Assembly: GCA_035546575.1 (NCBI GenBank)
Contig: DASZWN010000002.1
Coordinates: 257,056 to 321,055, forward strand
DNA from: Minisyncoccota bacterium
GTDB taxonomy: Bacteria > Patescibacteriota > Minisyncoccia > Phycocordibacterales > SBAW01
Length of the DNA stretch: 64,000 bases
Reading direction: 5' to 3'
Shown here: positions 1 to 64,000 of the stretch, piece after piece
Position numbering within the stretch: the stretch's first letter is position 1
Layout: every line of letters starts with the position of its first letter
Notes under the pieces: generated by a model
Told to the model about the DNA's origin: nothing
Seen by the model: the letters and a program-made list of their open reading frames with translations, nothing else
The model's database searches: none
Made by a program: the position numbers and the translations under genes

Positions 1-567
1 AGCAAAGTTGAGGAGGGCGATAGGGTACAAGTGCTTTTCAAACAAAAATCGCGGCACTACTATGCGTACAACAAGCCGCGCGGTATTATCACGCATTCGC
101 CGCAAGAGGGCGAGAAAGATATTCTGGAAAGCATTCCGCTCAAAGGAGTATTCCCTATCGGCCGACTCGATAAAGACTCCGAGGGTTTGATTATATTGAC
201 CGACGACGGCCGCATTACCGACAAACTACTTAACCCTGAGTACGAACACGAGAAGGAGTATGTGGTAACTACTAAAGAAAAGCTCGTGTCCGGCTTCCAA
301 CATAAAATGGAGCGCGGTGTCGATATAGAGGAGTATGTTACAAAACCCGCCCAGATAAAGATCTTGAGCGACCACTCCTTCTCAATCGTGCTTACCGAGG
401 GCAAAAAGCATCAGATCCGCCGCATGTGTGCCGCGGTGGGCAACACTGTCGATACGCTTAAACGTACTCGGGTTATGAATATCAAACTAGGTACCCTCAA
501 GGCAGGAGAGTATCGCGAGATCACGGGCGCAGAGCTTCAGGAATTCTTAAAAATTTTAGAGCAGTAG
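1..567 (+). CDS. pseudouridine synthase, RsuA/RluB/RluF family (5' partial, frame continues off the window start)
   Basis: GRLDKDSEGLIILTDDG and KKHQIRRMCAAVG motifs; the frame is open from nt 1 (KVEEGDRVQV... is the S4-domain end). Confidence 0.8.
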   Translation, partial: SKVEEGDRVQVLFKQKSRHYYAYNKPRGIITHSPQEGEKDILESIPLKGVFPIGRLDKDSEGLIILTDDGRITDKLLNPEYEHEKEYVVTTKEKLVSGFQHKMERGVDIEEYVTKPAQIKILSDHSFSIVLTEGKKHQIRRMCAAVGNTVDTLKRTRVMNIKLGTLKAGEYREITGAELQEFLKILEQ

Positions 568-570
568 CTT

Positions 571-888
571 TTATTTAAATTCATAGAGTACGTCGCGAAA
601 GTTTTTTATACGATCGTCTTTGTCTAGTTCGATCCCCTCTTTTTTATACAGCTCCATTCGTTTTTTGCGATACTCCGCGTTGACCCACACGCGGCCGTCG
701 GCGTAGACAATTCTATGGAACGGGATTTTCTTCTCACCCGCGTCGTACGCTTTGCCTAAAATAGCGGTGATACTCTGCGAGGCCATCGGCCCTGCGCCCG
801 CTGCAATAGCGATCCGCCCATAGGTGCTCACTCGGCCTTTTGGGATCGAGAGCGCGAGCTCTACCACCTTTTCGCTAAATGTCCTCAT
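571..888 (-). CDS. MGMT-family DNA-binding domain protein (alkyltransferase-like; the catalytic PCHR Cys is replaced, PFHRIV)
   Basis: GRVSTYGRIA...IPFHRIV resembles the O6-alkylguanine-DNA alkyltransferase C-terminal domain but lacks the acceptor Cys. Confidence 0.6.
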   Translation of the reverse strand: MRTFSEKVVELALSIPKGRVSTYGRIAIAAGAGPMASQSITAILGKAYDAGEKKIPFHRIVYADGRVWVNAEYRKKRMELYKKEGIELDKDDRIKNFRDVLYEFK

Positions 889-1307
889 ACTCTCTTATCT
901 TGTACATAGCTAAGCGTGACACTCGTCGCCTTGTCATCGAGAGCAAGCGGTATCAGCCAATCGAGGTTATTGATGATGGGTGCGCTTCCTAGATCCTCGA
1001 TTTTATACCACGCAACCATTTCTTCGGTTTTAGACTCTATGTTGTAGTTTCCATGCGCAGCAAAAAAGTATACGTCGCAGTCTTGTTCGTGCATGAGTGC
1101 GTACTCTCGCCAACTCTCTACTGCAACTCCTGCCTCCTCTAAAAATTCGCGCTGCATAGCCTCAAGTGGAGTCTCGGCACCGTCTATGCCGCCGCCCACG
1201 CCATTGAGCTTGCCTTTTTGCCAGGCTGGGTGGGTCTTTGAAACCAGCGCGACTTCGCTCCTGTTTCGAAACAAAAATCCTACTACGTATCGCCTCCTCT
1301 CAGACAT
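885..1307 (-). CDS. NUDIX hydrolase
   Basis: Nudix box GGGIDGAETPLEAMQREFLEEAGV. Confidence 0.8.
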   Translation of the reverse strand: MSERRRYVVGFLFRNRSEVALVSKTHPAWQKGKLNGVGGGIDGAETPLEAMQREFLEEAGVAVESWREYALMHEQDCDVYFFAAHGNYNIESKTEEMVAWYKIEDLGSAPIINNLDWLIPLALDDKATSVTLSYVQDKRV

Positions 1308-1456
1308 GTCTCTATAGTACTACTCTTCAAGAGTAAGTACCTCGATAGGTGCCCCACTAAAGAAAGCTTTGATCTGCTGAGCTTTGCTTGGGTTGCGAGT
1401 TGAGAGAATAACTTCCATTATTCAAAATTATGATATAACACCCGAAAAGTCGAGGA

Positions 1457-2209
1457 TTACGGCAAGCACTGTACGCTAACCGAAAAGTTTGGCGAGAGAG
1501 TTGCGGTGCATACAATAGATTTGCGTTTATCCTCAAGTGCTTGCATGCGTGCACGGATATCGATAGCTCTGCTTTTAAGGCCGCTTATTTCGTTGCTCAT
1601 ATAGAGCGATGCGTGCCCTGCCTTAACGAGGCGGTCGGTGGTAGTGCCAAACGAGTTAAGTATCTTGGTGAGGTCGGAGGTTGCCGCAAGACTGATCATT
1701 GCCGTATCTGCACTGTGGTAGGTTTTGGCGTACGCTTTGTAGTGATAGAGATTCTCCAGATTCAGCTGATTGAGTGAGGCGATAGCCTTTTCTTTGCTTA
1801 ATTGGGCCGGGATAAACTCTACCCGTTTTATCTCGCTCATGAGTGCCTGGTTTCTATCGGTAATGTTGGGCGTGAGCGCCTGATAGCGGCGATACGCCTC
1901 AGCGAGTGCATCGGCAAACTTTTGGATTTTAGGGCTGTAACTGTTGACCGACTTGGTGCATTTTGCATCGCATACATTCCTGAGCTGGTTCGCGTAGTCA
2001 GCAACATCCTGTACAAACGGCTTAAGGATAGCGTACTCGCGCTCGCGGATCTCAATCTGCGCGTTGAGTTTTGCAAAATTTTCTACCGCGGTAAGAAGCT
2101 TGTCGTACTTTCTCGGAGTCTTCTTTATTACTGTTTGGGCGCTTGCCGCACCTGGCATAGCAGAAACAAGGACCGCCCCGAGCACTAGTGCCGCAATATA
2201 TGTCTTCAT
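1457..2209 (-). CDS. secreted hypothetical protein (Sec signal peptide)
   Basis: N-terminus MKTYIAALVLGAVLVSAMPGAASA; no recognisable domain. Confidence 0.5.
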   Translation of the reverse strand: MKTYIAALVLGAVLVSAMPGAASAQTVIKKTPRKYDKLLTAVENFAKLNAQIEIREREYAILKPFVQDVADYANQLRNVCDAKCTKSVNSYSPKIQKFADALAEAYRRYQALTPNITDRNQALMSEIKRVEFIPAQLSKEKAIASLNQLNLENLYHYKAYAKTYHSADTAMISLAATSDLTKILNSFGTTTDRLVKAGHASLYMSNEISGLKSRAIDIRARMQALEDKRKSIVCTATLSPNFSVSVQCLP

Positions 2210-2386
2210 AGTGCAGCAATAATAGTTGGTATCTTTTTTGCCGCAACTAGAAAAATGCTAGGGTTTGTTGCCTGCTAGCGATCATACATAGATCAGTATT
2301 TGTCCGGTAACTCCCTATATCCCGCAAGTACGGGAGATTGCCTGCGACAGCAAGCAGGGCCGCAATAATTGCTAAAGATTCTTTTA

Positions 2387-2785
2387 TTACTTCCTGTTCA
2401 TCGCCGTGACGGTGAGTTGAAGCACCGAAGCAAAGCTCACCCAAGCCAGGTATGGCAGGTTACTATAGGTGACCCATGGTATGAGTGGAAGAATCACCAC
2501 AAGCGCCCATACGAGCGTTGCCCACACGGCCAGTACATCAAGGGTCGCGAGCATAAAGTTGTGCCAACGGAACTGAATAGTGGTAAACAGCGCGTTAAAG
2601 ATAAGGTTGAGCGCAAACGGAATCGCCACCACAGTAGCAATGGCACCGCTGATCCACATATAACCCACATAACCAAAGGATATAGCAATGAGGATATACA
2701 ACACTGTCCATACCGGGCCGAAAACCCAACTGGGCGGTGCCCACGAGGGTTTTTTGTAGGAGCGATATTGAGCATAGGTGCTCAT
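2387..2785 (-). CDS. tspO: TspO/MBR family tryptophan-rich membrane protein
   Basis: KPSWAPPSWVFGPVWTVLYILIAISFGYV, a typical TspO N-terminal motif; multi-TM. Confidence 0.65.
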   Translation of the reverse strand: MSTYAQYRSYKKPSWAPPSWVFGPVWTVLYILIAISFGYVGYMWISGAIATVVAIPFALNLIFNALFTTIQFRWHNFMLATLDVLAVWATLVWALVVILPLIPWVTYSNLPYLAWVSFASVLQLTVTAMNRK

Positions 2786-2845
2786 GATGAGATAAGTATA
2801 CCGCTTAAAAAATTAACAACGACGCGACTCGAACGCGTCGTCTTC

Positions 2846-3361
2846 TTATAACTTCCTGCCGTCATACGCCCAATGCAGCACCGCCTGCCGTTGTCTGGCG
2901 TGGCAGGCAAAGTCCCCTTTGCGGCAATGCTTTTTAATCTGCGCGATATGCCGGCGAATAGCTATCCAGCGTTTAATTTGCCTGTCGTCATCGGGCCCGC
3001 GTCGACCCGTGTAGTACCGGCAATACCATTGAAACCAGCCGCGCGGGTCGTCTTTATATATCCAGCCCTTCTTGCGCCAGACCGAGAGCGGCTGGCTGGC
3101 GTTGACGCGAAAAAAGTTGAGGTTCGGGTCGTGCACATAGCTCCCCTTCTTTTGAAACTTGGCTTTCGCAAACCAGTCCTTGGGGAATTCCTTGCCGCAG
3201 TCGCGCATGTACACCCCGCCAAAGACTCCGAGCGCAAGCATTTGCTTGGGAGTGAGTTCCGGCTTGAAGCGCGAGTCGAAGCGTCTCCCTACTGGTTCGC
3301 TACGAATGTAGCGGTAGCCCCGCTGCATCCGATCGTTCACCACAATAGTGCGCGGTTCCAC
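2846..3361 (-). CDS. conserved hypothetical protein, basic and Trp/Tyr-rich
   Basis: 171 aa ORF with coding-like composition; family not recognised by me. Confidence 0.4.
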   Translation of the reverse strand: MEPRTIVVNDRMQRGYRYIRSEPVGRRFDSRFKPELTPKQMLALGVFGGVYMRDCGKEFPKDWFAKAKFQKKGSYVHDPNLNFFRVNASQPLSVWRKKGWIYKDDPRGWFQWYCRYYTGRRGPDDDRQIKRWIAIRRHIAQIKKHCRKGDFACHARQRQAVLHWAYDGRKL

Positions 3362-3452
3362 AGTGTTATTGTATCCGAAGACGAAGATAAAAAGAAAGCA
3401 TAAAAAGGTAACGATGGAATAAGATTGTGCTAAATTTTGTAGCCTGTTTAAA

Positions 3453-3668
3453 TTACTTTATCTCAACGTTCTTCGCGAGAGTCTTGAATCGTTCACCGTT
3501 TCCCTGCAATACAGTAATGGTCACAGCTCCGGTTTTACTCGTCTTTATATCTTGGACTGTTCCCGATTTACCCGCATGCGTGCCAGCAACAACCTTACAC
3601 TTAGCACCATCTTTCAATTTTTTATTTGATGTCTGTTTCATTGAATACATTATGCCATTAGAATCCAT
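3453..3668 (-). CDS. small KOW-domain protein; start uncertain (3668, 3650 or 3641)
   Basis: GAKCKVVAGTHAGKSGTV is a KOW-like motif; the ORF-track start overlaps the upstream terminator hairpin, so the true start must be an internal Met. Confidence 0.4.
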   Translation of the reverse strand: MDSNGIMYSMKQTSNKKLKDGAKCKVVAGTHAGKSGTVQDIKTSKTGAVTITVLQGNGERFKTLAKNVEIK

Positions 3669-3672
3669 AATC

Positions 3673-3700
3673 AAAAAGACCCGCAATTGCGGGTCTTTTT
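3673..3700. terminator. rho-independent terminator (bidirectional hairpin) after the hsp20 gene
   Basis: AAAAAGACCCGCAATTGCGGGTCTTTTT. Confidence 0.8.
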
Positions 3701-3702
3701 GA

Positions 3703-4206
3703 TTACTCAACATCTATCTTGACGCGTTTCTTCATTTCTTCTTCCGACTTCGGGAGAGTGATTGTGAGGACTCCGTTTTTAGATTTTGCCACAATGGAAT
3801 CCTTGTTCACCCGAGCAGGCAACGAAAATTCGCGCCTGAACTCTCCGTACTCTCTCTCATATCGGTAGACCTTACCATTCTTTTCGTCTTTATTTTCTTT
3901 TTCGATCTTTCCCGACAGTGAGAGATAGTCGTCCCCAACTTCTACATTGATATCTTTCGGATCAATACCAGGAACATTGGCTGTTACCTTGATTTCATTG
4001 TCCGTCTCTTCGACATCAACCTTAGGGAAGACTGTTGAGACATTACCAAGCCCGCGACTTCGGAAGAGACTCGGCGTCATCATGTTGAACGGATCCCACA
4101 CAGAATCGTCGAAGAATCTATCAATGAGAGAGAAGGGGCTCGCGAAGTCATCGCGTCGAGACAGTGCCTGATTCTGGTTATCTCTCTTTTGGATTTCTGT
4201 TTTCAT
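3703..4206 (-). CDS. Hsp20/alpha-crystallin small heat-shock protein
   Basis: alpha-crystallin domain (EIKVTANVPGIDPKDINVEV...GVLTITLPK). Confidence 0.9.
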   Translation of the reverse strand: MKTEIQKRDNQNQALSRRDDFASPFSLIDRFFDDSVWDPFNMMTPSLFRSRGLGNVSTVFPKVDVEETDNEIKVTANVPGIDPKDINVEVGDDYLSLSGKIEKENKDEKNGKVYRYEREYGEFRREFSLPARVNKDSIVAKSKNGVLTITLPKSEEEMKKRVKIDVE

Positions 4207-4546
4207 ATCTTATGCGATTAACTTCTGGTAATGCCCCTTGTATTCGACCTCAAACAAGGGATTAGAATTCCTTACACACCAGCCTAGGGATGTTATCTCT
4301 GATTTCCCCTAGACTCTAGAGAACCTCTGTTCTCCTATTTTCGCTTCTCGCGATTTAATTACGCACTATTCAATTTTGACTGACAGGAGATGCTAAGTGG
4401 CATCAGAAATTGAACGAATGAATTTCTTTAGCCAAGCACCTTCACTTTTTTGTCCTGCTAAAGTCATACAATCTTTATTTCTGCTTAGCGGTGGTCGACC
4501 ACTCCGCCTACACTTTATTAAACGCGAGAGTCCTCAAAAGGTGTCA

Positions 4547-4894
4547 TCAGAAATTTCTCCAAAAGTCTCTAAAAAACTTCTCCTGCTCCTCAAAGTATTC
4601 GTCCATAGCCTTCATTCTCGCTTCGGTTTGTTTTCTCATCTGTTCCAAATCTTTTTCTGTAATTGGAGTAGTCGTAGAATATGTCTTTGCCTTCCCATTC
4701 TCGTAAACAGTGACAACCTCACTGCGGAATCCGTACGGCGATTCAATAGCCAGAGACGCCTCCGAGGAAGTGGCTTGTGAAGTATTTAGTATGGGTACCT
4801 GCCTGGACTCGGGCTTCTTCCAAAGATATATATTGGCGAGGAAACTTACCACGAGCAAAGCAGACACAAAATAAAGAATCTGCCTATCTTTCAT
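4547..4894 (-). CDS. membrane-anchored hypothetical protein downstream of the ECF sigma factor (possible cognate regulator)
   Basis: N-terminal TM helix; immediately follows the sigma factor gene on the same strand. Confidence 0.4.
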   Translation of the reverse strand: MKDRQILYFVSALLVVSFLANIYLWKKPESRQVPILNTSQATSSEASLAIESPYGFRSEVVTVYENGKAKTYSTTTPITEKDLEQMRKQTEARMKAMDEYFEEQEKFFRDFWRNF

Positions 4895-4926
4895 ACCCTA
4901 GTAAACGAAGGATGAGCAAAAAGGTG

Positions 4927-5511
4927 TCATTTCTTGAGAAATCGAGGCTTAGTATATGCTCGTTTTTTCTGCCCAAAACCAGCCATGTCCTTAAGATATG
5001 GGTGAGCAGAAAGTTTTCTTCTCGTTCTAGAGAGATTGAGTTTCACCGCATTTTCTGTTGACTTTGTGATAGTTGCGATATCCTTAATTGATTTTTCGTC
5101 TTGGTAGTGCATGAGAAGAACGTCCCGATTTGATGAGGGGAGTGTTTGAATTGCATGCCAAAGTGCTTCGGCATCACTTTTGCGTTCAATATCCTCCGTG
5201 ACCTCATATGGTATATCTTCAACGTCTTCGATTGGTACCGATTTTGGTTTGCGGTAGTGGTCTATGAGAAGATGCCGGGCTATCGTTAAAAGATATGTCA
5301 GGTATGAATATCCTCTAATACGGAATTTTTGTAAATTCTGAAACGCCTTCAAAAAAGTCTCTTGCATTAAATCTTCCGACAGCGCTTTGTCGTGACCGGT
5401 TCGATACCAGAAATAATTAAATACTTTATCCGCGTATTTCTTGTACAGATCTTCAAAAGACTTTGGATCGCCTTTAGCAATTTCTACGAGTTTTGTATCT
5501 TCATTATTCAC
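4927..5511 (-). CDS. RNA polymerase sigma-70 factor, ECF subfamily
   Basis: sigma-70 regions 2 and 4 (FLKAFQNL...; DVLLMHYQDEKSIKDIATI). Confidence 0.85.
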   Translation of the reverse strand: MNNEDTKLVEIAKGDPKSFEDLYKKYADKVFNYFWYRTGHDKALSEDLMQETFLKAFQNLQKFRIRGYSYLTYLLTIARHLLIDHYRKPKSVPIEDVEDIPYEVTEDIERKSDAEALWHAIQTLPSSNRDVLLMHYQDEKSIKDIATITKSTENAVKLNLSRTRRKLSAHPYLKDMAGFGQKKRAYTKPRFLKK

Positions 5512-5525
5512 GGGTAAATTTTAGC

Positions 5526-5556
5526 AAAAAACCACCAATTTGTGTTGGTGGTTTTT
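5526..5556. terminator. bidirectional hairpin terminator
   Basis: AAAAACCACCAATTTGTGTTGGTGGTTTTT. Confidence 0.7.
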
Positions 5557-5731
5557 GCTCTGAATACCGCACTCAGCGGGTATGCCATTTTCGGAATAGA
5601 TGCCTATGCGTGTCAGTCTCCTGACTTAGCATATGGTGGCTGGCCGACTTGGGCTCGAACTTTTATCAGCCAAGCCCTGCAAGGCGGATTAGTTACATTT
5701 TACACTTTTCAAACAACGCGTCTTGAGCGCA

Positions 5732-6148
5732 CTAAATTTTAGACCATTTACCCTCGGAGATCACCTCAATAGCCCCATCTACAACCTTGATGGCGGTTTG
5801 ATCGTCTATTTGATACAGAGGATTTTTAGAAGTTTTTTTGTACTCTTCATTGCTTGCATGGCTTACGTGCTCTGGAGCGTGAGGAGATATTTCAAAATCT
5901 ACGAGCCCTACCCCGGTTAAATCAGTAAGTCCCGGCAAATTCACATCTCCTCCATCTATGCTCGCAATTGCAATACTTGGAGTAATGATAATGGTTCCAG
6001 CGCTGATGCCTACATATACTTTTGTATTGATATTTTCTTTCAACCAAATATCGAAACCTGATTTCCGCATCTGATCGAGTAAGTAGAATGTATTGCCTCC
6101 GCTCACTAAAATAATGTCTACTTCGGCAAGGCGTTTCTTCCAGTCCAC
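5732..6148 (-). pseudogene. peptidase S51 (PepE-like) family, N-terminally truncated (only about the C-terminal 60%, with GISAG Ser and PH His)
   Basis: ILVSGGNTFYLL...VGISAGTII...ISPHAPE; about 70 N-terminal residues are missing and there is only a 100 nt gap to the divergent MOSC gene. Confidence 0.5.
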
Positions 6149-6248
6149 TTCTGCCGCCCGGCTGACGGTGTTGGATAATATCCGAACCGTGCTTGAGCTG
6201 GATTGAATAATACATTAGGGTAAATAGAGTTCGTTCCCACTGCCACTT

Positions 6249-6728
6249 TTGGAAGGAAAACCCATGGCAAACGGCACAATCGTCGCGATCTGCATCAGCC
6301 CGGCCGCGGGCGCACCGATGCAGCAAGTGCAGGAAGTCGAAGCAATTGCCGGAGAAGGTCTTGCGGGTGACCGCTATTCTCGAGGCGAAGGCAGCTTCAA
6401 CAAAGGCAAGAAGGGTCGCCGGCAAGTTACCCTGATCAATGCACTCTTTGTCGAGGGAAGCGGGTTCGCCTACCACGAGACACGCCGCAACATCGCGGTG
6501 CGTGGCATCGAACTCATGGATCAAATCGGCCAAGAGTTCCACATCGACGGCGTACGTTTGCGCGGCATCAAATATTCCGACCCGTGCATGCGGCCCACCA
6601 AGCTAAGCGGCAACAAGCTAGCCTTCCGTGACGTCTTTCATGACCGCGGTGGCATCGTCGCCGAGATTCTCGAAGGCGGCACTATCAAAGTTGGCAGCGT
6701 CGTGATTCCTCGCACTAAGGACTACTGA
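6249..6728 (+). CDS. MOSC domain protein
   Basis: GDRYS...RQVTLI...conserved Cys (DPCMRP), the MOSC signature. Confidence 0.75.
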   Translation: MEGKPMANGTIVAICISPAAGAPMQQVQEVEAIAGEGLAGDRYSRGEGSFNKGKKGRRQVTLINALFVEGSGFAYHETRRNIAVRGIELMDQIGQEFHIDGVRLRGIKYSDPCMRPTKLSGNKLAFRDVFHDRGGIVAEILEGGTIKVGSVVIPRTKDY

Positions 6729-6750
6729 TCGATTCGGTGCCAACTTCTCG

Positions 6751-6782
6751 AAGACCGCTGCGCAAGCGGTCTTTTCTTTTTA
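6751..6782 (+). terminator. rho-independent terminator
   Basis: GACCGCTGCGCAAGCGGTC followed by TTTTCTTTTT. Confidence 0.8.
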
Positions 6783-6839
6783 TTATAAAGTTCGAACGGT
6801 ACAATTCCCCTACCTAGAAAACCCTTGCACCATAACGAG

Positions 6840-6910
6840 CTGGGGTACATGGATTCGAACCACGATTAAAGGCTTCAAAGGCCTCTGTCCTACCATTAGA
6901 CGATACCCCA
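6840..6910 (-). tRNA. tRNA-Gln(TTG)
   Basis: cloverleaf TGGGGTA...TACCCCAG; anticodon loop CTTTGAA. Confidence 0.6.
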
Positions 6911-7034
6911 ATACGCATTGAGGATATCAATATAGACACAAAAATGAAAGCCTGAACCTTCTTCATGAAAGACTCATAGAATGTGCGGTATTACTAGCGC
7001 AGGTCGGGAATAATTAGAAATTAGCTAAATATAA

Positions 7035-7580
7035 ATGAATATGAACAGAAACGTTGGTATAGGCGTTATTGTCATTTTGATACTTGCACTCGGCGCATGG
7101 TGGTTCTGGGGCTCTTCTAGCATGAACAGCTCTGACACATCAAACACCGCCTCAAGCACCGATGTAACTACCGGTACTAATGGTACTAATGGCCAGACAC
7201 AGACAACCTCGGGCACCGGCACCTTCCGCACGCTTGTAACGCAGGGTGGCAACTACACTTGTACGGTTATGACGACTCCTACAGAGAGCAGCCGCACAAC
7301 CGGTACGATCTACAGCGCAGGCGGCAAGACGCGCCTCGACCTCAAGATCACGACCAATGGCACAGATGTAACGATGCACACCATCCGCAGCGGTGGCACT
7401 GCATACACGTGGGTTGACGGTCAGACAAAGGGCACCAAGAGCACGATCACTGCGTCGAGCGCGATAGTGCCGCAGCCAACCGGCGCGACGATTTCGGACG
7501 ACTCGGAGATTTCTTCGGACTGCCATCCCTGGTCGCCGGTCGCATCGCAGTTTGTGGTACCGGCAGGGATAACGTTCTAA
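7035..7580 (+). CDS. membrane-anchored Thr/Gly/Ser-rich surface protein
   Basis: N-terminal TM, low-complexity T/G/S-rich. Confidence 0.45.
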   Translation: MNMNRNVGIGVIVILILALGAWWFWGSSSMNSSDTSNTASSTDVTTGTNGTNGQTQTTSGTGTFRTLVTQGGNYTCTVMTTPTESSRTTGTIYSAGGKTRLDLKITTNGTDVTMHTIRSGGTAYTWVDGQTKGTKSTITASSAIVPQPTGATISDDSEISSDCHPWSPVASQFVVPAGITF

Positions 7581-8629
7581 GCAGGCAGTCGATAGATAGC
7601 TAGCTCCAAAGGCAGCGAAGGTACGGGGGCTCGCGGGATCTCAATCAAGGCGGTCAACATTTCCGCCAGCATCTGAGAATTCACGCGAGTCCCCTCTTTG
7701 CTTGCCAGAGTTTCTAAAAATGCAAGATCGTCTGCGCCAAACTGCTCCGCTAGATCCTTTTTCATGCTCGGAGCAAACCGCAGAAGGAGCACGCCTCTCA
7801 TTTTGTTGATAGTAAGGAGCGCGAATACATGCGGCTCGGAGCCTTGCGCGAGCGCTCGGTGGAGCACGGAGAGCGCCTTTTCGATATCGTGCACCGAAAG
7901 TGCCGAGAGAAAGTCGTTGACGAGCTTGCCAGGCGGAGCGCCCACAACACGTGCAATCTCCTCTTCAGAAAGCGCATCATCTTGAGAGATCGTGAGTACT
8001 TTCTGGAGGGTCCCTAGCGTGTCGCGGAAAGAGCCGTCGCCCATAAGCGCAATTAATTCAGCCCCGGCAGGCTCCAGTTTGTAGCCCTCTTTTTTGGCCA
8101 CATCGAGCACCAACTTTTTGAGCGTCTCGTGGCTAGGCTTTTTAAAGCGGAATACCTGGCAGCGCGACTGGATAGTCTCCGGCACGCGGTCGAGCTCGGT
8201 AGTTGCGAGTACAAATATTGCATGTGCGGGCGGCTCTTCAAGCGTTTTCAAAAATGCGCCCCATGCGTCTTTAGTGAGCGCATGCGCCTCGTCGATTATG
8301 TAGAACTTGTACTTAGAGTCAAACGGGAGCGTCGAGACACCCTCGCGCAGCGCGCGGACCTCGTCGATGCCGCGATTGCTCGCCGCGTCCATCTCGTAGA
8401 TATCCTGGTCGCTTGTCTCAAGTGCATGCGCCAAGATGCGCGCCATGCTGGTCTTGCCCGTGCCGCGCCCGCCAGAAAACAAGTAGGCATGAGCGATTTC
8501 TCCCTTCTTAATCGCCGCCTCAAGCACCGAGACCACTTCCTCTTGCCCGCGTACCTCAGAGAATTTAGAAGGGCGATACTTCCGGTAAAGCGCCGTGGGC
8601 GCCTGTATCTCGTCATTAGATTTTGCCAT
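7577..8629 (-). CDS. dnaX: DNA polymerase III subunit gamma/tau (short form)
   Basis: Walker A GGRGTGKTS; SRC motif (TIQSRCQVFRF). Confidence 0.9.
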   Translation of the reverse strand: MAKSNDEIQAPTALYRKYRPSKFSEVRGQEEVVSVLEAAIKKGEIAHAYLFSGGRGTGKTSMARILAHALETSDQDIYEMDAASNRGIDEVRALREGVSTLPFDSKYKFYIIDEAHALTKDAWGAFLKTLEEPPAHAIFVLATTELDRVPETIQSRCQVFRFKKPSHETLKKLVLDVAKKEGYKLEPAGAELIALMGDGSFRDTLGTLQKVLTISQDDALSEEEIARVVGAPPGKLVNDFLSALSVHDIEKALSVLHRALAQGSEPHVFALLTINKMRGVLLLRFAPSMKKDLAEQFGADDLAFLETLASKEGTRVNSQMLAEMLTALIEIPRAPVPSLPLELAIYRLPA

Positions 8630-8652
8630 GGGCCTATTGTACCCTTTTCTCT

Positions 8653-9069
8653 TTATTTTTTCGAAACCGCTTTCTTGGCTTTCTTTGCTGTTTTTTTGGC
8701 TGTGCGCTTTGCAGTCTTGGCACCCTTAGCACCGCTCTTTTGTGCTGCTTGCATATGCACCCACGCGCTCTTAAAGTCCTTTGCCATCTGAGACATCTCA
8801 GCTGCCGAGGCTCCGGCTTTGCTTCCGTACTGCTTCAAGACTCGCTCTGCGAGCGCGATGTACTGCTCTTTATCGATATCGTTGAGCTTCTCTACTGCAT
8901 CGAGCACTTCTGCACGCGCTTTAAGCATCCAGCTTTTAGCCATCTTGCGGTGCTGCGCCGAGTGCTTGGCGCCATAGAGCCAGTATGCTGCCGCACCCGC
9001 AGTAGCCGCTGCGGCAAGACCTGCTCCCATGCCAACCGACATCTTCATTCCTGAGTTTTTCTTTGCCAT
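8653..9069 (-). CDS. hypothetical protein with a Lys/Ala-rich C-terminal tail
   Basis: ORF with a histone-like K/A-rich tail; no known domain. Confidence 0.4.
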   Translation of the reverse strand: MAKKNSGMKMSVGMGAGLAAAATAGAAAYWLYGAKHSAQHRKMAKSWMLKARAEVLDAVEKLNDIDKEQYIALAERVLKQYGSKAGASAAEMSQMAKDFKSAWVHMQAAQKSGAKGAKTAKRTAKKTAKKAKKAVSKK

Positions 9070-9127
9070 ATGAATTTTCAGATAAGTAATTAATGAACCG
9101 TTACCTAGTAGTAGTACACCATCAAAA

Positions 9128-9439
9128 CTATAGTTCTGATGAAGGCGGCTGCTTTTTGGTGCGTGGCTTAGTGGGCGGCTGGAGCGTGCGCGTTAAAAAT
9201 CCAAATACAAGATTGAGTATCGTCTTACCCTTCGTCCCCTCCTCGCGCAAGTTGGCGCGCAGCGCCTCAAAGTCCTTCTCTACCTCGTCTCCGGCCTTGC
9301 GGATCTTGCCGACTATCTCGCGGAGGTCGCGAGCCACAGGAATAAGGTAGTACAACACCATCAATATACCGATCGTAATGCAGAGAACTGCAAGCGATGT
9401 GATAAAAAAGAAGATATCGGCATGTACTACCTCGTTCAT
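9128..9439 (-). CDS. small membrane protein
   Basis: one TM helix plus a charged helix. Confidence 0.4.
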   Translation of the reverse strand: MNEVVHADIFFFITSLAVLCITIGILMVLYYLIPVARDLREIVGKIRKAGDEVEKDFEALRANLREEGTKGKTILNLVFGFLTRTLQPPTKPRTKKQPPSSEL

Positions 9440-9448
9440 ACCTAGAGA

Positions 9449-10492
9449 CTACCTCGAAGCGAGGAAACTTTCAATCAAACTCTCCACCTCCGCGGCGTTT
9501 TTTGCCTCCATTAATTGCATGCGCAGCTCTTTTGCGCCGTCAAAACCTTCGACATACGCTTTAAAGTGCTTTTTCATGATCGCAAAGTTTTTGATATCGC
9601 CTAACAGCTCTTCAAATAGCTTGGTGTGCTCTACAGCAATCTGAAGTCGAAATGCGTCCGGGAAAATAGTCTGGCCCGCAAGGGCGCCCCAAAGAGGGCG
9701 CCGCGAGACGGGAGACCCGAGGACTTTTTCTTGGGCGCTTTCGACGGAAGAAAAGAGCCACGGTTTGCCAAAAATCGCGCGCCCAAGCATGACGCCGTCG
9801 GCTCCACTCTCAGTCGCCTTCTTTCTTGCATCGGCAACATCGAGCGCATCGCCGTTGCCGATAATGAGCGTTTTGCTGCCCAACTCATTTCGGATCTCGA
9901 CGGCGCGCTTAACCCTCTCCCAATGCGCAGGCACGAGCGACATTTCTTTGCGCGTGCGAGCGTGGAGCGTAAGCGCCGCCGGCTCTGCAGCCAAAAGCTT
10001 TGGCAGCCACTCCTCCAAAATATCTTTGTTGTAACCTAAACGAGTTTTAACCGAAATCGGCAGGTTGGGCGCACCACGCTTGGCCGCTGCGATAAGCTCA
10101 ACCGCCCGCTCGGGGTTTAAAATGAGTTTTGCTCCCGCGCCTTGCTTTTCGATTGTTTTATCGGGGCAGCCCATGTTGATATCGATCCCGTCAAACCCAA
10201 GCTCTTGAGCGAGCGCCGCAGCATGCTCCATATGCTCGGGTGTGGCGGTAAAAAACTGCGCAACAATGGGCCGCTCGGCCTCGCTGTATAGCAAATCGCG
10301 CAGTAACTTGTTGCGGCCCTCTTCATGCGCCAACGCAAGTCCATCAGCAGAAACGAATTCGGTCCAAAAAACGTTGGGTCCTTCCGGCTTGCTGTACTTT
10401 GCGATAATACGGCGAAAAGCCGCGTCAGTGACGTTAGCTAAAGGCGCAAGCACAAAGAAAGGCCGCGGCAGAGAGTCCCAGAAATTTTTCAT
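9449..10492 (-). CDS. dus: tRNA-dihydrouridine synthase carrying an in-frame repeat-element insertion
   Basis: Dus TIM-barrel motifs (VLAPLANVTD, IDINMGCP); the C-terminal region contains translated element B (VLGSPVSRRPLWGALAGQTIF). Confidence 0.85.
   Translation of the reverse strand: MKNFWDSLPRPFFVLAPLANVTDAAFRRIIAKYSKPEGPNVFWTEFVSADGLALAHEEGRNKLLRDLLYSEAERPIVAQFFTATPEHMEHAAALAQELGFDGIDINMGCPDKTIEKQGAGAKLILNPERAVELIAAAKRGAPNLPISVKTRLGYNKDILEEWLPKLLAAEPAALTLHARTRKEMSLVPAHWERVKRAVEIRNELGSKTLIIGNGDALDVADARKKATESGADGVMLGRAIFGKPWLFSSVESAQEKVLGSPVSRRPLWGALAGQTIFPDAFRLQIAVEHTKLFEELLGDIKNFAIMKKHFKAYVEGFDGAKELRMQLMEAKNAAEVESLIESFLASR
9646..9744. repeat. MITE-like structured repeat element B, copy 1 (inside dus, translated in frame)
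   Basis: shares AAAATAGTCTGGCCCGCAAG-[hairpin]-GCGAGACGGGAGACCCGAGGACTTTTT with copies at about 49230 and 61410; flanked by the inverted repeat GTCGAAATGCG/CGCTTTCGAC. Confidence 0.75.
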
Positions 10493-10501
10493 ATACTCAC
10501 C

Positions 10502-11317
10502 CTACTGGTTTTTCAACTTGTAGTACAGCTTGTCGCCAAAGCGCAGATCGAGATACTCAAATTGCGAGAGGTCGTGGGTTGTAAACGGATCGGCAGTGAG
10601 GGCTAACCTAAAGCGCTCCAGCACGTCGGCGGTATCGTCTTTAAGCGCAAACATGAGTGCAAATCCGTTTGCAAATCGCATGGTTGCAGCAGTATCACTC
10701 ACCGAGACGCTCGCTACGGCAACCTTTGCCTGCTGCGCTGCAGCGGCGGCAAACGCGGCAAGCGAGCGAAATTGCTCGGGATTCAAAAATTGTTTTGGCT
10801 GGCTATTGGTCGTGCTACCAAAGTATTTTACATATACCTCTCCGGAAAAATCTGCCGCAGGAGCATAGACAACACCTACAGCATCGAGTAAGAAACAGGG
10901 TGACGGCGTAGTGGTTGATTCTCCGCACCACAGCGCATGCGGCCCGCGCTCAACAATATCTATGCGCAGATTTGTAAAATCCTGCACTTTGAGCGAGACG
11001 CTTTCAAAAACCGGAAATTGTTTTGTGAGTTGCGCTTGTACTTGGTCGCGCGGATAAAAAAGCGCATTATCTTTTGCAAACACTAAGCCATAAGTACCTC
11101 CGATCTCCTCACGCACCATGATCTCAATCGTGCTTGTCCCGACAGACGAGGCGCCTACTATCTCGATCGTCTGGATACGCAGAAATGGCGCCCAAGAGAG
11201 TGCAGTCGCCCCTGCTGCCAAAACCAACAGTAAAAACACGGCCACAGAAATAAGTACCATGCGTCGCTTACGCCGACGCGCTTTAAGCTTTGATTGCGGC
11301 AGTACGACCCGAGCCAT
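10502..11317 (-). CDS. ftsQ: cell division protein FtsQ/DivIB-like
   Basis: basic N-terminus, TM, POTRA-like IQTIEIVG; sits in a division/cell-wall gene context. Confidence 0.6.
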   Translation of the reverse strand: MARVVLPQSKLKARRRKRRMVLISVAVFLLLVLAAGATALSWAPFLRIQTIEIVGASSVGTSTIEIMVREEIGGTYGLVFAKDNALFYPRDQVQAQLTKQFPVFESVSLKVQDFTNLRIDIVERGPHALWCGESTTTPSPCFLLDAVGVVYAPAADFSGEVYVKYFGSTTNSQPKQFLNPEQFRSLAAFAAAAAQQAKVAVASVSVSDTAATMRFANGFALMFALKDDTADVLERFRLALTADPFTTHDLSQFEYLDLRFGDKLYYKLKNQ

Positions 11318-11321
11318 AGTA

Positions 11322-12608
11322 CTAATTCACTTTTTCTATCGTGTTTTTGCCAATGTAGGAGCGGAGTACTTCCGGAACTGAAACCGTGCCGTCTGCCTGT
11401 TGATAGTTTTCCAAAATTGCGATTAGGATGCGGCCGATAGCAAATGCCGTCGCGTCGTTCATATGTACCGGCTCAATAGCGCCATCTGCACGCTTGATAC
11501 GGGTGTTAAGCCGGCGTGCCTGAAAGCCGCCTACGTAGTCGGCGCTGTGCGTCTCTCTATACGTATCTTGTCCCGGCATCCATGTCTCAATGTCGATCTG
11601 ACGCTGGTCGGGAAAGCCCATATCACCGGTGCACACAAGCACCACTTGGTACGGAAGTTTCAACTGTTGGAGCAAATATTCTTGCACGGCAACCAGGAGT
11701 TCTTGCTCGGCTAAGCCGTCTTCGGGTTTGGTAAAGCACTCCATCTCGATTTTATCGAACTGATGCTGGCGCAAAATGCCTTTGGTGTCTTTGCCGTACG
11801 AGCCCGCTTCGCGGCGGAATGCGGTGGAGTAGCCAACATAGCGGATCGGGAGCTTTTCCTCATGCACAACCTCGTCCATATGGAGCGGTCCTAGTGTGTG
11901 TTCGGCACTACCGATAAGCATCGTATCTTCCTCAGGGAAAAGATAGTGCTCTTCCGGTGTGAGGAATCGCGCCATGCGCACCTGCACCTGCTTTTTTACA
12001 AATACCGGCGGCACGACCGGTATAAACGGTTTGGGGTTAATAGAAAGCCCCGCATTGGCAATAACTTTCTCCATTCCCTCTTTTGTAGAAAGCGTCTGCA
12101 TCACAAACTGTACGAGTGCAAACTGTAAGAGGGCTAGATCGCCCTTCACATAGGTAAAACGTGCGCCAGAAACCTCGGTTGCTTTTTCGGAGTCGATAAT
12201 GCCAAGCTCGCGGCCGATGTCCCAATGCGCTTTTACAGGAAAATTAAATTGCGGCTTTTCGCCCCACTGTTTGATAATCTTGTTGCCGCTCTCATCTGGG
12301 CCGATAGGCGTATCAGCAGACGGAATATTAGGGAGTTTTATCAAAAGCCCTACAAGCTCCTTTTCGAGCGTCTGATACTTTTCTTCAGCTGCTTTCAACT
12401 CCTCTTTTAAGCGCTTGCCTGCCTCCCCATCGCGTGCGGCCTGCGCCTCATTGCGCTTTTGGTTGATTTGGCTTATCTCGGTCGATGCCTGCTTGCGCTC
12501 GTCGGCAAGCGCCAAGATGCGGTCGAGGTCTACGCCCTCGCGGTTCTTGTTTTTGAGCGCAGCGCGGACGATATCTGGATTTTCCCGGATAAAAGTGATA
12601 TCTAACAT
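11322..12608 (-). CDS. serS: seryl-tRNA synthetase
   Basis: MLDITFIRENPD N-terminal coiled coil; class II motifs (FRREAGSYGKDTKGILRQHQFDKIE); start re-derived to the ATG at 12608. Confidence 0.9.
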   Translation of the reverse strand: MLDITFIRENPDIVRAALKNKNREGVDLDRILALADERKQASTEISQINQKRNEAQAARDGEAGKRLKEELKAAEEKYQTLEKELVGLLIKLPNIPSADTPIGPDESGNKIIKQWGEKPQFNFPVKAHWDIGRELGIIDSEKATEVSGARFTYVKGDLALLQFALVQFVMQTLSTKEGMEKVIANAGLSINPKPFIPVVPPVFVKKQVQVRMARFLTPEEHYLFPEEDTMLIGSAEHTLGPLHMDEVVHEEKLPIRYVGYSTAFRREAGSYGKDTKGILRQHQFDKIEMECFTKPEDGLAEQELLVAVQEYLLQQLKLPYQVVLVCTGDMGFPDQRQIDIETWMPGQDTYRETHSADYVGGFQARRLNTRIKRADGAIEPVHMNDATAFAIGRILIAILENYQQADGTVSVPEVLRSYIGKNTIEKVN

Positions 12609-12633
12609 ATGTTTCTGATACCCATAGCGTACA

Positions 12634-13494
12634 ATGACTTTCCCTCTGCGACAACTAGTATTTAATGACTTTCCTGAACTACTAAAGGAAATTCCTGACG
12701 CTCCGAGCACGCTCTGGTATCGCGGAGAAATGCCTCCAAAAGAGTACAAGATGCTGTGCGTTGTCGGCTCGCGCGCCACTACTCCCTACGGCAAACGTAT
12801 GTGCCAAAAACTTATTGCAGGTTTAGCCGGACAGCCAATCGCAATCATCTCCGGCATGGCGCTTGGGATCGACAGCGAGGCCCACAATGCCGCGATGGAC
12901 GTCGGGCTGCCCACCGTTGCAGTGCTCCCCTCGTCGTGCGACGAGAAGAGCCTCTACCCTTCTACCAATAAAGCGCTCGCGCAACGGATTCTGAGTCGCG
13001 GCGGAGCGCTCCTGAGCGAGACAAAAGGCCCATACAAAGCGATGCTGCACGACTTTGCAAAACGCAATCGCATCGGCGCGGGCATGTCGCTTGTGACACT
13101 TATCATCGAAGCGGGAGAGAAATCGGGTACTTTGATTACCGCGCGCCTTGCACTCGATTACAATCGCGAGGTACTTGCGGTGCCGCACGAGATCGGCCGC
13201 GAGACTGGAGCAGGTGTTAATGCACTGATCCGTGAAGGGGCAACCCTGGTGCGAAACTCCGAGGACGTGCTCCAAGCGCTTGGGCTCAAAGCCGCAGAGC
13301 CCGAGCAAGGCACGCTCCCAACCGATCTAACAGAGGTGGAAATAAAAGTCTTAACTGCACTAACCGAAGCGCTCGTTAAAGACGAAGTAATCGAGTATGC
13401 CGAGGTCTCCGCACAAGAAGCAAACATCGCGCTCTCCTCGCTCCTCATACGCGGCCTCATAACCGAGCGTCTTGGCAAAATTGAGCGCGTGTAG
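12634..13494 (+). CDS. dprA: DNA processing protein DprA/Smf
   Basis: VVGSRATTPYG...GIDSEAHNAA...GTLITA. Confidence 0.85.
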   Translation: MTFPLRQLVFNDFPELLKEIPDAPSTLWYRGEMPPKEYKMLCVVGSRATTPYGKRMCQKLIAGLAGQPIAIISGMALGIDSEAHNAAMDVGLPTVAVLPSSCDEKSLYPSTNKALAQRILSRGGALLSETKGPYKAMLHDFAKRNRIGAGMSLVTLIIEAGEKSGTLITARLALDYNREVLAVPHEIGRETGAGVNALIREGATLVRNSEDVLQALGLKAAEPEQGTLPTDLTEVEIKVLTALTEALVKDEVIEYAEVSAQEANIALSSLLIRGLITERLGKIERV

Positions 13495-13518
13495 TATCTG
13501 GTATAGTACTACGTATAT

Positions 13519-15756
13519 ATGAAGTTGGTGATCGTTGAGTCGCCCGCTAAGGCGAAGACTATTGAGAAGTACCTTAACGATATTGTTAAGGATGGGCGCC
13601 TGCCTGCCGGTAGGCAGGACTTTGTCGTGCGCGCCTCGGTGGGCCATGTCCGCGATCTTCCGAAGTCTAATAAAAAAGCGATCGATATTCCTGCCGGCTT
13701 TGTGCCGCACTACGAGGTTGTGGCAGGCAAGATGAAGGTGATCGACGAGTTAAAAACGCTCGCTAAAAAAGCCGACGAGGTAATACTCGCGACCGACCCC
13801 GACCGCGAGGGCGAGGCTATTGCCTGGCACATTGGCCAGGAACTCAAGCTCAAAAAGCCGGAGCGCATCGTGTTCCACGAGATCACCAAAGAGGCTATCG
13901 CCGAGGCGCTTGCTAACCCGCGTCAGATCGACGAGCACTTGCGTTATGCACAAGAGGCACGCCGCGTGCTCGACCGCCTGGTGGGCTACGACCTCTCGGG
14001 GCTTATCTGGAAGAAGGTTCGATACGGGCTCTCCGCAGGGCGCGTACAATCGCCGGCTTTGCGCATCATTATGGAGCGCGAGCGCGAGATCCGCGCATTT
14101 ATCCCTGAGACCTACTGGGTTATTACCGCACAGACCCAGACCGAGCATAAAGATGCACTCAACCTCACCTGTGTTGAGGAGCCGCGCGACAAAAAACAAG
14201 TCGACCATATTATCGAGGCGGTTAAAAAAGACGGGCTTACTGTCGCCGACGTAACCGAGAGCGAAATGAAGCGGGCTCCAAGAGCGCCATTTACCACCTC
14301 CACCCTCCAGCAGGCGGCATCAACGCGCCTTGGCTTCTCCCCCTCCAACACCATGCGTATTGCGCAAAAACTCTACGAAGCCGGCCACATTACCTACATG
14401 CGCACCGACTCGGTAAACCTTGGCGCTCCTGCACGCGCAGCACTGCTTGCTCATGTTGAGAAAAAGTACGGCAAAGAGTACGTGCAGCCGCATACATTTG
14501 CGACAAAATCTAAAAATGCGCAGGAGGCTCATGAAGCAGTGCGCCCGACTCATATAGAAAAGGAGTCGGTTGGCACAACGCCCGAACAAAAGAAGCTCTA
14601 TGAGCTGATTTGGGCCCGCACGCTCGCATCGCAAATGGCTGATGCAAAACTGCTCAAGACAAAAATAATTGCCGAGACAAAAGATGCAAAGGTTCCGCAA
14701 TTTGCAGCCAATGGATCGCGCGTGATGTTTGACGGCTGGCTGCGTGCCGACCCTGCAGCACGCGGCGAAGATGTCGAGCTGCCAAAAGTCTCTCCAAAAG
14801 AAACACTCGATGTTAAAGATGTTTCTGCGGAGGAAAAGGCTACCACCCCACCGCAGCGCTACTCCGAGGCCGGGCTGATCAAAGAGCTCGAGAAGCGCGG
14901 TATCGGCCGGCCGTCAACGTACGCAAGCATCATGAAGACGCTCCAAGACCGCGGCTACGTACTCAAGGAAGGGCGCTCGCTAATACCTACCGACACCGGC
15001 GATGTGGTCTCAACATTCCTTGAAGACAACTTCCCTACCTATATCTCGGATACGTTTACTGCAGAGATGGAAGACGAGCTCGACGAAATTGCTCTTGGCA
15101 AACGCGAGTATGCAAAGACGCTCGGCGACTTCTATACCCCGTTTCTTAAAGACGTAAAACTCAAAGACAAAGAAGCCGGTAAGATTACCGATCTGGGGCC
15201 GGCACCAAAAGAGTATACCTGCCCCATATGCGGCAGCCCGATGGTGTTTAAGCTCTCTCGCCAGGGCAAATTTATGTCTTGCTCGCGCTTCCCCGACTGT
15301 TTGGGTGCTCGTACAGAAACCGGCGAGGTAATCTCAAACGAGCCGCCAAAACCAATCGGCACGTATCCGGAAAATGGCGAACCTATTTATGTGCTCACCG
15401 GCCGCTTTGGCCCTTATGTGCAAGTTGGCGAAACTCCGACCGGCAAAGGCTCAAAGTCTAAAAACAAACCCAAACGCGGCTCAATTCCTAAAGAAAAAAT
15501 CCCTGAGGAGGTGACTCTCGAAGATGCGCTTAAATATTTGAGCCTCCCGCGTGTACTTGGCAAACATCCGGACACCGAAGAAACTATTACCGCCAACATC
15601 GGCCGCTTCGGTCCCTACATTGCGCACAACACCAAACCAAAGCCGGACTTCCGCTCGCTAAAAACCGACGACGTATATGCAATAACGCTTGAAAGAGCCC
15701 TCGAAATCTTAAGCGAAGAAAAGAAGCGCCGCGGGTTTACAAAGAAAGCAAAATAA
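13519..15756 (+). CDS. topA: DNA topoisomerase I, with an in-frame 20 bp palindrome (LPAGRQ) in the TOPRIM N-terminus
   Basis: KLVIVESPAKAKTIEKYL, SVGHVRDLP, C-terminal Zn ribbons. Confidence 0.95.
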   Translation: MKLVIVESPAKAKTIEKYLNDIVKDGRLPAGRQDFVVRASVGHVRDLPKSNKKAIDIPAGFVPHYEVVAGKMKVIDELKTLAKKADEVILATDPDREGEAIAWHIGQELKLKKPERIVFHEITKEAIAEALANPRQIDEHLRYAQEARRVLDRLVGYDLSGLIWKKVRYGLSAGRVQSPALRIIMEREREIRAFIPETYWVITAQTQTEHKDALNLTCVEEPRDKKQVDHIIEAVKKDGLTVADVTESEMKRAPRAPFTTSTLQQAASTRLGFSPSNTMRIAQKLYEAGHITYMRTDSVNLGAPARAALLAHVEKKYGKEYVQPHTFATKSKNAQEAHEAVRPTHIEKESVGTTPEQKKLYELIWARTLASQMADAKLLKTKIIAETKDAKVPQFAANGSRVMFDGWLRADPAARGEDVELPKVSPKETLDVKDVSAEEKATTPPQRYSEAGLIKELEKRGIGRPSTYASIMKTLQDRGYVLKEGRSLIPTDTGDVVSTFLEDNFPTYISDTFTAEMEDELDEIALGKREYAKTLGDFYTPFLKDVKLKDKEAGKITDLGPAPKEYTCPICGSPMVFKLSRQGKFMSCSRFPDCLGARTETGEVISNEPPKPIGTYPENGEPIYVLTGRFGPYVQVGETPTGKGSKSKNKPKRGSIPKEKIPEEVTLEDALKYLSLPRVLGKHPDTEETITANIGRFGPYIAHNTKPKPDFRSLKTDDVYAITLERALEILSEEKKRRGFTKKAK
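13599..13618. repeat. 20 bp palindromic element A (CCTGCCTGCCGGTAGGCAGG), in frame in topA
   Basis: identical or near-identical copies at 19515, 21599, 42963, 45769, 47486 (21 bp variant), 49072 and 52984. Confidence 0.9.
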
Positions 15757-15762
15757 AAAGAA

Positions 15763-15789
15763 GAAGCGCGGGACTAAGTCCCGCGCTTC
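15763..15789. terminator. hairpin terminator between topA and the convergent gene
   Basis: GAAGCGCGGGACTAAGTCCCGCGCTTC with an A/T run on the minus side. Confidence 0.7.
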
Positions 15790-15804
15790 GCGCATCTGAA
15801 ATCG

Positions 15805-16188
15805 TTAGTGGTTCTTGACGCGCTGCACCCGGCGATGCCGCGTAGGACGCGGCACACGGCCCTGCAGCGGCGACCGCGGCGTCTGATTGCGCAGATGCCA
15901 GTCCTGCCGCTCAAACGGCCGTACGTGATGAAAGGGCATGTCGCGAAGGATACTGCCTAGTGCAATTCTCATGTCTCTCTCTTCTCGCTCGATGTACTCG
16001 ATGCTGATCGCCATGAATGGCGTATGCGGAGCCGTAAGATCAAATAGATCCGGTGTTTCGGGGAAGAAGCGGTCGATCGCAGATACGGCCATATCGATTA
16101 TGACGAGGGTGTCGGATTGCTTGGGGTATTCGACCTCAGCAACAACAGTGTCCCCTTCCAGATGAAGGGTAATGCCTGGGCCTGCCAT
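15805..16188 (-). CDS. hypothetical protein
   Basis: ORF with coding-like composition; start chosen at MAGPGITLHL. Confidence 0.35.
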   Translation of the reverse strand: MAGPGITLHLEGDTVVAEVEYPKQSDTLVIIDMAVSAIDRFFPETPDLFDLTAPHTPFMAISIEYIEREERDMRIALGSILRDMPFHHVRPFERQDWHLRNQTPRSPLQGRVPRPTRHRRVQRVKNH

Positions 16189-16281
16189 GTATGCTCCCTG
16201 TCTCTCGGTGAACTTGCTAAAAAACAAAATAGCACGAGATAAAAGATGCGTCAAAATTTAAAAGGAGTACTATAGGTATAT

Positions 16282-17859
16282 ATGCCAAGCGCTCGCGACA
16301 TAGTGAGCAAGATGAGCTCTCCTACCGCAGAGGATACTGCCTTTGTAGAAAAAGCGTACGCGTTTGCGGCCGAGGCGCACAAGGACCACAAGCGCTTTTC
16401 CGGCGAGCCATTTCTGACACACCTTGCCGCAACTGCCGAGTCTCTGGCCGAGCTTGGCATGGGAGCAAAGACGATCGCTGCCGGGCTGCTCCACGACACT
16501 ATCGAGGATATGGGGGTAGACCGGGCAGTAATAGAAAAAGAGTTCGGAAAAGACATGCTCTTTTTGATTGAGGGCGTTACCAAGCTCGGGCACCTTAAGT
16601 ATCGCGGCACCGAGCGGCATCGCGAGTCACTGCGCAAACTACTTGTGGCAACCGGCAAAGATGTACGTGTGCTGATTATCAAGCTCATGGACCGCTTACA
16701 TAACATGCGCACGCTTGAGCACGTGCCGGAAGCAAAGCGCAAACGCATCGCGCTTGAGACGCTCGAGATCCACGCGGCAATCGCACACCGGTTGGGTATG
16801 GGCGTGGTACGCAAAGAGCTCGAGGACTTGGCGTTCCGCTGGGCATACCCGGAGGAATACGCCGAAGCGCAAAAACTATTGACCGAAAAGTCAAAGGAGA
16901 CGCAGGAGCGTCTCGAGGAGATGAGTCGTACGCTCAAAAAAGAGCTCGCCAAAAATGAGATTACTCGATTTGAAACAGACTACCGGGTAAAAGGGCTCTG
17001 GAGCCTGTGGCAAAAGCTCAAGCGTAAAGAGGGCGATGTGGCAAAGGTGTACGACATTGCGGCGCTGCGCGTGGTGGTAGACAGCGTTGCCGACTGCTAC
17101 CGTGTGCTTGGCATCGTTAACAACCTCTGGCAGCCGCTCCCCTATAAAATCAAAGATTATATCGCTTTCCCCAAGCCAAACGGGTATCAGTCGCTCCACA
17201 CCACGGTGTTTGCTGGCGATGGTGGGATCGTGGAGGTGCAGATCCGCACCAAAGAAATGCATCGCGATGCACAATTTGGCATCACTGCGCACGTGGTCTA
17301 CAAAGAGCGCGGTAGAGGCGCGTCTCATGCGTCAGATCAGGCACGCGGCAGAGGCACAAGCTTTGACTGGATACGCTCGCTTTTGCCCGGTTTTAGGCGT
17401 GCGCCAGTACAAGACACCAAAGGCGCAGCGGCGCCTGCGGATACCAATGAGAGCAAACCTTCGCGCACGCGATATGGCTCGGCGCCAGTGCCTGAGTGGC
17501 TCTCGGGGATTGAAGAAAACGAGCTTGAGGACCCCGACTTTGATACTGCGGTACGCGGCGACATCTTTTCGCACCGAGCGTTCGTATTTACGCCGCGCGG
17601 CGACGTGGTAGACCTGCCCACGCAAGCGACGCCAATAGATTTTGCATACGCCATACACTCAGACTTGGGCGACCGCGTATCTGGCGCCAAAGTAAACGGT
17701 AAGCTTGTGCCTCTTGATACCGAGCTCCACAACGGCGACATTGTCGAGATCCAGACTAAAAAGAGTGCTCGGCCTAAACAGAAGTGGCTCGACTTTACCA
17801 AAACAACGCTAGCGCGCCGACATATCCGCAACGCGCTGGAGGAAGAAACTAAAAACTAA
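16282..17859 (+). CDS. rel: bifunctional (p)ppGpp synthetase/hydrolase Rel/SpoT (short form: HD, synthetase and TGS; no ACT)
   Basis: HD motif (LLHDTIED), RelA_SpoT synthetase (YQSLHTTV), TGS (GDIVEIQT); low-complexity linker. Confidence 0.9.
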   Translation: MPSARDIVSKMSSPTAEDTAFVEKAYAFAAEAHKDHKRFSGEPFLTHLAATAESLAELGMGAKTIAAGLLHDTIEDMGVDRAVIEKEFGKDMLFLIEGVTKLGHLKYRGTERHRESLRKLLVATGKDVRVLIIKLMDRLHNMRTLEHVPEAKRKRIALETLEIHAAIAHRLGMGVVRKELEDLAFRWAYPEEYAEAQKLLTEKSKETQERLEEMSRTLKKELAKNEITRFETDYRVKGLWSLWQKLKRKEGDVAKVYDIAALRVVVDSVADCYRVLGIVNNLWQPLPYKIKDYIAFPKPNGYQSLHTTVFAGDGGIVEVQIRTKEMHRDAQFGITAHVVYKERGRGASHASDQARGRGTSFDWIRSLLPGFRRAPVQDTKGAAAPADTNESKPSRTRYGSAPVPEWLSGIEENELEDPDFDTAVRGDIFSHRAFVFTPRGDVVDLPTQATPIDFAYAIHSDLGDRVSGAKVNGKLVPLDTELHNGDIVEIQTKKSARPKQKWLDFTKTTLARRHIRNALEEETKN

Positions 17860-18494
17860 CCCAGATGCGCGTGATCGTTAATGACCGAAATCGACCACGG
17901 CCAAGACGGATTTTTTTCGCTGTCATAGACCAGAATAGATAGACCTGTATTTTTAGTACTGATACCGTTTACAAACGCTCCGCACTCGCGCGGCGTAACG
18001 TCCTTTCCAAATAATGCGTACGCCAAAAGGACTTTGAGGAACCAGCCGTGTGTTACTACTAAGATATGTTCGTGCGGCAAGTCTTCCAAGTATTTAAGCG
18101 CAGAAGAGACCCTCGCTGTTACCTCTGCAAAATCCTCTTCGTCGGAGTACCGGGGTTTATTATTATAAAAGTTGTCGTCAATAATTTTTTGTATACGGCT
18201 ACCTTCTCCATCAATTTCTGATATACCGATTAACTCTGAAGCATTACGGCCTTCTACGAACAGGGCTGAGCTTGTGATAACTCGCCCGGTCTTGTCGGCA
18301 ATATGCTGAGCGGTTTGTTGAGCACGCGTCATGGTGCTTGCAACAATGATGTCCAGAGGCAGCTTCATTGCTCGCTCAGCAATAAACTCTGCCTGTTCGT
18401 GGCCTTTTTGAGTAAGCGGGCTTTCAGAAGACGCGTGCACCTTTATCGCATTTGCCTCGCTTTCTCCATGCCGGACAAGATAGATTGTCTTCAT
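17856..18494 (-). CDS. histidine phosphatase family protein (phosphoglycerate-mutase-like)
   Basis: LVRHGESEAN ... VVTHG. Confidence 0.8.
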   Translation of the reverse strand: MKTIYLVRHGESEANAIKVHASSESPLTQKGHEQAEFIAERAMKLPLDIIVASTMTRAQQTAQHIADKTGRVITSSALFVEGRNASELIGISEIDGEGSRIQKIIDDNFYNNKPRYSDEEDFAEVTARVSSALKYLEDLPHEHILVVTHGWFLKVLLAYALFGKDVTPRECGAFVNGISTKNTGLSILVYDSEKNPSWPWSISVINDHAHLG

Positions 18495-19469
18495 TTATAT
18501 AGAGAAGCTATTTGGGTCAAAAGTGTTTTCGTCTTTTGTTTTTTCTTCAAGGCTCCGGTCATCGAGTGCTTGCGCGGGCGCAACGTCTGAAGCTAGAGGC
18601 TCTTCAGGGCTCGGGGTGTGCTCAACTTCCTTGCCTTGCGCGATGCGGCTTGCAAGCGCGCCAAACAGTACTCTAAGATCGTCCTCGTTGGTAAAATCGA
18701 TAGAGAGTTTACCGCCCCGCTCTTTTGGCTCAATAGCTACGCGCGTACCAAGTGCCTGAGTTAATTCGCGCTCCATTTCTAGTATTTCTGGCGCATAGAG
18801 ATACTCCTTTTTGCGCACTTTATCAAATGCAATGCGTCTTGCGATCGATTCTGTATCGCGCACTGTGAGTCGCTTGAGCATGATTTCCTTAAATAACGTG
18901 GTCTGCTCTTCCGGCCGCTCGGCAAGCATTAAAAGCGGGCGGGTATGGCCTTCGGAAATCTTGCCGTCGGCAAGCGCCTGCTGCATGTCCTCAGGGAGCC
19001 CGAGCAAACGGATGGTGTTGGAGACATACTCGCGGCTCTTCCCCACCCTTGCCGCAACCTCCGTGTGCTTAAACCCGAAGTCATTCACCAGTTGCGCAAA
19101 AGCTTTGGCACGATCTATCGGGTTGAGGTCCTCGCGCTGCAGGTTCTCTATTATTGCGAGTTCGAGCTTTGTTTTGTCATCGTCAAAAGAGTCGCGGATA
19201 AGTACCGGTACTTGCGCAATACCCGCGAGCTTTGCCGCGCGCAGGCGGCGCTCGCCGGCAATCAACTCATACTCTGCAGCCAAGCCGCCGCCCTCCTTCT
19301 CTACCTCGCGGCGCGAGACGGTAAGCGGCTGTATCACGCCATATTGGCGCACCGAGTTGGCCAGATCGCGCAGCTTTGCCTCGTCAAACTCTTTGCGGGG
19401 TTGGAAAGGATTCGGCTTTATTTTGTCTACCTCGACCCAAAAAATCGCATTGTTGTAAAAGCCTGACAT
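18495..19469 (-). CDS. parB: chromosome partitioning protein ParB/Spo0J
   Basis: ParB box (VIQPLTVSRRE...LIAGERRLRAAKLAG); start re-derived at 19469, since the ORF-track extension reads through a repeat. Confidence 0.85.
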   Translation of the reverse strand: MSGFYNNAIFWVEVDKIKPNPFQPRKEFDEAKLRDLANSVRQYGVIQPLTVSRREVEKEGGGLAAEYELIAGERRLRAAKLAGIAQVPVLIRDSFDDDKTKLELAIIENLQREDLNPIDRAKAFAQLVNDFGFKHTEVAARVGKSREYVSNTIRLLGLPEDMQQALADGKISEGHTRPLLMLAERPEEQTTLFKEIMLKRLTVRDTESIARRIAFDKVRKKEYLYAPEILEMERELTQALGTRVAIEPKERGGKLSIDFTNEDDLRVLFGALASRIAQGKEVEHTPSPEEPLASDVAPAQALDDRSLEEKTKDENTFDPNSFSI

Positions 19470-19499
19470 AAACGATATTCTAACACAGCAGAGTAGTTT

Positions 19500-19558
19500 G
19501 CCGGAGTGGCGGAACCTGCCTGCCGGCAGGCAGGTTGGTATACGCGCACGACTCAAAA
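19500..19558 (+). repeat. duplicated 5' half of tRNA-Leu(CAA) (nt 1-38), interrupted by the 20 bp palindrome A
   Basis: GCCGGAGTGGCGGAA-[CCTGCCTGCCGGCAGGCAGG]-TTGGTATACGCGCACGACTCAAAA is identical to 19803-19843 apart from the insertion. Confidence 0.85.
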
Positions 19559-19568
19559 GAGACGATGT

Positions 19569-19802
19569 ATGTATTACGTATACGCCATCAAAAGTAGCCT
19601 TAGAAACTATCTGTACGTCGGCCTAACTGCGGATATTGAGAGACGATTAAGTGAGCACAATAAAGGCCGAAATAAAACGACTCGACCATATAGACCATTT
19701 ACGCTAGTGTATAGCGAGGCCTTGTCGGATAGAAGGTCGGCAAGGAGTAGAGAAAAATACCTTAAATCAGGAGTTGGTAAGGAATTCCTGAAAAATAAAT
19801 AA
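19569..19802 (+). CDS. small GIY-YIG nuclease-domain protein (COG2827/YhbQ-like)
   Basis: MYYVYAIKSS...YVGLTADIERRLSEHNKG; sits between the duplicated tRNA half and the intact tRNA-Leu. Confidence 0.7.
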   Translation: MYYVYAIKSSLRNYLYVGLTADIERRLSEHNKGRNKTTRPYRPFTLVYSEALSDRRSARSREKYLKSGVGKEFLKNK

Positions 19803-19884
19803 GCCGGAGTGGCGGAATTGGTATACGCGCACGACTCAAAATCGTGTCTCGCAAGGGATGGGAGTTCGACTCTCCCCTCCGGCA
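19803..19884 (+). tRNA. tRNA-Leu(CAA)
   Basis: long variable arm, anticodon loop CTCAAAA, T-loop GTTCGACTC. Confidence 0.8.
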
Positions 19885-19949
19885 CAACGTTTATTTTCCA
19901 CTAGTTTATGATATTGTGCTGCTAGCTCGAACCTTGAAGGAGATATTCC

Positions 19950-20669
19950 GTGGCTTCAACAAGACTGGTTTTCGCATGTGACGTGAGTGAGCCTGGTCTA
20001 GGACGCCATCTGATTAACCTGGCGGCTCCTGAGATAGACGTCGTTAAGACCGGCCTCGAGGCAATGACTGCCGAGGACGACATGGGCGAGACTCTTGCGA
20101 GAGGATTTCGCATCAGAGCCCAGGAGCTTGGGAAAGGTTGCATGTGGGACATGAAGCTTCTCGACATCGGCAATACAATGGCCGCTGCAGTGCGCAACAT
20201 CGTGCGACATGGCTCGACCCTTTTCACCCTCCATGCCATGGCCAGCAACGACGCACTGCAAGCAGTGGTGCAAGCCACAGCTGGCACAAAATCTCTGCCG
20301 CTCGCGGTCACGGTCTTGACCGACTTGGACGATCCGCAGTGTATCTCACGCTTTGGAGTTGATTCCAACACGTCAGTACTGCATTTCGCGAAGATCGCCT
20401 ACGATTGCGGTATTCGCGGATTTGTCTGCTCAGCAAAAGAAGCGAGGGCAATTCGCGATAAATTCCCCGACGTCGTAATCGTCACGCCGGCTATCCGCCC
20501 GTTATGGGCAGTCGGTAAAGATGAGCAGAAGCGGGTTACTACCCCGACCGAGGCAGCGCAAGCTGGGGCTGACTATATCGTCGTCGGTCGGCCTATCTCG
20601 AATCCGCCACTTTCCATGAATCACCGCCAGGCCGCCCGTGAGATCCGCGAGGAACTCTTGGCAGCCTGA
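19950..20669 (+). CDS. pyrF: orotidine 5'-phosphate decarboxylase (GTG start)
   Basis: DMKLLDIGNT motif; RBS GAAGGAGA. Confidence 0.85.
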   Translation: MASTRLVFACDVSEPGLGRHLINLAAPEIDVVKTGLEAMTAEDDMGETLARGFRIRAQELGKGCMWDMKLLDIGNTMAAAVRNIVRHGSTLFTLHAMASNDALQAVVQATAGTKSLPLAVTVLTDLDDPQCISRFGVDSNTSVLHFAKIAYDCGIRGFVCSAKEARAIRDKFPDVVIVTPAIRPLWAVGKDEQKRVTTPTEAAQAGADYIVVGRPISNPPLSMNHRQAAREIREELLAA

Positions 20670-20768
20670 ATCAATACCGCGCTCCGCCGACTACAATCGG
20701 CAGAGCGCTTTCTTTTTTATACCCAAATGATATGCTCTCCGCAGTTTGTTCCAACCCGGAGAAAAACG

Positions 20769-21425
20769 ATGAACTTCTTGAAGACATTCAAGGAATTGGG
20801 TGCCATCTGGCAGCACGACAGGCACCCCGATCGGCCTTACGCGCTTCTTACGTCGGGCAAAATCAGCGATTTCTTCTTCAATGCGAGCAAGGTGATCGAG
20901 CAGCCACGCGTGCTCGGCGCAGTATCCGACGAGCTCGTGCGCCTGGCGAAGCAGGAAGATCCGGAGCTCTCTCCCGACTTTGTGGTCGGTCCCGCGCAAG
21001 GAGCTATTAGCCTTGCACATGAGGTGGCTGGTTCCTTGCCACCGGCACGCTCCTGGTTTACTGAGCTACCCAAGAATCCCGAAGATGGCACGGATCAGGA
21101 GCTTTTGCGTTTCGAGCCTGGCAGCGAAGCCCTGCTTGGCGTGCGAGTCGAAGATGTGGTGACAACTGGCGGCAGTGCGATGAAGACGAAAGACGCAGTG
21201 TTGCGTCGAAATTCGGCCGTTAAGTTCGCTCCCTTTCTGCTATGCATCGTGAATCGCTCAGGTTCGCCGACGCTTAGCGATGGGACAAAAATCATCTCGC
21301 TCATCTCCGTCACCCCCAAGACCTGGGATCGCGGGTCCAACCCGTTTGTCCCGGGCCGCGGAGAACTGGTGGAGCCTGTACGGCCCAAGGTAAACTGGGA
21401 CGCACTCACTCGTGCATACGACTAG
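20769..21425 (+). CDS. pyrE: orotate phosphoribosyltransferase
   Basis: PRTase motif VEDVVTTGGS; start re-derived at MNFLKT. Confidence 0.75.
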   Translation: MNFLKTFKELGAIWQHDRHPDRPYALLTSGKISDFFFNASKVIEQPRVLGAVSDELVRLAKQEDPELSPDFVVGPAQGAISLAHEVAGSLPPARSWFTELPKNPEDGTDQELLRFEPGSEALLGVRVEDVVTTGGSAMKTKDAVLRRNSAVKFAPFLLCIVNRSGSPTLSDGTKIISLISVTPKTWDRGSNPFVPGRGELVEPVRPKVNWDALTRAYD

Positions 21426-21509
21426 AAAAAGCTTAGGAAGAGCTGTTGCGCTTCGCCCATACAGGGCGGAGCGCTTTCTTTTTATACATACATTCGCTAG
21501 ATTGAAGCC

Positions 21510-22418
21510 GTGCACAAGCCAAAAATCATCGCTATCGTTGGTCCTACCGCCTCGGGCAAGTCTGCCCTTGGTATTTTTCTCGCGCAAAAGCTCAGGCGCC
21601 TGCCTGCCGGTAGGCAGGGCGAGATCATCTCTGCCGATTCTCGGCAGGTATACAAAGGCCTCGATATAGGGACCGGCAAAGTAACCAAAAAAGAGATGGC
21701 TGGTATTTCCCACCACCTGCTTGATGTGGCCTCACCTAAAAAAGTATTTACTGTCGACGACTTTATAAAAAAAGCCTCTGCTACAATCACTACCATATAT
21801 GGTAGTGGCCATACGCCGATTATTGTGGGTGGTACCGGCTTGTATATCGATGCGCTTCTGGGCCGCATAAGCATCCCCAGCGTACCGCCCAACGAAGAGC
21901 TACGTACGCAGCTGGAGAAAAAGAGTGCTACTACGCTATTGAAAATACTCCAAAGACTCGACCCCGAGCGCGCTGAAACAGTCGACCAAAAAAACCCTCG
22001 CAGGCTTGTCCGCGCTATCGAGATAGCCAGGGCAATCGGCAAAACTCCGCCCAAAAAAATCGAGGAAAAGTACGAGATCCTATGGCTCGGCCTGAATCCG
22101 TCTGACCAGGTACTCAAGAAAAATATCCATACTCGCCTGCTTGTCCGCATGAAATTAGGAATGGTCGCCGAAGCTAAACGACTTCACGCACAAGGCCTTT
22201 CCTACAAACGCATGCGGGAGCTCGGGCTCGAGTATCGATATCTTGCAATGTACTTGCAAGATACATTAACTAGAGGCGATTTTGAAATACAGCTTGAGCG
22301 CGCCATCTGGCACTACGCCAAACGCCAGCGCACTTGGTTTAAGCGCAATCAAGAGATCCATTGGATAAAAAACAAAACAGAAGCCCTACGGCTAGCAAAA
22401 GGCTTCCTTTCACGCTAA
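21510..22418 (+). CDS. miaA: tRNA dimethylallyltransferase (GTG start), with an in-frame palindrome A (RRLPAGRQ) after the P-loop region
   Basis: IIAIVGPTASGKS ... ISADSRQVYKGLDIGTGK. Confidence 0.9.
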   Translation: MHKPKIIAIVGPTASGKSALGIFLAQKLRRLPAGRQGEIISADSRQVYKGLDIGTGKVTKKEMAGISHHLLDVASPKKVFTVDDFIKKASATITTIYGSGHTPIIVGGTGLYIDALLGRISIPSVPPNEELRTQLEKKSATTLLKILQRLDPERAETVDQKNPRRLVRAIEIARAIGKTPPKKIEEKYEILWLGLNPSDQVLKKNIHTRLLVRMKLGMVAEAKRLHAQGLSYKRMRELGLEYRYLAMYLQDTLTRGDFEIQLERAIWHYAKRQRTWFKRNQEIHWIKNKTEALRLAKGFLSR

Positions 22419-22430
22419 TATAGCGCCATT

Positions 22431-22504
22431 GGGCGCTTAGTTTAGTGGTAGAACAGCGGTCTCCAAAACCGCTAGTGGGGGTTCGATTCCCTCAGCGCCC
22501 GCCA
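22431..22504 (+). tRNA. tRNA-Trp(CCA)
   Basis: anticodon loop CTCCAAA; CCA end encoded. Confidence 0.8.
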
Positions 22505-22509
22505 AGGTA

Positions 22510-22668
22510 TTATTTCTTAGCCTCTTTGTGCACGGTTTGAGCCCGGCACCATTTGCAGTACTTTTTGAGCTCTATCTTGCGCTCGACAAGCTTCTTGTTC
22601 TTTGAGCTCCAATAGTTGATCCGCTTGCACTTGGTGCAGGCGAGTTTTATGAGTCTATCTTGTGACAT
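22510..22668 (-). CDS. rpmG: 50S ribosomal protein L33
   Basis: hand-translated MSQDRLIKLACTKCKRINYWSSKNKKLVERKIELKKYCKWCRAQTVHKEAKK, with the L33 Cys4 pattern; under the ORF-track size cutoff. Confidence 0.75.
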   Translation of the reverse strand: MSQDRLIKLACTKCKRINYWSSKNKKLVERKIELKKYCKWCRAQTVHKEAKK

Positions 22669-22706
22669 GGCAGAGAGAATATACCCTATAACCCCTTATT
22701 TGGCAA

Positions 22707-23297
22707 CTAAAACTGCATGGCACCTTGGCAAAAGCTGAAACCAAGATTTTGTCCTGCATACAAAGGATTAACTCTCCAAGAAACACTCACCGTATATTTA
22801 AGTTGACACATTTGCGCTTCTGATAACCCAAGCTTGCTCATAAGGAATTTCTCCATATCTTGTCTTACTGTGCCAATTGGTTCCTGCAATAAATCAATAG
22901 TAAAAGTCTGATCTTGGTCTATATACTCTATAACATATGGGGGATTATCGCTGGCAGTAGGATCATCAATACCCTCATTAACATGTGGTCCTATGTAATA
23001 GTGACCAGGGTTTAGTGGATCTTTTGTAGTTGCTGGGTCATTTTTAAAGTCCTTTGCGGCTATTACTCCTCCTCCATATGCCTGTATTGAGCTTTGAGTG
23101 TTTGTTTGAGATGACGAATTAGATCCTGACGGTGAGTTAGTCACAACCGAAGTATTATTACCCGTACCTAGAGTTGTGGGATTATTGGTATTAGTATCAG
23201 GCTCACTCGAAGTGCCCGATATTAATTTCAAAAATATAAACGCGCATATTCCGATAATTACTACCGCCGCTATGATAATAGTTATGAGTTTATTCAT
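22707..23297 (-). CDS. membrane-anchored Ser/Thr/Asn-rich protein (AT-rich islet)
   Basis: N-terminal TM, low-complexity linker, C-terminal globular part; about 40% GC against roughly 55% in flanking DNA. Confidence 0.45.
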   Translation of the reverse strand: MNKLITIIIAAVVIIGICAFIFLKLISGTSSEPDTNTNNPTTLGTGNNTSVVTNSPSGSNSSSQTNTQSSIQAYGGGVIAAKDFKNDPATTKDPLNPGHYYIGPHVNEGIDDPTASDNPPYVIEYIDQDQTFTIDLLQEPIGTVRQDMEKFLMSKLGLSEAQMCQLKYTVSVSWRVNPLYAGQNLGFSFCQGAMQF

Positions 23298-23303
23298 ATA
23301 AAT

Positions 23304-24794
23304 TTAGTAGCCTCCATATTTGTCTACACACGCTTGAGATTGAGTATTGTCAGAATTCTGCACCCAAGGTTTATATCCGTCTTGTTGAACAAGGTATGCG
23401 GTTGTTTGAGCATTGCATAGATAGTTGTTAGCGGCTTCGAAACACGGTTGGCAGGCTGCAGTTTTAACTGCAACTCCATTTGCTCCTTTACACATTGCAG
23501 GACAGTTAAGTTCTCCTGTGGGGCTACAAGCAGATCCTACCAGCTTGTTTACTGTAATCATTACTTGCTGCGTGCCACAGGCATTACCATTACAACCAGT
23601 TGATCTGCCGCTATTCTCGGTCATAGCAATGCAAGACATCACATTAGCTTGCGCTGAGGTCAAACCTGCACTCATATAGGTATCTACACTGCAGTTAAGG
23701 TTAGTACATTGAGTCCCCGACCCTCCTTTGCTAGTCCTCCTAATCATAACCGGCTGCGCTATAACACTACCTTGAGCATTAACGCAGGCTTCCTGCTTGT
23801 CGTTATACGTACCCTGCTCGCAGGTAGCCACAACTTCTGTTGCAAGGACTGTGAGTTGAGCGCCTGGCGTACCCAGCACCTGTGTAAGAAGATCCCCAAT
23901 ATTTTTTCCTGTCGGCCTATCATCATTGTCTACGCATTCGATTTTATTCCACCCTTGGAAATACTTATCATTTAAGATCCCGTGCAAGATTGTTTCAATA
24001 ATAAGATAAGCGCCTAGAGCTACTACAAATCCTATAATGGCACTACTAAATATCGCTTTTGCATGCTCAATGTTGTGAAGATTGGTTGCAGAGGTGTAGT
24101 ACAACACTCCTGCCCACGCAAAGAGCGCCATCGCAATAGGAATGGAGAGACCAATTGCAAAGTTAATCACATTTTGTATGAGGCTCACTACACTGCAGGC
24201 TTGGCAGTCGGTGCCATTACATGGGATAAGACCACTTATCTGTCCGGAATTTGAGTTAGTAACACTATTACTTGTACCAGTAGTATTGGCTGATGTGTTA
24301 GTAGTATTGTTAGAATTGAGACTCGATCCTAGACTCCCCGCTTGAGGCGATTGCCCAGCAGCCTGAGATGACTGTTGCTGCGTAGAAGTAGGTTGAGGAT
24401 TTGGTACTACGGCTGGAGCGTCGGGACCGCCGATGTGGACTCTACCCTGAAGGTCGATGTAATTAGTTACTAGGAAATTACCGTCAGGATTTTTGATGTC
24501 TTGCCGGGTGCCAAGCTTGGTACCGGACGTATTCTTCCAGTCGGTGTACGTATAGACAAAGTTCGGCTGCGGCGAATCTATGGCAGATATAGCGCCATGC
24601 GTATCAATAAAATTACTAAAATATCTCCCGCTTATTACATCGTGCAAACCCTGTATTGTACCAACACCGTCACGGCCGGAATATGCGGTGTAAAAATAAT
24701 CGTTTGGAGACATCGGGGCAGCAAGAGCCATCAGCGGCAACAGGAGCCCGATACATGACGCAAAAAAGAGCAGGACACGGCGTCTAAAAGCCAT
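23304..24794 (-). CDS. secreted Cys-rich protein with an embedded VirB2/TrbC-like two-helix pilin-like domain
   Basis: signal peptide; S/T/N-rich linker; IQNVINFAIGLSIPIAMALFAWAGVLYY...AIFSSAIIGFVVALGAYLIIETIL matches the two-helix paralogs at 36007-37500; C-terminus has more than 20 Cys. Confidence 0.5.
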   Translation of the reverse strand: MAFRRRVLLFFASCIGLLLPLMALAAPMSPNDYFYTAYSGRDGVGTIQGLHDVISGRYFSNFIDTHGAISAIDSPQPNFVYTYTDWKNTSGTKLGTRQDIKNPDGNFLVTNYIDLQGRVHIGGPDAPAVVPNPQPTSTQQQSSQAAGQSPQAGSLGSSLNSNNTTNTSANTTGTSNSVTNSNSGQISGLIPCNGTDCQACSVVSLIQNVINFAIGLSIPIAMALFAWAGVLYYTSATNLHNIEHAKAIFSSAIIGFVVALGAYLIIETILHGILNDKYFQGWNKIECVDNDDRPTGKNIGDLLTQVLGTPGAQLTVLATEVVATCEQGTYNDKQEACVNAQGSVIAQPVMIRRTSKGGSGTQCTNLNCSVDTYMSAGLTSAQANVMSCIAMTENSGRSTGCNGNACGTQQVMITVNKLVGSACSPTGELNCPAMCKGANGVAVKTAACQPCFEAANNYLCNAQTTAYLVQQDGYKPWVQNSDNTQSQACVDKYGGY

Positions 24795-24839
24795 GCACTA
24801 ATCATAGCACCAGTTTTTGGTGCAAACCCTAGGGTGTGT

Positions 24840-24923
24840 GCGCCGGGCAGGATTCGAACCTGCGTAGCCCGAAGGCGACAGATTTACAGTCTGTTGTAAT
24901 TGACCACTCTACCACCGACGCGT
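24840..24923 (-). tRNA. tRNA-Tyr(GTA)
   Basis: anticodon stem-loop ACAGA-CTGTAAA-TCTGT, long variable arm, T-loop GGTTCGAATCC. Confidence 0.65.
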
Positions 24924-24961
24924 GGGAGAACCTCTATAAAATACTCTATAAATCCAAAAAC

Positions 24962-24991
24962 TAAAAGGCACCCTAGAAGGGTGCCTTTTGT
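24962..24991. terminator. bidirectional hairpin terminator (clpB 3' end)
   Basis: AAAAGGCACCCTAGAAGGGTGCCTTTT. Confidence 0.75.
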
Positions 24992-25005
24992 CTATTATTT
25001 TAATT

Positions 25006-27705
<2,700 letters not shown>

Positions 27706-27717
27706 ATATATAGTGTA

Positions 27718-28536
27718 TTACGAACTAACGGGAGCGCCAGTGGTGCTGGGAGGAGGGTTTGCAGGTGCTTGAACAGTTGCTTTTTGCTGCGCTGCGAGCG
27801 TGTAGGAACCTGCGTCGTTGTCTGCGGTATAGATCCCTATCACTTCTCCGAACAGAGTCATCAAAACGGAGCCCGAGGTTGCAGAGGATACGCTTGCCTG
27901 TATGAGATTTGGATTATCTTTGCTCGGGAGGGTCGCTATGACACCGCTTCCAACGGTATCGGCACCGCCGCCGCCTATTCTTATTACACTTTGGCCGAGA
28001 GAAAGTTTCGTGGCGTCGGCAAGCACAGCAGGAGCAAATCCGGTCGAGGTTCCTACTGCCACGTCTATATATAAGAGCGATGTCGTAGTTGCTGCCGTGC
28101 GCGGAACTGCCGCAAATCGCTCGCCCGACGGGAGGATTGCCTCAAACTCGGTTGCTGTTGACGCAGTAAGTGCCGACTTGTCGGTGATCGCGGCGCCTTT
28201 GCTGTCGATAATCAGCCCGCGAGCAATCAAGGTATCGCCGCCCTTTGCGACAATGCGGATCATGCTTTTTTGCACTTTTGCTATCGACTGAGCCGCGAGG
28301 TCGTCGTCTTTTACTACCACCGTCTTTTCGGTCGTGGTGACCGCTGCGGCACCCTGGGTAGCCGGGATAACCTTTTCTACCGTATGCTCGACAATCTGAT
28401 TAACCACCCTGGTGACCCCTGCCGGCGCCTGATCCATCAATGAAACGGTGACGATACCGGTTGCTATAGATGTGACGAACGAGACCAGAAGTGTGAGCAG
28501 AATGATTTGGTGTTTAGTCAGTTGCTCGAGGTTCAT
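27718..28536 (-). CDS. membrane-anchored protein with a degenerate trypsin-like (S1C/HtrA-like) domain
   Basis: N-terminal TM; SATSGSVLMTLFGEVIGIY resembles GNSGGPL..G.VIGI. Confidence 0.4.
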   Translation of the reverse strand: MNLEQLTKHQIILLTLLVSFVTSIATGIVTVSLMDQAPAGVTRVVNQIVEHTVEKVIPATQGAAAVTTTEKTVVVKDDDLAAQSIAKVQKSMIRIVAKGGDTLIARGLIIDSKGAAITDKSALTASTATEFEAILPSGERFAAVPRTAATTTSLLYIDVAVGTSTGFAPAVLADATKLSLGQSVIRIGGGGADTVGSGVIATLPSKDNPNLIQASVSSATSGSVLMTLFGEVIGIYTADNDAGSYTLAAQQKATVQAPANPPPSTTGAPVSS

Positions 28537-28624
28537 ACAGTTAGCCTTATTCTATCACTAAAAGTAGAAATCGCCAGGCCCGCGAGGGTCTGGCGATTGT
28601 TTTTGGAGCGAAAGTCAGATTGGT

Positions 28625-30451
28625 CTACTCGACCGTCACCGACTTCGCGAGATTGCGCGGCTGGTCGACGTCGGTCCCGAGCTTCACGGCCGTGTGATAG
28701 GCCAAGAATTGCACCGGGATCGCGTATACAAGCGGCGTAAGCACGGAGGCCATCTCCGGAAGGACAAAGGTTGCCATGGTTTTGACAGCCGCGGCTTTCT
28801 TGCCCTTCTGGTCGGTGATCAAGATGATTCGGCCTCCGCGAGCGGCGACCTCCTGCATGTTTGACACCGTTTTCTCGAAGATCTCGTTGTGCGGAGCGAT
28901 GACGATAACCGGCATCGCTTCGTCGATCAGCGCGATCGGTCCATGCTTGAGCTCGCCTGCGGCGTAACCCTCGGCATGAATGTAGGAGATCTCCTTGAGT
29001 TTGAGTGCGCCCTCCATCGCGATCGGGAACGAAGTCCCCCGACCAAGATACAGAACGTCCTTGGCTTGCATGAGATCTTGCGCCAATGCCTCGAACTGAG
29101 GCTCCAGACGCAACGCCTCACTCATGAGCCGCGGCACCTCGCTGATCGCGTGGACGAGATCTTTCTCGTCTGCTTCAGTGAGATATCCCCGCGCCTTCCC
29201 CGCCGCAACCGCGAGCGAGACAAGCACCGCGAGCTGCGAGGTAAAGGCCTTGGTCGACGCGACACCGACTTCCGGCCCTGCCAGAGTCGGCAGAATGTAG
29301 TCGGCTTCGCGAGCGATCGTCGAGCCTTGCACGTTGACGATCGCCGCGACCTTCTGGCCTTGCGACTTGGCGTAGCGCAGCGAGGCCAGCGTGTCCGCCG
29401 TCTCGCCCGACTGCGACACTACGATCGAAAGTCCGTGTTTCGGGAGCGGTTGCTCCCGATAGCGAAATTCCGACGCGATGTCGATGTCGACCGGAAGCCT
29501 CGCAAGCCGCTCGAACCAATACTTGGCGACAAGCCCGGCGTAGTATGCCGTGCCGCACGCCGTGATCGAAAGCCGATCAAGGCTTGCGAAGTCGATATGG
29601 ACGCCTTCCGGCAAGACTGCGTATCCTGCCGAAAAGTCGAGATAGCGAGCCAGCGTATGGCCTACAACCTCGGGCTGTTCGTGGATTTCCTTCGCCATGA
29701 AGTGGCGATAATTTCCCTTGTCAGCCATCAGGCTCGAAGCATTCGTGTACACCATCGGCCGCTTAACCGTGATATTGTTCTCGTCGTAGATCTTGGCACC
29801 CGAGCGAGTAAGCACTGCCCAGTCACCATCCTCGAGATACGTCACGCGATTGGTAAACGGAGCGAGCGCTACGGCGTCGGAGCCGAAGAACATCTCTCCA
29901 TCGCCGTGACCAATAGCAAGCGGCGCGCCTTTCCGAGCGCCGATCATCAGATTGTCCTGGCCCTCGAAGATGATCGCGAGCGAGAACGCACCGGTGAGGC
30001 GCTTGAGCACGTCTCGAACGACATTCTCGGGCACGGGCTCCTTCTTGAACCCTTGCTCAAGAAGCTGCGCCACCACTTCGGTGTCGGTGTCGGTATCGAA
30101 CTGCACGCCGCCTGCGATCAGCTCGTCCTTGAGCTCACGGAAGTTCTCGATGATGCCGTTGTGCACCAGCGCGAGACGCGGGGTTGCGTGCGGGTGCGCA
30201 TTGCGCTCCGTCGGAGCGCCGTGCGTTGCCCAACGCGTATGACCGATGCCGGTCTTGCCGGACAGCGGCTCTTGGTCGAGCTTCGCTTCGAGATTCTTGA
30301 GCTTCCCCTCGGCGCGACGCCGAGTGAGATGCCCATCTTCGAGAGTTGCCACGCCCGCGGAATCGTATCCGCGGTACTCAAGGCGCTTGAGAGCGTCGAC
30401 GAGTAGCGGGGCTACGGGACCTTGCCCGAGTATTCCAACGATTCCACACAT
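28625..30451 (-). CDS. glmS: glutamine--fructose-6-phosphate aminotransferase
   Basis: MCGIVGI N-terminal nucleophile, two SIS domains, C-terminal ...VTVE; start re-derived at 30451. Confidence 0.9.
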   Translation of the reverse strand: MCGIVGILGQGPVAPLLVDALKRLEYRGYDSAGVATLEDGHLTRRRAEGKLKNLEAKLDQEPLSGKTGIGHTRWATHGAPTERNAHPHATPRLALVHNGIIENFRELKDELIAGGVQFDTDTDTEVVAQLLEQGFKKEPVPENVVRDVLKRLTGAFSLAIIFEGQDNLMIGARKGAPLAIGHGDGEMFFGSDAVALAPFTNRVTYLEDGDWAVLTRSGAKIYDENNITVKRPMVYTNASSLMADKGNYRHFMAKEIHEQPEVVGHTLARYLDFSAGYAVLPEGVHIDFASLDRLSITACGTAYYAGLVAKYWFERLARLPVDIDIASEFRYREQPLPKHGLSIVVSQSGETADTLASLRYAKSQGQKVAAIVNVQGSTIAREADYILPTLAGPEVGVASTKAFTSQLAVLVSLAVAAGKARGYLTEADEKDLVHAISEVPRLMSEALRLEPQFEALAQDLMQAKDVLYLGRGTSFPIAMEGALKLKEISYIHAEGYAAGELKHGPIALIDEAMPVIVIAPHNEIFEKTVSNMQEVAARGGRIILITDQKGKKAAAVKTMATFVLPEMASVLTPLVYAIPVQFLAYHTAVKLGTDVDQPRNLAKSVTVE

Positions 30452-30540
30452 GGGTTTTGTACCCTTTCTAACTGTTGTTATAGAAGAACGTTCCATCCGT
30501 ATAGACGGACGAAATTGCTGGGCAATACAGTACTACAAAC

Positions 30541-31731
30541 TCAGCTTTGGCGATAGAGCGCGACAGCTTTTACAAGAGCTTTAGCAACACTTCTAGCCTG
30601 GCCTTTCGTAGCGCCTGGAAGCAGCGTAATGCGTATAGAATTTTTAGCTTTTGTACTTGAGATGCCGATCGCCGAGAGTACATGCGAGGGCGACTCGTCT
30701 TCGGTATCGCAAGCGGAGCGGGTCGAGATAGCGACACCCTGCGCATCAAGTGCGACAACCGCCATGTCACCGTTTAATTGCGGGATAGAAATATTGAGAT
30801 TATTAGGAGCGCGCAACTTCCCTACGGCACCATTGAGAGTTACGCCAAGAATTGCTTTTTCTATATGCTGCAAAAGATAGTCGCGAACTGCTGCCGTTTT
30901 TTCCGCTCGAGCTTCAACGCTTTGTTGCGCCTCTCTCAGCGCAATCGCGCACGCCCCAGCCAACAAGACATTTTCGGTTCCGCTCCTGCGGCCAGCCTCC
31001 TGTCCGCCTCCATATATATGCGGCTCAAGCCGTACCCCGCGACGCGCAAATAATACGCCGGCTCCTTTCGGCCCCAGCATCTTTTGCGCATCAAGCGTGA
31101 GCAGGTCGACACCCAGCTGCTCAACACCTATCTTGAGCCACAGCGGCGCTTGTGACGCATCGGTATGAAAGTAGACTGCACGCTCGGTCTCGCGGACTTT
31201 GCGTGCATGCCGAACTTCTTTTGCAAGCTCGCGAATGTTTTGTATCGTGCCCACCTCGCTATTGACCATTTGGACTGAAACAAAAAATGTTTTATCAGTC
31301 AGCGCCTCGCGCAGCGACTTATATGAAACAAGGCCCTGCTCGTCGACCGGGAGCTCTGTCAGCAGCAGCCCCTCTTTTTGGAGCGCGCGCAGGGGCTCGA
31401 GCACCGAGGAGTGCTCGATAGCAGTTGTTATCGCGTGCACATCTTCGCCCACGCGCAACAAGCGCCGCAGGGTGCCAAAAATAGCGAGGTTATTTGCCTC
31501 GGTGCCGCCGCTGGTAAAAATAATCTCGTCGGCATGCGCGCCGATTGTAGCGGCAATACTTTCGCGTGCGCGCTCCAGCTCATTTTTTGCCGCCACTGCC
31601 TCTGCATGCAACGCGCTCGGGTTGCCAAAGAGGCCCAGCAGCCGCCGCATCTCTTTGAGCACCGGTCGCGAGACCGGCGTAGCCGCCGCCGCATCGGCAT
31701 ATATTCTATTTTTTAACCTCAAAAACTTCAT
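30541..31731 (-). CDS. cysteine desulfurase (class V aminotransferase, IscS/NifS-like)
   Basis: PLP Lys region (DAQKMLGPKGAGVLF); active-site loop RSACDT. Confidence 0.85.
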   Translation of the reverse strand: MKFLRLKNRIYADAAAATPVSRPVLKEMRRLLGLFGNPSALHAEAVAAKNELERARESIAATIGAHADEIIFTSGGTEANNLAIFGTLRRLLRVGEDVHAITTAIEHSSVLEPLRALQKEGLLLTELPVDEQGLVSYKSLREALTDKTFFVSVQMVNSEVGTIQNIRELAKEVRHARKVRETERAVYFHTDASQAPLWLKIGVEQLGVDLLTLDAQKMLGPKGAGVLFARRGVRLEPHIYGGGQEAGRRSGTENVLLAGACAIALREAQQSVEARAEKTAAVRDYLLQHIEKAILGVTLNGAVGKLRAPNNLNISIPQLNGDMAVVALDAQGVAISTRSACDTEDESPSHVLSAIGISSTKAKNSIRITLLPGATKGQARSVAKALVKAVALYRQS

Positions 31732-31791
31732 TCTTTTTATGCAGCACCCCGCTCGCCCCGCGTTGCAATCTACTATATACTGCGTTTACGT

Positions 31792-33315
31792 ATGAGCGAA
31801 GGTATGCCCACAGCGGGGGCTCGACCCCCTATTGTTGCTATTGTAGGACACATCGACCACGGCAAGTCGACGCTTTTGGACTATATCCGCAAAACAAATG
31901 TGGTTGAGGGCGAAGCCGGCGGTATTACCCAGCACCTCTCGGCCTACGAAGCGGTGCATAAAAACATATCTGGCGAGCACCGCATCACCTTTCTCGACAC
32001 TCCGGGCCACGAGGCATTTAAAGCGATGCGCTCGCGCGGCCTTGAGGTTGCCGACGTCGCTATCTTGGTTGTCTCTGCCGAGGACGGCGTAAAGCCGCAG
32101 ACAATCGAGGCGCTCAAGCTGATAGAGAGCGTCAAAATCCCCTACATTGTCGCGCTTACAAAAATCGACAAAGAAAGCGCGAATGTAGAGAAAGCGAAGA
32201 TGTCTTTGCTTGAACACGGCATCTACTTGGAGGGACTCGGCGGCGAGGTGCCGTACATCGGGATCTCAAGCAAAACCGGCGAAGGAGTGCCCGAGTTACT
32301 TGATCTGATTTTGCTCGCTGCAGAACTGGAGGGCATCTCAGCTGACCCGACGCTGCCGGGCGAAGGCACAGTCATTGAGACGCATGTAGACAAGCGCCGC
32401 GGCAACAGCGCAACGCTGATTATCCAAAACGGCAGCATTGCAAGCGGCAACTATATTGTCTCGGGCGAGTCGTCTGCCCCGGTGCGCATCATGGAAAACT
32501 TTTTGGGTAAATCGATAAAAGAAGCAGGCCCTGGAAGCGCCGTGCTTATCGTCGGCTTCTCAACGCTGCCGCAGGTAGGTGCCACGTGGAAACAGATCGG
32601 AAATAAAAAAGAGGCCGAGGCGCTCGCGCAAGCGGCGCGCGTGCCAAAAGTGCAGCCGGCAGCAAAAGCAGCCACCCCACTCGCCGAAGGCGAGGAGGAA
32701 AAGATCCATATCATTTTGCCGCTCGTTATTAAAACCGATGTTGCCGGCACTGCCGAGGCCGTTATGCACGAGCTCGACAAGATTCCTAAAGACGAGCGCC
32801 TCGAGGTGCGCATTGTCTCGCGCGGCGTGGGCCCAGTATCCGAGAACGACGTAAAACTTGCCGGCAGCGGCACGCCGGGCATCGTGGTGGGCTTTAACGT
32901 AAAGGCAGAGAATACCGCGCGCGAACTTGCAGAACGCCAAGGGGTCTCGATCGGACTCTTCGACATCATCTACAAACTCTCAGAATGGCTTGCTGAGGAG
33001 CTCCTTAAGCGCCAACCGCGCGAGCAGCAAGAAGAGGCGGTCGGTAGTGCCAAAATTATTAAGATATTCAGTACCGCAAAAGGCAAAGTGATAGTAGGCG
33101 GCCGCGTCGAGAGCGGCGTGCTCACACAAGGCGCGGAGGTTAAGATCATGCGCCGCGACTTGGAACTTGGTCGCGGCACTATCGTGAGCCTCCAAACGCA
33201 AAAAGCTGCTGTAAAAGAGCTCGAGAGTGGCAAAGAATTTGGCGCGCAGATCAAAACCTCGTGCGAGCCGGCAAGCGGCGACACGATCGAGGCATTCACC
33301 ATGGTTCTTAAGTAA
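31792..33315 (+). CDS. infB: translation initiation factor IF-2 (short form, G domain onward)
   Basis: [26 protein letters not shown]. Confidence 0.9.
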
Positions 33316-33321
33316 ACTATC

Positions 33322-33639
33322 ATGGCATCGATACATCACGAGAGAATGCAAGAAGCGCTGCGCGAAATTTCGGCAGAGTTTCTCGCGCGCGAGGCAAACC
33401 GCAACACGCTTGTTACCGTTACCCGCACGATGTTGAGCGAGGACGGCAAGCGCGCAAGCATCTACATCACCGTCCTACCCGACACTGCCGAGGTTGAGGC
33501 CCTCGCGTTTGCCAACCGCAACCGCACCGAATTGCGCGACTTTTTTAAAACCCGCGTGCGCGGCGCATTGCCGCCGGACATCACCTTTGAGATAGACATG
33601 GGCGAGAAAAATCGCCTGCGCCTCGACGAACTCTCTTAA
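33322..33639 (+). CDS. rbfA: ribosome-binding factor A
   Basis: RbfA KH-like core (LVTVTRTMLSEDGKRASIYITV); follows infB. Confidence 0.75.
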   Translation: MASIHHERMQEALREISAEFLAREANRNTLVTVTRTMLSEDGKRASIYITVLPDTAEVEALAFANRNRTELRDFFKTRVRGALPPDITFEIDMGEKNRLRLDELS

Positions 33640-33643
33640 TCGG

Positions 33644-33715
33644 AGGCCACGGCGGGAATCGCACCCGCGTATACAGGATTTGCAGTCCCGTGCCTTACTA
33701 CTTGGCTACGTGGCC
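33644..33715 (-). tRNA. tRNA-Cys(GCA)
   Basis: GGCCACG...CGTGGCC acceptor; anticodon loop CTGCAAA. Confidence 0.7.
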
Positions 33716-33759
33716 GATGGGTTGTACTCTAGCATATTTTCCGCGTAAGATTAGTGCAC

Positions 33760-33847
33760 GCCGGGGTGATGGAATTGGTAGACATACAGGACTTAAAATC
33801 CTGAGAGGCCTTAACTCCTCGTGTGGGTTCGATTCCCACCCCCGGCA
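33760..33847 (+). tRNA. tRNA-Leu(TAA)
   Basis: anticodon loop CTTAAAA, long variable arm. Confidence 0.8.
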
Positions 33848-33923
33848 CAAACTCCCGACAGTATAGAAAAATAGAAGATCTGTGCTATTATTTTTCGGAA
33901 CGCGCGATTGGCGCGTGATACAT

Positions 33924-33996
33924 GCGCCCATAGCTCAGTTGGTAGAGCAGCTCCCTCTTAAGGAGACGGTCCAAGGTTCGAATCCTTGTGGGCGCA
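33924..33996 (+). tRNA. tRNA-Lys(CTT)
   Basis: GCGCCCATAGCTCAGTTGGTAGAGC...anticodon loop CTCTTAA. Confidence 0.8.
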
Positions 33997-34005
33997 CAAA
34001 ACGCC

Positions 34006-34034
34006 AAAAATCTGCCCTGCGGCAGATTTTTTGG
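34006..34034 (+). terminator. rho-independent terminator after tRNA-Lys
   Basis: AAAAATCTGCCCTGCGGCAGATTTTTTGG. Confidence 0.75.
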
Positions 34035-34168
34035 TTTTGTGCGAGGCGCAGCCTTATCCCGCATTGGCGGGATGGCGAGCCGGGGTCGCGAGCGAATTCT
34101 GCGACGGCAGAATTCGACTTGTGACCACTCGTGCGAGGAGGTTCATTTCAGAGTAGAATGCGGTAATT

Positions 34169-34250
34169 GCTGGGGTGGCGGAATTGGTATACGCACGTGC
34201 CTTAGGAGCACGCGGGGCAACCCATGGAGGTTCAAGTCCTCTCCCCAGCA
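34169..34250 (+). tRNA. tRNA-Leu(TAG)
   Basis: anticodon loop CTTAGGA, long variable arm. Confidence 0.8.
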
Positions 34251-34328
34251 CAAGCAGCACAACCGGCTTTTTGGGCGGTTTTGTGCTTAGAGGCGTTTTT
34301 TGAGCCTTATGTTACAAGGCTTTTTTAC

Positions 34329-34358
34329 TTGACAAAATGGTATGTATTGTGATATAAT
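34329..34358 (+). promoter_or_regulatory. near-perfect sigma70-type promoter (TTGACA, 18 nt spacer, TGaTATAAT) followed by a strong SD AAGGAGG before the ATG at 34431
   Basis: sequence TTGACAAAATGGTATGTATTGTGATATAAT read directly from the window. Confidence 0.6.
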
Positions 34359-34430
34359 ATTGGGTAGAGCGTAAGGCCGTAAAAAGCCCCGCGCGCTCAT
34401 CGACAATTACATAGCAAAAAGGAGGGCGAA

Positions 34431-35477
34431 ATGCCCGATACAACGGCACCAGCGCCTGATCCCTCAAAAGAGGGATACTTTCTCGATTTACCCAGTCCGC
34501 GCGATAGCACGGTTGAGCGCGATCGAGCATCTCGTGCGCTCGACTTCGCGATCTCAACCATTGTGCTGTGGGGCGGACCGATCGTTCTCCTCCTCTGGTG
34601 GTCAATGTTGGTGTCTCCCTCACTCGCACCCTTCGCGATCCTGATCGGATTCGTGATCGGCGCATTCCTGGAATATCTGGGGACGCAGAAGCTGATCATC
34701 TACAACGAGGAATGGACGGCCTATGCGACAAACGACCCGTTTAGCGGGGACAACGTCGCATACGGACCGGGAGCCCATCTGTCCCACTTCTGGGAACAGC
34801 GCAACAAGAGCGGTATCTATTCGCTCGAGCGCATAACCAGGGTGTTTACCGTCGATGTGGCGACGACGACCAGCAAGGTCACGGCAACCGTTACCTACCA
34901 ATACGCCGTGTACTTGCCTTGGTTGCTCAACTTCATCGGCAACGACATATCGACAATCGAGAGCGGCTTCATCGGCTTTCTCCAAAGCTTCCTCACGGAA
35001 AAACTCGCCGGAGATACCGCCGAAAGTGCGCGGAAGAAAATCCGCGAACTGAACACCTTACTTGCGCAGGAGTTCATGCAGGTTAAAAACCTCGCAGGAA
35101 CGAGTGCGCGGGAATTCGAGGAAAAGAACGGGATTCTTAGTGTGAGCATCCTGATTACCGGGCTCGCATTGCCGGAAGCCGTTCAGAAAACTCGCGACGC
35201 CGTCGAGGAAGCGCGAGTCCTGATGGAAGTTGCCGCTCGGATGATGGGCAAGGATCCTGAAAAATTCATGCAGCAAGTGCTTGATGGAACGATCCCGTGG
35301 TCGCAGTACGAGAAGATCCTCAACCGCGCCATGGCTGTCTCCGAGAACGCACAGCTGGAGCTGTTTGCGGTCGAAGGAGATATCGGCAATCTTGGAGCCG
35401 CTGCTCTTGCTCGCTTTGCCAAGCATGGTCTTGGCGGCGGCGAAGAAGGCGGCAAGAAAAAAGGTAAAGGAAAGTGA
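34431..35477 (+). CDS. membrane protein (2 TM), possibly SPFH/band-7-like
   Basis: two TM helices, then a roughly 250 aa domain, then a Gly/Lys-rich tail; family assignment is weak. Confidence 0.45.
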   Translation: MPDTTAPAPDPSKEGYFLDLPSPRDSTVERDRASRALDFAISTIVLWGGPIVLLLWWSMLVSPSLAPFAILIGFVIGAFLEYLGTQKLIIYNEEWTAYATNDPFSGDNVAYGPGAHLSHFWEQRNKSGIYSLERITRVFTVDVATTTSKVTATVTYQYAVYLPWLLNFIGNDISTIESGFIGFLQSFLTEKLAGDTAESARKKIRELNTLLAQEFMQVKNLAGTSAREFEEKNGILSVSILITGLALPEAVQKTRDAVEEARVLMEVAARMMGKDPEKFMQQVLDGTIPWSQYEKILNRAMAVSENAQLELFAVEGDIGNLGAAALARFAKHGLGGGEEGGKKKGKGK

Positions 35478-35947
35478 ACCTTCAGGAAGCAAAGACCAAG
35501 GCTGAAGCAACCGGCACCGCGGGCGTGAAGAAGTTCCGGATATTCATCCGGAACGGCATCATTGCCATTTCGGTAATCATCGTGTTGGTGGTGAGTCCGT
35601 TCTTCTTCATCCATCGCCAGGATACGGTAACCGCAACCACGGCACCGGCCCCAGTGGCCGTCGCTCCGATCATACCCTGTCTCGAGCGTGTCTGTTCGGT
35701 GACGTTGACACCCAACCAATCCAAACAGATAAACCCGGACGGGTACTACGTCTACCCGAGGGTCGACTATGGAAGCGTCGAACTCTCCGGACCTGGAGGC
35801 AGCATGTCTCTCGGTCCGGACGGTGCCGACTTCCAGCCCTACCTGGTGACGACGGTTCAGGCAGATGGCGGTGGCGCGAGCATGCGCTACATTCTCTGCC
35901 CTGGACCCAAGACAAAGGAAGGCATGTCCCGGTGGGACTGTTCCTAA
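35474..35947 (+). CDS. membrane-anchored hypothetical protein (GTG start, overlaps the upstream stop)
   Basis: N-terminal TM; translationally coupled to the upstream gene. Confidence 0.4.
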   Translation: MNLQEAKTKAEATGTAGVKKFRIFIRNGIIAISVIIVLVVSPFFFIHRQDTVTATTAPAPVAVAPIIPCLERVCSVTLTPNQSKQINPDGYYVYPRVDYGSVELSGPGGSMSLGPDGADFQPYLVTTVQADGGGASMRYILCPGPKTKEGMSRWDCS

Positions 35948-35957
35948 ACACGAAAAC

Positions 35958-35988
35958 ACGGCGCGCATCCCACAAGGGTGCGCGCCGT
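35958..35988. terminator. bidirectional hairpin terminator
   Basis: ACGGCGCGCA-loop-TGCGCGCCGT. Confidence 0.65.
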
Positions 35989-36006
35989 ATTGCTTTGTAT
36001 ATATGG

Positions 36007-36288
36007 TTAGTGAGGCAGGGGCGCGTTGATCGTGTTCGCTACAATTTTGAGTATGGTATATGCGGCAACCATGATAAACATGCCGATTATCCCCCAGAGC
36101 ATATGTTGCTTCCCTTTTGATTTATCCGCTTCGCCTCCCTGCATGCCCCACATAAACTCGACAATGCCGTACACGAACACGAGCAGCCCTGCAGCAAAAA
36201 TAAGTGCAATGATCGGGTTGATCACTACGTTGGTAAGGCAATTAGCGATAGCCTCGGCGCTATCAAGACATCTGGTTGATGCACCCAT
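36007..36288 (-). CDS. VirB2/TrbC-like two-helix pilin-like membrane protein (paralog 1)
   Basis: hydrophobic helix, then a GG[E/D]-K loop, then a second hydrophobic helix; paralogous to the next three genes. Confidence 0.5.
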   Translation of the reverse strand: MGASTRCLDSAEAIANCLTNVVINPIIALIFAAGLLVFVYGIVEFMWGMQGGEADKSKGKQHMLWGIIGMFIMVAAYTILKIVANTINAPLPH

Positions 36289-36296
36289 GGGAGTTA

Positions 36297-36590
36297 TTAC
36301 TGGTTATTGTACTGCGGGACAGTCGGAGCCGGGAGTGCACCGCCGCCGCTGATGCCGAGCGTATTTTGCGCCAAACGAATGATGCCCCAAACCGATACCA
36401 TCACAAAGAGCGCTACGAGACCGGCTATCATAATATTGCGACCCTGCGTGTGGTCCTCGCCGCCGCTGATGACATATTTGACCAAGCCCCAGAAAAAAGC
36501 GACGAGCGCGAGTGCAATAAAGAGCGGTATAAGCGAGTTGAGGATCCCGCCTGCAAAAGTGATAAGACTTTGAAGATTATTACCTGGCAT
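36297..36590 (-). CDS. VirB2/TrbC-like two-helix pilin-like membrane protein (paralog 2)
   Basis: same architecture; the ...WGIIRLAQNTL motif is shared. Confidence 0.5.
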   Translation of the reverse strand: MPGNNLQSLITFAGGILNSLIPLFIALALVAFFWGLVKYVISGGEDHTQGRNIMIAGLVALFVMVSVWGIIRLAQNTLGISGGGALPAPTVPQYNNQ

Positions 36591-36661
36591 AAAAGTGGTT
36601 TACGAGTATGAGTTAACTCTAGCAAGAGCGTTGCACACTACAAGGAGTGCGTGTGGATAGC

Positions 36662-36997
36662 CTACTTGGCGTTGGGAGGAATAATATTAATAGGATTCCC
36701 TGTTGCTTGAGGCTCATTACTACCACCGCCTGTGCCTAGGAAGGTGTTGGTTAGTATTTTGAGTATCCCCCAGATAGAAAAGAGTACGAACAGAGCGATA
36801 AGTCCCCACAAAAGCGCCTCACGCTCAGGACCTTTGCCACCGCTCTCTTCTGCTCTTGTGACATAGCGCACACCGGAGTACATAAAGATAACCACAGCGA
36901 GCACGGTGAGCACCGGTATCGCAAGATTAATAATGCCTATCAAAAACAGGACAACATCTTTAATCGATGATGCATTGGAGAGCATAGTTAGCCGCAA
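36662..36997 (-). CDS. VirB2/TrbC-like two-helix pilin-like membrane protein (paralog 3)
   Basis: same architecture; ...WGILKILTNTF. Confidence 0.5.
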   Translation of the reverse strand: MRLTMLSNASSIKDVVLFLIGIINLAIPVLTVLAVVIFMYSGVRYVTRAEESGGKGPEREALLWGLIALFVLFSIWGILKILTNTFLGTGGGSNEPQATGNPINIIPPNAK

Positions 36998-37500
36998 GAG
37001 CTGATGCCAGTAACGCCCAATTGCTGGAGCGTGTTCATGATCACAGCGGCAATGAGCGAAGCGCCGACAAATATCCCGATACCGATAATGACGTTCAAGA
37101 AGTTGCTTCTCGCTTCGGTCAGCTCGCCGGGGTTGCCTTGCGCAAGCACGAACTTAAACCCAGCCCAGACAATAAAGAGTATGGCTACTGGAATACCGAT
37201 TACCATCACCGCCTTGAGCAGGCCGGTTACCAACCCGCAAACCGTTTTAAATTTTAGCGGGTTGCAGAGCGTGCCCGGCTGGCAGTCTGAAGGATTAACT
37301 GTATTCCCGGTAAAGCCTGCGTTTGGTCCACTACCGAGACCAGCATTAGGCCCACTTCCAGTACCTGCATTAGGACCTGAACCGAAACCAGCATTTGGCC
37401 CGTCAGTTGCGCCCTGCACGAACATGAGCGGCAAAAGAAAAACCACAATCGTAAAAAAGATACTTATTGATTGTCTGTATTTAAAAAGAAATATGCTCAT
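36988..37500 (-). CDS. VirB2/TrbC-like pilin-like protein (paralog 4) with a signal peptide, four SGPNAGxG repeats and a Cys pair
   Basis: signal peptide; tandem 24 bp repeats at about 37290-37400; C-terminal two-helix domain. Confidence 0.5.
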   Translation of the reverse strand: MSIFLFKYRQSISIFFTIVVFLLPLMFVQGATDGPNAGFGSGPNAGTGSGPNAGLGSGPNAGFTGNTVNPSDCQPGTLCNPLKFKTVCGLVTGLLKAVMVIGIPVAILFIVWAGFKFVLAQGNPGELTEARSNFLNVIIGIGIFVGASLIAAVIMNTLQQLGVTGISSCG

Positions 37501-38795
37501 CGTCGTGGCAAAAGTTGCTGCAAAGCCTGCGCGCCTTCCGAAACCGCGGTGGCCGGAGTCGACTTGCCACTCACCACAGATTCTATCATGCTCTGAAATA
37601 CGCTATCACTCTGGAGCGGGTTCGGGTCGAGCCAGCCGCGCGCAATAAGTGCCGACTGCACAAACACGCTCGCTGCAGCCGAGCCCGCGGTGTCAACAGC
37701 CACGTCGCGGCGCACCGGCGGCAAGCTGAGTGCCCCCGAGATAAGTCCGATCGAATTCTGCGCGCTAAACTTTTCGGCAACCGCCAGCGCGCCTTGGATA
37801 TTGCGGGCACTGCGCGGGATAGCAAAACCGGTGATGTGCGCTGTAGTTACCTGCGAAGTGTTTCCGTCGATCTGCGGCACCGACGCAACCGAAAAGCGGA
37901 GGTTAGGATTGCGCTGAGCGATGGCAGTATACTCACTCGCCAAGCCAAAGTAGACACCTACATCACCCGCCACAAATGCATCTTGCGCAGACGGCAGCGA
38001 GCGATTCCACGAGTAGCTCGTCTTACTTGGGTTTGCAAACTCGGTATAAAAGCGCAGCGCCGACTCTGCCGGGTTAGAAGTCGCACCTTCGGCATTGCTG
38101 CCAAACACCACCACAGGAGCGCCCGAGGAGTTACGCATGATTATGTTGTCGCCCACTTGCATAAAGAGCGCCGAAAGGATCTCTTTAGCGTTTGGGATAT
38201 TGCGCCACTCACCAAGCGCAACCGCGCTCTTTTTAACCGTGGAGCGGGAATCGAGCGAGGTTATCTTTGGTGCGATAGTCAAAAAATCGTTCCAATGTGC
38301 CGGAGGTGCCGCGATGCCTGCGGAGGCAAAGAGGTCGCGGTTCCAGTACATCACAAGCGGATCAATCGTAAACGGCAGCGCCAACTCCCCTTGCGGCGTC
38401 AAAAATATATCCGACGCGTCGACATACGAGGCGTTGTAGCTCCCCTGAGAGAGCGCACTGTATGGAATGGTAAGTATCTTGTCGGAAAACGAGAGCAGGT
38501 CGTCGCCCGAGAGCAAAAAGAGGTCGGGCCCACTGCCTGCGGCCATCGCGTTAACGAGCGTTTCGTTGTAGGAGCCCGCGTTTTTTTGCACGTAGGTCAC
38601 ACTGTCGAGCGATTTGTCGGTCGAGTGGAGCGTGTCGATAAGCCCCTGCATCGTTTGCGAGTCGAGCGTACCCCAGATGGTCACCTGGCCGATAGTTTTG
38701 CCGCCAAGCACGCCGCCAAACAGCGCAAAGACGCCGATGCCTACCATGATGAGCGAAGCAAATATGCCGAGAACGATTATCTGAAACGTGGACAT
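37497..38795 (-). CDS. membrane-anchored extracellular solute-binding protein (SBP family 1-like), orphan
   Basis: N-terminal anchor; ...LVMYWNRDLF and HWNDF hallmarks of SBP_bac_1; no adjacent permease or ATPase. Confidence 0.5.
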   Translation of the reverse strand: MSTFQIIVLGIFASLIMVGIGVFALFGGVLGGKTIGQVTIWGTLDSQTMQGLIDTLHSTDKSLDSVTYVQKNAGSYNETLVNAMAAGSGPDLFLLSGDDLLSFSDKILTIPYSALSQGSYNASYVDASDIFLTPQGELALPFTIDPLVMYWNRDLFASAGIAAPPAHWNDFLTIAPKITSLDSRSTVKKSAVALGEWRNIPNAKEILSALFMQVGDNIIMRNSSGAPVVVFGSNAEGATSNPAESALRFYTEFANPSKTSYSWNRSLPSAQDAFVAGDVGVYFGLASEYTAIAQRNPNLRFSVASVPQIDGNTSQVTTAHITGFAIPRSARNIQGALAVAEKFSAQNSIGLISGALSLPPVRRDVAVDTAGSAAASVFVQSALIARGWLDPNPLQSDSVFQSMIESVVSGKSTPATAVSEGAQALQQLLPRR

Positions 38796-38815
38796 GACTG
38801 TTGTAATAATGCGGC

Positions 38816-39361
38816 CTAGGCCGACTTTTTGCGAACGACAAATCCCCAATGGTATGCGCCTGCGTCTACTTTTGGCCCGATACTAAACCCGTGTTGCTCA
38901 AAAAGTTTCTGCGCCTTTTCTTGCGTAATAATATGGTCTGGGTGCGGCCCGAGGCCGCCAAACGAGCCTGACCAATCTATAACAAGTGCTCGACCGGTAT
39001 TTTTGAGCACACGGCGCATCTCGGCCAAGCATTCGCCGCGATCCTCCAGGCTAAAAAGCACGTTGGTAAGAAGCACGAAGTCGAACGTACCCGCGGGCAG
39101 GCTCGTGCCGCCGGCCTTTTCTATGTCTCCATGGAGCACCTCTACGTTATTGAGGCCCTCGCTGCTTGCTAAATTTTTGATGCGGGGCAGAAGCTCGCGG
39201 TTGATATCGACCGCCCATACCACCCCGCTCTCGCCTACCGCGCGTGCTGCCGCGCGGGTAAAAAAGCCCGCGCCCGCGCCGAAGTCGGCGACTTTAAGAC
39301 CCTCGTGTATGCCGGCGGCCGCAACCGCCTTGCCCGGATGTAAAAAAGCACTTTCCTCCAT
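38816..39361 (-). CDS. class I SAM-dependent methyltransferase
   Basis: VADFGAGAGFF (motif I) ... VIDW. Confidence 0.8.
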   Translation of the reverse strand: MEESAFLHPGKAVAAAGIHEGLKVADFGAGAGFFTRAAARAVGESGVVWAVDINRELLPRIKNLASSEGLNNVEVLHGDIEKAGGTSLPAGTFDFVLLTNVLFSLEDRGECLAEMRRVLKNTGRALVIDWSGSFGGLGPHPDHIITQEKAQKLFEQHGFSIGPKVDAGAYHWGFVVRKKSA

Positions 39362-39514
39362 TACACACTAGTGTATCACCTCCCAAAAAGGAGGCCCTGG
39401 TTTATCCGAGGAGCATCGAGCCCCAATACGCGTAGCCCACCACAACCACAGCCACAAGCGCAACAACAGCGAGTTCGCTGCCATACTCTTTTTTTACTTT
39501 GTTGATGCGGGCTT

Positions 39515-39964
39515 TCATAGCTTTTGTGTTGAGGCGACCTGGAATGTTCCTACAGTGTCATAGTTCAAGTGAAGCTGGTCTGTAGTTACGGTAACTCCAG
39601 TTAATCGAACATGGTCACCGACGTCCGCGTCGGAGGGATAGTTGAATGTTGTGAGCGCGTAATACTGGCCGGAGTCGGTTTTGAGGCCTATTGCACACTC
39701 CATGGTGTGCGGACCGTCGCCTTTGTGCGGGAGGCATGCAATCGTACCGGTTATAGACTCTGCTGTAGGAGACTTTTTGCCGCCGGCGGTCGGATTGCTA
39801 GAGGTTGAAGTGCTTACAGGCGAGGAGGTGGCAGTATCATGCGAAGAGACTTCTTGGTTAGATGCTATAACGGGTGTTTTTGAGTTATCCCACGATGAGT
39901 AGGCCCAAACGCCCACAAGAGCTAAGACTGCCACTAGAAATCCTGCGAAAAATTGTAACTTCAT
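39515..39964 (-). CDS. secreted hypothetical protein
   Basis: signal peptide or N-terminal TM plus an S/T-rich linker. Confidence 0.45.
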   Translation of the reverse strand: MKLQFFAGFLVAVLALVGVWAYSSWDNSKTPVIASNQEVSSHDTATSSPVSTSTSSNPTAGGKKSPTAESITGTIACLPHKGDGPHTMECAIGLKTDSGQYYALTTFNYPSDADVGDHVRLTGVTVTTDQLHLNYDTVGTFQVASTQKL

Positions 39965-40278
39965 GCACCTATAGACGCATGATTCATGAAATTATTACAA
40001 AAAGAGCCCCCTCGGCCAGGTTTTGGGTCGAGGGAGCATAGACAGGAATTGGATGAGACGACTTCCAGAGCATGATGCCGATCACGGCAATGATGACGAA
40101 GATGACCGCTGCCGCAGCAACAATCAGGTCCCGCCTGGTGATGGGCCGCTTCGTACCCTGGTTGATTTCCATAGCCATGGATCTCTCCCTAGTTACTTTC
40201 CTATCCCTAGGGTAATCCCTCCTGACCATGCTGTCTATATAAAGAGAGCCCGCCGGTTCGGAAACCGGCGGGCAAGAC

Positions 40279-40638
40279 TCATTTCTTTTTCTTGAAGGCG
40301 CGCGTACGCACCTGCGGCTTCTTGGGCCTAAGCTCCGGCGAACGCGGAAAGTCGAAGTGCTGGTCCATCGTCGCCCGAAAGGCCTCCCAGTGCTTCCGGG
40401 TGGTAAGGAACGTCCCCATCACGCTAACCTTGGGGGCTTTCTTGCGGCTATAAAACACAGCCGCAACCATATCTTTGCTGCGGTCGGTTTCGTCCTCGCC
40501 GCAATAGAGCGTCAGGTATGGTGGTCGCGCGACGGAGAGGTCGATGGTCCCAACCGGCGCACCCGACTGTCGCTTGAAGGTGCTTCGGACCTCATTCGCC
40601 GGCCGGACAGGTTCCGGACACACATGTCGCTTGCCCAT
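40279..40638 (-). CDS. hypothetical protein with a basic tail
   Basis: ORF only. Confidence 0.3.
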   Translation of the reverse strand: MGKRHVCPEPVRPANEVRSTFKRQSGAPVGTIDLSVARPPYLTLYCGEDETDRSKDMVAAVFYSRKKAPKVSVMGTFLTTRKHWEAFRATMDQHFDFPRSPELRPKKPQVRTRAFKKKK

Positions 40639-40786
40639 TTAAAAATCTCCCGTGTTGGTGTTCTCCTGCCCTGAGTTATATCAGCTTCTACTACTTTGCA
40701 CCATCAAATACACGAATTTGAAAAATCCATGTAAAGTGTTACCTTTGGCGGCAGTTCCTTACCAAAGAGACAGCGGGAGAAGCCTC

Positions 40787-41296
40787 ATGAAAGCTATATA
40801 TGTCGGGCAACAGCCGGCAAAACGGGACCTCAAGAAAGATAGCATCTTCCTTGCCGGTCCAAGCCCTCGCAAGGACAATATATTTTCCCCTACAGGTTCA
40901 AACCCTGGCGAGAATATCGGTGAGAATTGGCGCCTGGAGGCGCTAGACGTACTTGAGCAACAAAAGTTCAAAGGCATTGTCTATGTGCCGCTCCTTGAGG
41001 ACGGCTCATGGCATACCAACTTTGATATGCAGATGGACTGGGAACTGAAGTATCTCGACTACGCCGACGTGATCGCGTTCTGGGTTCCCCGCAACATGCA
41101 GACACTGCCGGGCCTCACGACCAATATTGAGTACGGCATGTATGTGGACTCCGGCAAGATCGTGTTGGGGTATCCATTCAATGCTCCTCATACGCGTTAC
41201 ATGGCGAGGCTTGCGCAGATGCGCAAGGTTCCAACAGCACAAACGCTCTTTCAGACTCTCTGCCTTGCTATCGACAAGCTCAAGTCCGAAGAGTAA
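40787..41296 (+). CDS. nucleoside 2-deoxyribosyltransferase-like protein
   Basis: IFLAGPSP...VIAFWVP...GMYVD are motifs typical of this fold; start re-derived (RBS GGGAGA). Confidence 0.5.
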   Translation: MKAIYVGQQPAKRDLKKDSIFLAGPSPRKDNIFSPTGSNPGENIGENWRLEALDVLEQQKFKGIVYVPLLEDGSWHTNFDMQMDWELKYLDYADVIAFWVPRNMQTLPGLTTNIEYGMYVDSGKIVLGYPFNAPHTRYMARLAQMRKVPTAQTLFQTLCLAIDKLKSEE

Positions 41297-41350
41297 GGCC
41301 ATGATCGTACAAAAACAGAAGCCGCCCAAAACTCGGGCGGCTTTGATTTT

Positions 41351-41689
41351 TTATATTTTCTTAAACTTGATCCCTACTACACCATATTTTGCTTCCTCAT
41401 CGGCGAAGTAGTACTCGCGCATTTCTTCCACCTTCTTTTCTAAATCGTCTACACCAAACTCTTGGAGCGGGCGCAGGGCAAACAGCTCGCGGAACGATGG
41501 CACATGTAAAAGTTCGGTTACTTCTACCTCTTCTTTCTCTATAAAATCCGGGCGCAGTAAAAAGGTAAGTTGATCGCCTACTTTGATTCTTTGGCGCTTC
41601 TCGTCATTGAGCCGAGACTCGATTATCTGACTCCCCGTCCGTATCCGTGAGAAAGGCTCAAGATGCATCCGCATTTCATGCATATTCAT
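41351..41689 (-). CDS. ASCH (PUA-like) domain protein
   Basis: MHLEPFSRIRTGSQIIESRLNDEKRQRIKVGD. Confidence 0.6.
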   Translation of the reverse strand: MNMHEMRMHLEPFSRIRTGSQIIESRLNDEKRQRIKVGDQLTFLLRPDFIEKEEVEVTELLHVPSFRELFALRPLQEFGVDDLEKKVEEMREYYFADEEAKYGVVGIKFKKI

Positions 41690-41697
41690 AACTTGTG

Positions 41698-42345
41698 CTA
41701 TATACCAACTTGCCCTACACCTCCCGCCTCTTTTCTACATCGTTCACAAAGAGAAGTTCGGCCAATAACTCCAGGAGAGAATATTTGCGGAAAATATATC
41801 CCGCCGTTACTTGCTCGGTCTGAATATAGCGCACCGCATTTAGAGCAGACTTTTGCATTTAGATTCCCCGGTGGAGACACAAAACTTGAAGTGACCGATC
41901 CTCCGAATCCTCCACTAAATACCGAGGAGTTGGCGCCCGAAACTGTTACAAAAGTTTTATCTTCAAGTCTTTCTATTGCTCTTTTTGCCTTTTCCTCAAA
42001 ATTTTTTAGTTCGGCTTGAGCGTGTTCGATGGTGCCCTTTTTCCCTTTAATCTGTTCGAGGAGATTTTTTCCTTCGTCTTCGATATATTTTATGACCTCT
42101 CTACCGTCATCTCTTAGTTTCTGAGCATCCTTCACCATTTGGTTCTTCTGCTTACCGAGTTGTCGATATGCAATAAAACCAAAAGCGAACACGATTCCCC
42201 ATAAAATTGTGATGACCGTAAACAATACGGCAATTGCCGCTAAAATAGTATTTATAGGAGTCCACTGCTGGGTAAGAACTTCGTTGGCTTTTTGTAAAGT
42301 TTCAATAGTCTGCTGAAGAACCAGGATTTGTTGTTCTAGGTTCAT
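41698..42345 (-). CDS. membrane coiled-coil protein with a C-terminal CxxC...CxxC zinc ribbon
   Basis: TM helix, heptad-like region, CSKCG...CERC. Confidence 0.4.
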   Translation of the reverse strand: MNLEQQILVLQQTIETLQKANEVLTQQWTPINTILAAIAVLFTVITILWGIVFAFGFIAYRQLGKQKNQMVKDAQKLRDDGREVIKYIEDEGKNLLEQIKGKKGTIEHAQAELKNFEEKAKRAIERLEDKTFVTVSGANSSVFSGGFGGSVTSSFVSPPGNLNAKVCSKCGALYSDRASNGGIYFPQIFSPGVIGRTSLCERCRKEAGGVGQVGI

Positions 42346-42347
42346 CT

Positions 42348-44846
42348 CTATAAGCAGACAAAGCTTGCTATTGCATCCCCGTCGCGGAGCTTCATTATGC
42401 GTACGCCTTGGGTTGAACGGCTGAGAGATGGGATTTCTACAAGGCCGGTGCGGATCACTTGGCCTTTTTTGGACATTACTACCATCTCGTCTTCGCCTAC
42501 GCCTTCTTCTTTAGACACTACTCTTGCGGCAACAAGCGGGCCTGTTTTTGGAGTCACCTTTACCGTCTTGATGCCCGAGCCGCCGCGGTTTTGTGTTTTA
42601 TATTCCGAGACCGGAGTTGTCTTGCCGTAGCCGTTGCGCGAGACAACAAGCACTTCGAGGTCCTTGCGGCCCTTGGGCACCACATCGGCGCCCACGATGG
42701 TGTCGCCGCCCGATAGCTTCATGCCGCGCACGCCGCCGGCACCGCGACCCATCGCGCGAATGTCGCTTTCTTTAAACCGGATCGACTGCCCTTTTGCCGA
42801 GGAGAGGAATATCTCGTCGCCCTTTTCCACAAGCAGTGCCGCAATGAGCTCGTCGCCCTTTTGGAGCTTGATAGCGATGAGGCCGCTGCGGCGCACATCG
42901 TGGAAACTTGCTGCATCTACCTTCTTAGCGACACCCTGCTTGGTGATCATATAGAGGAACTCCTGCCTACCGGCAGGCAGGTCTCCCCTCCCTTTTTCTA
43001 CTTTACGCATCGGCAAAACGCTGGAGACCTTCTCGGTGTCGGTGAGTGAGAGGAAGTTAACTATCGCCTTGCCCTTGGTCGAGCGTTTGCCCTCCGGGAT
43101 ATCATAGAACTTGAGCTGGTACGCCTTGCCCACATCGGTAAAGAAGAGCAGGTCGCTATGGGTCGAGGTCGTGAGGAATGTCGTTACAAAGTCTTCCTCT
43201 TTTGTGTCGAGGTCTATCACGCCGACACCCCCGCGCTTTTGGCGGCGGAACTCGTCGGGGTTCGTGCGCTTTACGTAGCCGCCTTGGGTGAGCACGAGCA
43301 CAGCCTCCTCGTCGGGTACGAGGTCTTCGAGGTTGATCACTCCTGCGGCGCCCTTCATCACCTTGGTGTTGCGGTCGTCGCCGTACTTCTCGACGATTGT
43401 CTGGATCTCGGTCTTGATAACCGTCATCATCTTTTTCTCCGATGCCAAGAGCGAGGTAAGCTCCTCTATGAGCGCCTGAACCTCTTTCAATTCGTCCTCG
43501 ATCTTTTTGCGCTCAAGGTTTGCGAGCTTTTGGAGGCGCATCTCAAGAATAGCGGTAGCCTGGAGCTCGCTAAACTTGAACTTTTTCATCAGGTTGGCGT
43601 GCGCGTCCTGTACATCTTTCGATGCACGGATTGTTTTGATGATCTCGTCGATGATATCGAGCGCCTTTTTGAGGCCGAGCAAAATGTGCTCACGCGCCTG
43701 CGCGCCCTTAAGGTCAAACTCGGTGCGGCGGCGCACCACCTCCTGGCGATGCTTGATAAACTCTTGGAGAATCCCTTTGAGGCTGAGCGTTTGCGGCACG
43801 CCGTCTACCAGCACCACCATGTTGAAATGGAAGGTGTCCTCAAGCGCGGTGTGCTTGTAAAGATAGTTGAGCACCTTCTGCGGGTGTGCACCTTGTTTAA
43901 GCTCCACCACGACGCGGATGTCTTTGGTGGACTCGTCGCGCAGGCCGCGGATACCCTCGAGCTTTTTGTCGCGCACCAGGTCGGCGATGCGCATGATCAT
44001 GTCGGCCTTGTTAACACGATACGGGATAGAGGTAATCACAATCTGGAAGTTCCCCTTTTTGTCCTCGACAATCTCGGCTACGCCGCGCACCACAACGCCG
44101 CCTTTGCCGGTGGTGTAGGCATGCAATAGATCTTTTTTATTAAATGCGACTGCGCCAACCGGGAAGTCCGGCCCCGTGATGTGCTGCATCAGGTCCTCAA
44201 CCGTTGCGTCTTTGTTTTCTATCAAATGTATGAGCGCGTTTGAGACTTCGGTGAGGTTATGCGGCGGGATCGAGGTTGCCATGCCCACCGCGATGCCGAG
44301 CGTGCCGTTGAGCAAAATGTTTGGCACTGCGGCCGGCAACACCTCGGGCTCCTTAAGGCTGCCGTCGTAGTTGGGGCGCCAGTCGATGGTCTCCTTTTCG
44401 ATATCGCCCAGCAATTGTTCCGCCATGCGCGACATTTTTGCCTCGGTGTAGCGCATTGCCGCGGCCGAGTCGCCGTCGATAGAGCCAAAGTTACCTTGGC
44501 CGAGCACCAGCGGATAGCGCATCGAAAACTCTTGCGCCATTTTTACCATCGCGTCGTACACGGAAGCGTCGCCATGCGGGTGATACTTGCCGAGCACATC
44601 GCCCACCACCAGTGCCGACTTGCGGAAGCGCGCCGAGGGTGTGAGCCCCAAGCGATGCATGGTGTAGAGGATGCGACGGTGCACCGGCTTGAGTCCGTCG
44701 CGCACGTCGGGGAGCGCGCGATCGGTAATCACGCTCATTGCGTAGTCGATAAAGCTCTCGCGCATCTCAGCCGAGATGTTGCGACCTACGATGCCGGTGC
44801 CGCCGTCTGGTCGCGGTTCTTTTTTAATTTCGTCTTGATCAGCCAT
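42348..44846 (-). CDS. gyrA: DNA gyrase subunit A, with an in-frame palindrome A (GDLPAGRQE) in the C-terminal domain
   Basis: catalytic-Tyr region AAMRYTE, QRR loop; full length. Confidence 0.95.
42963..42982. repeat. palindrome A copy (inside gyrA)
   Basis: CCTGCCTACCGGCAGGCAGG. Confidence 0.9.
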
Positions 44847-44855
44847 ACCGAAAAT

Positions 44856-45095
44856 TTAGTATCCAGGAATGAGCGTCTGGTTGCTCGAGCTTGCCGCCTG
44901 CACCGCCTGAAGCGTCGCGGCAGTATTTGCGGTGTTGGTTGGCTGCTGGGAGCCGCTGCCCGCCAAGCGCACACCAAGCGTCGAGATCCACACCACAAAC
45001 ATAACCGCAGTAACAGTGCCGGCCACGCGCAGCGCAATCTGCCGGCGCTCGTGCGTCGATTTTTCTGCCTTTAATTTTTCGATATACGCTTGCAT
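44856..45095 (-). CDS. small membrane protein
   Basis: single TM; weak. Confidence 0.3.
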   Translation of the reverse strand: MQAYIEKLKAEKSTHERRQIALRVAGTVTAVMFVVWISTLGVRLAGSGSQQPTNTANTAATLQAVQAASSSNQTLIPGY

Positions 45096-45101
45096 GATTT
45101 T

Positions 45102-45734
45102 TTAGACGGAGAGCACAATGATCTCGCCCTCTTTGCCGTCGAGATCTTTTTTCTTGACGGTGAGCTTGTCGACTGGCTGTACGTCCTCGGCACCAGCCTC
45201 TTTTAGAAACGCCTTGAGCGCATCTTTGCCGCCCATGTCGCCATAGTGCATCGGAACAATTGCCTTCGGCTCCAATTGTACCGCAAGCTTGTAGGCAGCC
45301 CCGTGGTCAAGCACGCCATCGCCACCTACCGGCAAGAAAAGAATATCGATATTGTCGAGCTCTTGCTTTGCTGCCTGCGGCAACTCCGGCTTGGAGAGCG
45401 CTCCCAAAAAACAGAGGTTCATACCCTCGAGGGCCACACTATATATAGTATTAATCGACGGTGAGCCGCCATACTCGCTCTCTGCACCAAAGCCGCGTAC
45501 CGCAACACCCTTTACCTCGTACTCGCCGGGGCCGGTGATTGCAAACGGCTCGCGGTCGCCAAAAGCGGCATTTTCGATGCCGTTAAAGTCCTCGTGATCG
45601 GTCGAGACGAGCGCGATGTCGGAGCCAAACTTAGACGTTTTGAGGCTGGAATCGCGAGAGGGAGGGTTGAAAGCGAGCGTCAAATCACCCTGCGAAATCT
45701 TAAAACATTCGCCCCCCATGTAGCTGATAACCAT
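45102..45734 (-). CDS. metallo-beta-lactamase-fold hydrolase
   Basis: MBL-fold UPF0173-like core. Confidence 0.75.
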   Translation of the reverse strand: MVISYMGGECFKISQGDLTLAFNPPSRDSSLKTSKFGSDIALVSTDHEDFNGIENAAFGDREPFAITGPGEYEVKGVAVRGFGAESEYGGSPSINTIYSVALEGMNLCFLGALSKPELPQAAKQELDNIDILFLPVGGDGVLDHGAAYKLAVQLEPKAIVPMHYGDMGGKDALKAFLKEAGAEDVQPVDKLTVKKKDLDGKEGEIIVLSV

Positions 45735-45768
45735 ACACTAATTATAGCATATTTTAGGGCGTTTTGCA

Positions 45769-45788
45769 CCTGCCTACCGGCAGGCAGG
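45769..45788. repeat. palindrome A copy (intergenic)
   Basis: CCTGCCTACCGGCAGGCAGG. Confidence 0.9.
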
Positions 45789-45955
45789 CGCCAAAAATTG
45801 AGTGAAAATGAACGCTACCGGTGTAGGGGATTTCTTTTGTTGAAAAAATTATGTGCGGCGATATAGTTGGTAGATGCCCTATAAAACTGACTTTGGTCAG
45901 AAAAGGGACGATACAAGTTCTCGACAACTAAAACTCGTTTAGGGAGACCTCTTAG

Positions 45956-46279
45956 ATGCGACGATTGCTACTCGGCCTTTTCGCCGACGATTCGCTTACC
46001 GAGCCCCCGCACTTTTGCTCTGTGGGGCCGTACGACCCAAAGGAACGCCACCCCGAGGAGCGGGCGGCGTTCAATGCAGTACATGGGGGCAAGAAGCTTC
46101 CGGTATTTTATCAGCCTGATGAGCGGCATGACGACCACGCGCCCAAGCAACAGCAACAGCAGGGCGAGATGGGCTCAACTGGCCAAGGAGACGCTGGTCT
46201 CGGGGATTTACCCGACGACTCGCGTTCATTTGACCGGCCGCGGCAGGTCATGGACGGCGGCTTCGTTCCCGATTTGTAG
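45956..46279 (+). CDS. acidic Gln/Asp-rich hypothetical protein with its own promoter and terminator
   Basis: putative promoter TTGAAA-16-TATAGT about 110 nt upstream, RBS AGGGAGA, terminator 46296-46338. Confidence 0.4.
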   Translation: MRRLLLGLFADDSLTEPPHFCSVGPYDPKERHPEERAAFNAVHGGKKLPVFYQPDERHDDHAPKQQQQQGEMGSTGQGDAGLGDLPDDSRSFDRPRQVMDGGFVPDL

Positions 46280-46406
46280 GGAATAGCTCGATTTCGGCCC
46301 CACCGGCGTTTTGCGTCGGTGGGGCTTCACTCTTTTTACATACCGCATGTGAAGCGCCAAAAAAGCCTTGTGTATAGGCTTATTTTTGTATATCTGCTTA
46401 TTTGAC

Positions 46407-46435
46407 TTGACAAGAATAGTGGGTTGGTATATACT
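46407..46435 (+). promoter_or_regulatory. consensus sigma70-type promoter (TTGACA, 17 nt spacer, TATACT)
   Basis: read directly; followed by an RBS and a 41-codon ORF at 46509. Confidence 0.6.
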
Positions 46436-46508
46436 TGCTATTACCAATCGGCTCGAAAGTTATGCCGTTTGGGTGAACGTCCCTCGAAGAAACCAGAAGG
46501 AGATATCG

Positions 46509-46634
46509 ATGCGCAAGCATCTCATCAATTTTTCCCCAGGTCACGACTTCGGCCACTTGAAAAGCTGGATGTTCTCCACCACGTCGATCGCCGGCGTCGG
46601 CGCCGCCTCGGTACCGTCGTCCCAGGCAGCCTGA
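46509..46634 (+). CDS. 41 aa small ORF (MRKHLINFSPGHDFGHLKSWMF...) with its own promoter, then about 70 nt of untranslated sequence and a terminator; could be a leader peptide or part of an ncRNA
   Basis: RBS AGGAGA 6 nt upstream; terminator at 46701-46745. Confidence 0.3.
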   Translation: MRKHLINFSPGHDFGHLKSWMFSTTSIAGVGAASVPSSQAA

Positions 46635-46775
46635 CCGGAAGCGGCTAGGCCTTCTAGCCATCGCTTGACCGCGAAAATTTGAAGGTATGTGCTAACCCCC
46701 GACCCCCCCAAAGCTAACGCTGCGGGGGGTCACTGCTTTTTTATATAGAGGTTCCAGGCCTGTTTACAACACTGA

Positions 46776-46804
46776 TTGACCAATCTGTCCCCTTCATGTA
46801 GATT
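46776..46804 (+). promoter_or_regulatory. sigma70-like promoter (TTGACC, 17 nt spacer, TAGATT)
   Basis: read directly; upstream of the secreted-protein gene. Confidence 0.45.
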
Positions 46805-46886
46805 TTGCTGGTGCTCCAGTAACTAGTTTTGCTTTTCTGGAGACGACTTGTTTCTTCAACATCTAGAAAGAGGAGGAATACCGGGC

Positions 46887-47243
46887 ATGACCTTGAAAGG
46901 GTTCATGTTGGGAGCTGCCGCGGCTTTTGCCGTAGCTAGCTCTGCTTTCGCCGCGGATACCGCTCATCACGGGACTGGTCCCCCGGCAATCGTCGGGCAT
47001 GCCCTGAAGGATATCCTCGCAGCGGACATCTTCCCCGCGATCAACGTCGACCATGTCATCTCTCTGGCCATCAAGGAAACGAAGCTCGGCTCGATGTCGG
47101 TCGCCGAAGTCTTCCTGTCCCCGGTCGGTCACGCCCCGCCGCTCATCGTCGCGCTCGAAACTGACGATGGTCTCGGCATGTACCTCGAAGGCGACAACGG
47201 CCTCGACCTCAAGAAGGAGCTCGGCCTCACGGCCCTCTCCTGA
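46887..47243 (+). CDS. small secreted protein (118 aa)
   Basis: very strong SD AAAGAGGAGGAAT; signal peptide MTLKGFMLGAAAAFAVASSAFA/AD; terminator at 47281-47335. Confidence 0.5.
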   Translation: MTLKGFMLGAAAAFAVASSAFAADTAHHGTGPPAIVGHALKDILAADIFPAINVDHVISLAIKETKLGSMSVAEVFLSPVGHAPPLIVALETDDGLGMYLEGDNGLDLKKELGLTALS

Positions 47244-47456
47244 TGTAAAGCCCGCGCTCGGCTAAAAGAGCGCAAAAATCCCTCGGCACCATTTGAGCTT
47301 CCCTCTTACGGTGCCGAGGGTATTTCTTTTTATATAATTGCCTTTTAAAACGTTCTGAGGTATAGTCTTTGGTAATAAAGAGCAGGTCGCCCTTTATAAA
47401 AAACACAGCGCATAGGAGTAAATCCCGAACGGGACCCCTATCGTACAAAACAATAT

Positions 47457-48599
47457 ATGGCAAAAACAAAAGAAGCCGTCTTAGACCTGCCTACCGGACA
47501 GGCAGGCGCGGCCGATATCGCAACTACCGAAGCAGTCGCAACCCTCATGCAGGGTCTTTCTGAGCGTGCACCAGAGCCGCCTAAGGAGGGCGATATTGTC
47601 GAGGGTCCGGTCATTGCTCTTGACCGCGCAAAGCTCTACATCGACCTGCCTCCGTTTGGTACCGGCGTAATCTTTGGCCGCGAGTACCTCAACGCGCGAG
47701 AGGTTATCAAGCGCACCAATGTCGGCGACCGCATCGCTGCAAAGGTTATCTCGGTCGACAGTAAAGAGGGCTATATCGAACTTTCTCTCAAAGAGGCTCG
47801 CCAGGCTATTATTTGGGCCGAGGCAGAGTCTGCAGTTAAAGAAAAACGCTTGGTTGAGATCCTCGTTAAAGAGGCAAACAAGGGCGGTCTTATTTTGGAG
47901 TGGCAAGGTATCGCCGGCTTCCTCCCGGCATCTCAGCTCAAGGCTGAGCACTACCCGCGCGTACTCGACGGCGACAAAGACAAGATCCTCGACGAGCTGC
48001 GCAAGCTTGTTGGCACCAAGTTGATGGTCTCTATCATCTCGGCAACTCCTAAGGAGGGCAAACTTATCTTCAGCGAGAAGGGCGTCGACGACAAAGAAAA
48101 GAAGCAGCTCATCGCGTCGTACCAGGTTGGCGACATTGTCGAGGGCGAGATCACCGGCATGGTGGACTTTGGCGCCTTTGTAAAACTTGAGGAGGGTCTC
48201 GAGGGCTTGGTCCATATTTCCGAAATTGACTGGGGCTTAGTAGACGATCCTCGCCACTTCTTTAAGGTGGGCGACAAGGTAAAAGTGAAAATAATTGATA
48301 TTAAAGACGGCAAGATCTCCCTTTCTGCAAAACAGCTTAAGGAAAACCCTTGGCAGACTGCTATCACCAAGTACAACAAGGGCGACAAGGTTGAGGGCGT
48401 GGTTATCAAGTTTAACAAGCACGGCGCGCTCGCCTCGATTGAGGAAGGCATTGCAGGTTTGGTACACGTGAGCGAGTTCGGCAGCGAGGAAAAGCTCCGC
48501 TCAAGCCTCGAGCTCGGCAAGCGCTATCCATTTACCATTTCCCTCTTTGAGCCAAAAGAGATGCGCATGGCGCTCGCCTTTGCGGGAGATAAGAAGTAG
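47457..48599 (+). CDS. rpsA: 30S ribosomal protein S1 (four S1 domains), with a 21 bp variant of palindrome A in the N-terminal extension (LPTGQAG)
   Basis: repeated S1 motifs (GDIVEG...V..F...G..G..HISE). Confidence 0.9.
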   Translation: MAKTKEAVLDLPTGQAGAADIATTEAVATLMQGLSERAPEPPKEGDIVEGPVIALDRAKLYIDLPPFGTGVIFGREYLNAREVIKRTNVGDRIAAKVISVDSKEGYIELSLKEARQAIIWAEAESAVKEKRLVEILVKEANKGGLILEWQGIAGFLPASQLKAEHYPRVLDGDKDKILDELRKLVGTKLMVSIISATPKEGKLIFSEKGVDDKEKKQLIASYQVGDIVEGEITGMVDFGAFVKLEEGLEGLVHISEIDWGLVDDPRHFFKVGDKVKVKIIDIKDGKISLSAKQLKENPWQTAITKYNKGDKVEGVVIKFNKHGALASIEEGIAGLVHVSEFGSEEKLRSSLELGKRYPFTISLFEPKEMRMALAFAGDKK

Positions 48600-48602
48600 C
48601 CG

Positions 48603-48630
48603 AAAAATCTTTTCTCAAAAAGATTTTTCT
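48603..48630. terminator. bidirectional terminator between rpsA and pth
   Basis: AAAAATCTTTTCTCAAAAAGATTTTT. Confidence 0.75.
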
Positions 48631-48631
48631 G

Positions 48632-49204
48632 CTACTTTGAGTGTATCTGCATCATCGCGGCATCTACACCTTCTTTCAGGATTATTTCCAGCGCCTCGCT
48701 CACTACTTTTTTTGCTTTTTTGAGCTTTTCTTGCTCTGCGGGTTTAAATTTGCCGAGTACAAAGTCCACTATCTTCTCGGCATCAGGCCGCTTGAGCTTG
48801 CCCGAGGGAGTTGTAGGGCTGATCCCCACACGCACACGCACAAAGTCCTGCGTCTTGAGCGCTTTAATCACCGACTTAACGCCGTTATGGCCGCCTGCGC
48901 TGGAGCCAAACGAGATTTTGACTCTCCCCAGCGGCAAATCGAGCTCATCATGCACCACAATAAGCCTCTGCGCAGCGGCTTTAGAGGGCACCATCTTTTT
49001 TAAAGGGCCGCCAGAGTTGTTCATATATACATCGGGCGTTATAAGCGTGGCTTTAACGCCAAACAGGCTTCCCTGCCTACCGGCAGGCAGGCCTTTTTCG
49101 CCCTCTTTCTTCTCTATATCGCGCAAAAAGTCGCGACCGATGTTGTGGCGCGTGCCTACGTACTCTTCATCTGGATTTCCGAGGCCTGCTACTACCCATT
49201 GCAT
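48632..49204 (-). CDS. pth: peptidyl-tRNA hydrolase, with an in-frame palindrome A (KGLPAGRQGS)
   Basis: GLGNPDEEYVGTRHNIG, HDELDLPLG, GGHNG. Confidence 0.9.
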   Translation of the reverse strand: MQWVVAGLGNPDEEYVGTRHNIGRDFLRDIEKKEGEKGLPAGRQGSLFGVKATLITPDVYMNNSGGPLKKMVPSKAAAQRLIVVHDELDLPLGRVKISFGSSAGGHNGVKSVIKALKTQDFVRVRVGISPTTPSGKLKRPDAEKIVDFVLGKFKPAEQEKLKKAKKVVSEALEIILKEGVDAAMMQIHSK

Positions 49205-49226
49205 GGCTCAAACTATAGCATATGGA

Positions 49227-49335
49227 GTCCGCAGCAAAAAAATGCACAAAAATAGTCTGGCCCGCAAGAATTCCGCGAAGACGGAATTGCGAGACGGGAG
49301 ACCCGAGGACTTTTTTAGGCGTTTTTTTGCTGCGG
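49227..49335. repeat. element B copy 2 (intergenic, between divergent pth and lepB)
   Basis: AAAAATAGTCTGGCCCGCAAG-GAATTCCGCGAAGACGGAATTGC-GAGACGGGAGACCCGAGGACTTTTTT, flanked by the 15 bp inverted repeat TCCGCAGCAAAAAAA/TTTTTTTGCTGCGGA. Confidence 0.8.
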
Positions 49336-49371
49336 ACTTGCATACCTACTTGCGGGGAGTACAATAGTTCC

Positions 49372-49929
49372 ATGCCACAGGAGAATCGTGATAACTTTTT
49401 CACCGAACTCCTGAAATTTGCTCTCATTGCCATCATCATTGTCGTCCCGCTGCGCATTTTTGTAGCAAAACCGTTCATTGTATCGGGTGCCTCGATGGAG
49501 CCAACGTTCGACACCGGCCAATACTTGATTGTCGACGAGCTCTCCTATCGTCTTGAGGCACCGCAGCGCCTCGATGTCGTTATTTTTAAGTATCCGCGCG
49601 ATACCTCGCAATATTTCATCAAACGTATCATCGGGCTGCCTGGCGAAACCGTGATCATCTCCGGCGGGCAAGTATCTATCAAGACAGCAGACGGTAAAAC
49701 AGTAGCGCTCAGCGAGCCGTACATTAAAAACCTTGGTAACGGCGGCGACATGCAGGTAACTCTCAAGACAGATGAGTACTTTGTGATGGGTGACAATCGG
49801 CCAGAGAGCTCCGACTCGCGCATTTGGGGAGTGCTCCCGCGCGCAGACATTGTTGGCCGCGCATTTTTGCGACTGCTCCCCGTCTCGACCCTTGGCGTAT
49901 TCCCCGGCAGCGCAACCGCACAGCAGTAA
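49372..49929 (+). CDS. lepB: signal peptidase I
   Basis: SGASMEPT (Ser box), KRIIGLPGE, GDNRPESSDSR; start re-derived at 49372. Confidence 0.85.
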   Translation: MPQENRDNFFTELLKFALIAIIIVVPLRIFVAKPFIVSGASMEPTFDTGQYLIVDELSYRLEAPQRLDVVIFKYPRDTSQYFIKRIIGLPGETVIISGGQVSIKTADGKTVALSEPYIKNLGNGGDMQVTLKTDEYFVMGDNRPESSDSRIWGVLPRADIVGRAFLRLLPVSTLGVFPGSATAQQ

Positions 49930-49936
49930 TATCGCA

Positions 49937-51124
49937 ATGAGCACCTCTTCATCATCTTCTCGCTCCCCGCATCGCGAAGCGTCCGCTTCATTCATTAAAC
50001 ACGCAAGCGAGGTGGCGAGTTTTTACGGATTCCGCCCCGTACGCGAGATCGAAAAGGAGCATCGTGCGCAATCAGATGTAAAAAATCAAAAACGCATGGG
50101 CCAGGGCGTCTACTCGTTCCAAAGCGCCGCACTTATCGGCGCCGCGCGCGCTGCGTCACGACCGCAAGACCCGGTACTCGCGTTTTATGCAACGCCCGTG
50201 CCAGAACATACCCCAAGTGCGGTACCTCAGCGCGAGGCTGGAGAATTTGGGCTCCAAGTAATTGGGACTCAGGAGAGCGTCGGCGAAATCGTGCTGCTTA
50301 AAACAATTACTATGATCGCCTCTGAATGGGGCACGCCGCTTATGAAAGTGCGCGTCAACGCGCTAGGCGACAAAGACTCTCAGCAGCGCTTCGCGCGCGA
50401 GCTGGGCGGCTACCTGCGCAAACATCTCGACGAGATCGACGAGGCGCTCCGGCGCGGCGTGATGGACGATCCATTCTCGTTTTACCGGATAGGTACGCAG
50501 GTGAGCCGCGATATTCTGGCCGAGGGTCCGCGGCCGATGCATTTCCTTTCAGAAAAGAGCCGCGTGCATTTCCGCTCGGTGCTTGAACATCTCGAGCATC
50601 TTGGCGTGCCGTATGAGCTTGACGATCTTTTAGGCGGCGACGAGCGTGGGCCGCATATTGCCTTTGCGCTCGATTTTGCCGAGGGAGACACGACCATTTT
50701 GGGCGCGCTTGGCGGCCGTTTTGACGAGTACCTTAAACGCGAAACGCATCGCAAAGACTCCGCGGGCGCGGGCGCTTCAATCTACTTCCGCAAAAAGGGC
50801 GCGAACAAGACAAACTTTATGGCGCAGGTGCCGCCGATCAAGCCGAAGATATACTTCGCCCAGCTCGGGCTGCGCGCCAAACTGCAGGGACTCGCCGTTG
50901 TAGATATGCTTCGAGTTGCTCATGTACCGGTGCTCCAATCGTTTGACGCCGCTCGGCTCTCCAACCAGCTTGCTACCGCAGCGCAGCTTGGAGTCTCTCA
51001 CCTGTTTATTATGGGCCAGCGCGAGGCTCTGGACGGCACTATAATTGTGCGCTCGACCCGAAACAGCTCGCAGAACATCATTAGCCTAAACGACGTACCC
51101 CGCTTCCTGCGCAGCTTGCGCTAG
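49937..51124 (+). CDS. divergent class II aaRS-like protein of the HisRS family (histidyl-tRNA synthetase or a HisZ-like paralog) with an anticodon-binding-type C-terminal domain
   Basis: GALGGRFDEY resembles HisRS motif 3 (GGGRYD); the C-terminal ...LFIMGQREALDGTIIVRS resembles the HGTP anticodon domain; the N-terminal motifs are divergent. Confidence 0.45.
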   Translation: MSTSSSSSRSPHREASASFIKHASEVASFYGFRPVREIEKEHRAQSDVKNQKRMGQGVYSFQSAALIGAARAASRPQDPVLAFYATPVPEHTPSAVPQREAGEFGLQVIGTQESVGEIVLLKTITMIASEWGTPLMKVRVNALGDKDSQQRFARELGGYLRKHLDEIDEALRRGVMDDPFSFYRIGTQVSRDILAEGPRPMHFLSEKSRVHFRSVLEHLEHLGVPYELDDLLGGDERGPHIAFALDFAEGDTTILGALGGRFDEYLKRETHRKDSAGAGASIYFRKKGANKTNFMAQVPPIKPKIYFAQLGLRAKLQGLAVVDMLRVAHVPVLQSFDAARLSNQLATAAQLGVSHLFIMGQREALDGTIIVRSTRNSSQNIISLNDVPRFLRSLR

Positions 51125-51155
51125 CCCTAAGCGCGTGCTATTCTAGAGTCCACAT

Positions 51156-51410
51156 ATGGCAGTAAACGCAGAGGTCAAGAAGAACGATGGCGAGACGGCG
51201 GTAAACCTGATCCGCCGCTTTTCTAAGCGCGTACAAGGCGCCCAGGTGCTTGTACGTATGCGCTCACGCCGCTACTACTCGCGCCTTAAGTCTCCGGCAG
51301 TTACTCGCAAACACGCTCTCAAGGTATTGCGCCGCCGCGAGGAAATCCAGGAGCTCATCAAGCTCGGCAAACTCGTTGAGCGCATGCCAGGCGAGCGCCG
51401 CCCTCGATAA
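51156..51410 (+). CDS. rpsU: 30S ribosomal protein S21
   Basis: basic 84 aa protein, ...NLIRRFSKRVQGAQVLVRMRSRRYY... Confidence 0.7.
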   Translation: MAVNAEVKKNDGETAVNLIRRFSKRVQGAQVLVRMRSRRYYSRLKSPAVTRKHALKVLRRREEIQELIKLGKLVERMPGERRPR

Positions 51411-51424
51411 CTTCCTACTCCCGC

Positions 51425-51826
51425 ATGGGGTCAACTTTTTCTCTCAGTAATAAGACGCGCAGGAACCTCCCTCGCGTCCCTTTTCGTCTTATAAAAGAAA
51501 GCATACTCGGTAAAGAGTATGATCTTTCTGTGGCACTGGTCCCGCCGGCCCAGATGCGCTCGATAACCCTCAAGACAAAAAACAAAGACAAAGTTTCTAA
51601 CGTACTGTCGTTCCCGCTCACCGAAAACTCCGGCGAAATACTCATCTGTCCAACGGCCGCAGCTCCGTATACGGTTGGCTATTTGTTTATCCACGGTTGT
51701 CTGCACCTTAAGGGCCATAAACATAGTGATACAATGGAGCGCATTGAGCACGCCCTGCTTAAGCGCTTCGAGCTATGCAAAAAATCGTCACAGGAATCGA
51801 CATCGGCACGTACCAGGTCAAGGTAG
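51425..51826 (+). CDS. ybeY: endoribonuclease YbeY (rRNA maturation factor)
   Basis: HGCLHLKGHKH matches the YbeY H-x3-H-x5-H metal motif; the 3' end overlaps ftsA by about 50 nt. Confidence 0.7.
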   Translation: MGSTFSLSNKTRRNLPRVPFRLIKESILGKEYDLSVALVPPAQMRSITLKTKNKDKVSNVLSFPLTENSGEILICPTAAAPYTVGYLFIHGCLHLKGHKHSDTMERIEHALLKRFELCKKSSQESTSARTRSR

Positions 51827-52953
51827 TTATTGCCGCACGTCCGGAGCATCACGGCGAGCCTCCAAAAATCCTCGGTACCGGCTACGCGGAGAGCCGCGGC
51901 ATGAAGCAGGGCTACATACTCTCGATCCCCGAAGTCTCTCGCTCCATAGCCGCAGCAGTTGTACAAGCCTCTAAAGCCGCGCAGGTAAAGGTGAAGCGCG
52001 CTTACATCGGGATCGGCGGCGTTGGGCTGGACGAGGCCTTCTCGCGGGGCGAGACGGTTGTTGAGCGCGGCGACTCGGAGATCAGCTATCGCGACACTAC
52101 GCGGGTACTCTCGGCTGCCGAGGGCGCACTTTCGCCTGCCGCGCTCCTTAATCGCAAAGTACTGCACACCATTCCCCTGCGCTACTCGGTAGACGGCGTG
52201 CGCGTGATGGGCCGCTCGCCTATCGGCATGAAGGGCATGCGGCTCTCCGCTGAGACGCTTTTTATCACGTGTCTCGACAGGCACGTAAACGACCTCGTTG
52301 CCGCAGTGGAGGAAGCCGGGATCGAGGTCGAGGACATTGCAGCCTCGCCGCTTGCGGCAAGTTTTGTCGCACTTTCAAAGATGCAGAAGCGCGTCGGCTG
52401 CGTGCTCGCAAACATCGGGTCCGAAACACTTTCGATAATCGTATTTGAGGACGGCATTCCGATTTCGGTACGCGTGTTCCCTGTGGGCGCGGCCGACATT
52501 ACGCACGACATCGCGCTCGGTCTGCGCATTTCTCCCGAAGATGCCGAGCAGCTCAAACAAGGCGCTGTGTTGGGGGCCCCGTTTCCGCAGCGCAAGATCG
52601 ACGATCTCATCTCGCGCCGCGTGTCCGACATGTTTAAGCTGGTTGAAGCGCAGCTCAAAAAAATCGGCAAGAACGAGCTCCTGCCGGCTGGCATTGTGCT
52701 CACGGGCGGCGGCTCATCAGTCCAGACTATTTCCGATCTTGCAAAAGCAGTGCTGCGCCTCCCCTCGCGCGTCGCATCGCTCTCCGAGGGCGTCGGCTCA
52801 AAAGTACATCTCAAAGACGGCTCATGGGCGGTAGCCTACGGCCTTACTATATGGGGCTTTACCCAAGGCGAAGACGGCGAGGGTTCGCCGGGCGCCGGTT
52901 TGCGCGACGTACTGCGCATGTTTGTGCATTGGCTCCAGAAGTTCCTGCCGTAG
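51775..52953 (+). CDS. ftsA: cell division protein FtsA
   Basis: actin-fold motifs (GIDIGTYQVKVV; IGIGGVGLDE; VLTGGGS). Confidence 0.85.
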   Translation: MQKIVTGIDIGTYQVKVVIAARPEHHGEPPKILGTGYAESRGMKQGYILSIPEVSRSIAAAVVQASKAAQVKVKRAYIGIGGVGLDEAFSRGETVVERGDSEISYRDTTRVLSAAEGALSPAALLNRKVLHTIPLRYSVDGVRVMGRSPIGMKGMRLSAETLFITCLDRHVNDLVAAVEEAGIEVEDIAASPLAASFVALSKMQKRVGCVLANIGSETLSIIVFEDGIPISVRVFPVGAADITHDIALGLRISPEDAEQLKQGAVLGAPFPQRKIDDLISRRVSDMFKLVEAQLKKIGKNELLPAGIVLTGGGSSVQTISDLAKAVLRLPSRVASLSEGVGSKVHLKDGSWAVAYGLTIWGFTQGEDGEGSPGAGLRDVLRMFVHWLQKFLP

Positions 52954-52983
52954 TAGACAGAACAAAAGAGTAAAAAGTCAAAC

Positions 52984-53003
52984 CCTGCCTGCCGGCAGGC
53001 AGG
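52984..53003. repeat. palindrome A copy (intergenic; extended 28 bp perfect palindrome AAACCCTGCCTGCCGGCAGGCAGGGTTT)
   Basis: read directly. Confidence 0.9.
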
Positions 53004-53152
53004 GTTTGCATTATAGGCAGGGGTGGTATACTTCTACAACTGCTCTTCTATAGTCTCCTCACGTGTTACAGCGGTGCAAAGAGCAATCTTTGCATCTCAC
53101 CTCGTGCGCGACTATACTAGGCGGCGCTACTTACCAAACACTTTTACACTTT

Positions 53153-54322
53153 ATGCCACAAGTACAACCAGACATTGAAGCATTCGCTCGGATCCGCGTC
53201 GTTGGTGTGGGCGGCTCTGGAAACAATGCGGTCAATCACATGGTTGAGGCAAAGGTCCGCGGCGTTGATTTTATCGCGGTCAATACCGACGCGCAGGATC
53301 TCCATCACAGCTTAGCCAAGAAAAAGATCCATATCGGCAAAAATTTAACGCGCGGTCTCGGCACCGGCATGAACCCAGAGTTGGGCAAGCGCGCCGCCGA
53401 CGAAACAAAAGAGGAAATCCAGCAGGCCATGAAGGGCAGCGACATGGTGTTTGTAGCCGGCGGCATGGGCGGCGGCACGGGCACGGGCGCCGCGCCGGTT
53501 GTCGCAAAAACAGCTAAAGAGTCCGGAGCGCTCACCGTTGCGGTGGTTACCAAACCATTCTCATTTGAGGGCGCGCAGCGCCTGCGCTTGGCTGAGCAGG
53601 GTCTCGACGAGCTCAGAAAAGAGGTGGACGCGCTTATCGTGATCCCCAACGACCGCTTACTTGCAACCGTTGCAAAAGAGACAACGCTTAAAGACGCATT
53701 TGCGATGTGCGACGATGTGCTCAAACAAGCGGTCGAGGGTATTTCCGATCTCATCACCAACCCAGGTATTATAAACGTCGACTTTGCCGATGTACGCGCG
53801 GTTATGGAAAACTCCGGTTCGGCGCTCATGGGTATCGGCATCGCTTCGGGTGAGAATCGCGCGCAAGCTGCAGCACAGGCAGCGGTCTCTTCTCCTCTTC
53901 TTGAGCTTTCGATCAACGGCGCAAAAGGTGTCTTGTTTGCTATCGCAGGCGGCGAGGACCTCGGCATGGTCGAGGTACACGAGGCGGCAAAGATCATCAC
54001 CGAGTCGGTCGACCCGAATGCAAAGATCATCTTTGGCGCCATCAAGGACGACAAGCTCAAAAAGAACGAGATCCGCGTAACGGTTATCGCAACCGGCTTC
54101 CCTGCTGCTGGCATCAACCCGCGCGGTACGCAGCTCTTCACCTTCTCGCGCGAGAAGGATAAGGAAGCAGATGCGCAACCGCTCGGTAAGATCTACAACG
54201 CTCCAGCTATGCCGATTAAGGACGAAAAGGCCGACTCTAACACCAAACCAAAACCCGAGGATAAAGAAGAGGACGATTGGGGCGCTGTCCCTTCGTTTTT
54301 GCGAAGACCTAAGATTAAATAA
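53153..54322 (+). CDS. ftsZ: cell division protein FtsZ
   Basis: GGGTGTG tubulin signature; start re-derived at MPQVQP. Confidence 0.95.
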
Positions 54323-54326
54323 AAGG

Positions 54327-54358
54327 AAAACCCCGGCCATTAGGTCGGGGTTTTTTCT
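54327..54358. terminator. bidirectional rho-independent terminator (ftsZ and the convergent gene)
   Basis: AAAACCCCGGCCATTAGGTCGGGGTTTTTTCTT. Confidence 0.8.
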
Positions 54359-55116
54359 TGTGCTACCGGATCTTTCAGAAGATGCCAGGCATCTTCGTAC
54401 TGAAGAATATCAATTCGAGGAGCTGTCCCACCCCTTGCCTTCTTGCGCATGAGGCGGATGTTAACCATTGTCCTGACTTCTCCATTCGCAAACATACTCT
54501 TTTGGATCTGTTCGGTTGGAACGACAAAGAAGCGTACTGGATAATCAGGAATTAACACAAGAAAGATCGCGAATTTAACTTTAGCTACCGAAGACTTGAA
54601 GATTGCATATCGCGCGTATGCTTGGTTGCCTCGAACAACTCGGTGTTGCGTATTTGCATAAAAGAGTACGCACGAAATCCAATTTATTCGAAAGAAACGA
54701 GCCATCGGCAGCCATTCCGCGGCATGGTCCGAATACCAGGTCTTGTTACGGACAACGAAACCTTCTTTTTCTGCACGATTCTTAAGCGTTAGCACATATT
54801 CCCGTTGATTAGGCCCTTGTTCTGCTGCTTGCTTACGCCGATTGCGCTTGATAGCGGCCACGTGGAGCCGTCTCTCCATACCGCTACGATTGTCGCAAAA
54901 CGGTTTAAAAAGCAGGTAGAGATTTTCTATGTACCTCACAGAGACATGCATCTTCTGCGCTATCTCCACAAAAGAAAAGACTCCACGATACAGGAAGAAA
55001 AGCGTGTCAAAAAGACCGTGGACTTTCGTTCCTTTTCGAAATCGCCTTTCGTAAGCTTCCCTAGCCTTCCTCACCTCCGGATGATCAAGGGTGAAGTCTG
55101 GGATATTTTGACCCAT
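54340..55116 (-). CDS. hypothetical protein (258 aa), low-GC gene
   Basis: SD GAGAGGA upstream of the ATG at 55116; about 40% GC; the ORF-track extension to 55857 is read-through antisense to trxB. Confidence 0.45.
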   Translation of the reverse strand: MGQNIPDFTLDHPEVRKAREAYERRFRKGTKVHGLFDTLFFLYRGVFSFVEIAQKMHVSVRYIENLYLLFKPFCDNRSGMERRLHVAAIKRNRRKQAAEQGPNQREYVLTLKNRAEKEGFVVRNKTWYSDHAAEWLPMARFFRINWISCVLFYANTQHRVVRGNQAYARYAIFKSSVAKVKFAIFLVLIPDYPVRFFVVPTEQIQKSMFANGEVRTMVNIRLMRKKARGGTAPRIDILQYEDAWHLLKDPVAQEKTPT

Positions 55117-55185
55117 AGCTATCCTCTCTTGGCTTGTGTCGGTCCTTCTATTGGAGTTTTTAGCACAAAACGATATGCTATAGCA

Positions 55186-56232
55186 ATGTATGACCTTGCG
55201 ATTGTTGGTGGCGGCCCTGCGGGGGTTGCCGCTGGAGTATATGCCGCCCGCAAAAAACTCAAAACTGTTTTTATCGCAGAGCAGATAGGCGGCCAGAGCA
55301 TGGACTCGGTCGATATTCAAAACTGGATCGGCACGCAGCACATAAGCGGCATGGGGCTCGCCAAACAGCTCGAGATGCACCTGCATGCGTACGCGGCGGA
55401 TGTTGTCGACATGCACCTGGGCGAGCGCGCGCAAAAGGCGCAGAAGATTGATGGAGGATTTTCTATAACTACAGGCAAAGGCACCTACGATGCAAAGGCG
55501 CTCCTTGTCGCAACCGGCGGCATGCGCCGCAAGCTCGATATTTCTACTGCCGCACCATTTGAGAACAAGGGCCTCACCTACTGTGCCTCTTGCGATGGGC
55601 CGCTTTTCTCGGGCCAAGACGCAGTAGTAGTGGGCGGCGGCAACGCCGCGTTTGAGACTGCCGCCCAGCTTTTGGCCTACTGTAAAAGCGTCACGCTTAT
55701 CGCACGCAGCGACTTTGCTAAAGCAGATGCCGCAACGGTAGACGCGGTGCTCGCACACCCAAACATGAAGGCGCTTCAATACACGGTGCCGGTTGAGGTA
55801 AAAGGAGAGATGTTTGTCTCGGGACTTGTTGTAAAAAATACGCAGACAAACGAGCAAAGCGAGTTGCCGGTAGCTGGTATTTTTGTCGAGATAGGTATGT
55901 TGCCATCAACCGATTGGGTAAAAGACCTCGTAAAACTAGATGAGTATGCTCGCGTGGTAGTGGATGCAAGAAATCAGCGCACATATGGAGTTGTAACTCC
56001 AAAAAATTCTTCGGATGCAAGGCGCGGGGAAAGCGGAGAGGGAGACGTACTGAATGGTGCGGCGACCGAGACGCAGGAGCCCCGCAACGCCGCAGCCGGT
56101 GAATTTTTTGGAGTTTGGGCTGCGGGCGATTGTACTGATGAGTTATATCACCAGAACAACATCGCCGCAGGCGATGCCGTAAAGGCGCTTGAGGATATCT
56201 ACTACTGGGTTAAGCAGCAAAAAAGTAAATAA
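55186..56232 (+). CDS. trxB: thioredoxin-disulfide reductase
   Basis: FAD motif IVGGGPAG, redox CASCDG, NADPH motif VVGGGNAA; low-complexity insertion near the C-terminus. Confidence 0.85.
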   Translation: MYDLAIVGGGPAGVAAGVYAARKKLKTVFIAEQIGGQSMDSVDIQNWIGTQHISGMGLAKQLEMHLHAYAADVVDMHLGERAQKAQKIDGGFSITTGKGTYDAKALLVATGGMRRKLDISTAAPFENKGLTYCASCDGPLFSGQDAVVVGGGNAAFETAAQLLAYCKSVTLIARSDFAKADAATVDAVLAHPNMKALQYTVPVEVKGEMFVSGLVVKNTQTNEQSELPVAGIFVEIGMLPSTDWVKDLVKLDEYARVVVDARNQRTYGVVTPKNSSDARRGESGEGDVLNGAATETQEPRNAAAGEFFGVWAAGDCTDELYHQNNIAAGDAVKALEDIYYWVKQQKSK

Positions 56233-56319
56233 AATAAAAAATCTAGGTGGGGGCGTGCCGTTTCGCGAAGCGAAATGGGGCTAAGGATTTTTTATTTTAT
56301 TTACTTTTTTGCCGGGCTT

Positions 56320-56835
56320 CTACCAAAAGCCGTGTTCGTTGCGCACGCCTGCGGCATACGCTTGTATGCGGCGGCGGTTTGCGGGAGAAATATCGAGCGG
56401 TAGATGCTCAATTTCAAAAAGTCCGCGATCCATCACCTCTAAGTTAGGCACAAAACGCATACTGCCCTCAAAGTCGTCCGTATAGAGCACGATCACCGAG
56501 TCGCGGCGCCCCATGCGGCCTTGGTAGACGCCCACTGCTCCGCCAAAGGTACGGATCGTGTAGCCTATCTCCTCTTTGACCTCGCGCTTACCAGCCTCGT
56601 TGGGAGTCTCGTCTTTGTGGATGCCGCCGCCTGGGAGCGTCCAGATGCCAGGGCTGAACCAATGCCGGATTAAAACCACGCGGCCGTCGCGCACCAATAT
56701 GACGCGTACGCCTTTAACGTCCTCCTGGCTGCCAAATGTGTGCAGCAGCCAGTAGCGCGCGACATATGCGCACCATTCAATGGCGAGAGACAAATAAAAA
56801 AAGACCCGTTTGATATAGCTCATAGGGGTAGGCAC
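56320..56835 (-). CDS. NUDIX hydrolase
   Basis: Nudix box GGGIHKDETPNEAGKREVKEEIG. Confidence 0.8.
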   Translation of the reverse strand: MPTPMSYIKRVFFYLSLAIEWCAYVARYWLLHTFGSQEDVKGVRVILVRDGRVVLIRHWFSPGIWTLPGGGIHKDETPNEAGKREVKEEIGYTIRTFGGAVGVYQGRMGRRDSVIVLYTDDFEGSMRFVPNLEVMDRGLFEIEHLPLDISPANRRRIQAYAAGVRNEHGFW

Positions 56836-56980
56836 TAACGATACTCGGTTTTAGGGGTGGTGGCTAGGTTAGAAAAACTTTGCAAATTTAACTACCTGTG
56901 GTATAGTATCTTCAGCGTTGGACTTTTAATAACCGAACTACGGCGGCACTCCGTAGAATCGTACACAAAGGGAGATTCTT

Positions 56981-57505
56981 ATGAATCGGAGGCAATTTCT
57001 GGTCTCTGGCGGTTCGTTGTTCGCGCTTGCGCTTGGTCCGTCGATAACGATGGCTGTGCCGGTCGCACCGTTCGTACCGCCGACAACCAACATCGTGCAT
57101 CTCGCCGGCCGGATCGCCAGTCTATACTCGATTCCTTCCGACGACCTTCTCCATATACTGGGTCTCAACCCGGATCAGGTCGAGAAGGTAAAGGAGGAAG
57201 CCGCGCAAGCTATATACGCCGACGAAAACAGAAATTGGTTGAACCCTGAAAAGGCTCAATACTACGCTGAATTGGACGGGGTGCATTCGCTCGCCGAAGG
57301 CGGCAACCAGGATATCTACGAGCGAGCCCGGCTGGTGATCGATATCAAACGCAAGATGAACACGCGCTTCAACTTCGATCGCGTGCTGCAGACCGACTGG
57401 CTGTATTGGACTAATCCGCATCTGAAGGGCATGACCTTTCACGAGGTCATGAAGGCCGACCTGCGTTTAGCAGCGGAGGTCGTCGATCTGGCTTTGCAGG
57501 GTTAA
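56981..57505 (+). CDS. secreted protein with a twin-arginine (Tat-type) signal peptide
   Basis: MNRRQFLVSGGSLFALALG...AVP; no known domain. Confidence 0.45.
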   Translation: MNRRQFLVSGGSLFALALGPSITMAVPVAPFVPPTTNIVHLAGRIASLYSIPSDDLLHILGLNPDQVEKVKEEAAQAIYADENRNWLNPEKAQYYAELDGVHSLAEGGNQDIYERARLVIDIKRKMNTRFNFDRVLQTDWLYWTNPHLKGMTFHEVMKADLRLAAEVVDLALQG

Positions 57506-57527
57506 CTGTAGGATCGAACGGGAGCAT

Positions 57528-57564
57528 AGAGCGCACGACCGAAAGGTACGGCGCTCTCTTTTAT
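57528..57564 (+). terminator. rho-independent terminator
   Basis: AGAGCGC-loop-GCGCTCT followed by CTTTTATTA. Confidence 0.7.
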
Positions 57565-57853
57565 TACACACGAGCACCGGGAGTATCTTCCACAAGTTTT
57601 TGCTCTACCCTGGCCCACAACTCAAGAAGCGTGCGTGAGCCACAATAATTTTCTCGCCGTCGCAAAACTACCGGGAATCGGCTACAAGTCGAATTTTCTC
57701 GTCAGAAAATTCGCTCGCAGCCCCGACTCGCGGCCGTGCAAGTGCACGGCAACGCTCCGTCTTTCGATTCCCGGCCGCAAGCAACTCAAGTTGCTTGCTT
57801 AGGGTCAGCGTGCGAAAAAGGCCGCCCTATTGGCGGCATCTTTTTCTGTGCGC

Positions 57854-57925
57854 TGACCCTACCGGGAATCGAACCCGGATTAACGGCTTGAAAAGCCGGC
57901 GTCCTAACCGTTAGACGATAGGGCC
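57854..57925 (-). tRNA. tRNA-Glu(TTC)
   Basis: GGCCCTA...TAGGGTCA; anticodon loop TTTTCAA; T-loop GGTTCGATTCC. Confidence 0.65.
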
Positions 57926-57926
57926 G

Positions 57927-58013
57927 CGGAGAGGGAGAGATTCGAACTCTCGATCCAGTTTCCCAGATGCCGGTTTTCGAAACCGGTGCCTTCGACCACT
58001 CAGCCACCTCTCC
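57927..58013 (-). tRNA. tRNA-Ser(CGA)
   Basis: GGAGAGG acceptor, anticodon loop TTCGAAA, long variable arm, T-loop GAGTTCGAATCTC. Confidence 0.8.
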
Positions 58014-58130
58014 ATATACTTCGTGTGGAGACCGCGCTTGGCGCGGCATGGGTAGCTGAGTGGTCCAGCCACTTCGTGTGCTGGCTCGAAAGAAAGCAGT
58101 TTCTTTCTCGCCCAGCTCAGCCACCTCTCC
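58014..58130 (-). other. tRNA-Ser-derived structured fragment (begins with the first 19 nt of tRNA-Ser, then non-tRNA hairpins)
   Basis: GGAGAGGTGGCTGAGCTGG...; hairpins GAAAGAAA/TTTCTTTC, CCAGC/GCTGG, CCGCGC/GCGCGG; no T-loop. Confidence 0.4.
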
Positions 58131-58235
58131 CCGACGTCTTCGAACAGCAATCAAAGTACCATTTTTATACGTTTTCGGCAAAAAAGCGTTCAGTTGCCAG
58201 AAACTCAAAAACCCTTACACTTGTTCTACTTTTAT

Positions 58236-58913
58236 ATGCAAGCAGTGATTCTGGCAGCAGGAGAAGGAGTGCGCATGCGGCCGCTCACACTTGAGCGGCC
58301 TAAGCCGCTCATTGAAGTGGCTGGCATGCCGATACTCGAGCATGTCGTGCGTGCGCTACCTCAAGAAGTCGACCAGATCATTCTGGTTGTAAAATACATG
58401 CAGGAAAAAATCCGCAAGTACTGTGGCGATAACTTCTTTGGTAAGAAAATCACCTATGTTGAGCAGGGCGAACACAAAGGTACTGCTGCAGCACTTACTT
58501 ACGCAAAGCCGTTTTTAAAAGATCGTTTTCTTGTTACCTTTGCTGACGATATTTTGGCAAAACAAGACCTTGAAGAGCTTACTAAACATGAATATGCATG
58601 GCTGGTAACAGAAAGTGATACACCAGAGCGTTTTGGCGTCGTGTCGCTCAACCCCGACGGCACACTACGTACAATCATAGAAAAACCAGAACATCCGGAA
58701 ACAAATTTAATATCGACCGGCGTGGCAGTACTTACGCAAAAAATCTTTGACTACACACCGAGCAAAGACAAAGGCGAGCTTGGCATACCGGGAATGATCA
58801 CTGCATTGGCAAAAGACTTCCCTGTTGCTGTTGTAAAGGCCTCTTTTTGGCAACCAGTTGGATACATTGAACATATTGCAGTTGCAGAAACTGCTCTAGC
58901 AATACGTTCATAA
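58236..58913 (+). CDS. sugar-phosphate nucleotidyltransferase (NTP_transferase family)
   Basis: MQAVILAAGEGVRMRPLT...KPL. Confidence 0.8.
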   Translation: MQAVILAAGEGVRMRPLTLERPKPLIEVAGMPILEHVVRALPQEVDQIILVVKYMQEKIRKYCGDNFFGKKITYVEQGEHKGTAAALTYAKPFLKDRFLVTFADDILAKQDLEELTKHEYAWLVTESDTPERFGVVSLNPDGTLRTIIEKPEHPETNLISTGVAVLTQKIFDYTPSKDKGELGIPGMITALAKDFPVAVVKASFWQPVGYIEHIAVAETALAIRS

Positions 58914-58989
58914 GAACTTAATAGAAGCTGCGTTAGCGTGAAGAAGTGGTTTAGTAAGCCACGCTTTAGCAGCATAACTTTTAACTCGT

Positions 58990-59211
58990 ATGAAACTTCT
59001 AAAGAAAACATTTCAGGTCAGTACTGCATCGCTTCTGGCATGGACCGTGGCTGGCATTGCCTCAGCACAAACTACAGCAACTACTACGCCGGGAGTACCC
59101 AACACTGGCGCGGGCGGCGACACGATTCTCAACCTCGTGATCCTCGCAATTGCGGCAGTGGTCGTTGCAGCAGGCGTAGCATTCCTCAGCTCTCGATGGG
59201 CACAGGTATAG
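58990..59211 (+). CDS. minimal sortase substrate: signal peptide, about 13 aa Thr-rich peptide, and a cell-wall sorting signal (VPNTG, hydrophobic stretch, basic tail)
   Basis: MKLLKKTFQVSTASLLAWTVAGIASA | QTTATTTPG-VPNTG-AGGDTILNLVILAIAAVVVAAGVAFL-SSRWAQV. Confidence 0.55.
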   Translation: MKLLKKTFQVSTASLLAWTVAGIASAQTTATTTPGVPNTGAGGDTILNLVILAIAAVVVAAGVAFLSSRWAQV

Positions 59212-59224
59212 CGTTTCTTTAAAA

Positions 59225-59254
59225 ACAGCGGGTGCTCACAGCGGCACCCGCTGT
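59225..59254 (+). promoter_or_regulatory. intergenic hairpin between the substrate gene and the sortase gene (possible attenuator)
   Basis: ACAGCGGGTGC-TCACAGCG-GCACCCGCTGT, an 11 bp stem with no T-run. Confidence 0.4.
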
Positions 59255-59270
59255 TCGTCGTATCACAGCT

Positions 59271-59912
59271 ATGAGAGAGAAAGTCCTTATTGCAACGGTA
59301 GGTATTGTGACGCTGGCGGCAGCGGGGGTGTTTGCCTCTACCTTTGCGCATGCAATGTGGTACTCCTCTCCAGACGACATCGAGGTTGCGGCCAGTCCAA
59401 CTGTTTGGGGCGATGCCGCCTCAGCCACCGCAACCTCAACAACCGGTAGCTATGTGCTGCGCGACTCGGGTATGCGTTTGAGGATCCCCGCTATTGCGCT
59501 TGATGCTCGCGTGCAGAGTGTCGGTGTTTCCAAAAGCGGCAATATGGCGGTGCCGACCAATTACACCGACGTGGGCTGGTATCGAGGCGGAACCAAGCCG
59601 GGCGATATCGGTAGCGCTGTGATTAACGGACACGTGGATAATGGATTTGGGTTACCAGCAGTGTTTCGCCATCTGACTGACCTTTCAGTTGGCAGCGATA
59701 TTTTTATAGAAACAGCCGGGGGCAAAGAGCTCCATTTTGTAGTAACCGACATAGAGACATATGCCGCGAGCGATGTGCCGCTCGACGAGCTCTTCAACCG
59801 CAGCGATACAGCAAGGCTTAATCTGATAACCTGTGCCGGAGAATGGCTACCCGACAGGCAGGCCTACGACCACCGCACAGTCGTATATAGCGAGCTCATG
59901 AATGACAACTGA
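59271..59912 (+). CDS. sortase (transpeptidase)
   Basis: N-terminal TM, His in VINGHVD, catalytic LITCAG (TLxTC) motif, conserved Arg downstream. Confidence 0.8.
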   Translation: MREKVLIATVGIVTLAAAGVFASTFAHAMWYSSPDDIEVAASPTVWGDAASATATSTTGSYVLRDSGMRLRIPAIALDARVQSVGVSKSGNMAVPTNYTDVGWYRGGTKPGDIGSAVINGHVDNGFGLPAVFRHLTDLSVGSDIFIETAGGKELHFVVTDIETYAASDVPLDELFNRSDTARLNLITCAGEWLPDRQAYDHRTVVYSELMNDN

Positions 59913-59939
59913 GCACTTTTTTGCTATCGTTTCTTCGAC

Positions 59940-60015
59940 GCGCGGTTAGCTCAGTTGGTAGAGCGTCCCCTTGACGTGGGGAAGGTCACAGGTTCGATCC
60001 CTGTATCGCGCACCA
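59940..60015 (+). tRNA. tRNA-Val(GAC)
   Basis: anticodon loop TTGACGT; CCA encoded. Confidence 0.8.
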
Positions 60016-60794
60016 TGAAACTGGTGTCGCTAAACGCATGGGGCGGGACTCAATTCAACCAGCTGCTTTCTTTTGTAGAAAAGCACGCAAACTCCACCGA
60101 CGTCTTTTGCTTTCAGGAAGTAGCGGTATCCGAGCGTATACAGAGCAAGGAAGAAAAACCTCGCCATAACTTATTGCGCGACTTATCTGAAGTGCTGCCT
60201 GGATTCCAGGTTATATATGCTCCATTTCAAGAAGGATTTAATTGGGAGCCTATAGAAAAAGATATTGCCTTGTGTAACGCAATGTTTGTTCGCAATGGTC
60301 TTAACATTCTTGAGCACGGCCATGTATTTGTGCACGGCGAAAAGAACGGTTTAGACTTTGCGCAGGCAGCAGAGGGCAACTGGTATACCATGCCTCGCCT
60401 GGTGCAGTTTACGCAGATAGATGGCTTCCCCACTATTTTTAACTTCCACGGTTTTTGGCATAAAGACGGCAAGCACGACACGCCCGAACGCATCAAACAG
60501 TCTGAGAAAATAGTCGAGGTTGTACAAAAGTTTAATAATCCGCGCATTTTGTGCGGAGACTTTAACCTCAATATCGATACCGAAAGTCTGGCTATGCTTG
60601 AAGACCGCGGCGGTCTGCGCAACTTAATCAAGGATCACAAAATTGGCACGACCCGCAGCGACCTGTATCCTAAAAAGTCGATCATGCCCTATGCCGACTA
60701 TATGTTTGTCTCGCCCGATATTACTATCAACTCCTTTTCGGTACCCGATGAGCCGGCATCCGACCATTTGCCCATGATCCTTGAATTCAAATGA
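60015..60794 (+). CDS. endonuclease/exonuclease/phosphatase (EEP) family protein; the start codon overlaps the last nt of the tRNA-Val CCA
   Basis: CGDFN and SDHLP motifs; ATG at 60015-60017. Confidence 0.75.
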   Translation: MKLVSLNAWGGTQFNQLLSFVEKHANSTDVFCFQEVAVSERIQSKEEKPRHNLLRDLSEVLPGFQVIYAPFQEGFNWEPIEKDIALCNAMFVRNGLNILEHGHVFVHGEKNGLDFAQAAEGNWYTMPRLVQFTQIDGFPTIFNFHGFWHKDGKHDTPERIKQSEKIVEVVQKFNNPRILCGDFNLNIDTESLAMLEDRGGLRNLIKDHKIGTTRSDLYPKKSIMPYADYMFVSPDITINSFSVPDEPASDHLPMILEFK

Positions 60795-61960
60795 AAATCC
60801 TGGCAATAGAGACCTCGTGCGACGAGACCGGCATTGCCCTGCTTGAGGGAGAAAAAACCTCTGGCGGCTTTGCATTCACCATTCTAAAAGACGTACTACT
60901 TTCGCAGGCACAGCTGCATGCTGAGTATGGCGGCGTCTTCCCTAACCTCGCCAAGCGCGAGCATCAGAAAAACCTCCCTATATTGTTTGAGCAGTTTAAA
61001 GACGAGAAGGTAGACGCAATTGCAGTAACTCACGGCCCAGGGCTTGAGCCGGCACTCTGGACTGGTATCGAGTTTGCTAAAAAACTAGCAGAAGAGTGGC
61101 AAGTACCACTTTTGCCTACCAACCACATGGAGGGGCATCTTATTTCCTCTTTAATAAAACATTCTCAAATTCTCGAGAATTTGAGAATAAGTGTTGGGAC
61201 ACTCTCTGGCATCAAGCTACCAGTTCTGGGGCTGCTCGTATCAGGCGGCCACACAGAGTTTGTGCTTATGAAAGAGTGGTTTGAGTACGAAATAATCGGC
61301 GAGACACTCGACGACGCCGTGGGCGAGGCATTCGACAAAGTTGCGCGTATGCTCGGCCTACCGTACCCGGGAGGCCCACACATCTCAAAACTCGCAGCAC
61401 AATCGCGCCTGCAGGCAGAAAATTCTGACAAAGGTCCTCGGGTCTCCCGTATCGCAATTCCGTCTTTGCGGAATTCTCTCGGGCCAGACCATTTGCCAGA
61501 ACATTCTGCCTTTCGGCTCCCCCGCCCTATGATCAATACAGACTCATGCGATGTTTCTTTCTCCGGCCTTAAGACCGCTGCGCTTTACATGCTGCGCGAC
61601 ATGGGCGGGATACAAACATTATCTGCAGACCAAGTAGCCGACTTTGCCCGCGAGTTTGAGGACGCGGTTGGAGATATCTTTTCTGCCAAAACGCTGCGGG
61701 CACTTGAGCAGACGAGTGCAAAAACATTTGTAATTGGTGGCGGTGTTGCAGCAAATAGTTATTTACGCGCGAAACTTGGCGCAGTGGTTGCAAAAGAGTT
61801 CCCTGAGGTTGAGTTTAAACTCCCTGAGCATGCAATAACCGGCGACAACGCAATCATGATTGGCGAAGCCGCGCTAGCCCGCCGCCTTAGTGGCCTCGAC
61901 GACTCTAAATTTGAAGAAATCCGCGCCCAAGGCCAACTCTCGATTTCATCGCAGAAATAA
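60791..61960 (+). CDS. tsaD: tRNA N6-adenosine threonylcarbamoyltransferase carrying an in-frame element B insertion
   Basis: MKILAIETSCDETGIAL...HMEGH; about 30 aa inserted between ...GGPHISKLA and ...FRLPRPM. Confidence 0.9.
   Translation: MKILAIETSCDETGIALLEGEKTSGGFAFTILKDVLLSQAQLHAEYGGVFPNLAKREHQKNLPILFEQFKDEKVDAIAVTHGPGLEPALWTGIEFAKKLAEEWQVPLLPTNHMEGHLISSLIKHSQILENLRISVGTLSGIKLPVLGLLVSGGHTEFVLMKEWFEYEIIGETLDDAVGEAFDKVARMLGLPYPGGPHISKLAAQSRLQAENSDKGPRVSRIAIPSLRNSLGPDHLPEHSAFRLPRPMINTDSCDVSFSGLKTAALYMLRDMGGIQTLSADQVADFAREFEDAVGDIFSAKTLRALEQTSAKTFVIGGGVAANSYLRAKLGAVVAKEFPEVEFKLPEHAITGDNAIMIGEAALARRLSGLDDSKFEEIRAQGQLSISSQK
61414..61510. repeat. element B copy 3 (inside tsaD, reverse orientation, translated in a different frame from copy 1)
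   Basis: the reverse complement matches AAATGGTCTGGCCCGAGAG-AATTCCGCAAAGACGGAATT-GCGATACGGGAGACCCGAGGAC; flanked by the inverted repeat GGCAGAAAATTCTGAC/GCCAGAACATTCTGCC. Confidence 0.8.
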
Positions 61961-61975
61961 CGTAAACTGGGCTTC

Positions 61976-64000
61976 ATGCCTGAGAAGTTTCTAAAGCCTT
62001 ACGACCATACCGCCGTTGAGGGCCCCATCTACAAAAAATGGGAGGATTCCGGCTACTTTAACCCAGACAATCTGCCCGTTCGACTAGACGCTCAGGGCAA
62101 GCCGATGCCTCAAGAGACATTCTCTATAATCCTGCCGCCGCCAAACGTAACCGGCACGCTGCACCTCGGCCACGCCTATGAAGACGCGCTCCAGGACACC
62201 GTCGTGCGCTTTAAGCGCATGCTGGGATACAAAACACTCTGGGTGCCAGGTGCCGACTCTGCCGCTATTGCAACGCAGTCAAAAGTCGAAACCAATCTAT
62301 ATAAAGAGGAGGGCAAAACCCGCTACGACATCGGCCGCGACGAGCTGATGGAGCGCATCAAAAAGTTTACCGAGGAGAGTAAAAACACGATTCTCAACCA
62401 GGTGCGCCGCATGGGCTCCAGCCTCGACTGGAGCCGCTTTGCATACACGCTGGACGAAACTAGAAACAAAGCAGTAAACGAGGCGTTTGTACGCATGTTC
62501 AATGCCGACTTGATTTACCGCGGCGAGCGCATTGTTAACTGGGACCCGCGCATGCAGACCACGATCTCCGACGATGAGATCGAGCACAAAGAGCAAGTAG
62601 ATCCGTTCTACTACTTCCAATATGGCCCGTTTGTAATAGGCACCGTGCGGCCGGAAACAAAATTCGGTGACAAGTACGTAGTGATGCACCCGAACGACAA
62701 GCGCTATGCACAATATACACACGGCCAAAAAATTGAGCTTGAGTGGATCAATGGTCCGATTACCGCAACGGTTATCAAGGACGAAGCCGGCGACATGGAG
62801 TTTGGAAGCGGCGTTATGACCATCACTCCCGCGCACAGCGGCGTCGACTTTGAGATAGCGCAGCGCCATAAACTCGACTTTGAGCCGGTGATTGACTCAA
62901 AGGGCAAGCTCCTCCCCATTGCAGGCGAGTTTGCAGGCATGCACATCAAGAAAGCGCGGCCGCTGATTGTCGAAAAGCTCAAAGAAAAGGGTCTGCTCGT
63001 AAAGATAGACGAAAAGTATACGCACAATGTGGCGGTCAACAGCCGCGGCGGCGAGATGATCGAGCCGCAGCTCAAATTCCAGTGGTTTGTCGATGTGAAC
63101 AAAGAGTTTGTAATCCCTGACTCAGAGATACCGGGCATTGAGTCGGGCTCTACCACAACGCTCAAAAAACTTATGCGTGCGGCGGTTGAGCACAAAGGCA
63201 TGGTTATACTCCCCGACCATTTTGAAAAAATCTACTACCACTGGATCGACAACTTGCGCGACTGGTGCATCTCGCGCCAGATCTGGTTTGGGCACCGCAT
63301 CCCTGTGTGGTATCGCGGCGAGGAAGCCAGCGTAGGTAAGCCTGGCGAGGGCGAGGGCTGGGAGCAGGACCCAGATACGCTAGACACATGGTTCTCGTCT
63401 GGCTTATGGCCTATGTCGACGCTTGGCTGGCCGGAAGAGACATCTGACCTAAAGACGTATTTCCCTAACAGCATGATGGCGCCGGGATACGAGATACTCT
63501 TTTTCTGGGTAGCGCGTATGGTATTGATGTGCGGGTTTTTGCGCGGAGCAATCCCCTTCAAGACGGTATTCCTCCACGGTATTGTGCGCGACAAAAACGG
63601 AAAGAAGTTTAGCAAATCGATGGGTAACGGTATCGACCCGCTCGATATGATCGAAAAGTACGGCACCGATGCGCTGCGCATGTCCTTGCTTGTTGGGGCT
63701 GCAGCTGGAAGCGACATTAAATTTGATGAGGCTCGCGTTAAAGGCTATAAGCTTTTTGCAAACAAACTCTGGAACATTACGCGCTTTGTGTTTGATAACG
63801 CGAGCGACGCATCTGCAGACGCTCCGTTTACCCTAAAAGACGCAGAACGCGCGACCCAGTTTAAGGCGCTCGCACTCGATGTAACCAAAGACCTTGAGGA
63901 GTACCGCCTGTATATGGCAGCAGAAAAGCTCTACCACTATCTCTGGGATATTTTTGCCGCGGACATGATCGAGGAGAGCAAGCCGATATTCAAGACAGGC
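61976..64000 (+). CDS. valS: valyl-tRNA synthetase (3' partial, runs off the window)
   Basis: PPPNVTGTLHLGHA (HIGH), ...KFSKSMGN (KMSKS). Confidence 0.9.
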   Translation, partial: MPEKFLKPYDHTAVEGPIYKKWEDSGYFNPDNLPVRLDAQGKPMPQETFSIILPPPNVTGTLHLGHAYEDALQDTVVRFKRMLGYKTLWVPGADSAAIATQSKVETNLYKEEGKTRYDIGRDELMERIKKFTEESKNTILNQVRRMGSSLDWSRFAYTLDETRNKAVNEAFVRMFNADLIYRGERIVNWDPRMQTTISDDEIEHKEQVDPFYYFQYGPFVIGTVRPETKFGDKYVVMHPNDKRYAQYTHGQKIELEWINGPITATVIKDEAGDMEFGSGVMTITPAHSGVDFEIAQRHKLDFEPVIDSKGKLLPIAGEFAGMHIKKARPLIVEKLKEKGLLVKIDEKYTHNVAVNSRGGEMIEPQLKFQWFVDVNKEFVIPDSEIPGIESGSTTTLKKLMRAAVEHKGMVILPDHFEKIYYHWIDNLRDWCISRQIWFGHRIPVWYRGEEASVGKPGEGEGWEQDPDTLDTWFSSGLWPMSTLGWPEETSDLKTYFPNSMMAPGYEILFFWVARMVLMCGFLRGAIPFKTVFLHGIVRDKNGKKFSKSMGNGIDPLDMIEKYGTDALRMSLLVGAAAGSDIKFDEARVKGYKLFANKLWNITRFVFDNASDASADAPFTLKDAERATQFKALALDVTKDLEEYRLYMAAEKLYHYLWDIFAADMIEESKPIFKTG

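Follow-up and report, generated by a model that had tools for sequence, protein, structure and literature searches.

Sortases are normally viewed as enzymes whose task is to put functional proteins on show at the cell surface. In the DNA analyzed here, a stretch of 64,000 nucleotides from the metagenome-assembled genome of an uncultivated, ultra-small Minisyncoccota bacterium (Candidatus Paceibacterota) (the window), a sortase gene directly follows a gene whose product of 73 amino acids (aa) carries a sorting signal and almost no passenger. What would a sortase do with such a substrate, and do the two genes belong together beyond this single genome?

The mini-substrate gene, the sortase gene and the hairpin between them

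The substrate gene (58990..59211 on the forward strand, stop codon included) was present in the list of open reading frames (ORFs) and was picked by independent gene callers on two independent assemblies; its NCBI entry (P0173) is a hypothetical protein. The product reads MKLLKKTFQVSTASLLAWTVAGIASA, followed by QTTATTTPG, VPNTG and AGGDTILNLVILAIAAVVVAAGVAFLSSRWAQV. Residues 1-26 (58990..59067) have the basic n-region, the hydrophobic core and the A-S-A (A-x-A) site of a Sec signal peptide, as judged by rule, and Gln27 comes next. Ala26 and Gln27 showed no variation in alignments of the mini-substrate family, and signal peptidase is predicted to cut after ASA26. The entire passenger is the Thr-rich stub QTTATTTPG (59068..59094). 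It is followed by the sortase recognition pentapeptide VPNTG (residues 36-40 of 73; 59095..59109) and then by an AGGD linker, a transmembrane (TM) stretch and the tail SSRWAQV (59110..59208), the pentapeptide standing in the usual position of an xPxTG motif, about 30-40 residues from the C terminus, ahead of a hydrophobic stretch of ∼25 residues. The tail has a single Arg; relatives mostly have RR, RRR or RK at the end. Every one of the elements listed in the original prediction, from the signal peptide through QTTATTTPG, VPNTG and the hydrophobic stretch to the SSRWAQV tail, is present in the sequence. Its estimate that about 13 residues would be left after both cleavages also agreed with the predicted sites, as cuts after ASA26 and at Thr39/Gly40 would leave 13 residues anchored, namely QTTATTTPGVPNT. 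The segment that contains the pentapeptide and its flanking residues is TPGVPNTGAGGD.

This ORF is the sole one with a sorting signal within the 64-kb window. None of the curated sorting-signal models reached its cut-off on the 73-aa protein and no Pfam family, including Gram_pos_anchor, matched it; the best NCBIfam sorting-signal match was NPXTG, with 20.9 bits against a cut-off of 23.5. The sorting signal of the mini substrate is a variant separate from the curated models. Neither a promoter nor a ribosome-binding site could be recognized before the substrate gene or the sortase gene by sequence inspection and scanning.

The downstream gene (59271..59912, forward strand, stop codon included) encodes a class F-like sortase of 213 aa, on the basis of Pfam, NCBIfam and NCBI identity, and had already been called a sortase. 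This assignment stood: the protein matched Pfam PF04203 (Sortase, peptidase C60) with 70.9 bits, above the gathering score of 26.6 (E 1.1e-19), and the motifs VINGHVD, LITCAG and HRTVVY were kept in 33 of 33 homologs. The His, the Cys (in a TLxTC-like context) and the Arg of the sortase superfamily correspond to catalytic His121 (VINGHVD; codon 59631..59633), catalytic Cys188 (LITCAG; codon 59832..59834) and conserved Arg202 (DHRTVVY; codon 59874..59876), each in a column without variation in the 33-homolog alignment. Among the sortase classes, class F scored best by 30 orders of magnitude in E-value (1.3e-36 vs 4e-4 for class C), with 125.6 bits against the cut-off of 166 of the NCBIfam class F model (NF033748); we therefore file the enzyme as class F-like and not as a member of the class. 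NCBI has the same sequence, at 100% identity, under the name 'class F sortase' from Candidatus Paceibacterota. An N-terminal membrane anchor (residues 2-31, a helix in the structure model; 59274..59363) ends in the A-x-A-like AHA, of which Ala28 showed no variation among the 33 homologs. The structure model (pLDDT 86.3) gave 116 PDB matches at E <= 0.001 in a fold search (best E 6.1e-10), and the best 50 of these 116 were all sortases, many of them class C; model and matches agree on the sortase beta-barrel fold. It should be noted that a single-sequence PDB search of the sortase had returned a cytochrome, a spurious match, and that profile and fold searches were needed instead. Transpeptidase activity of the encoded enzyme on the sorting signal is predicted from these features.

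Homologs and the NCBI annotation (P0001, 213 aa) place the start of the sortase at ATG 59271 and not at GTG 59232, and the hairpin upstream is thus intergenic. It extends from 59224 to 59255 on the forward strand, entirely inside the 59-nt spacer between the two genes, and was found both by folding and by a stem scan. The stem has 12 perfect pairs, to which the RNA fold adds a thirteenth; 8 of these 12-13 pairs are G-C, and the loop measures 6-8 nt. A hairpin with an 11-bp stem at 59225-59254 had been described between the genes; its intergenic place was correct, and its extent and stem length are revised here. The folding energy was -29.7 kcal/mol (z = -5.35 vs shuffles), and the hairpin is among 13 stems of this kind in the 64-kb window. 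It has the G+C-rich stem-loop of an intrinsic terminator and lacks the U-tract, the sequence 3' of the stem on the forward strand being CGTCGTATC; the terminator scan did not call it a canonical terminator, and no Rfam family matched it. Of 56 related loci, 41 had a stem of at least 11 bp no more than 90 nt from the substrate stop, compared with 6.9% of random windows, and the hairpin region had a mean z of -2.0 over 58 loci. A U tail was present in just 2 of 47 relatives by a strict test, and the hairpin may be no terminator at all. Its conserved position would fit the proposal that it sets the stoichiometry of substrate and enzyme. The window has a similar A-tract-plus-hairpin at 52979-53008, where it separates ftsA from ftsZ, and hairpins of this sort may be general in this genome.

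Recurrence of the gene pair and of the sorting signal

To see how the pair is distributed, we used 80 genome loci with sortase homologs, of which 75 had enough upstream DNA to be informative, and counted a locus when a signal-bearing gene ended at most 450 nt 5' of the sortase on the same strand. About 57 of the 75 loci had such a gene directly upstream, and three or four more had a signal gene nearby on the opposite strand; the genetic linkage between signal and sortase is conserved across genomes. According to the original prediction, a 73-aa ORF without conservation beside sortase homologs would have spoken against the pairing, and inspection of homologous loci was proposed. The opposite was found there: the mini-substrate recurs, and most of the upstream genes are mini genes like 58990-59211. 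These mini forms predominate over many genera, even where sortase identity has fallen to about 45%, and their family comprises 488 clusters at 50% identity, mostly of 60-135 aa. The closest homolog pairs of the mini gene had pN/pS values of 0.22-0.29 and, by this measure, are under purifying selection.

The wider neighborhood behaved differently. The genes for thioredoxin reductase, Nudix, sugar-1-P nucleotidyltransferase, EEP-family protein and TsaD that surround the pair in the window were absent or rare in the 80 related loci, which rules out a conserved wider operon and indicates that the unit is the substrate-sortase pair. When the flanking ORFs were clustered all against all, synteny emerged within subclades only (M10-like protease, DHODH-like gene, beta-lactamase-like hydrolase and GlmS), and no LCP or PMT-type glycosylation gene recurred in the flanks. 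Over the loci sampled, the gene pair is a conserved unit and no accident of this genome. The recurrence of both pair and hairpin in many related genomes argues that the arrangement is real and hitherto undescribed.

Alignment of 55 upstream genes extended the signal well beyond the pentapeptide, to the consensus TPG-[TVAL]PNTG-xGG-[ND]AAxN followed by the TM stretch and YLxRR. The P, T and G of the pentapeptide were near-invariant and Leu occupied its first position in only 5 of the 55 genes; GG at +6/+7 and Asn at +12 were also kept in relatives. The predicted anchored part ranged from 10 to 431 aa and was shorter than 50 aa in 36 of 54 proteins. Mini passengers of relatives consisted of 47% Thr, and a Lys occurred in 1 of 33 of them and nowhere in the 13-residue anchored part of the window. 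In 52 of 54 family members, Gln was the first residue after the signal peptide. In more distant relatives, the upstream slot is occupied by proteins with domains, namely Ice_binding in one locus (L079) and repeated Cys-pair modules in three others (L050, L068 and L081).

The signal was also sought from its own side, by scanning metagenomes with a degenerate DNA pattern. Most of the 80 loci recovered were unrelated Gly-rich proteins with a chance TPGxPNTGGGG, and filtering left 25 genuine signals. A sortase adjoined 15 of these, 12 on the same strand and 3 convergent, and was absent from the locus in about 10 of the 25, mostly with longer proteins. The sortase, as these distributions indicate, is not strictly dedicated to the mini protein, and other, larger proteins with this extended signal are probably served as well. 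As ∼40% of the genuine signals in this sample lacked an adjoining sortase, its main clients may be other proteins. The earlier view of a dedicated sortase for a tiny peptide is weakened, the slot in relatives holding up to about 430 anchored residues.

A proposed route to the wall and its alternatives

The explanation that we favor, with moderate confidence, is that the two genes form a cassette, conserved among Paceibacteria (Candidate Phyla Radiation, CPR) and composed of a 'headless' substrate, a strong RNA hairpin and a membrane-anchored class F-like sortase, which would work as follows. Sec would export the 73-aa precursor and signal peptidase would cut it after ASA26. By the general sortase mechanism, the C-terminal helix and the Arg tail would keep the precursor in the membrane, Cys188 would cut VPNTG at Thr39/Gly40, and the 13-residue Thr-rich QTTATTTPGVPNT would be passed to the amino group of a peptidoglycan precursor. 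The product would be a short hydrophilic peptide in the wall and no displayed protein, comparable with the stalk by which an ordinary sortase substrate spans the wall, minus the head. Judged by its conserved position, the hairpin after the substrate stop probably ends or stabilizes most transcripts, which would yield much more substrate than enzyme. The most likely reading of the sequences appears to be that the stub becomes attached to peptidoglycan and that the hairpin keeps substrate in excess of enzyme. With its 13 residues, the peptide would lie hidden inside the wall, and its usefulness is a guess. A bolder and less likely reading is that the mini protein is an abundant gene-encoded wall modifier, with which the sortase would cap a sizeable share of stem-peptide amino groups by a Thr-rich peptide of 10-30 residues, possibly O-glycosylated.

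The slot upstream of the sortase might instead be a variable position for whatever surface protein a lineage requires, in which mini versions are what remains after loss of the head and the stub is idle or, at most, keeps operon and sortase in use. The Ice_binding and Cys-pair proteins of more distant relatives, the continuum of passenger lengths from 10 to 431 aa and the longer proteins with the same signal elsewhere all speak for such decay. However, useless remnants would not be expected to persist so long in such small genomes, and the mini forms are the majority over many genera down to about 45% sortase identity, form a 488-cluster family and have retained composition (47% Thr), flanking motifs and purifying selection, so that we regard this history as unlikely. 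Another thought is that the protein is a partner or regulator of the sortase and not its cargo: either the protein itself or the 34-residue TM peptide that cleavage leaves behind would attach to the sortase anchor, control the stability or activity of the enzyme, or report on its function. Small TM proteins that act on the enzyme and are linked to housekeeping sortases do exist (SafA, PMC9282373), the C-terminal peptides of streptococcal adhesins offer a further likeness, a conserved A-x-A-like site (Ala28) stands at the end of the sortase anchor in the present enzyme, and conservation after the cleavage site (GG, Asn at +12) is unusual. The conservation nevertheless centers on a textbook xPxTG cleavage motif and the relatives in the slot are ordinary large substrates, which leaves a regulatory role quite improbable. 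A partner of the SafA type in particular is ruled out by position, size and motif: SafA is a 52-aa protein encoded downstream, with an FPW motif and no cleavable signal peptide, whereas the gene here lies upstream and encodes a cleavable signal peptide and a PNTG motif without FPW.

The layout also recalls lantibiotic operons, in which a precursor gene, an attenuating hairpin and the gene of a processing enzyme follow one another, and the acyl intermediate could be resolved by water or by the N-terminal amine of the peptide itself, releasing a free or head-to-tail cyclic Thr-rich peptide from a RiPP-like locus. Gln after the signal peptide in 52 of 54 members might be taken as a further hint of this. 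On the other hand, passengers are of low complexity and free to vary in length and sequence, which ill suits a specific bioactive peptide, and an N-terminal Gln is prone to cyclize to pyroglutamate, which would block the amine. We know of no natural cyclic peptide made by a sortase, and such a product seems very improbable. Gln27, the +1 residue of the mature peptide, was dropped as a candidate nucleophile since many clearly secreted non-substrate proteins of these lineages likewise begin with Gln directly after A-x-A; this background was estimated with two home-made signal-peptide predictors, too crude for a clean rate.

Hardly credible, in our judgment, is the pilus-tip adaptor of the original prediction, with the mini protein built into, or ending, a sortase-assembled pilus. 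Sortases have a general link to pili, and class C enzymes were numerous among the listed fold matches. Yet the 13-residue mature part lacks a Lys nucleophile, a pilin motif and any folded or Ig-like domain, and just one mini passenger in 33 contains Lys; neither a second sortase nor a pilin gene could be found in the window or in the flanks of the 80 loci, and the enzyme scores best as class F, far above class C (1.3e-36 vs 4e-4). The suggestion of a glycan carrier was also weakened, its sole evidence being the Thr-richness: no glycosylation gene recurs nearby, and the nucleotidyltransferase gives glycosylation no support because it is not conserved beside the cassette.

Significance and relation to known systems

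Throughout a sortase clade, the cognate substrate usually has almost no passenger, yet it is kept over many genera of a major uncultivated lineage; a near-empty but conserved substrate suggests that it helps to shape the wall itself. If the mini protein is a wall-modifying peptide, it would be a protein-encoded counterpart of teichoic acids or Braun lipoprotein in bacteria with tiny genomes, and class F-like sortases would gain their first physiological role, as wall chemists and not as protein displayers. The envelope of CPR bacteria is poorly understood, and the cassette provides a concrete case, from which TTPGVPNTGAGGD is a concrete, short and readily made substrate peptide that also defines the muropeptide adduct. 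The extended signal TPG-xPNTG-xGG-[ND]AAxN lies outside current Pfam and NCBIfam models and most members are annotated as hypothetical, so that a family model would improve the annotation of several hundred protein clusters.

To our knowledge, SrtF of Propionibacterium acnes is the only characterized class F sortase. Class F enzymes are reported to lack an assigned physiological role, and Actinoplanes mutated in four class F genes at once showed no phenotype (PMC13251363). The sortase described here resembles them in its best-scoring class, its His-Cys-Arg triad, its N-terminal anchor and its xPxTG-type signal; it differs in its score (125.6 vs the cut-off of 166), which marks a divergent CPR branch, and in a [TVA]PNTG signal set within a longer conserved motif, in place of a plain LPXTG, the type of motif used by P. 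acnes SrtF. Adjoining genes for enzyme and substrate, together with a non-LPXTG signal, are also found for the class GN 'marine' sortase, whose target protein is a full-size functional substrate. The same is true of AbpA-SrtB of oral streptococci (PMC4974636), where enzyme and cognate substrate genes adjoin and the signal departs from LPXTG as it does here; the substrates there are full-size and functional, whereas here the usual passenger has 10-30 residues and the signal also occurs on non-adjacent proteins.

Two actinobacterial proteins show that 'headless' substrates can be of importance. SspA of Actinoplanes is made as a precursor of 191 aa, and its anchored part comprises roughly 115 disordered residues (PMC13293333); like the mini protein, for which wall anchoring is predicted, it is wall-anchored and its mature part is without a folded domain, although SspA is about ten times longer. 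GspA of Actinomyces oris is mainly a glycan carrier and is linked to an LCP glycosyl-phosphotransferase gene (PMC6381275), whereas no such gene accompanies the cassette in the flanks of the 80 loci. SafA, encoded downstream of the actinobacterial housekeeping sortase and without sorting motif, shields an A-x-A-like site of the sortase anchor in Actinomyces (PMC9282373). The mini protein shares with it the small size, the single membrane pass, the link to a sortase and the A-x-A-like site on the sortase anchor, and differs in being a textbook substrate of 73 aa encoded upstream.

Intercistronic hairpins set mRNA ratios in pilin and lantibiotic precursor operons, and here, too, a strong stem-loop follows a small gene and precedes the gene of a processing enzyme; unlike those hairpins, the one at 59224-59255 has no U tract. 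The Braun lipoprotein (Lpp) of Gram-negative bacteria is a very small, abundant, secreted protein bound covalently to peptidoglycan by a transpeptidase; L,D-transpeptidases attach it via the C-terminal Lys, and it is a lipidated protein that tethers the outer membrane. While no comparable C-terminal Lys, lipidation or outer-membrane tether is encoded here, Lpp and the mini protein would have in common that a very small secreted protein is attached covalently to peptidoglycan, as proposed here for the 13-residue stub.

Sortase, mini substrate and surrounding genes

Translation of the 73-aa ORF at 58990-59211 (+) gave MKLLKKTFQVSTASLLAWTVAGIASA|QTTATTTPG-VPNTG-AGGDTILNLVILAIAAVVVAAGVAFLSSRWAQV; thus, the original prediction had described this small ORF (hereafter the mini gene) accurately, with its signal peptide, Thr-rich stretch, VPNTG motif, hydrophobic segment and basic tail. 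It was the only sorting-signal ORF within the 64-kb window (52% G+C). Upstream, a sugar-1-phosphate nucleotidyltransferase gene (+) ends at 58913; downstream, a 59-nt spacer leads to the sortase gene (59271 to 59912, +), followed by tRNA-Val (59940-60015, +), an endonuclease/exonuclease/phosphatase-family gene (+) and tsaD (+). The remaining window encodes core housekeeping functions (DNA polymerase III, SerRS, topoisomerase I, RelA/SpoT, ParB, ClpB, GlmS, IF-2, GyrA, S1, FtsA and FtsZ). tRNA-Val starts 28 nt past the sortase stop, and the endonuclease/exonuclease/phosphatase-family gene has its ATG (60015) directly at the 3' end of the tRNA; in loci L001 and L002, automatic annotation begins this gene (59976-60794) at 59976, within the tRNA, which is probably wrong. 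tRNA-Glu (57854-57925, -) and tRNA-Ser (57926-58013, -) abut directly with zero spacer. A 496-aa protein encoded at 23304-24794 (-), in housekeeping surroundings, showed a weak match to PF18895 (type IV secretion system pilin domain; 28 bits, cut-off 26.6). No Pfam match at E <= 1e-5 was obtained for the ORFs at 34431-35477 (+, 348 aa), 49790-51124 (+, 444 aa) and 56981-57505 (+, 174 aa), the last of which has a twin-arginine-like signal at its N-terminus (MNRRQFLVSGG...).

The protein downstream of the mini gene matched the Pfam Sortase family with 70.9 bits (cut-off 26.6). Its best NCBIfam sortase class was class F (125.6 bits, E 1.3e-36; next class, 8.5e-07), with a score below the curated cut-off of 166. 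Over 213 residues it is identical to a database entry annotated as 'class F sortase [Candidatus Paceibacterota bacterium]', which places the window in a CPR/Patescibacteria MAG. NCBI annotation and the comparison of 33 aligned homologs both put the start at ATG 59271 (MREK...) and not at GTG 59232, and His121, Cys188 and Arg202 were invariant in this alignment. The structure modeled from it (mean pLDDT 86.3) consists of an N-terminal helix (residues 2-31) and a beta-barrel, and all PDB matches listed in a fold search were sortases (best E 6.1e-10). No solved structure of a close relative was found, the best profile match being 4d70 (E 2.4e-7). Sortases have been recorded in more than half of CPR genomes (PMC6744442); class F has one characterized member, and the physiological role of the class has been reported as unknown (PMC13251363). 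At its end, the sortase anchor (residues 2-31; 59274-59363) carries a conserved A-x-A-like motif (AHA, with Ala28 invariant in the 33 homologs) that resembles a site for signal peptidase. In Actinomyces SrtA, a comparable A-x-A-type site is cleaved unless protected by the small protein SafA (PMC9282373).

Linkage across genomes and the intergenic hairpin

Scanning one genome per species for sortase relatives gave 80 loci, all of them in MAGs of the Paceibacteria type (Kaiserbacteria, Adlerbacteria, Nomurabacteria, Taylorbacteria and Parcubacteria). Initially, 58 of them were counted as having a same-strand sorting-signal ORF whose end lies at most 450 nt upstream of the sortase gene. Two of these were spurious (L030 and L062), one locus with the motif VGNTG (L022) had been missed and five loci lacked upstream DNA; the corrected figure is ~57 of 75 informative loci. 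Three or four further loci had a sorting-signal gene nearby on the opposite strand. The ORF is thus conserved beside sortase homologs, and the first of the two conditions named as refuting the original prediction does not hold. The wider neighbourhood of the window was not common to the 80 loci, so it is the substrate-sortase pair itself that is conserved. In a subclade (17-25 of the 80 loci), genes for an M10-like HExxH metalloprotease and a small Ala/Lys-rich protein recurred upstream, and genes for a DHODH-like protein, a beta-lactamase-like serine hydrolase and GlmS recurred downstream; some of them are wall-related, yet their linkage may be plain synteny.

Given the sortase start at ATG 59271, the hairpin at 59224-59255 (+; 12 perfect pairs, or 13 when folded as RNA) lies entirely between the two genes. 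Its folding energy was -29.7 kcal/mol (z = -5.35 against 200 shuffles), and the whole window has only 13 perfect stems of 9 bp or more, this one included. Across 58 loci scored, the 65 nt from the substrate stop codon had a mean z of -2.0 compared with random windows of the same locus, and 64% fell below -1.5. Stems of 11 bp or more lay within 90 nt of the substrate stop in 41 of 56 genuine loci (6.9% of random windows), and stems of 9 bp or more in 47 of 56 (27% of random windows). The hairpin sequence varied between loci, so that conservation is of structure and position. A U tract after the stem (coding strand) was usually absent, as only 2 of 47 passed a strict test; in the window, CGTCGT lies immediately 3' of the stem. 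Rfam gave no match for the window hairpin, and a terminator scan did not call it. The proposal that the hairpin sets the substrate-to-enzyme ratio is reasonable and gains comparative support from the stems conserved in position; the hairpin might act by terminating, pausing or stabilizing transcripts. The RNA fold of the spacer (59207-59273) also has an outer helix, formed between UAUAGC around the substrate stop codon and GCUAUG at the sortase start, that could couple or mask sortase translation. A 13-bp perfect hairpin (52979-53008), preceded by an A tract and without a U tract, is also located between ftsA (51775-52953, +) and ftsZ (53063-54322, +); its architecture matches that of the substrate-sortase hairpin, so the genome may use intercistronic stems of this kind more generally.

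The substrate family and use of its signal

Starts and signal-peptide sites of 55 upstream genes were assigned by rule, and length statistics were based on 54 of them, one (L006) being set aside with a mis-assigned site. The predicted anchored part, or passenger, ranged from 10 to 431 residues and was shorter than 50 residues in 36 of the 54. Short passengers contained 47% Thr, the remainder being mainly Gly, Ser, Pro and Ala, and only 1 of 33 contained Lys. Among the longer proteins in the same slot, one had an Ice_binding domain and the others had unannotated repeated modules. The sorting signal of the 55 genes exceeds the pentapeptide, with the consensus T-P-G-[TVAL]-P-N-T-G-x-G-G-[ND]-A-A-x-N followed by a transmembrane stretch and YLxRR, and is captured by no curated NCBIfam or Pfam model. 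A word-indexed search with the mini-protein profile identified 323 relatives (66-100 aa), almost all of them annotated as 'hypothetical protein'; no Pfam domain was present in any of them. An HMM search run exhaustively against 1.84 billion cluster representatives yielded 488 clusters at E <= 0.001; among the top 150, most were 60-135 aa long. Together with a pN/pS of 0.22-0.29 for the closest mini-gene pairs, these results mark the mini protein of the window as a typical member of a sizeable, selected and undescribed family. Secreted proteins other than substrates, in four related loci (L003, L013, L069 and L075) and in the window (1457-2209, -), also have mature parts starting with Gln after A-x-A, and several continue Thr-rich (QTTNTN, QTASTTTV, QTYTTGTT and QTSTSTGTTT); thus, both features may be general habits of the lineage.

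On the substrate side, metagenome contigs were scanned for DNA with the potential to encode TPGxPNTGxGG. Unrelated Gly-rich proteins made up most of the hits, and 26 were genuine signals, 25 of them with enough downstream DNA. A sortase was directly downstream on the same strand in 12 of the 25 and convergent in 3, and ~10, mostly longer proteins, had no sortase in the locus; among Thr-rich low-complexity proteins with the signal, 7 of 8 adjoined a sortase. These counts tie the enzyme closely to the mini gene, but the signal is also used elsewhere, and a sortase dedicated to one tiny peptide, as originally proposed, is too strong a description. In many metagenome proteins (loci L084, L085, L095, L100, L106, L108 and others), TPGxPNTGGGGGG was followed by Gly-rich repeats of the GGSGIVIIRY type, a chance pattern match without a sorting signal; these proteins look like a separate, widespread repeat family. 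High-G+C proteins of ~230-270 aa (loci L130, L155, L160 and L086) end in ATPGLPNTGAGGG followed by a transmembrane segment and a tail rich in Arg, and none has a sortase close by; the extended signal may thus reach beyond Paceibacteria.

Proposed role and comparison with known systems

Enzyme family, catalytic residues, fold, signal anatomy, linkage, hairpin conservation and the family-wide short Thr-rich passenger were established directly, and the established sortase mechanism (reviewed in PMC8225981; see also the introduction of PMC13293333) would supply the remaining steps. The precursor would be exported by Sec, cut by signal peptidase after ASA26 and retained by its C-terminal helix; Cys188 would then attack the Thr39-Gly40 bond and QTTATTTPGVPNT would be transferred to an amino group of lipid II, so that a hydrophilic 13-residue peptide would be incorporated into the wall. 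An ordinary sortase substrate has a Pro/Gly/Thr/Ser-rich wall-spanning stalk, and the predicted mini product is in effect that stalk with nothing on top. Its role there is a matter of speculation: it might alter the chemistry of the wall, take up amines used in cross-linking or bear O-glycans. We regard it as possible, if rather doubtful, that the mini protein is a gene-encoded wall-modifying peptide, in which case class F-like sortases would take part in wall chemistry.

Apart from composition, nothing supports the suggested glycan carrier: related sortase loci do not conserve the adjacent nucleotidyltransferase, and their flanks have no recurrent LCP or mannosyltransferase gene. The pilus-tip adaptor is likewise unsupported, as the passenger has no Lys and no domain, no pilin or second sortase lies close by and the enzyme falls outside class C. 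A mini gene that is the decayed occupant of a variable slot would agree with the continuum of passenger lengths and fits in part, but is at odds with how widespread, selected and constant in composition the mini forms are. SafA offers a real precedent (PMC9282373) for a small partner protein of the sortase, and the conserved A-x-A-like end of the anchor leaves room for interplay with signal peptidase; however, this explanation fails on position, size, topology and motif. A released or cyclic peptide is an unlikely product, because passenger length and sequence vary freely.

The observation behind the original prediction was thus confirmed and its interpretation partly supported: the cassette of mini gene, hairpin and sortase is real and conserved. 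A limited literature search, which is not proof of absence, found no description of CPR sortase substrates or of this cassette. AbpA-SrtB (PMC4974636) is likewise an adjacent sortase-substrate pair with a private signal, and domain-less or glycan-carrying substrates are already known in SspA (191-aa precursor, PMC13293333) and GspA (PMC6381275). Unlike these systems, the cassette has a family-wide passenger of only 10-30 residues, an extended signal and a conserved hairpin kept between the genes.
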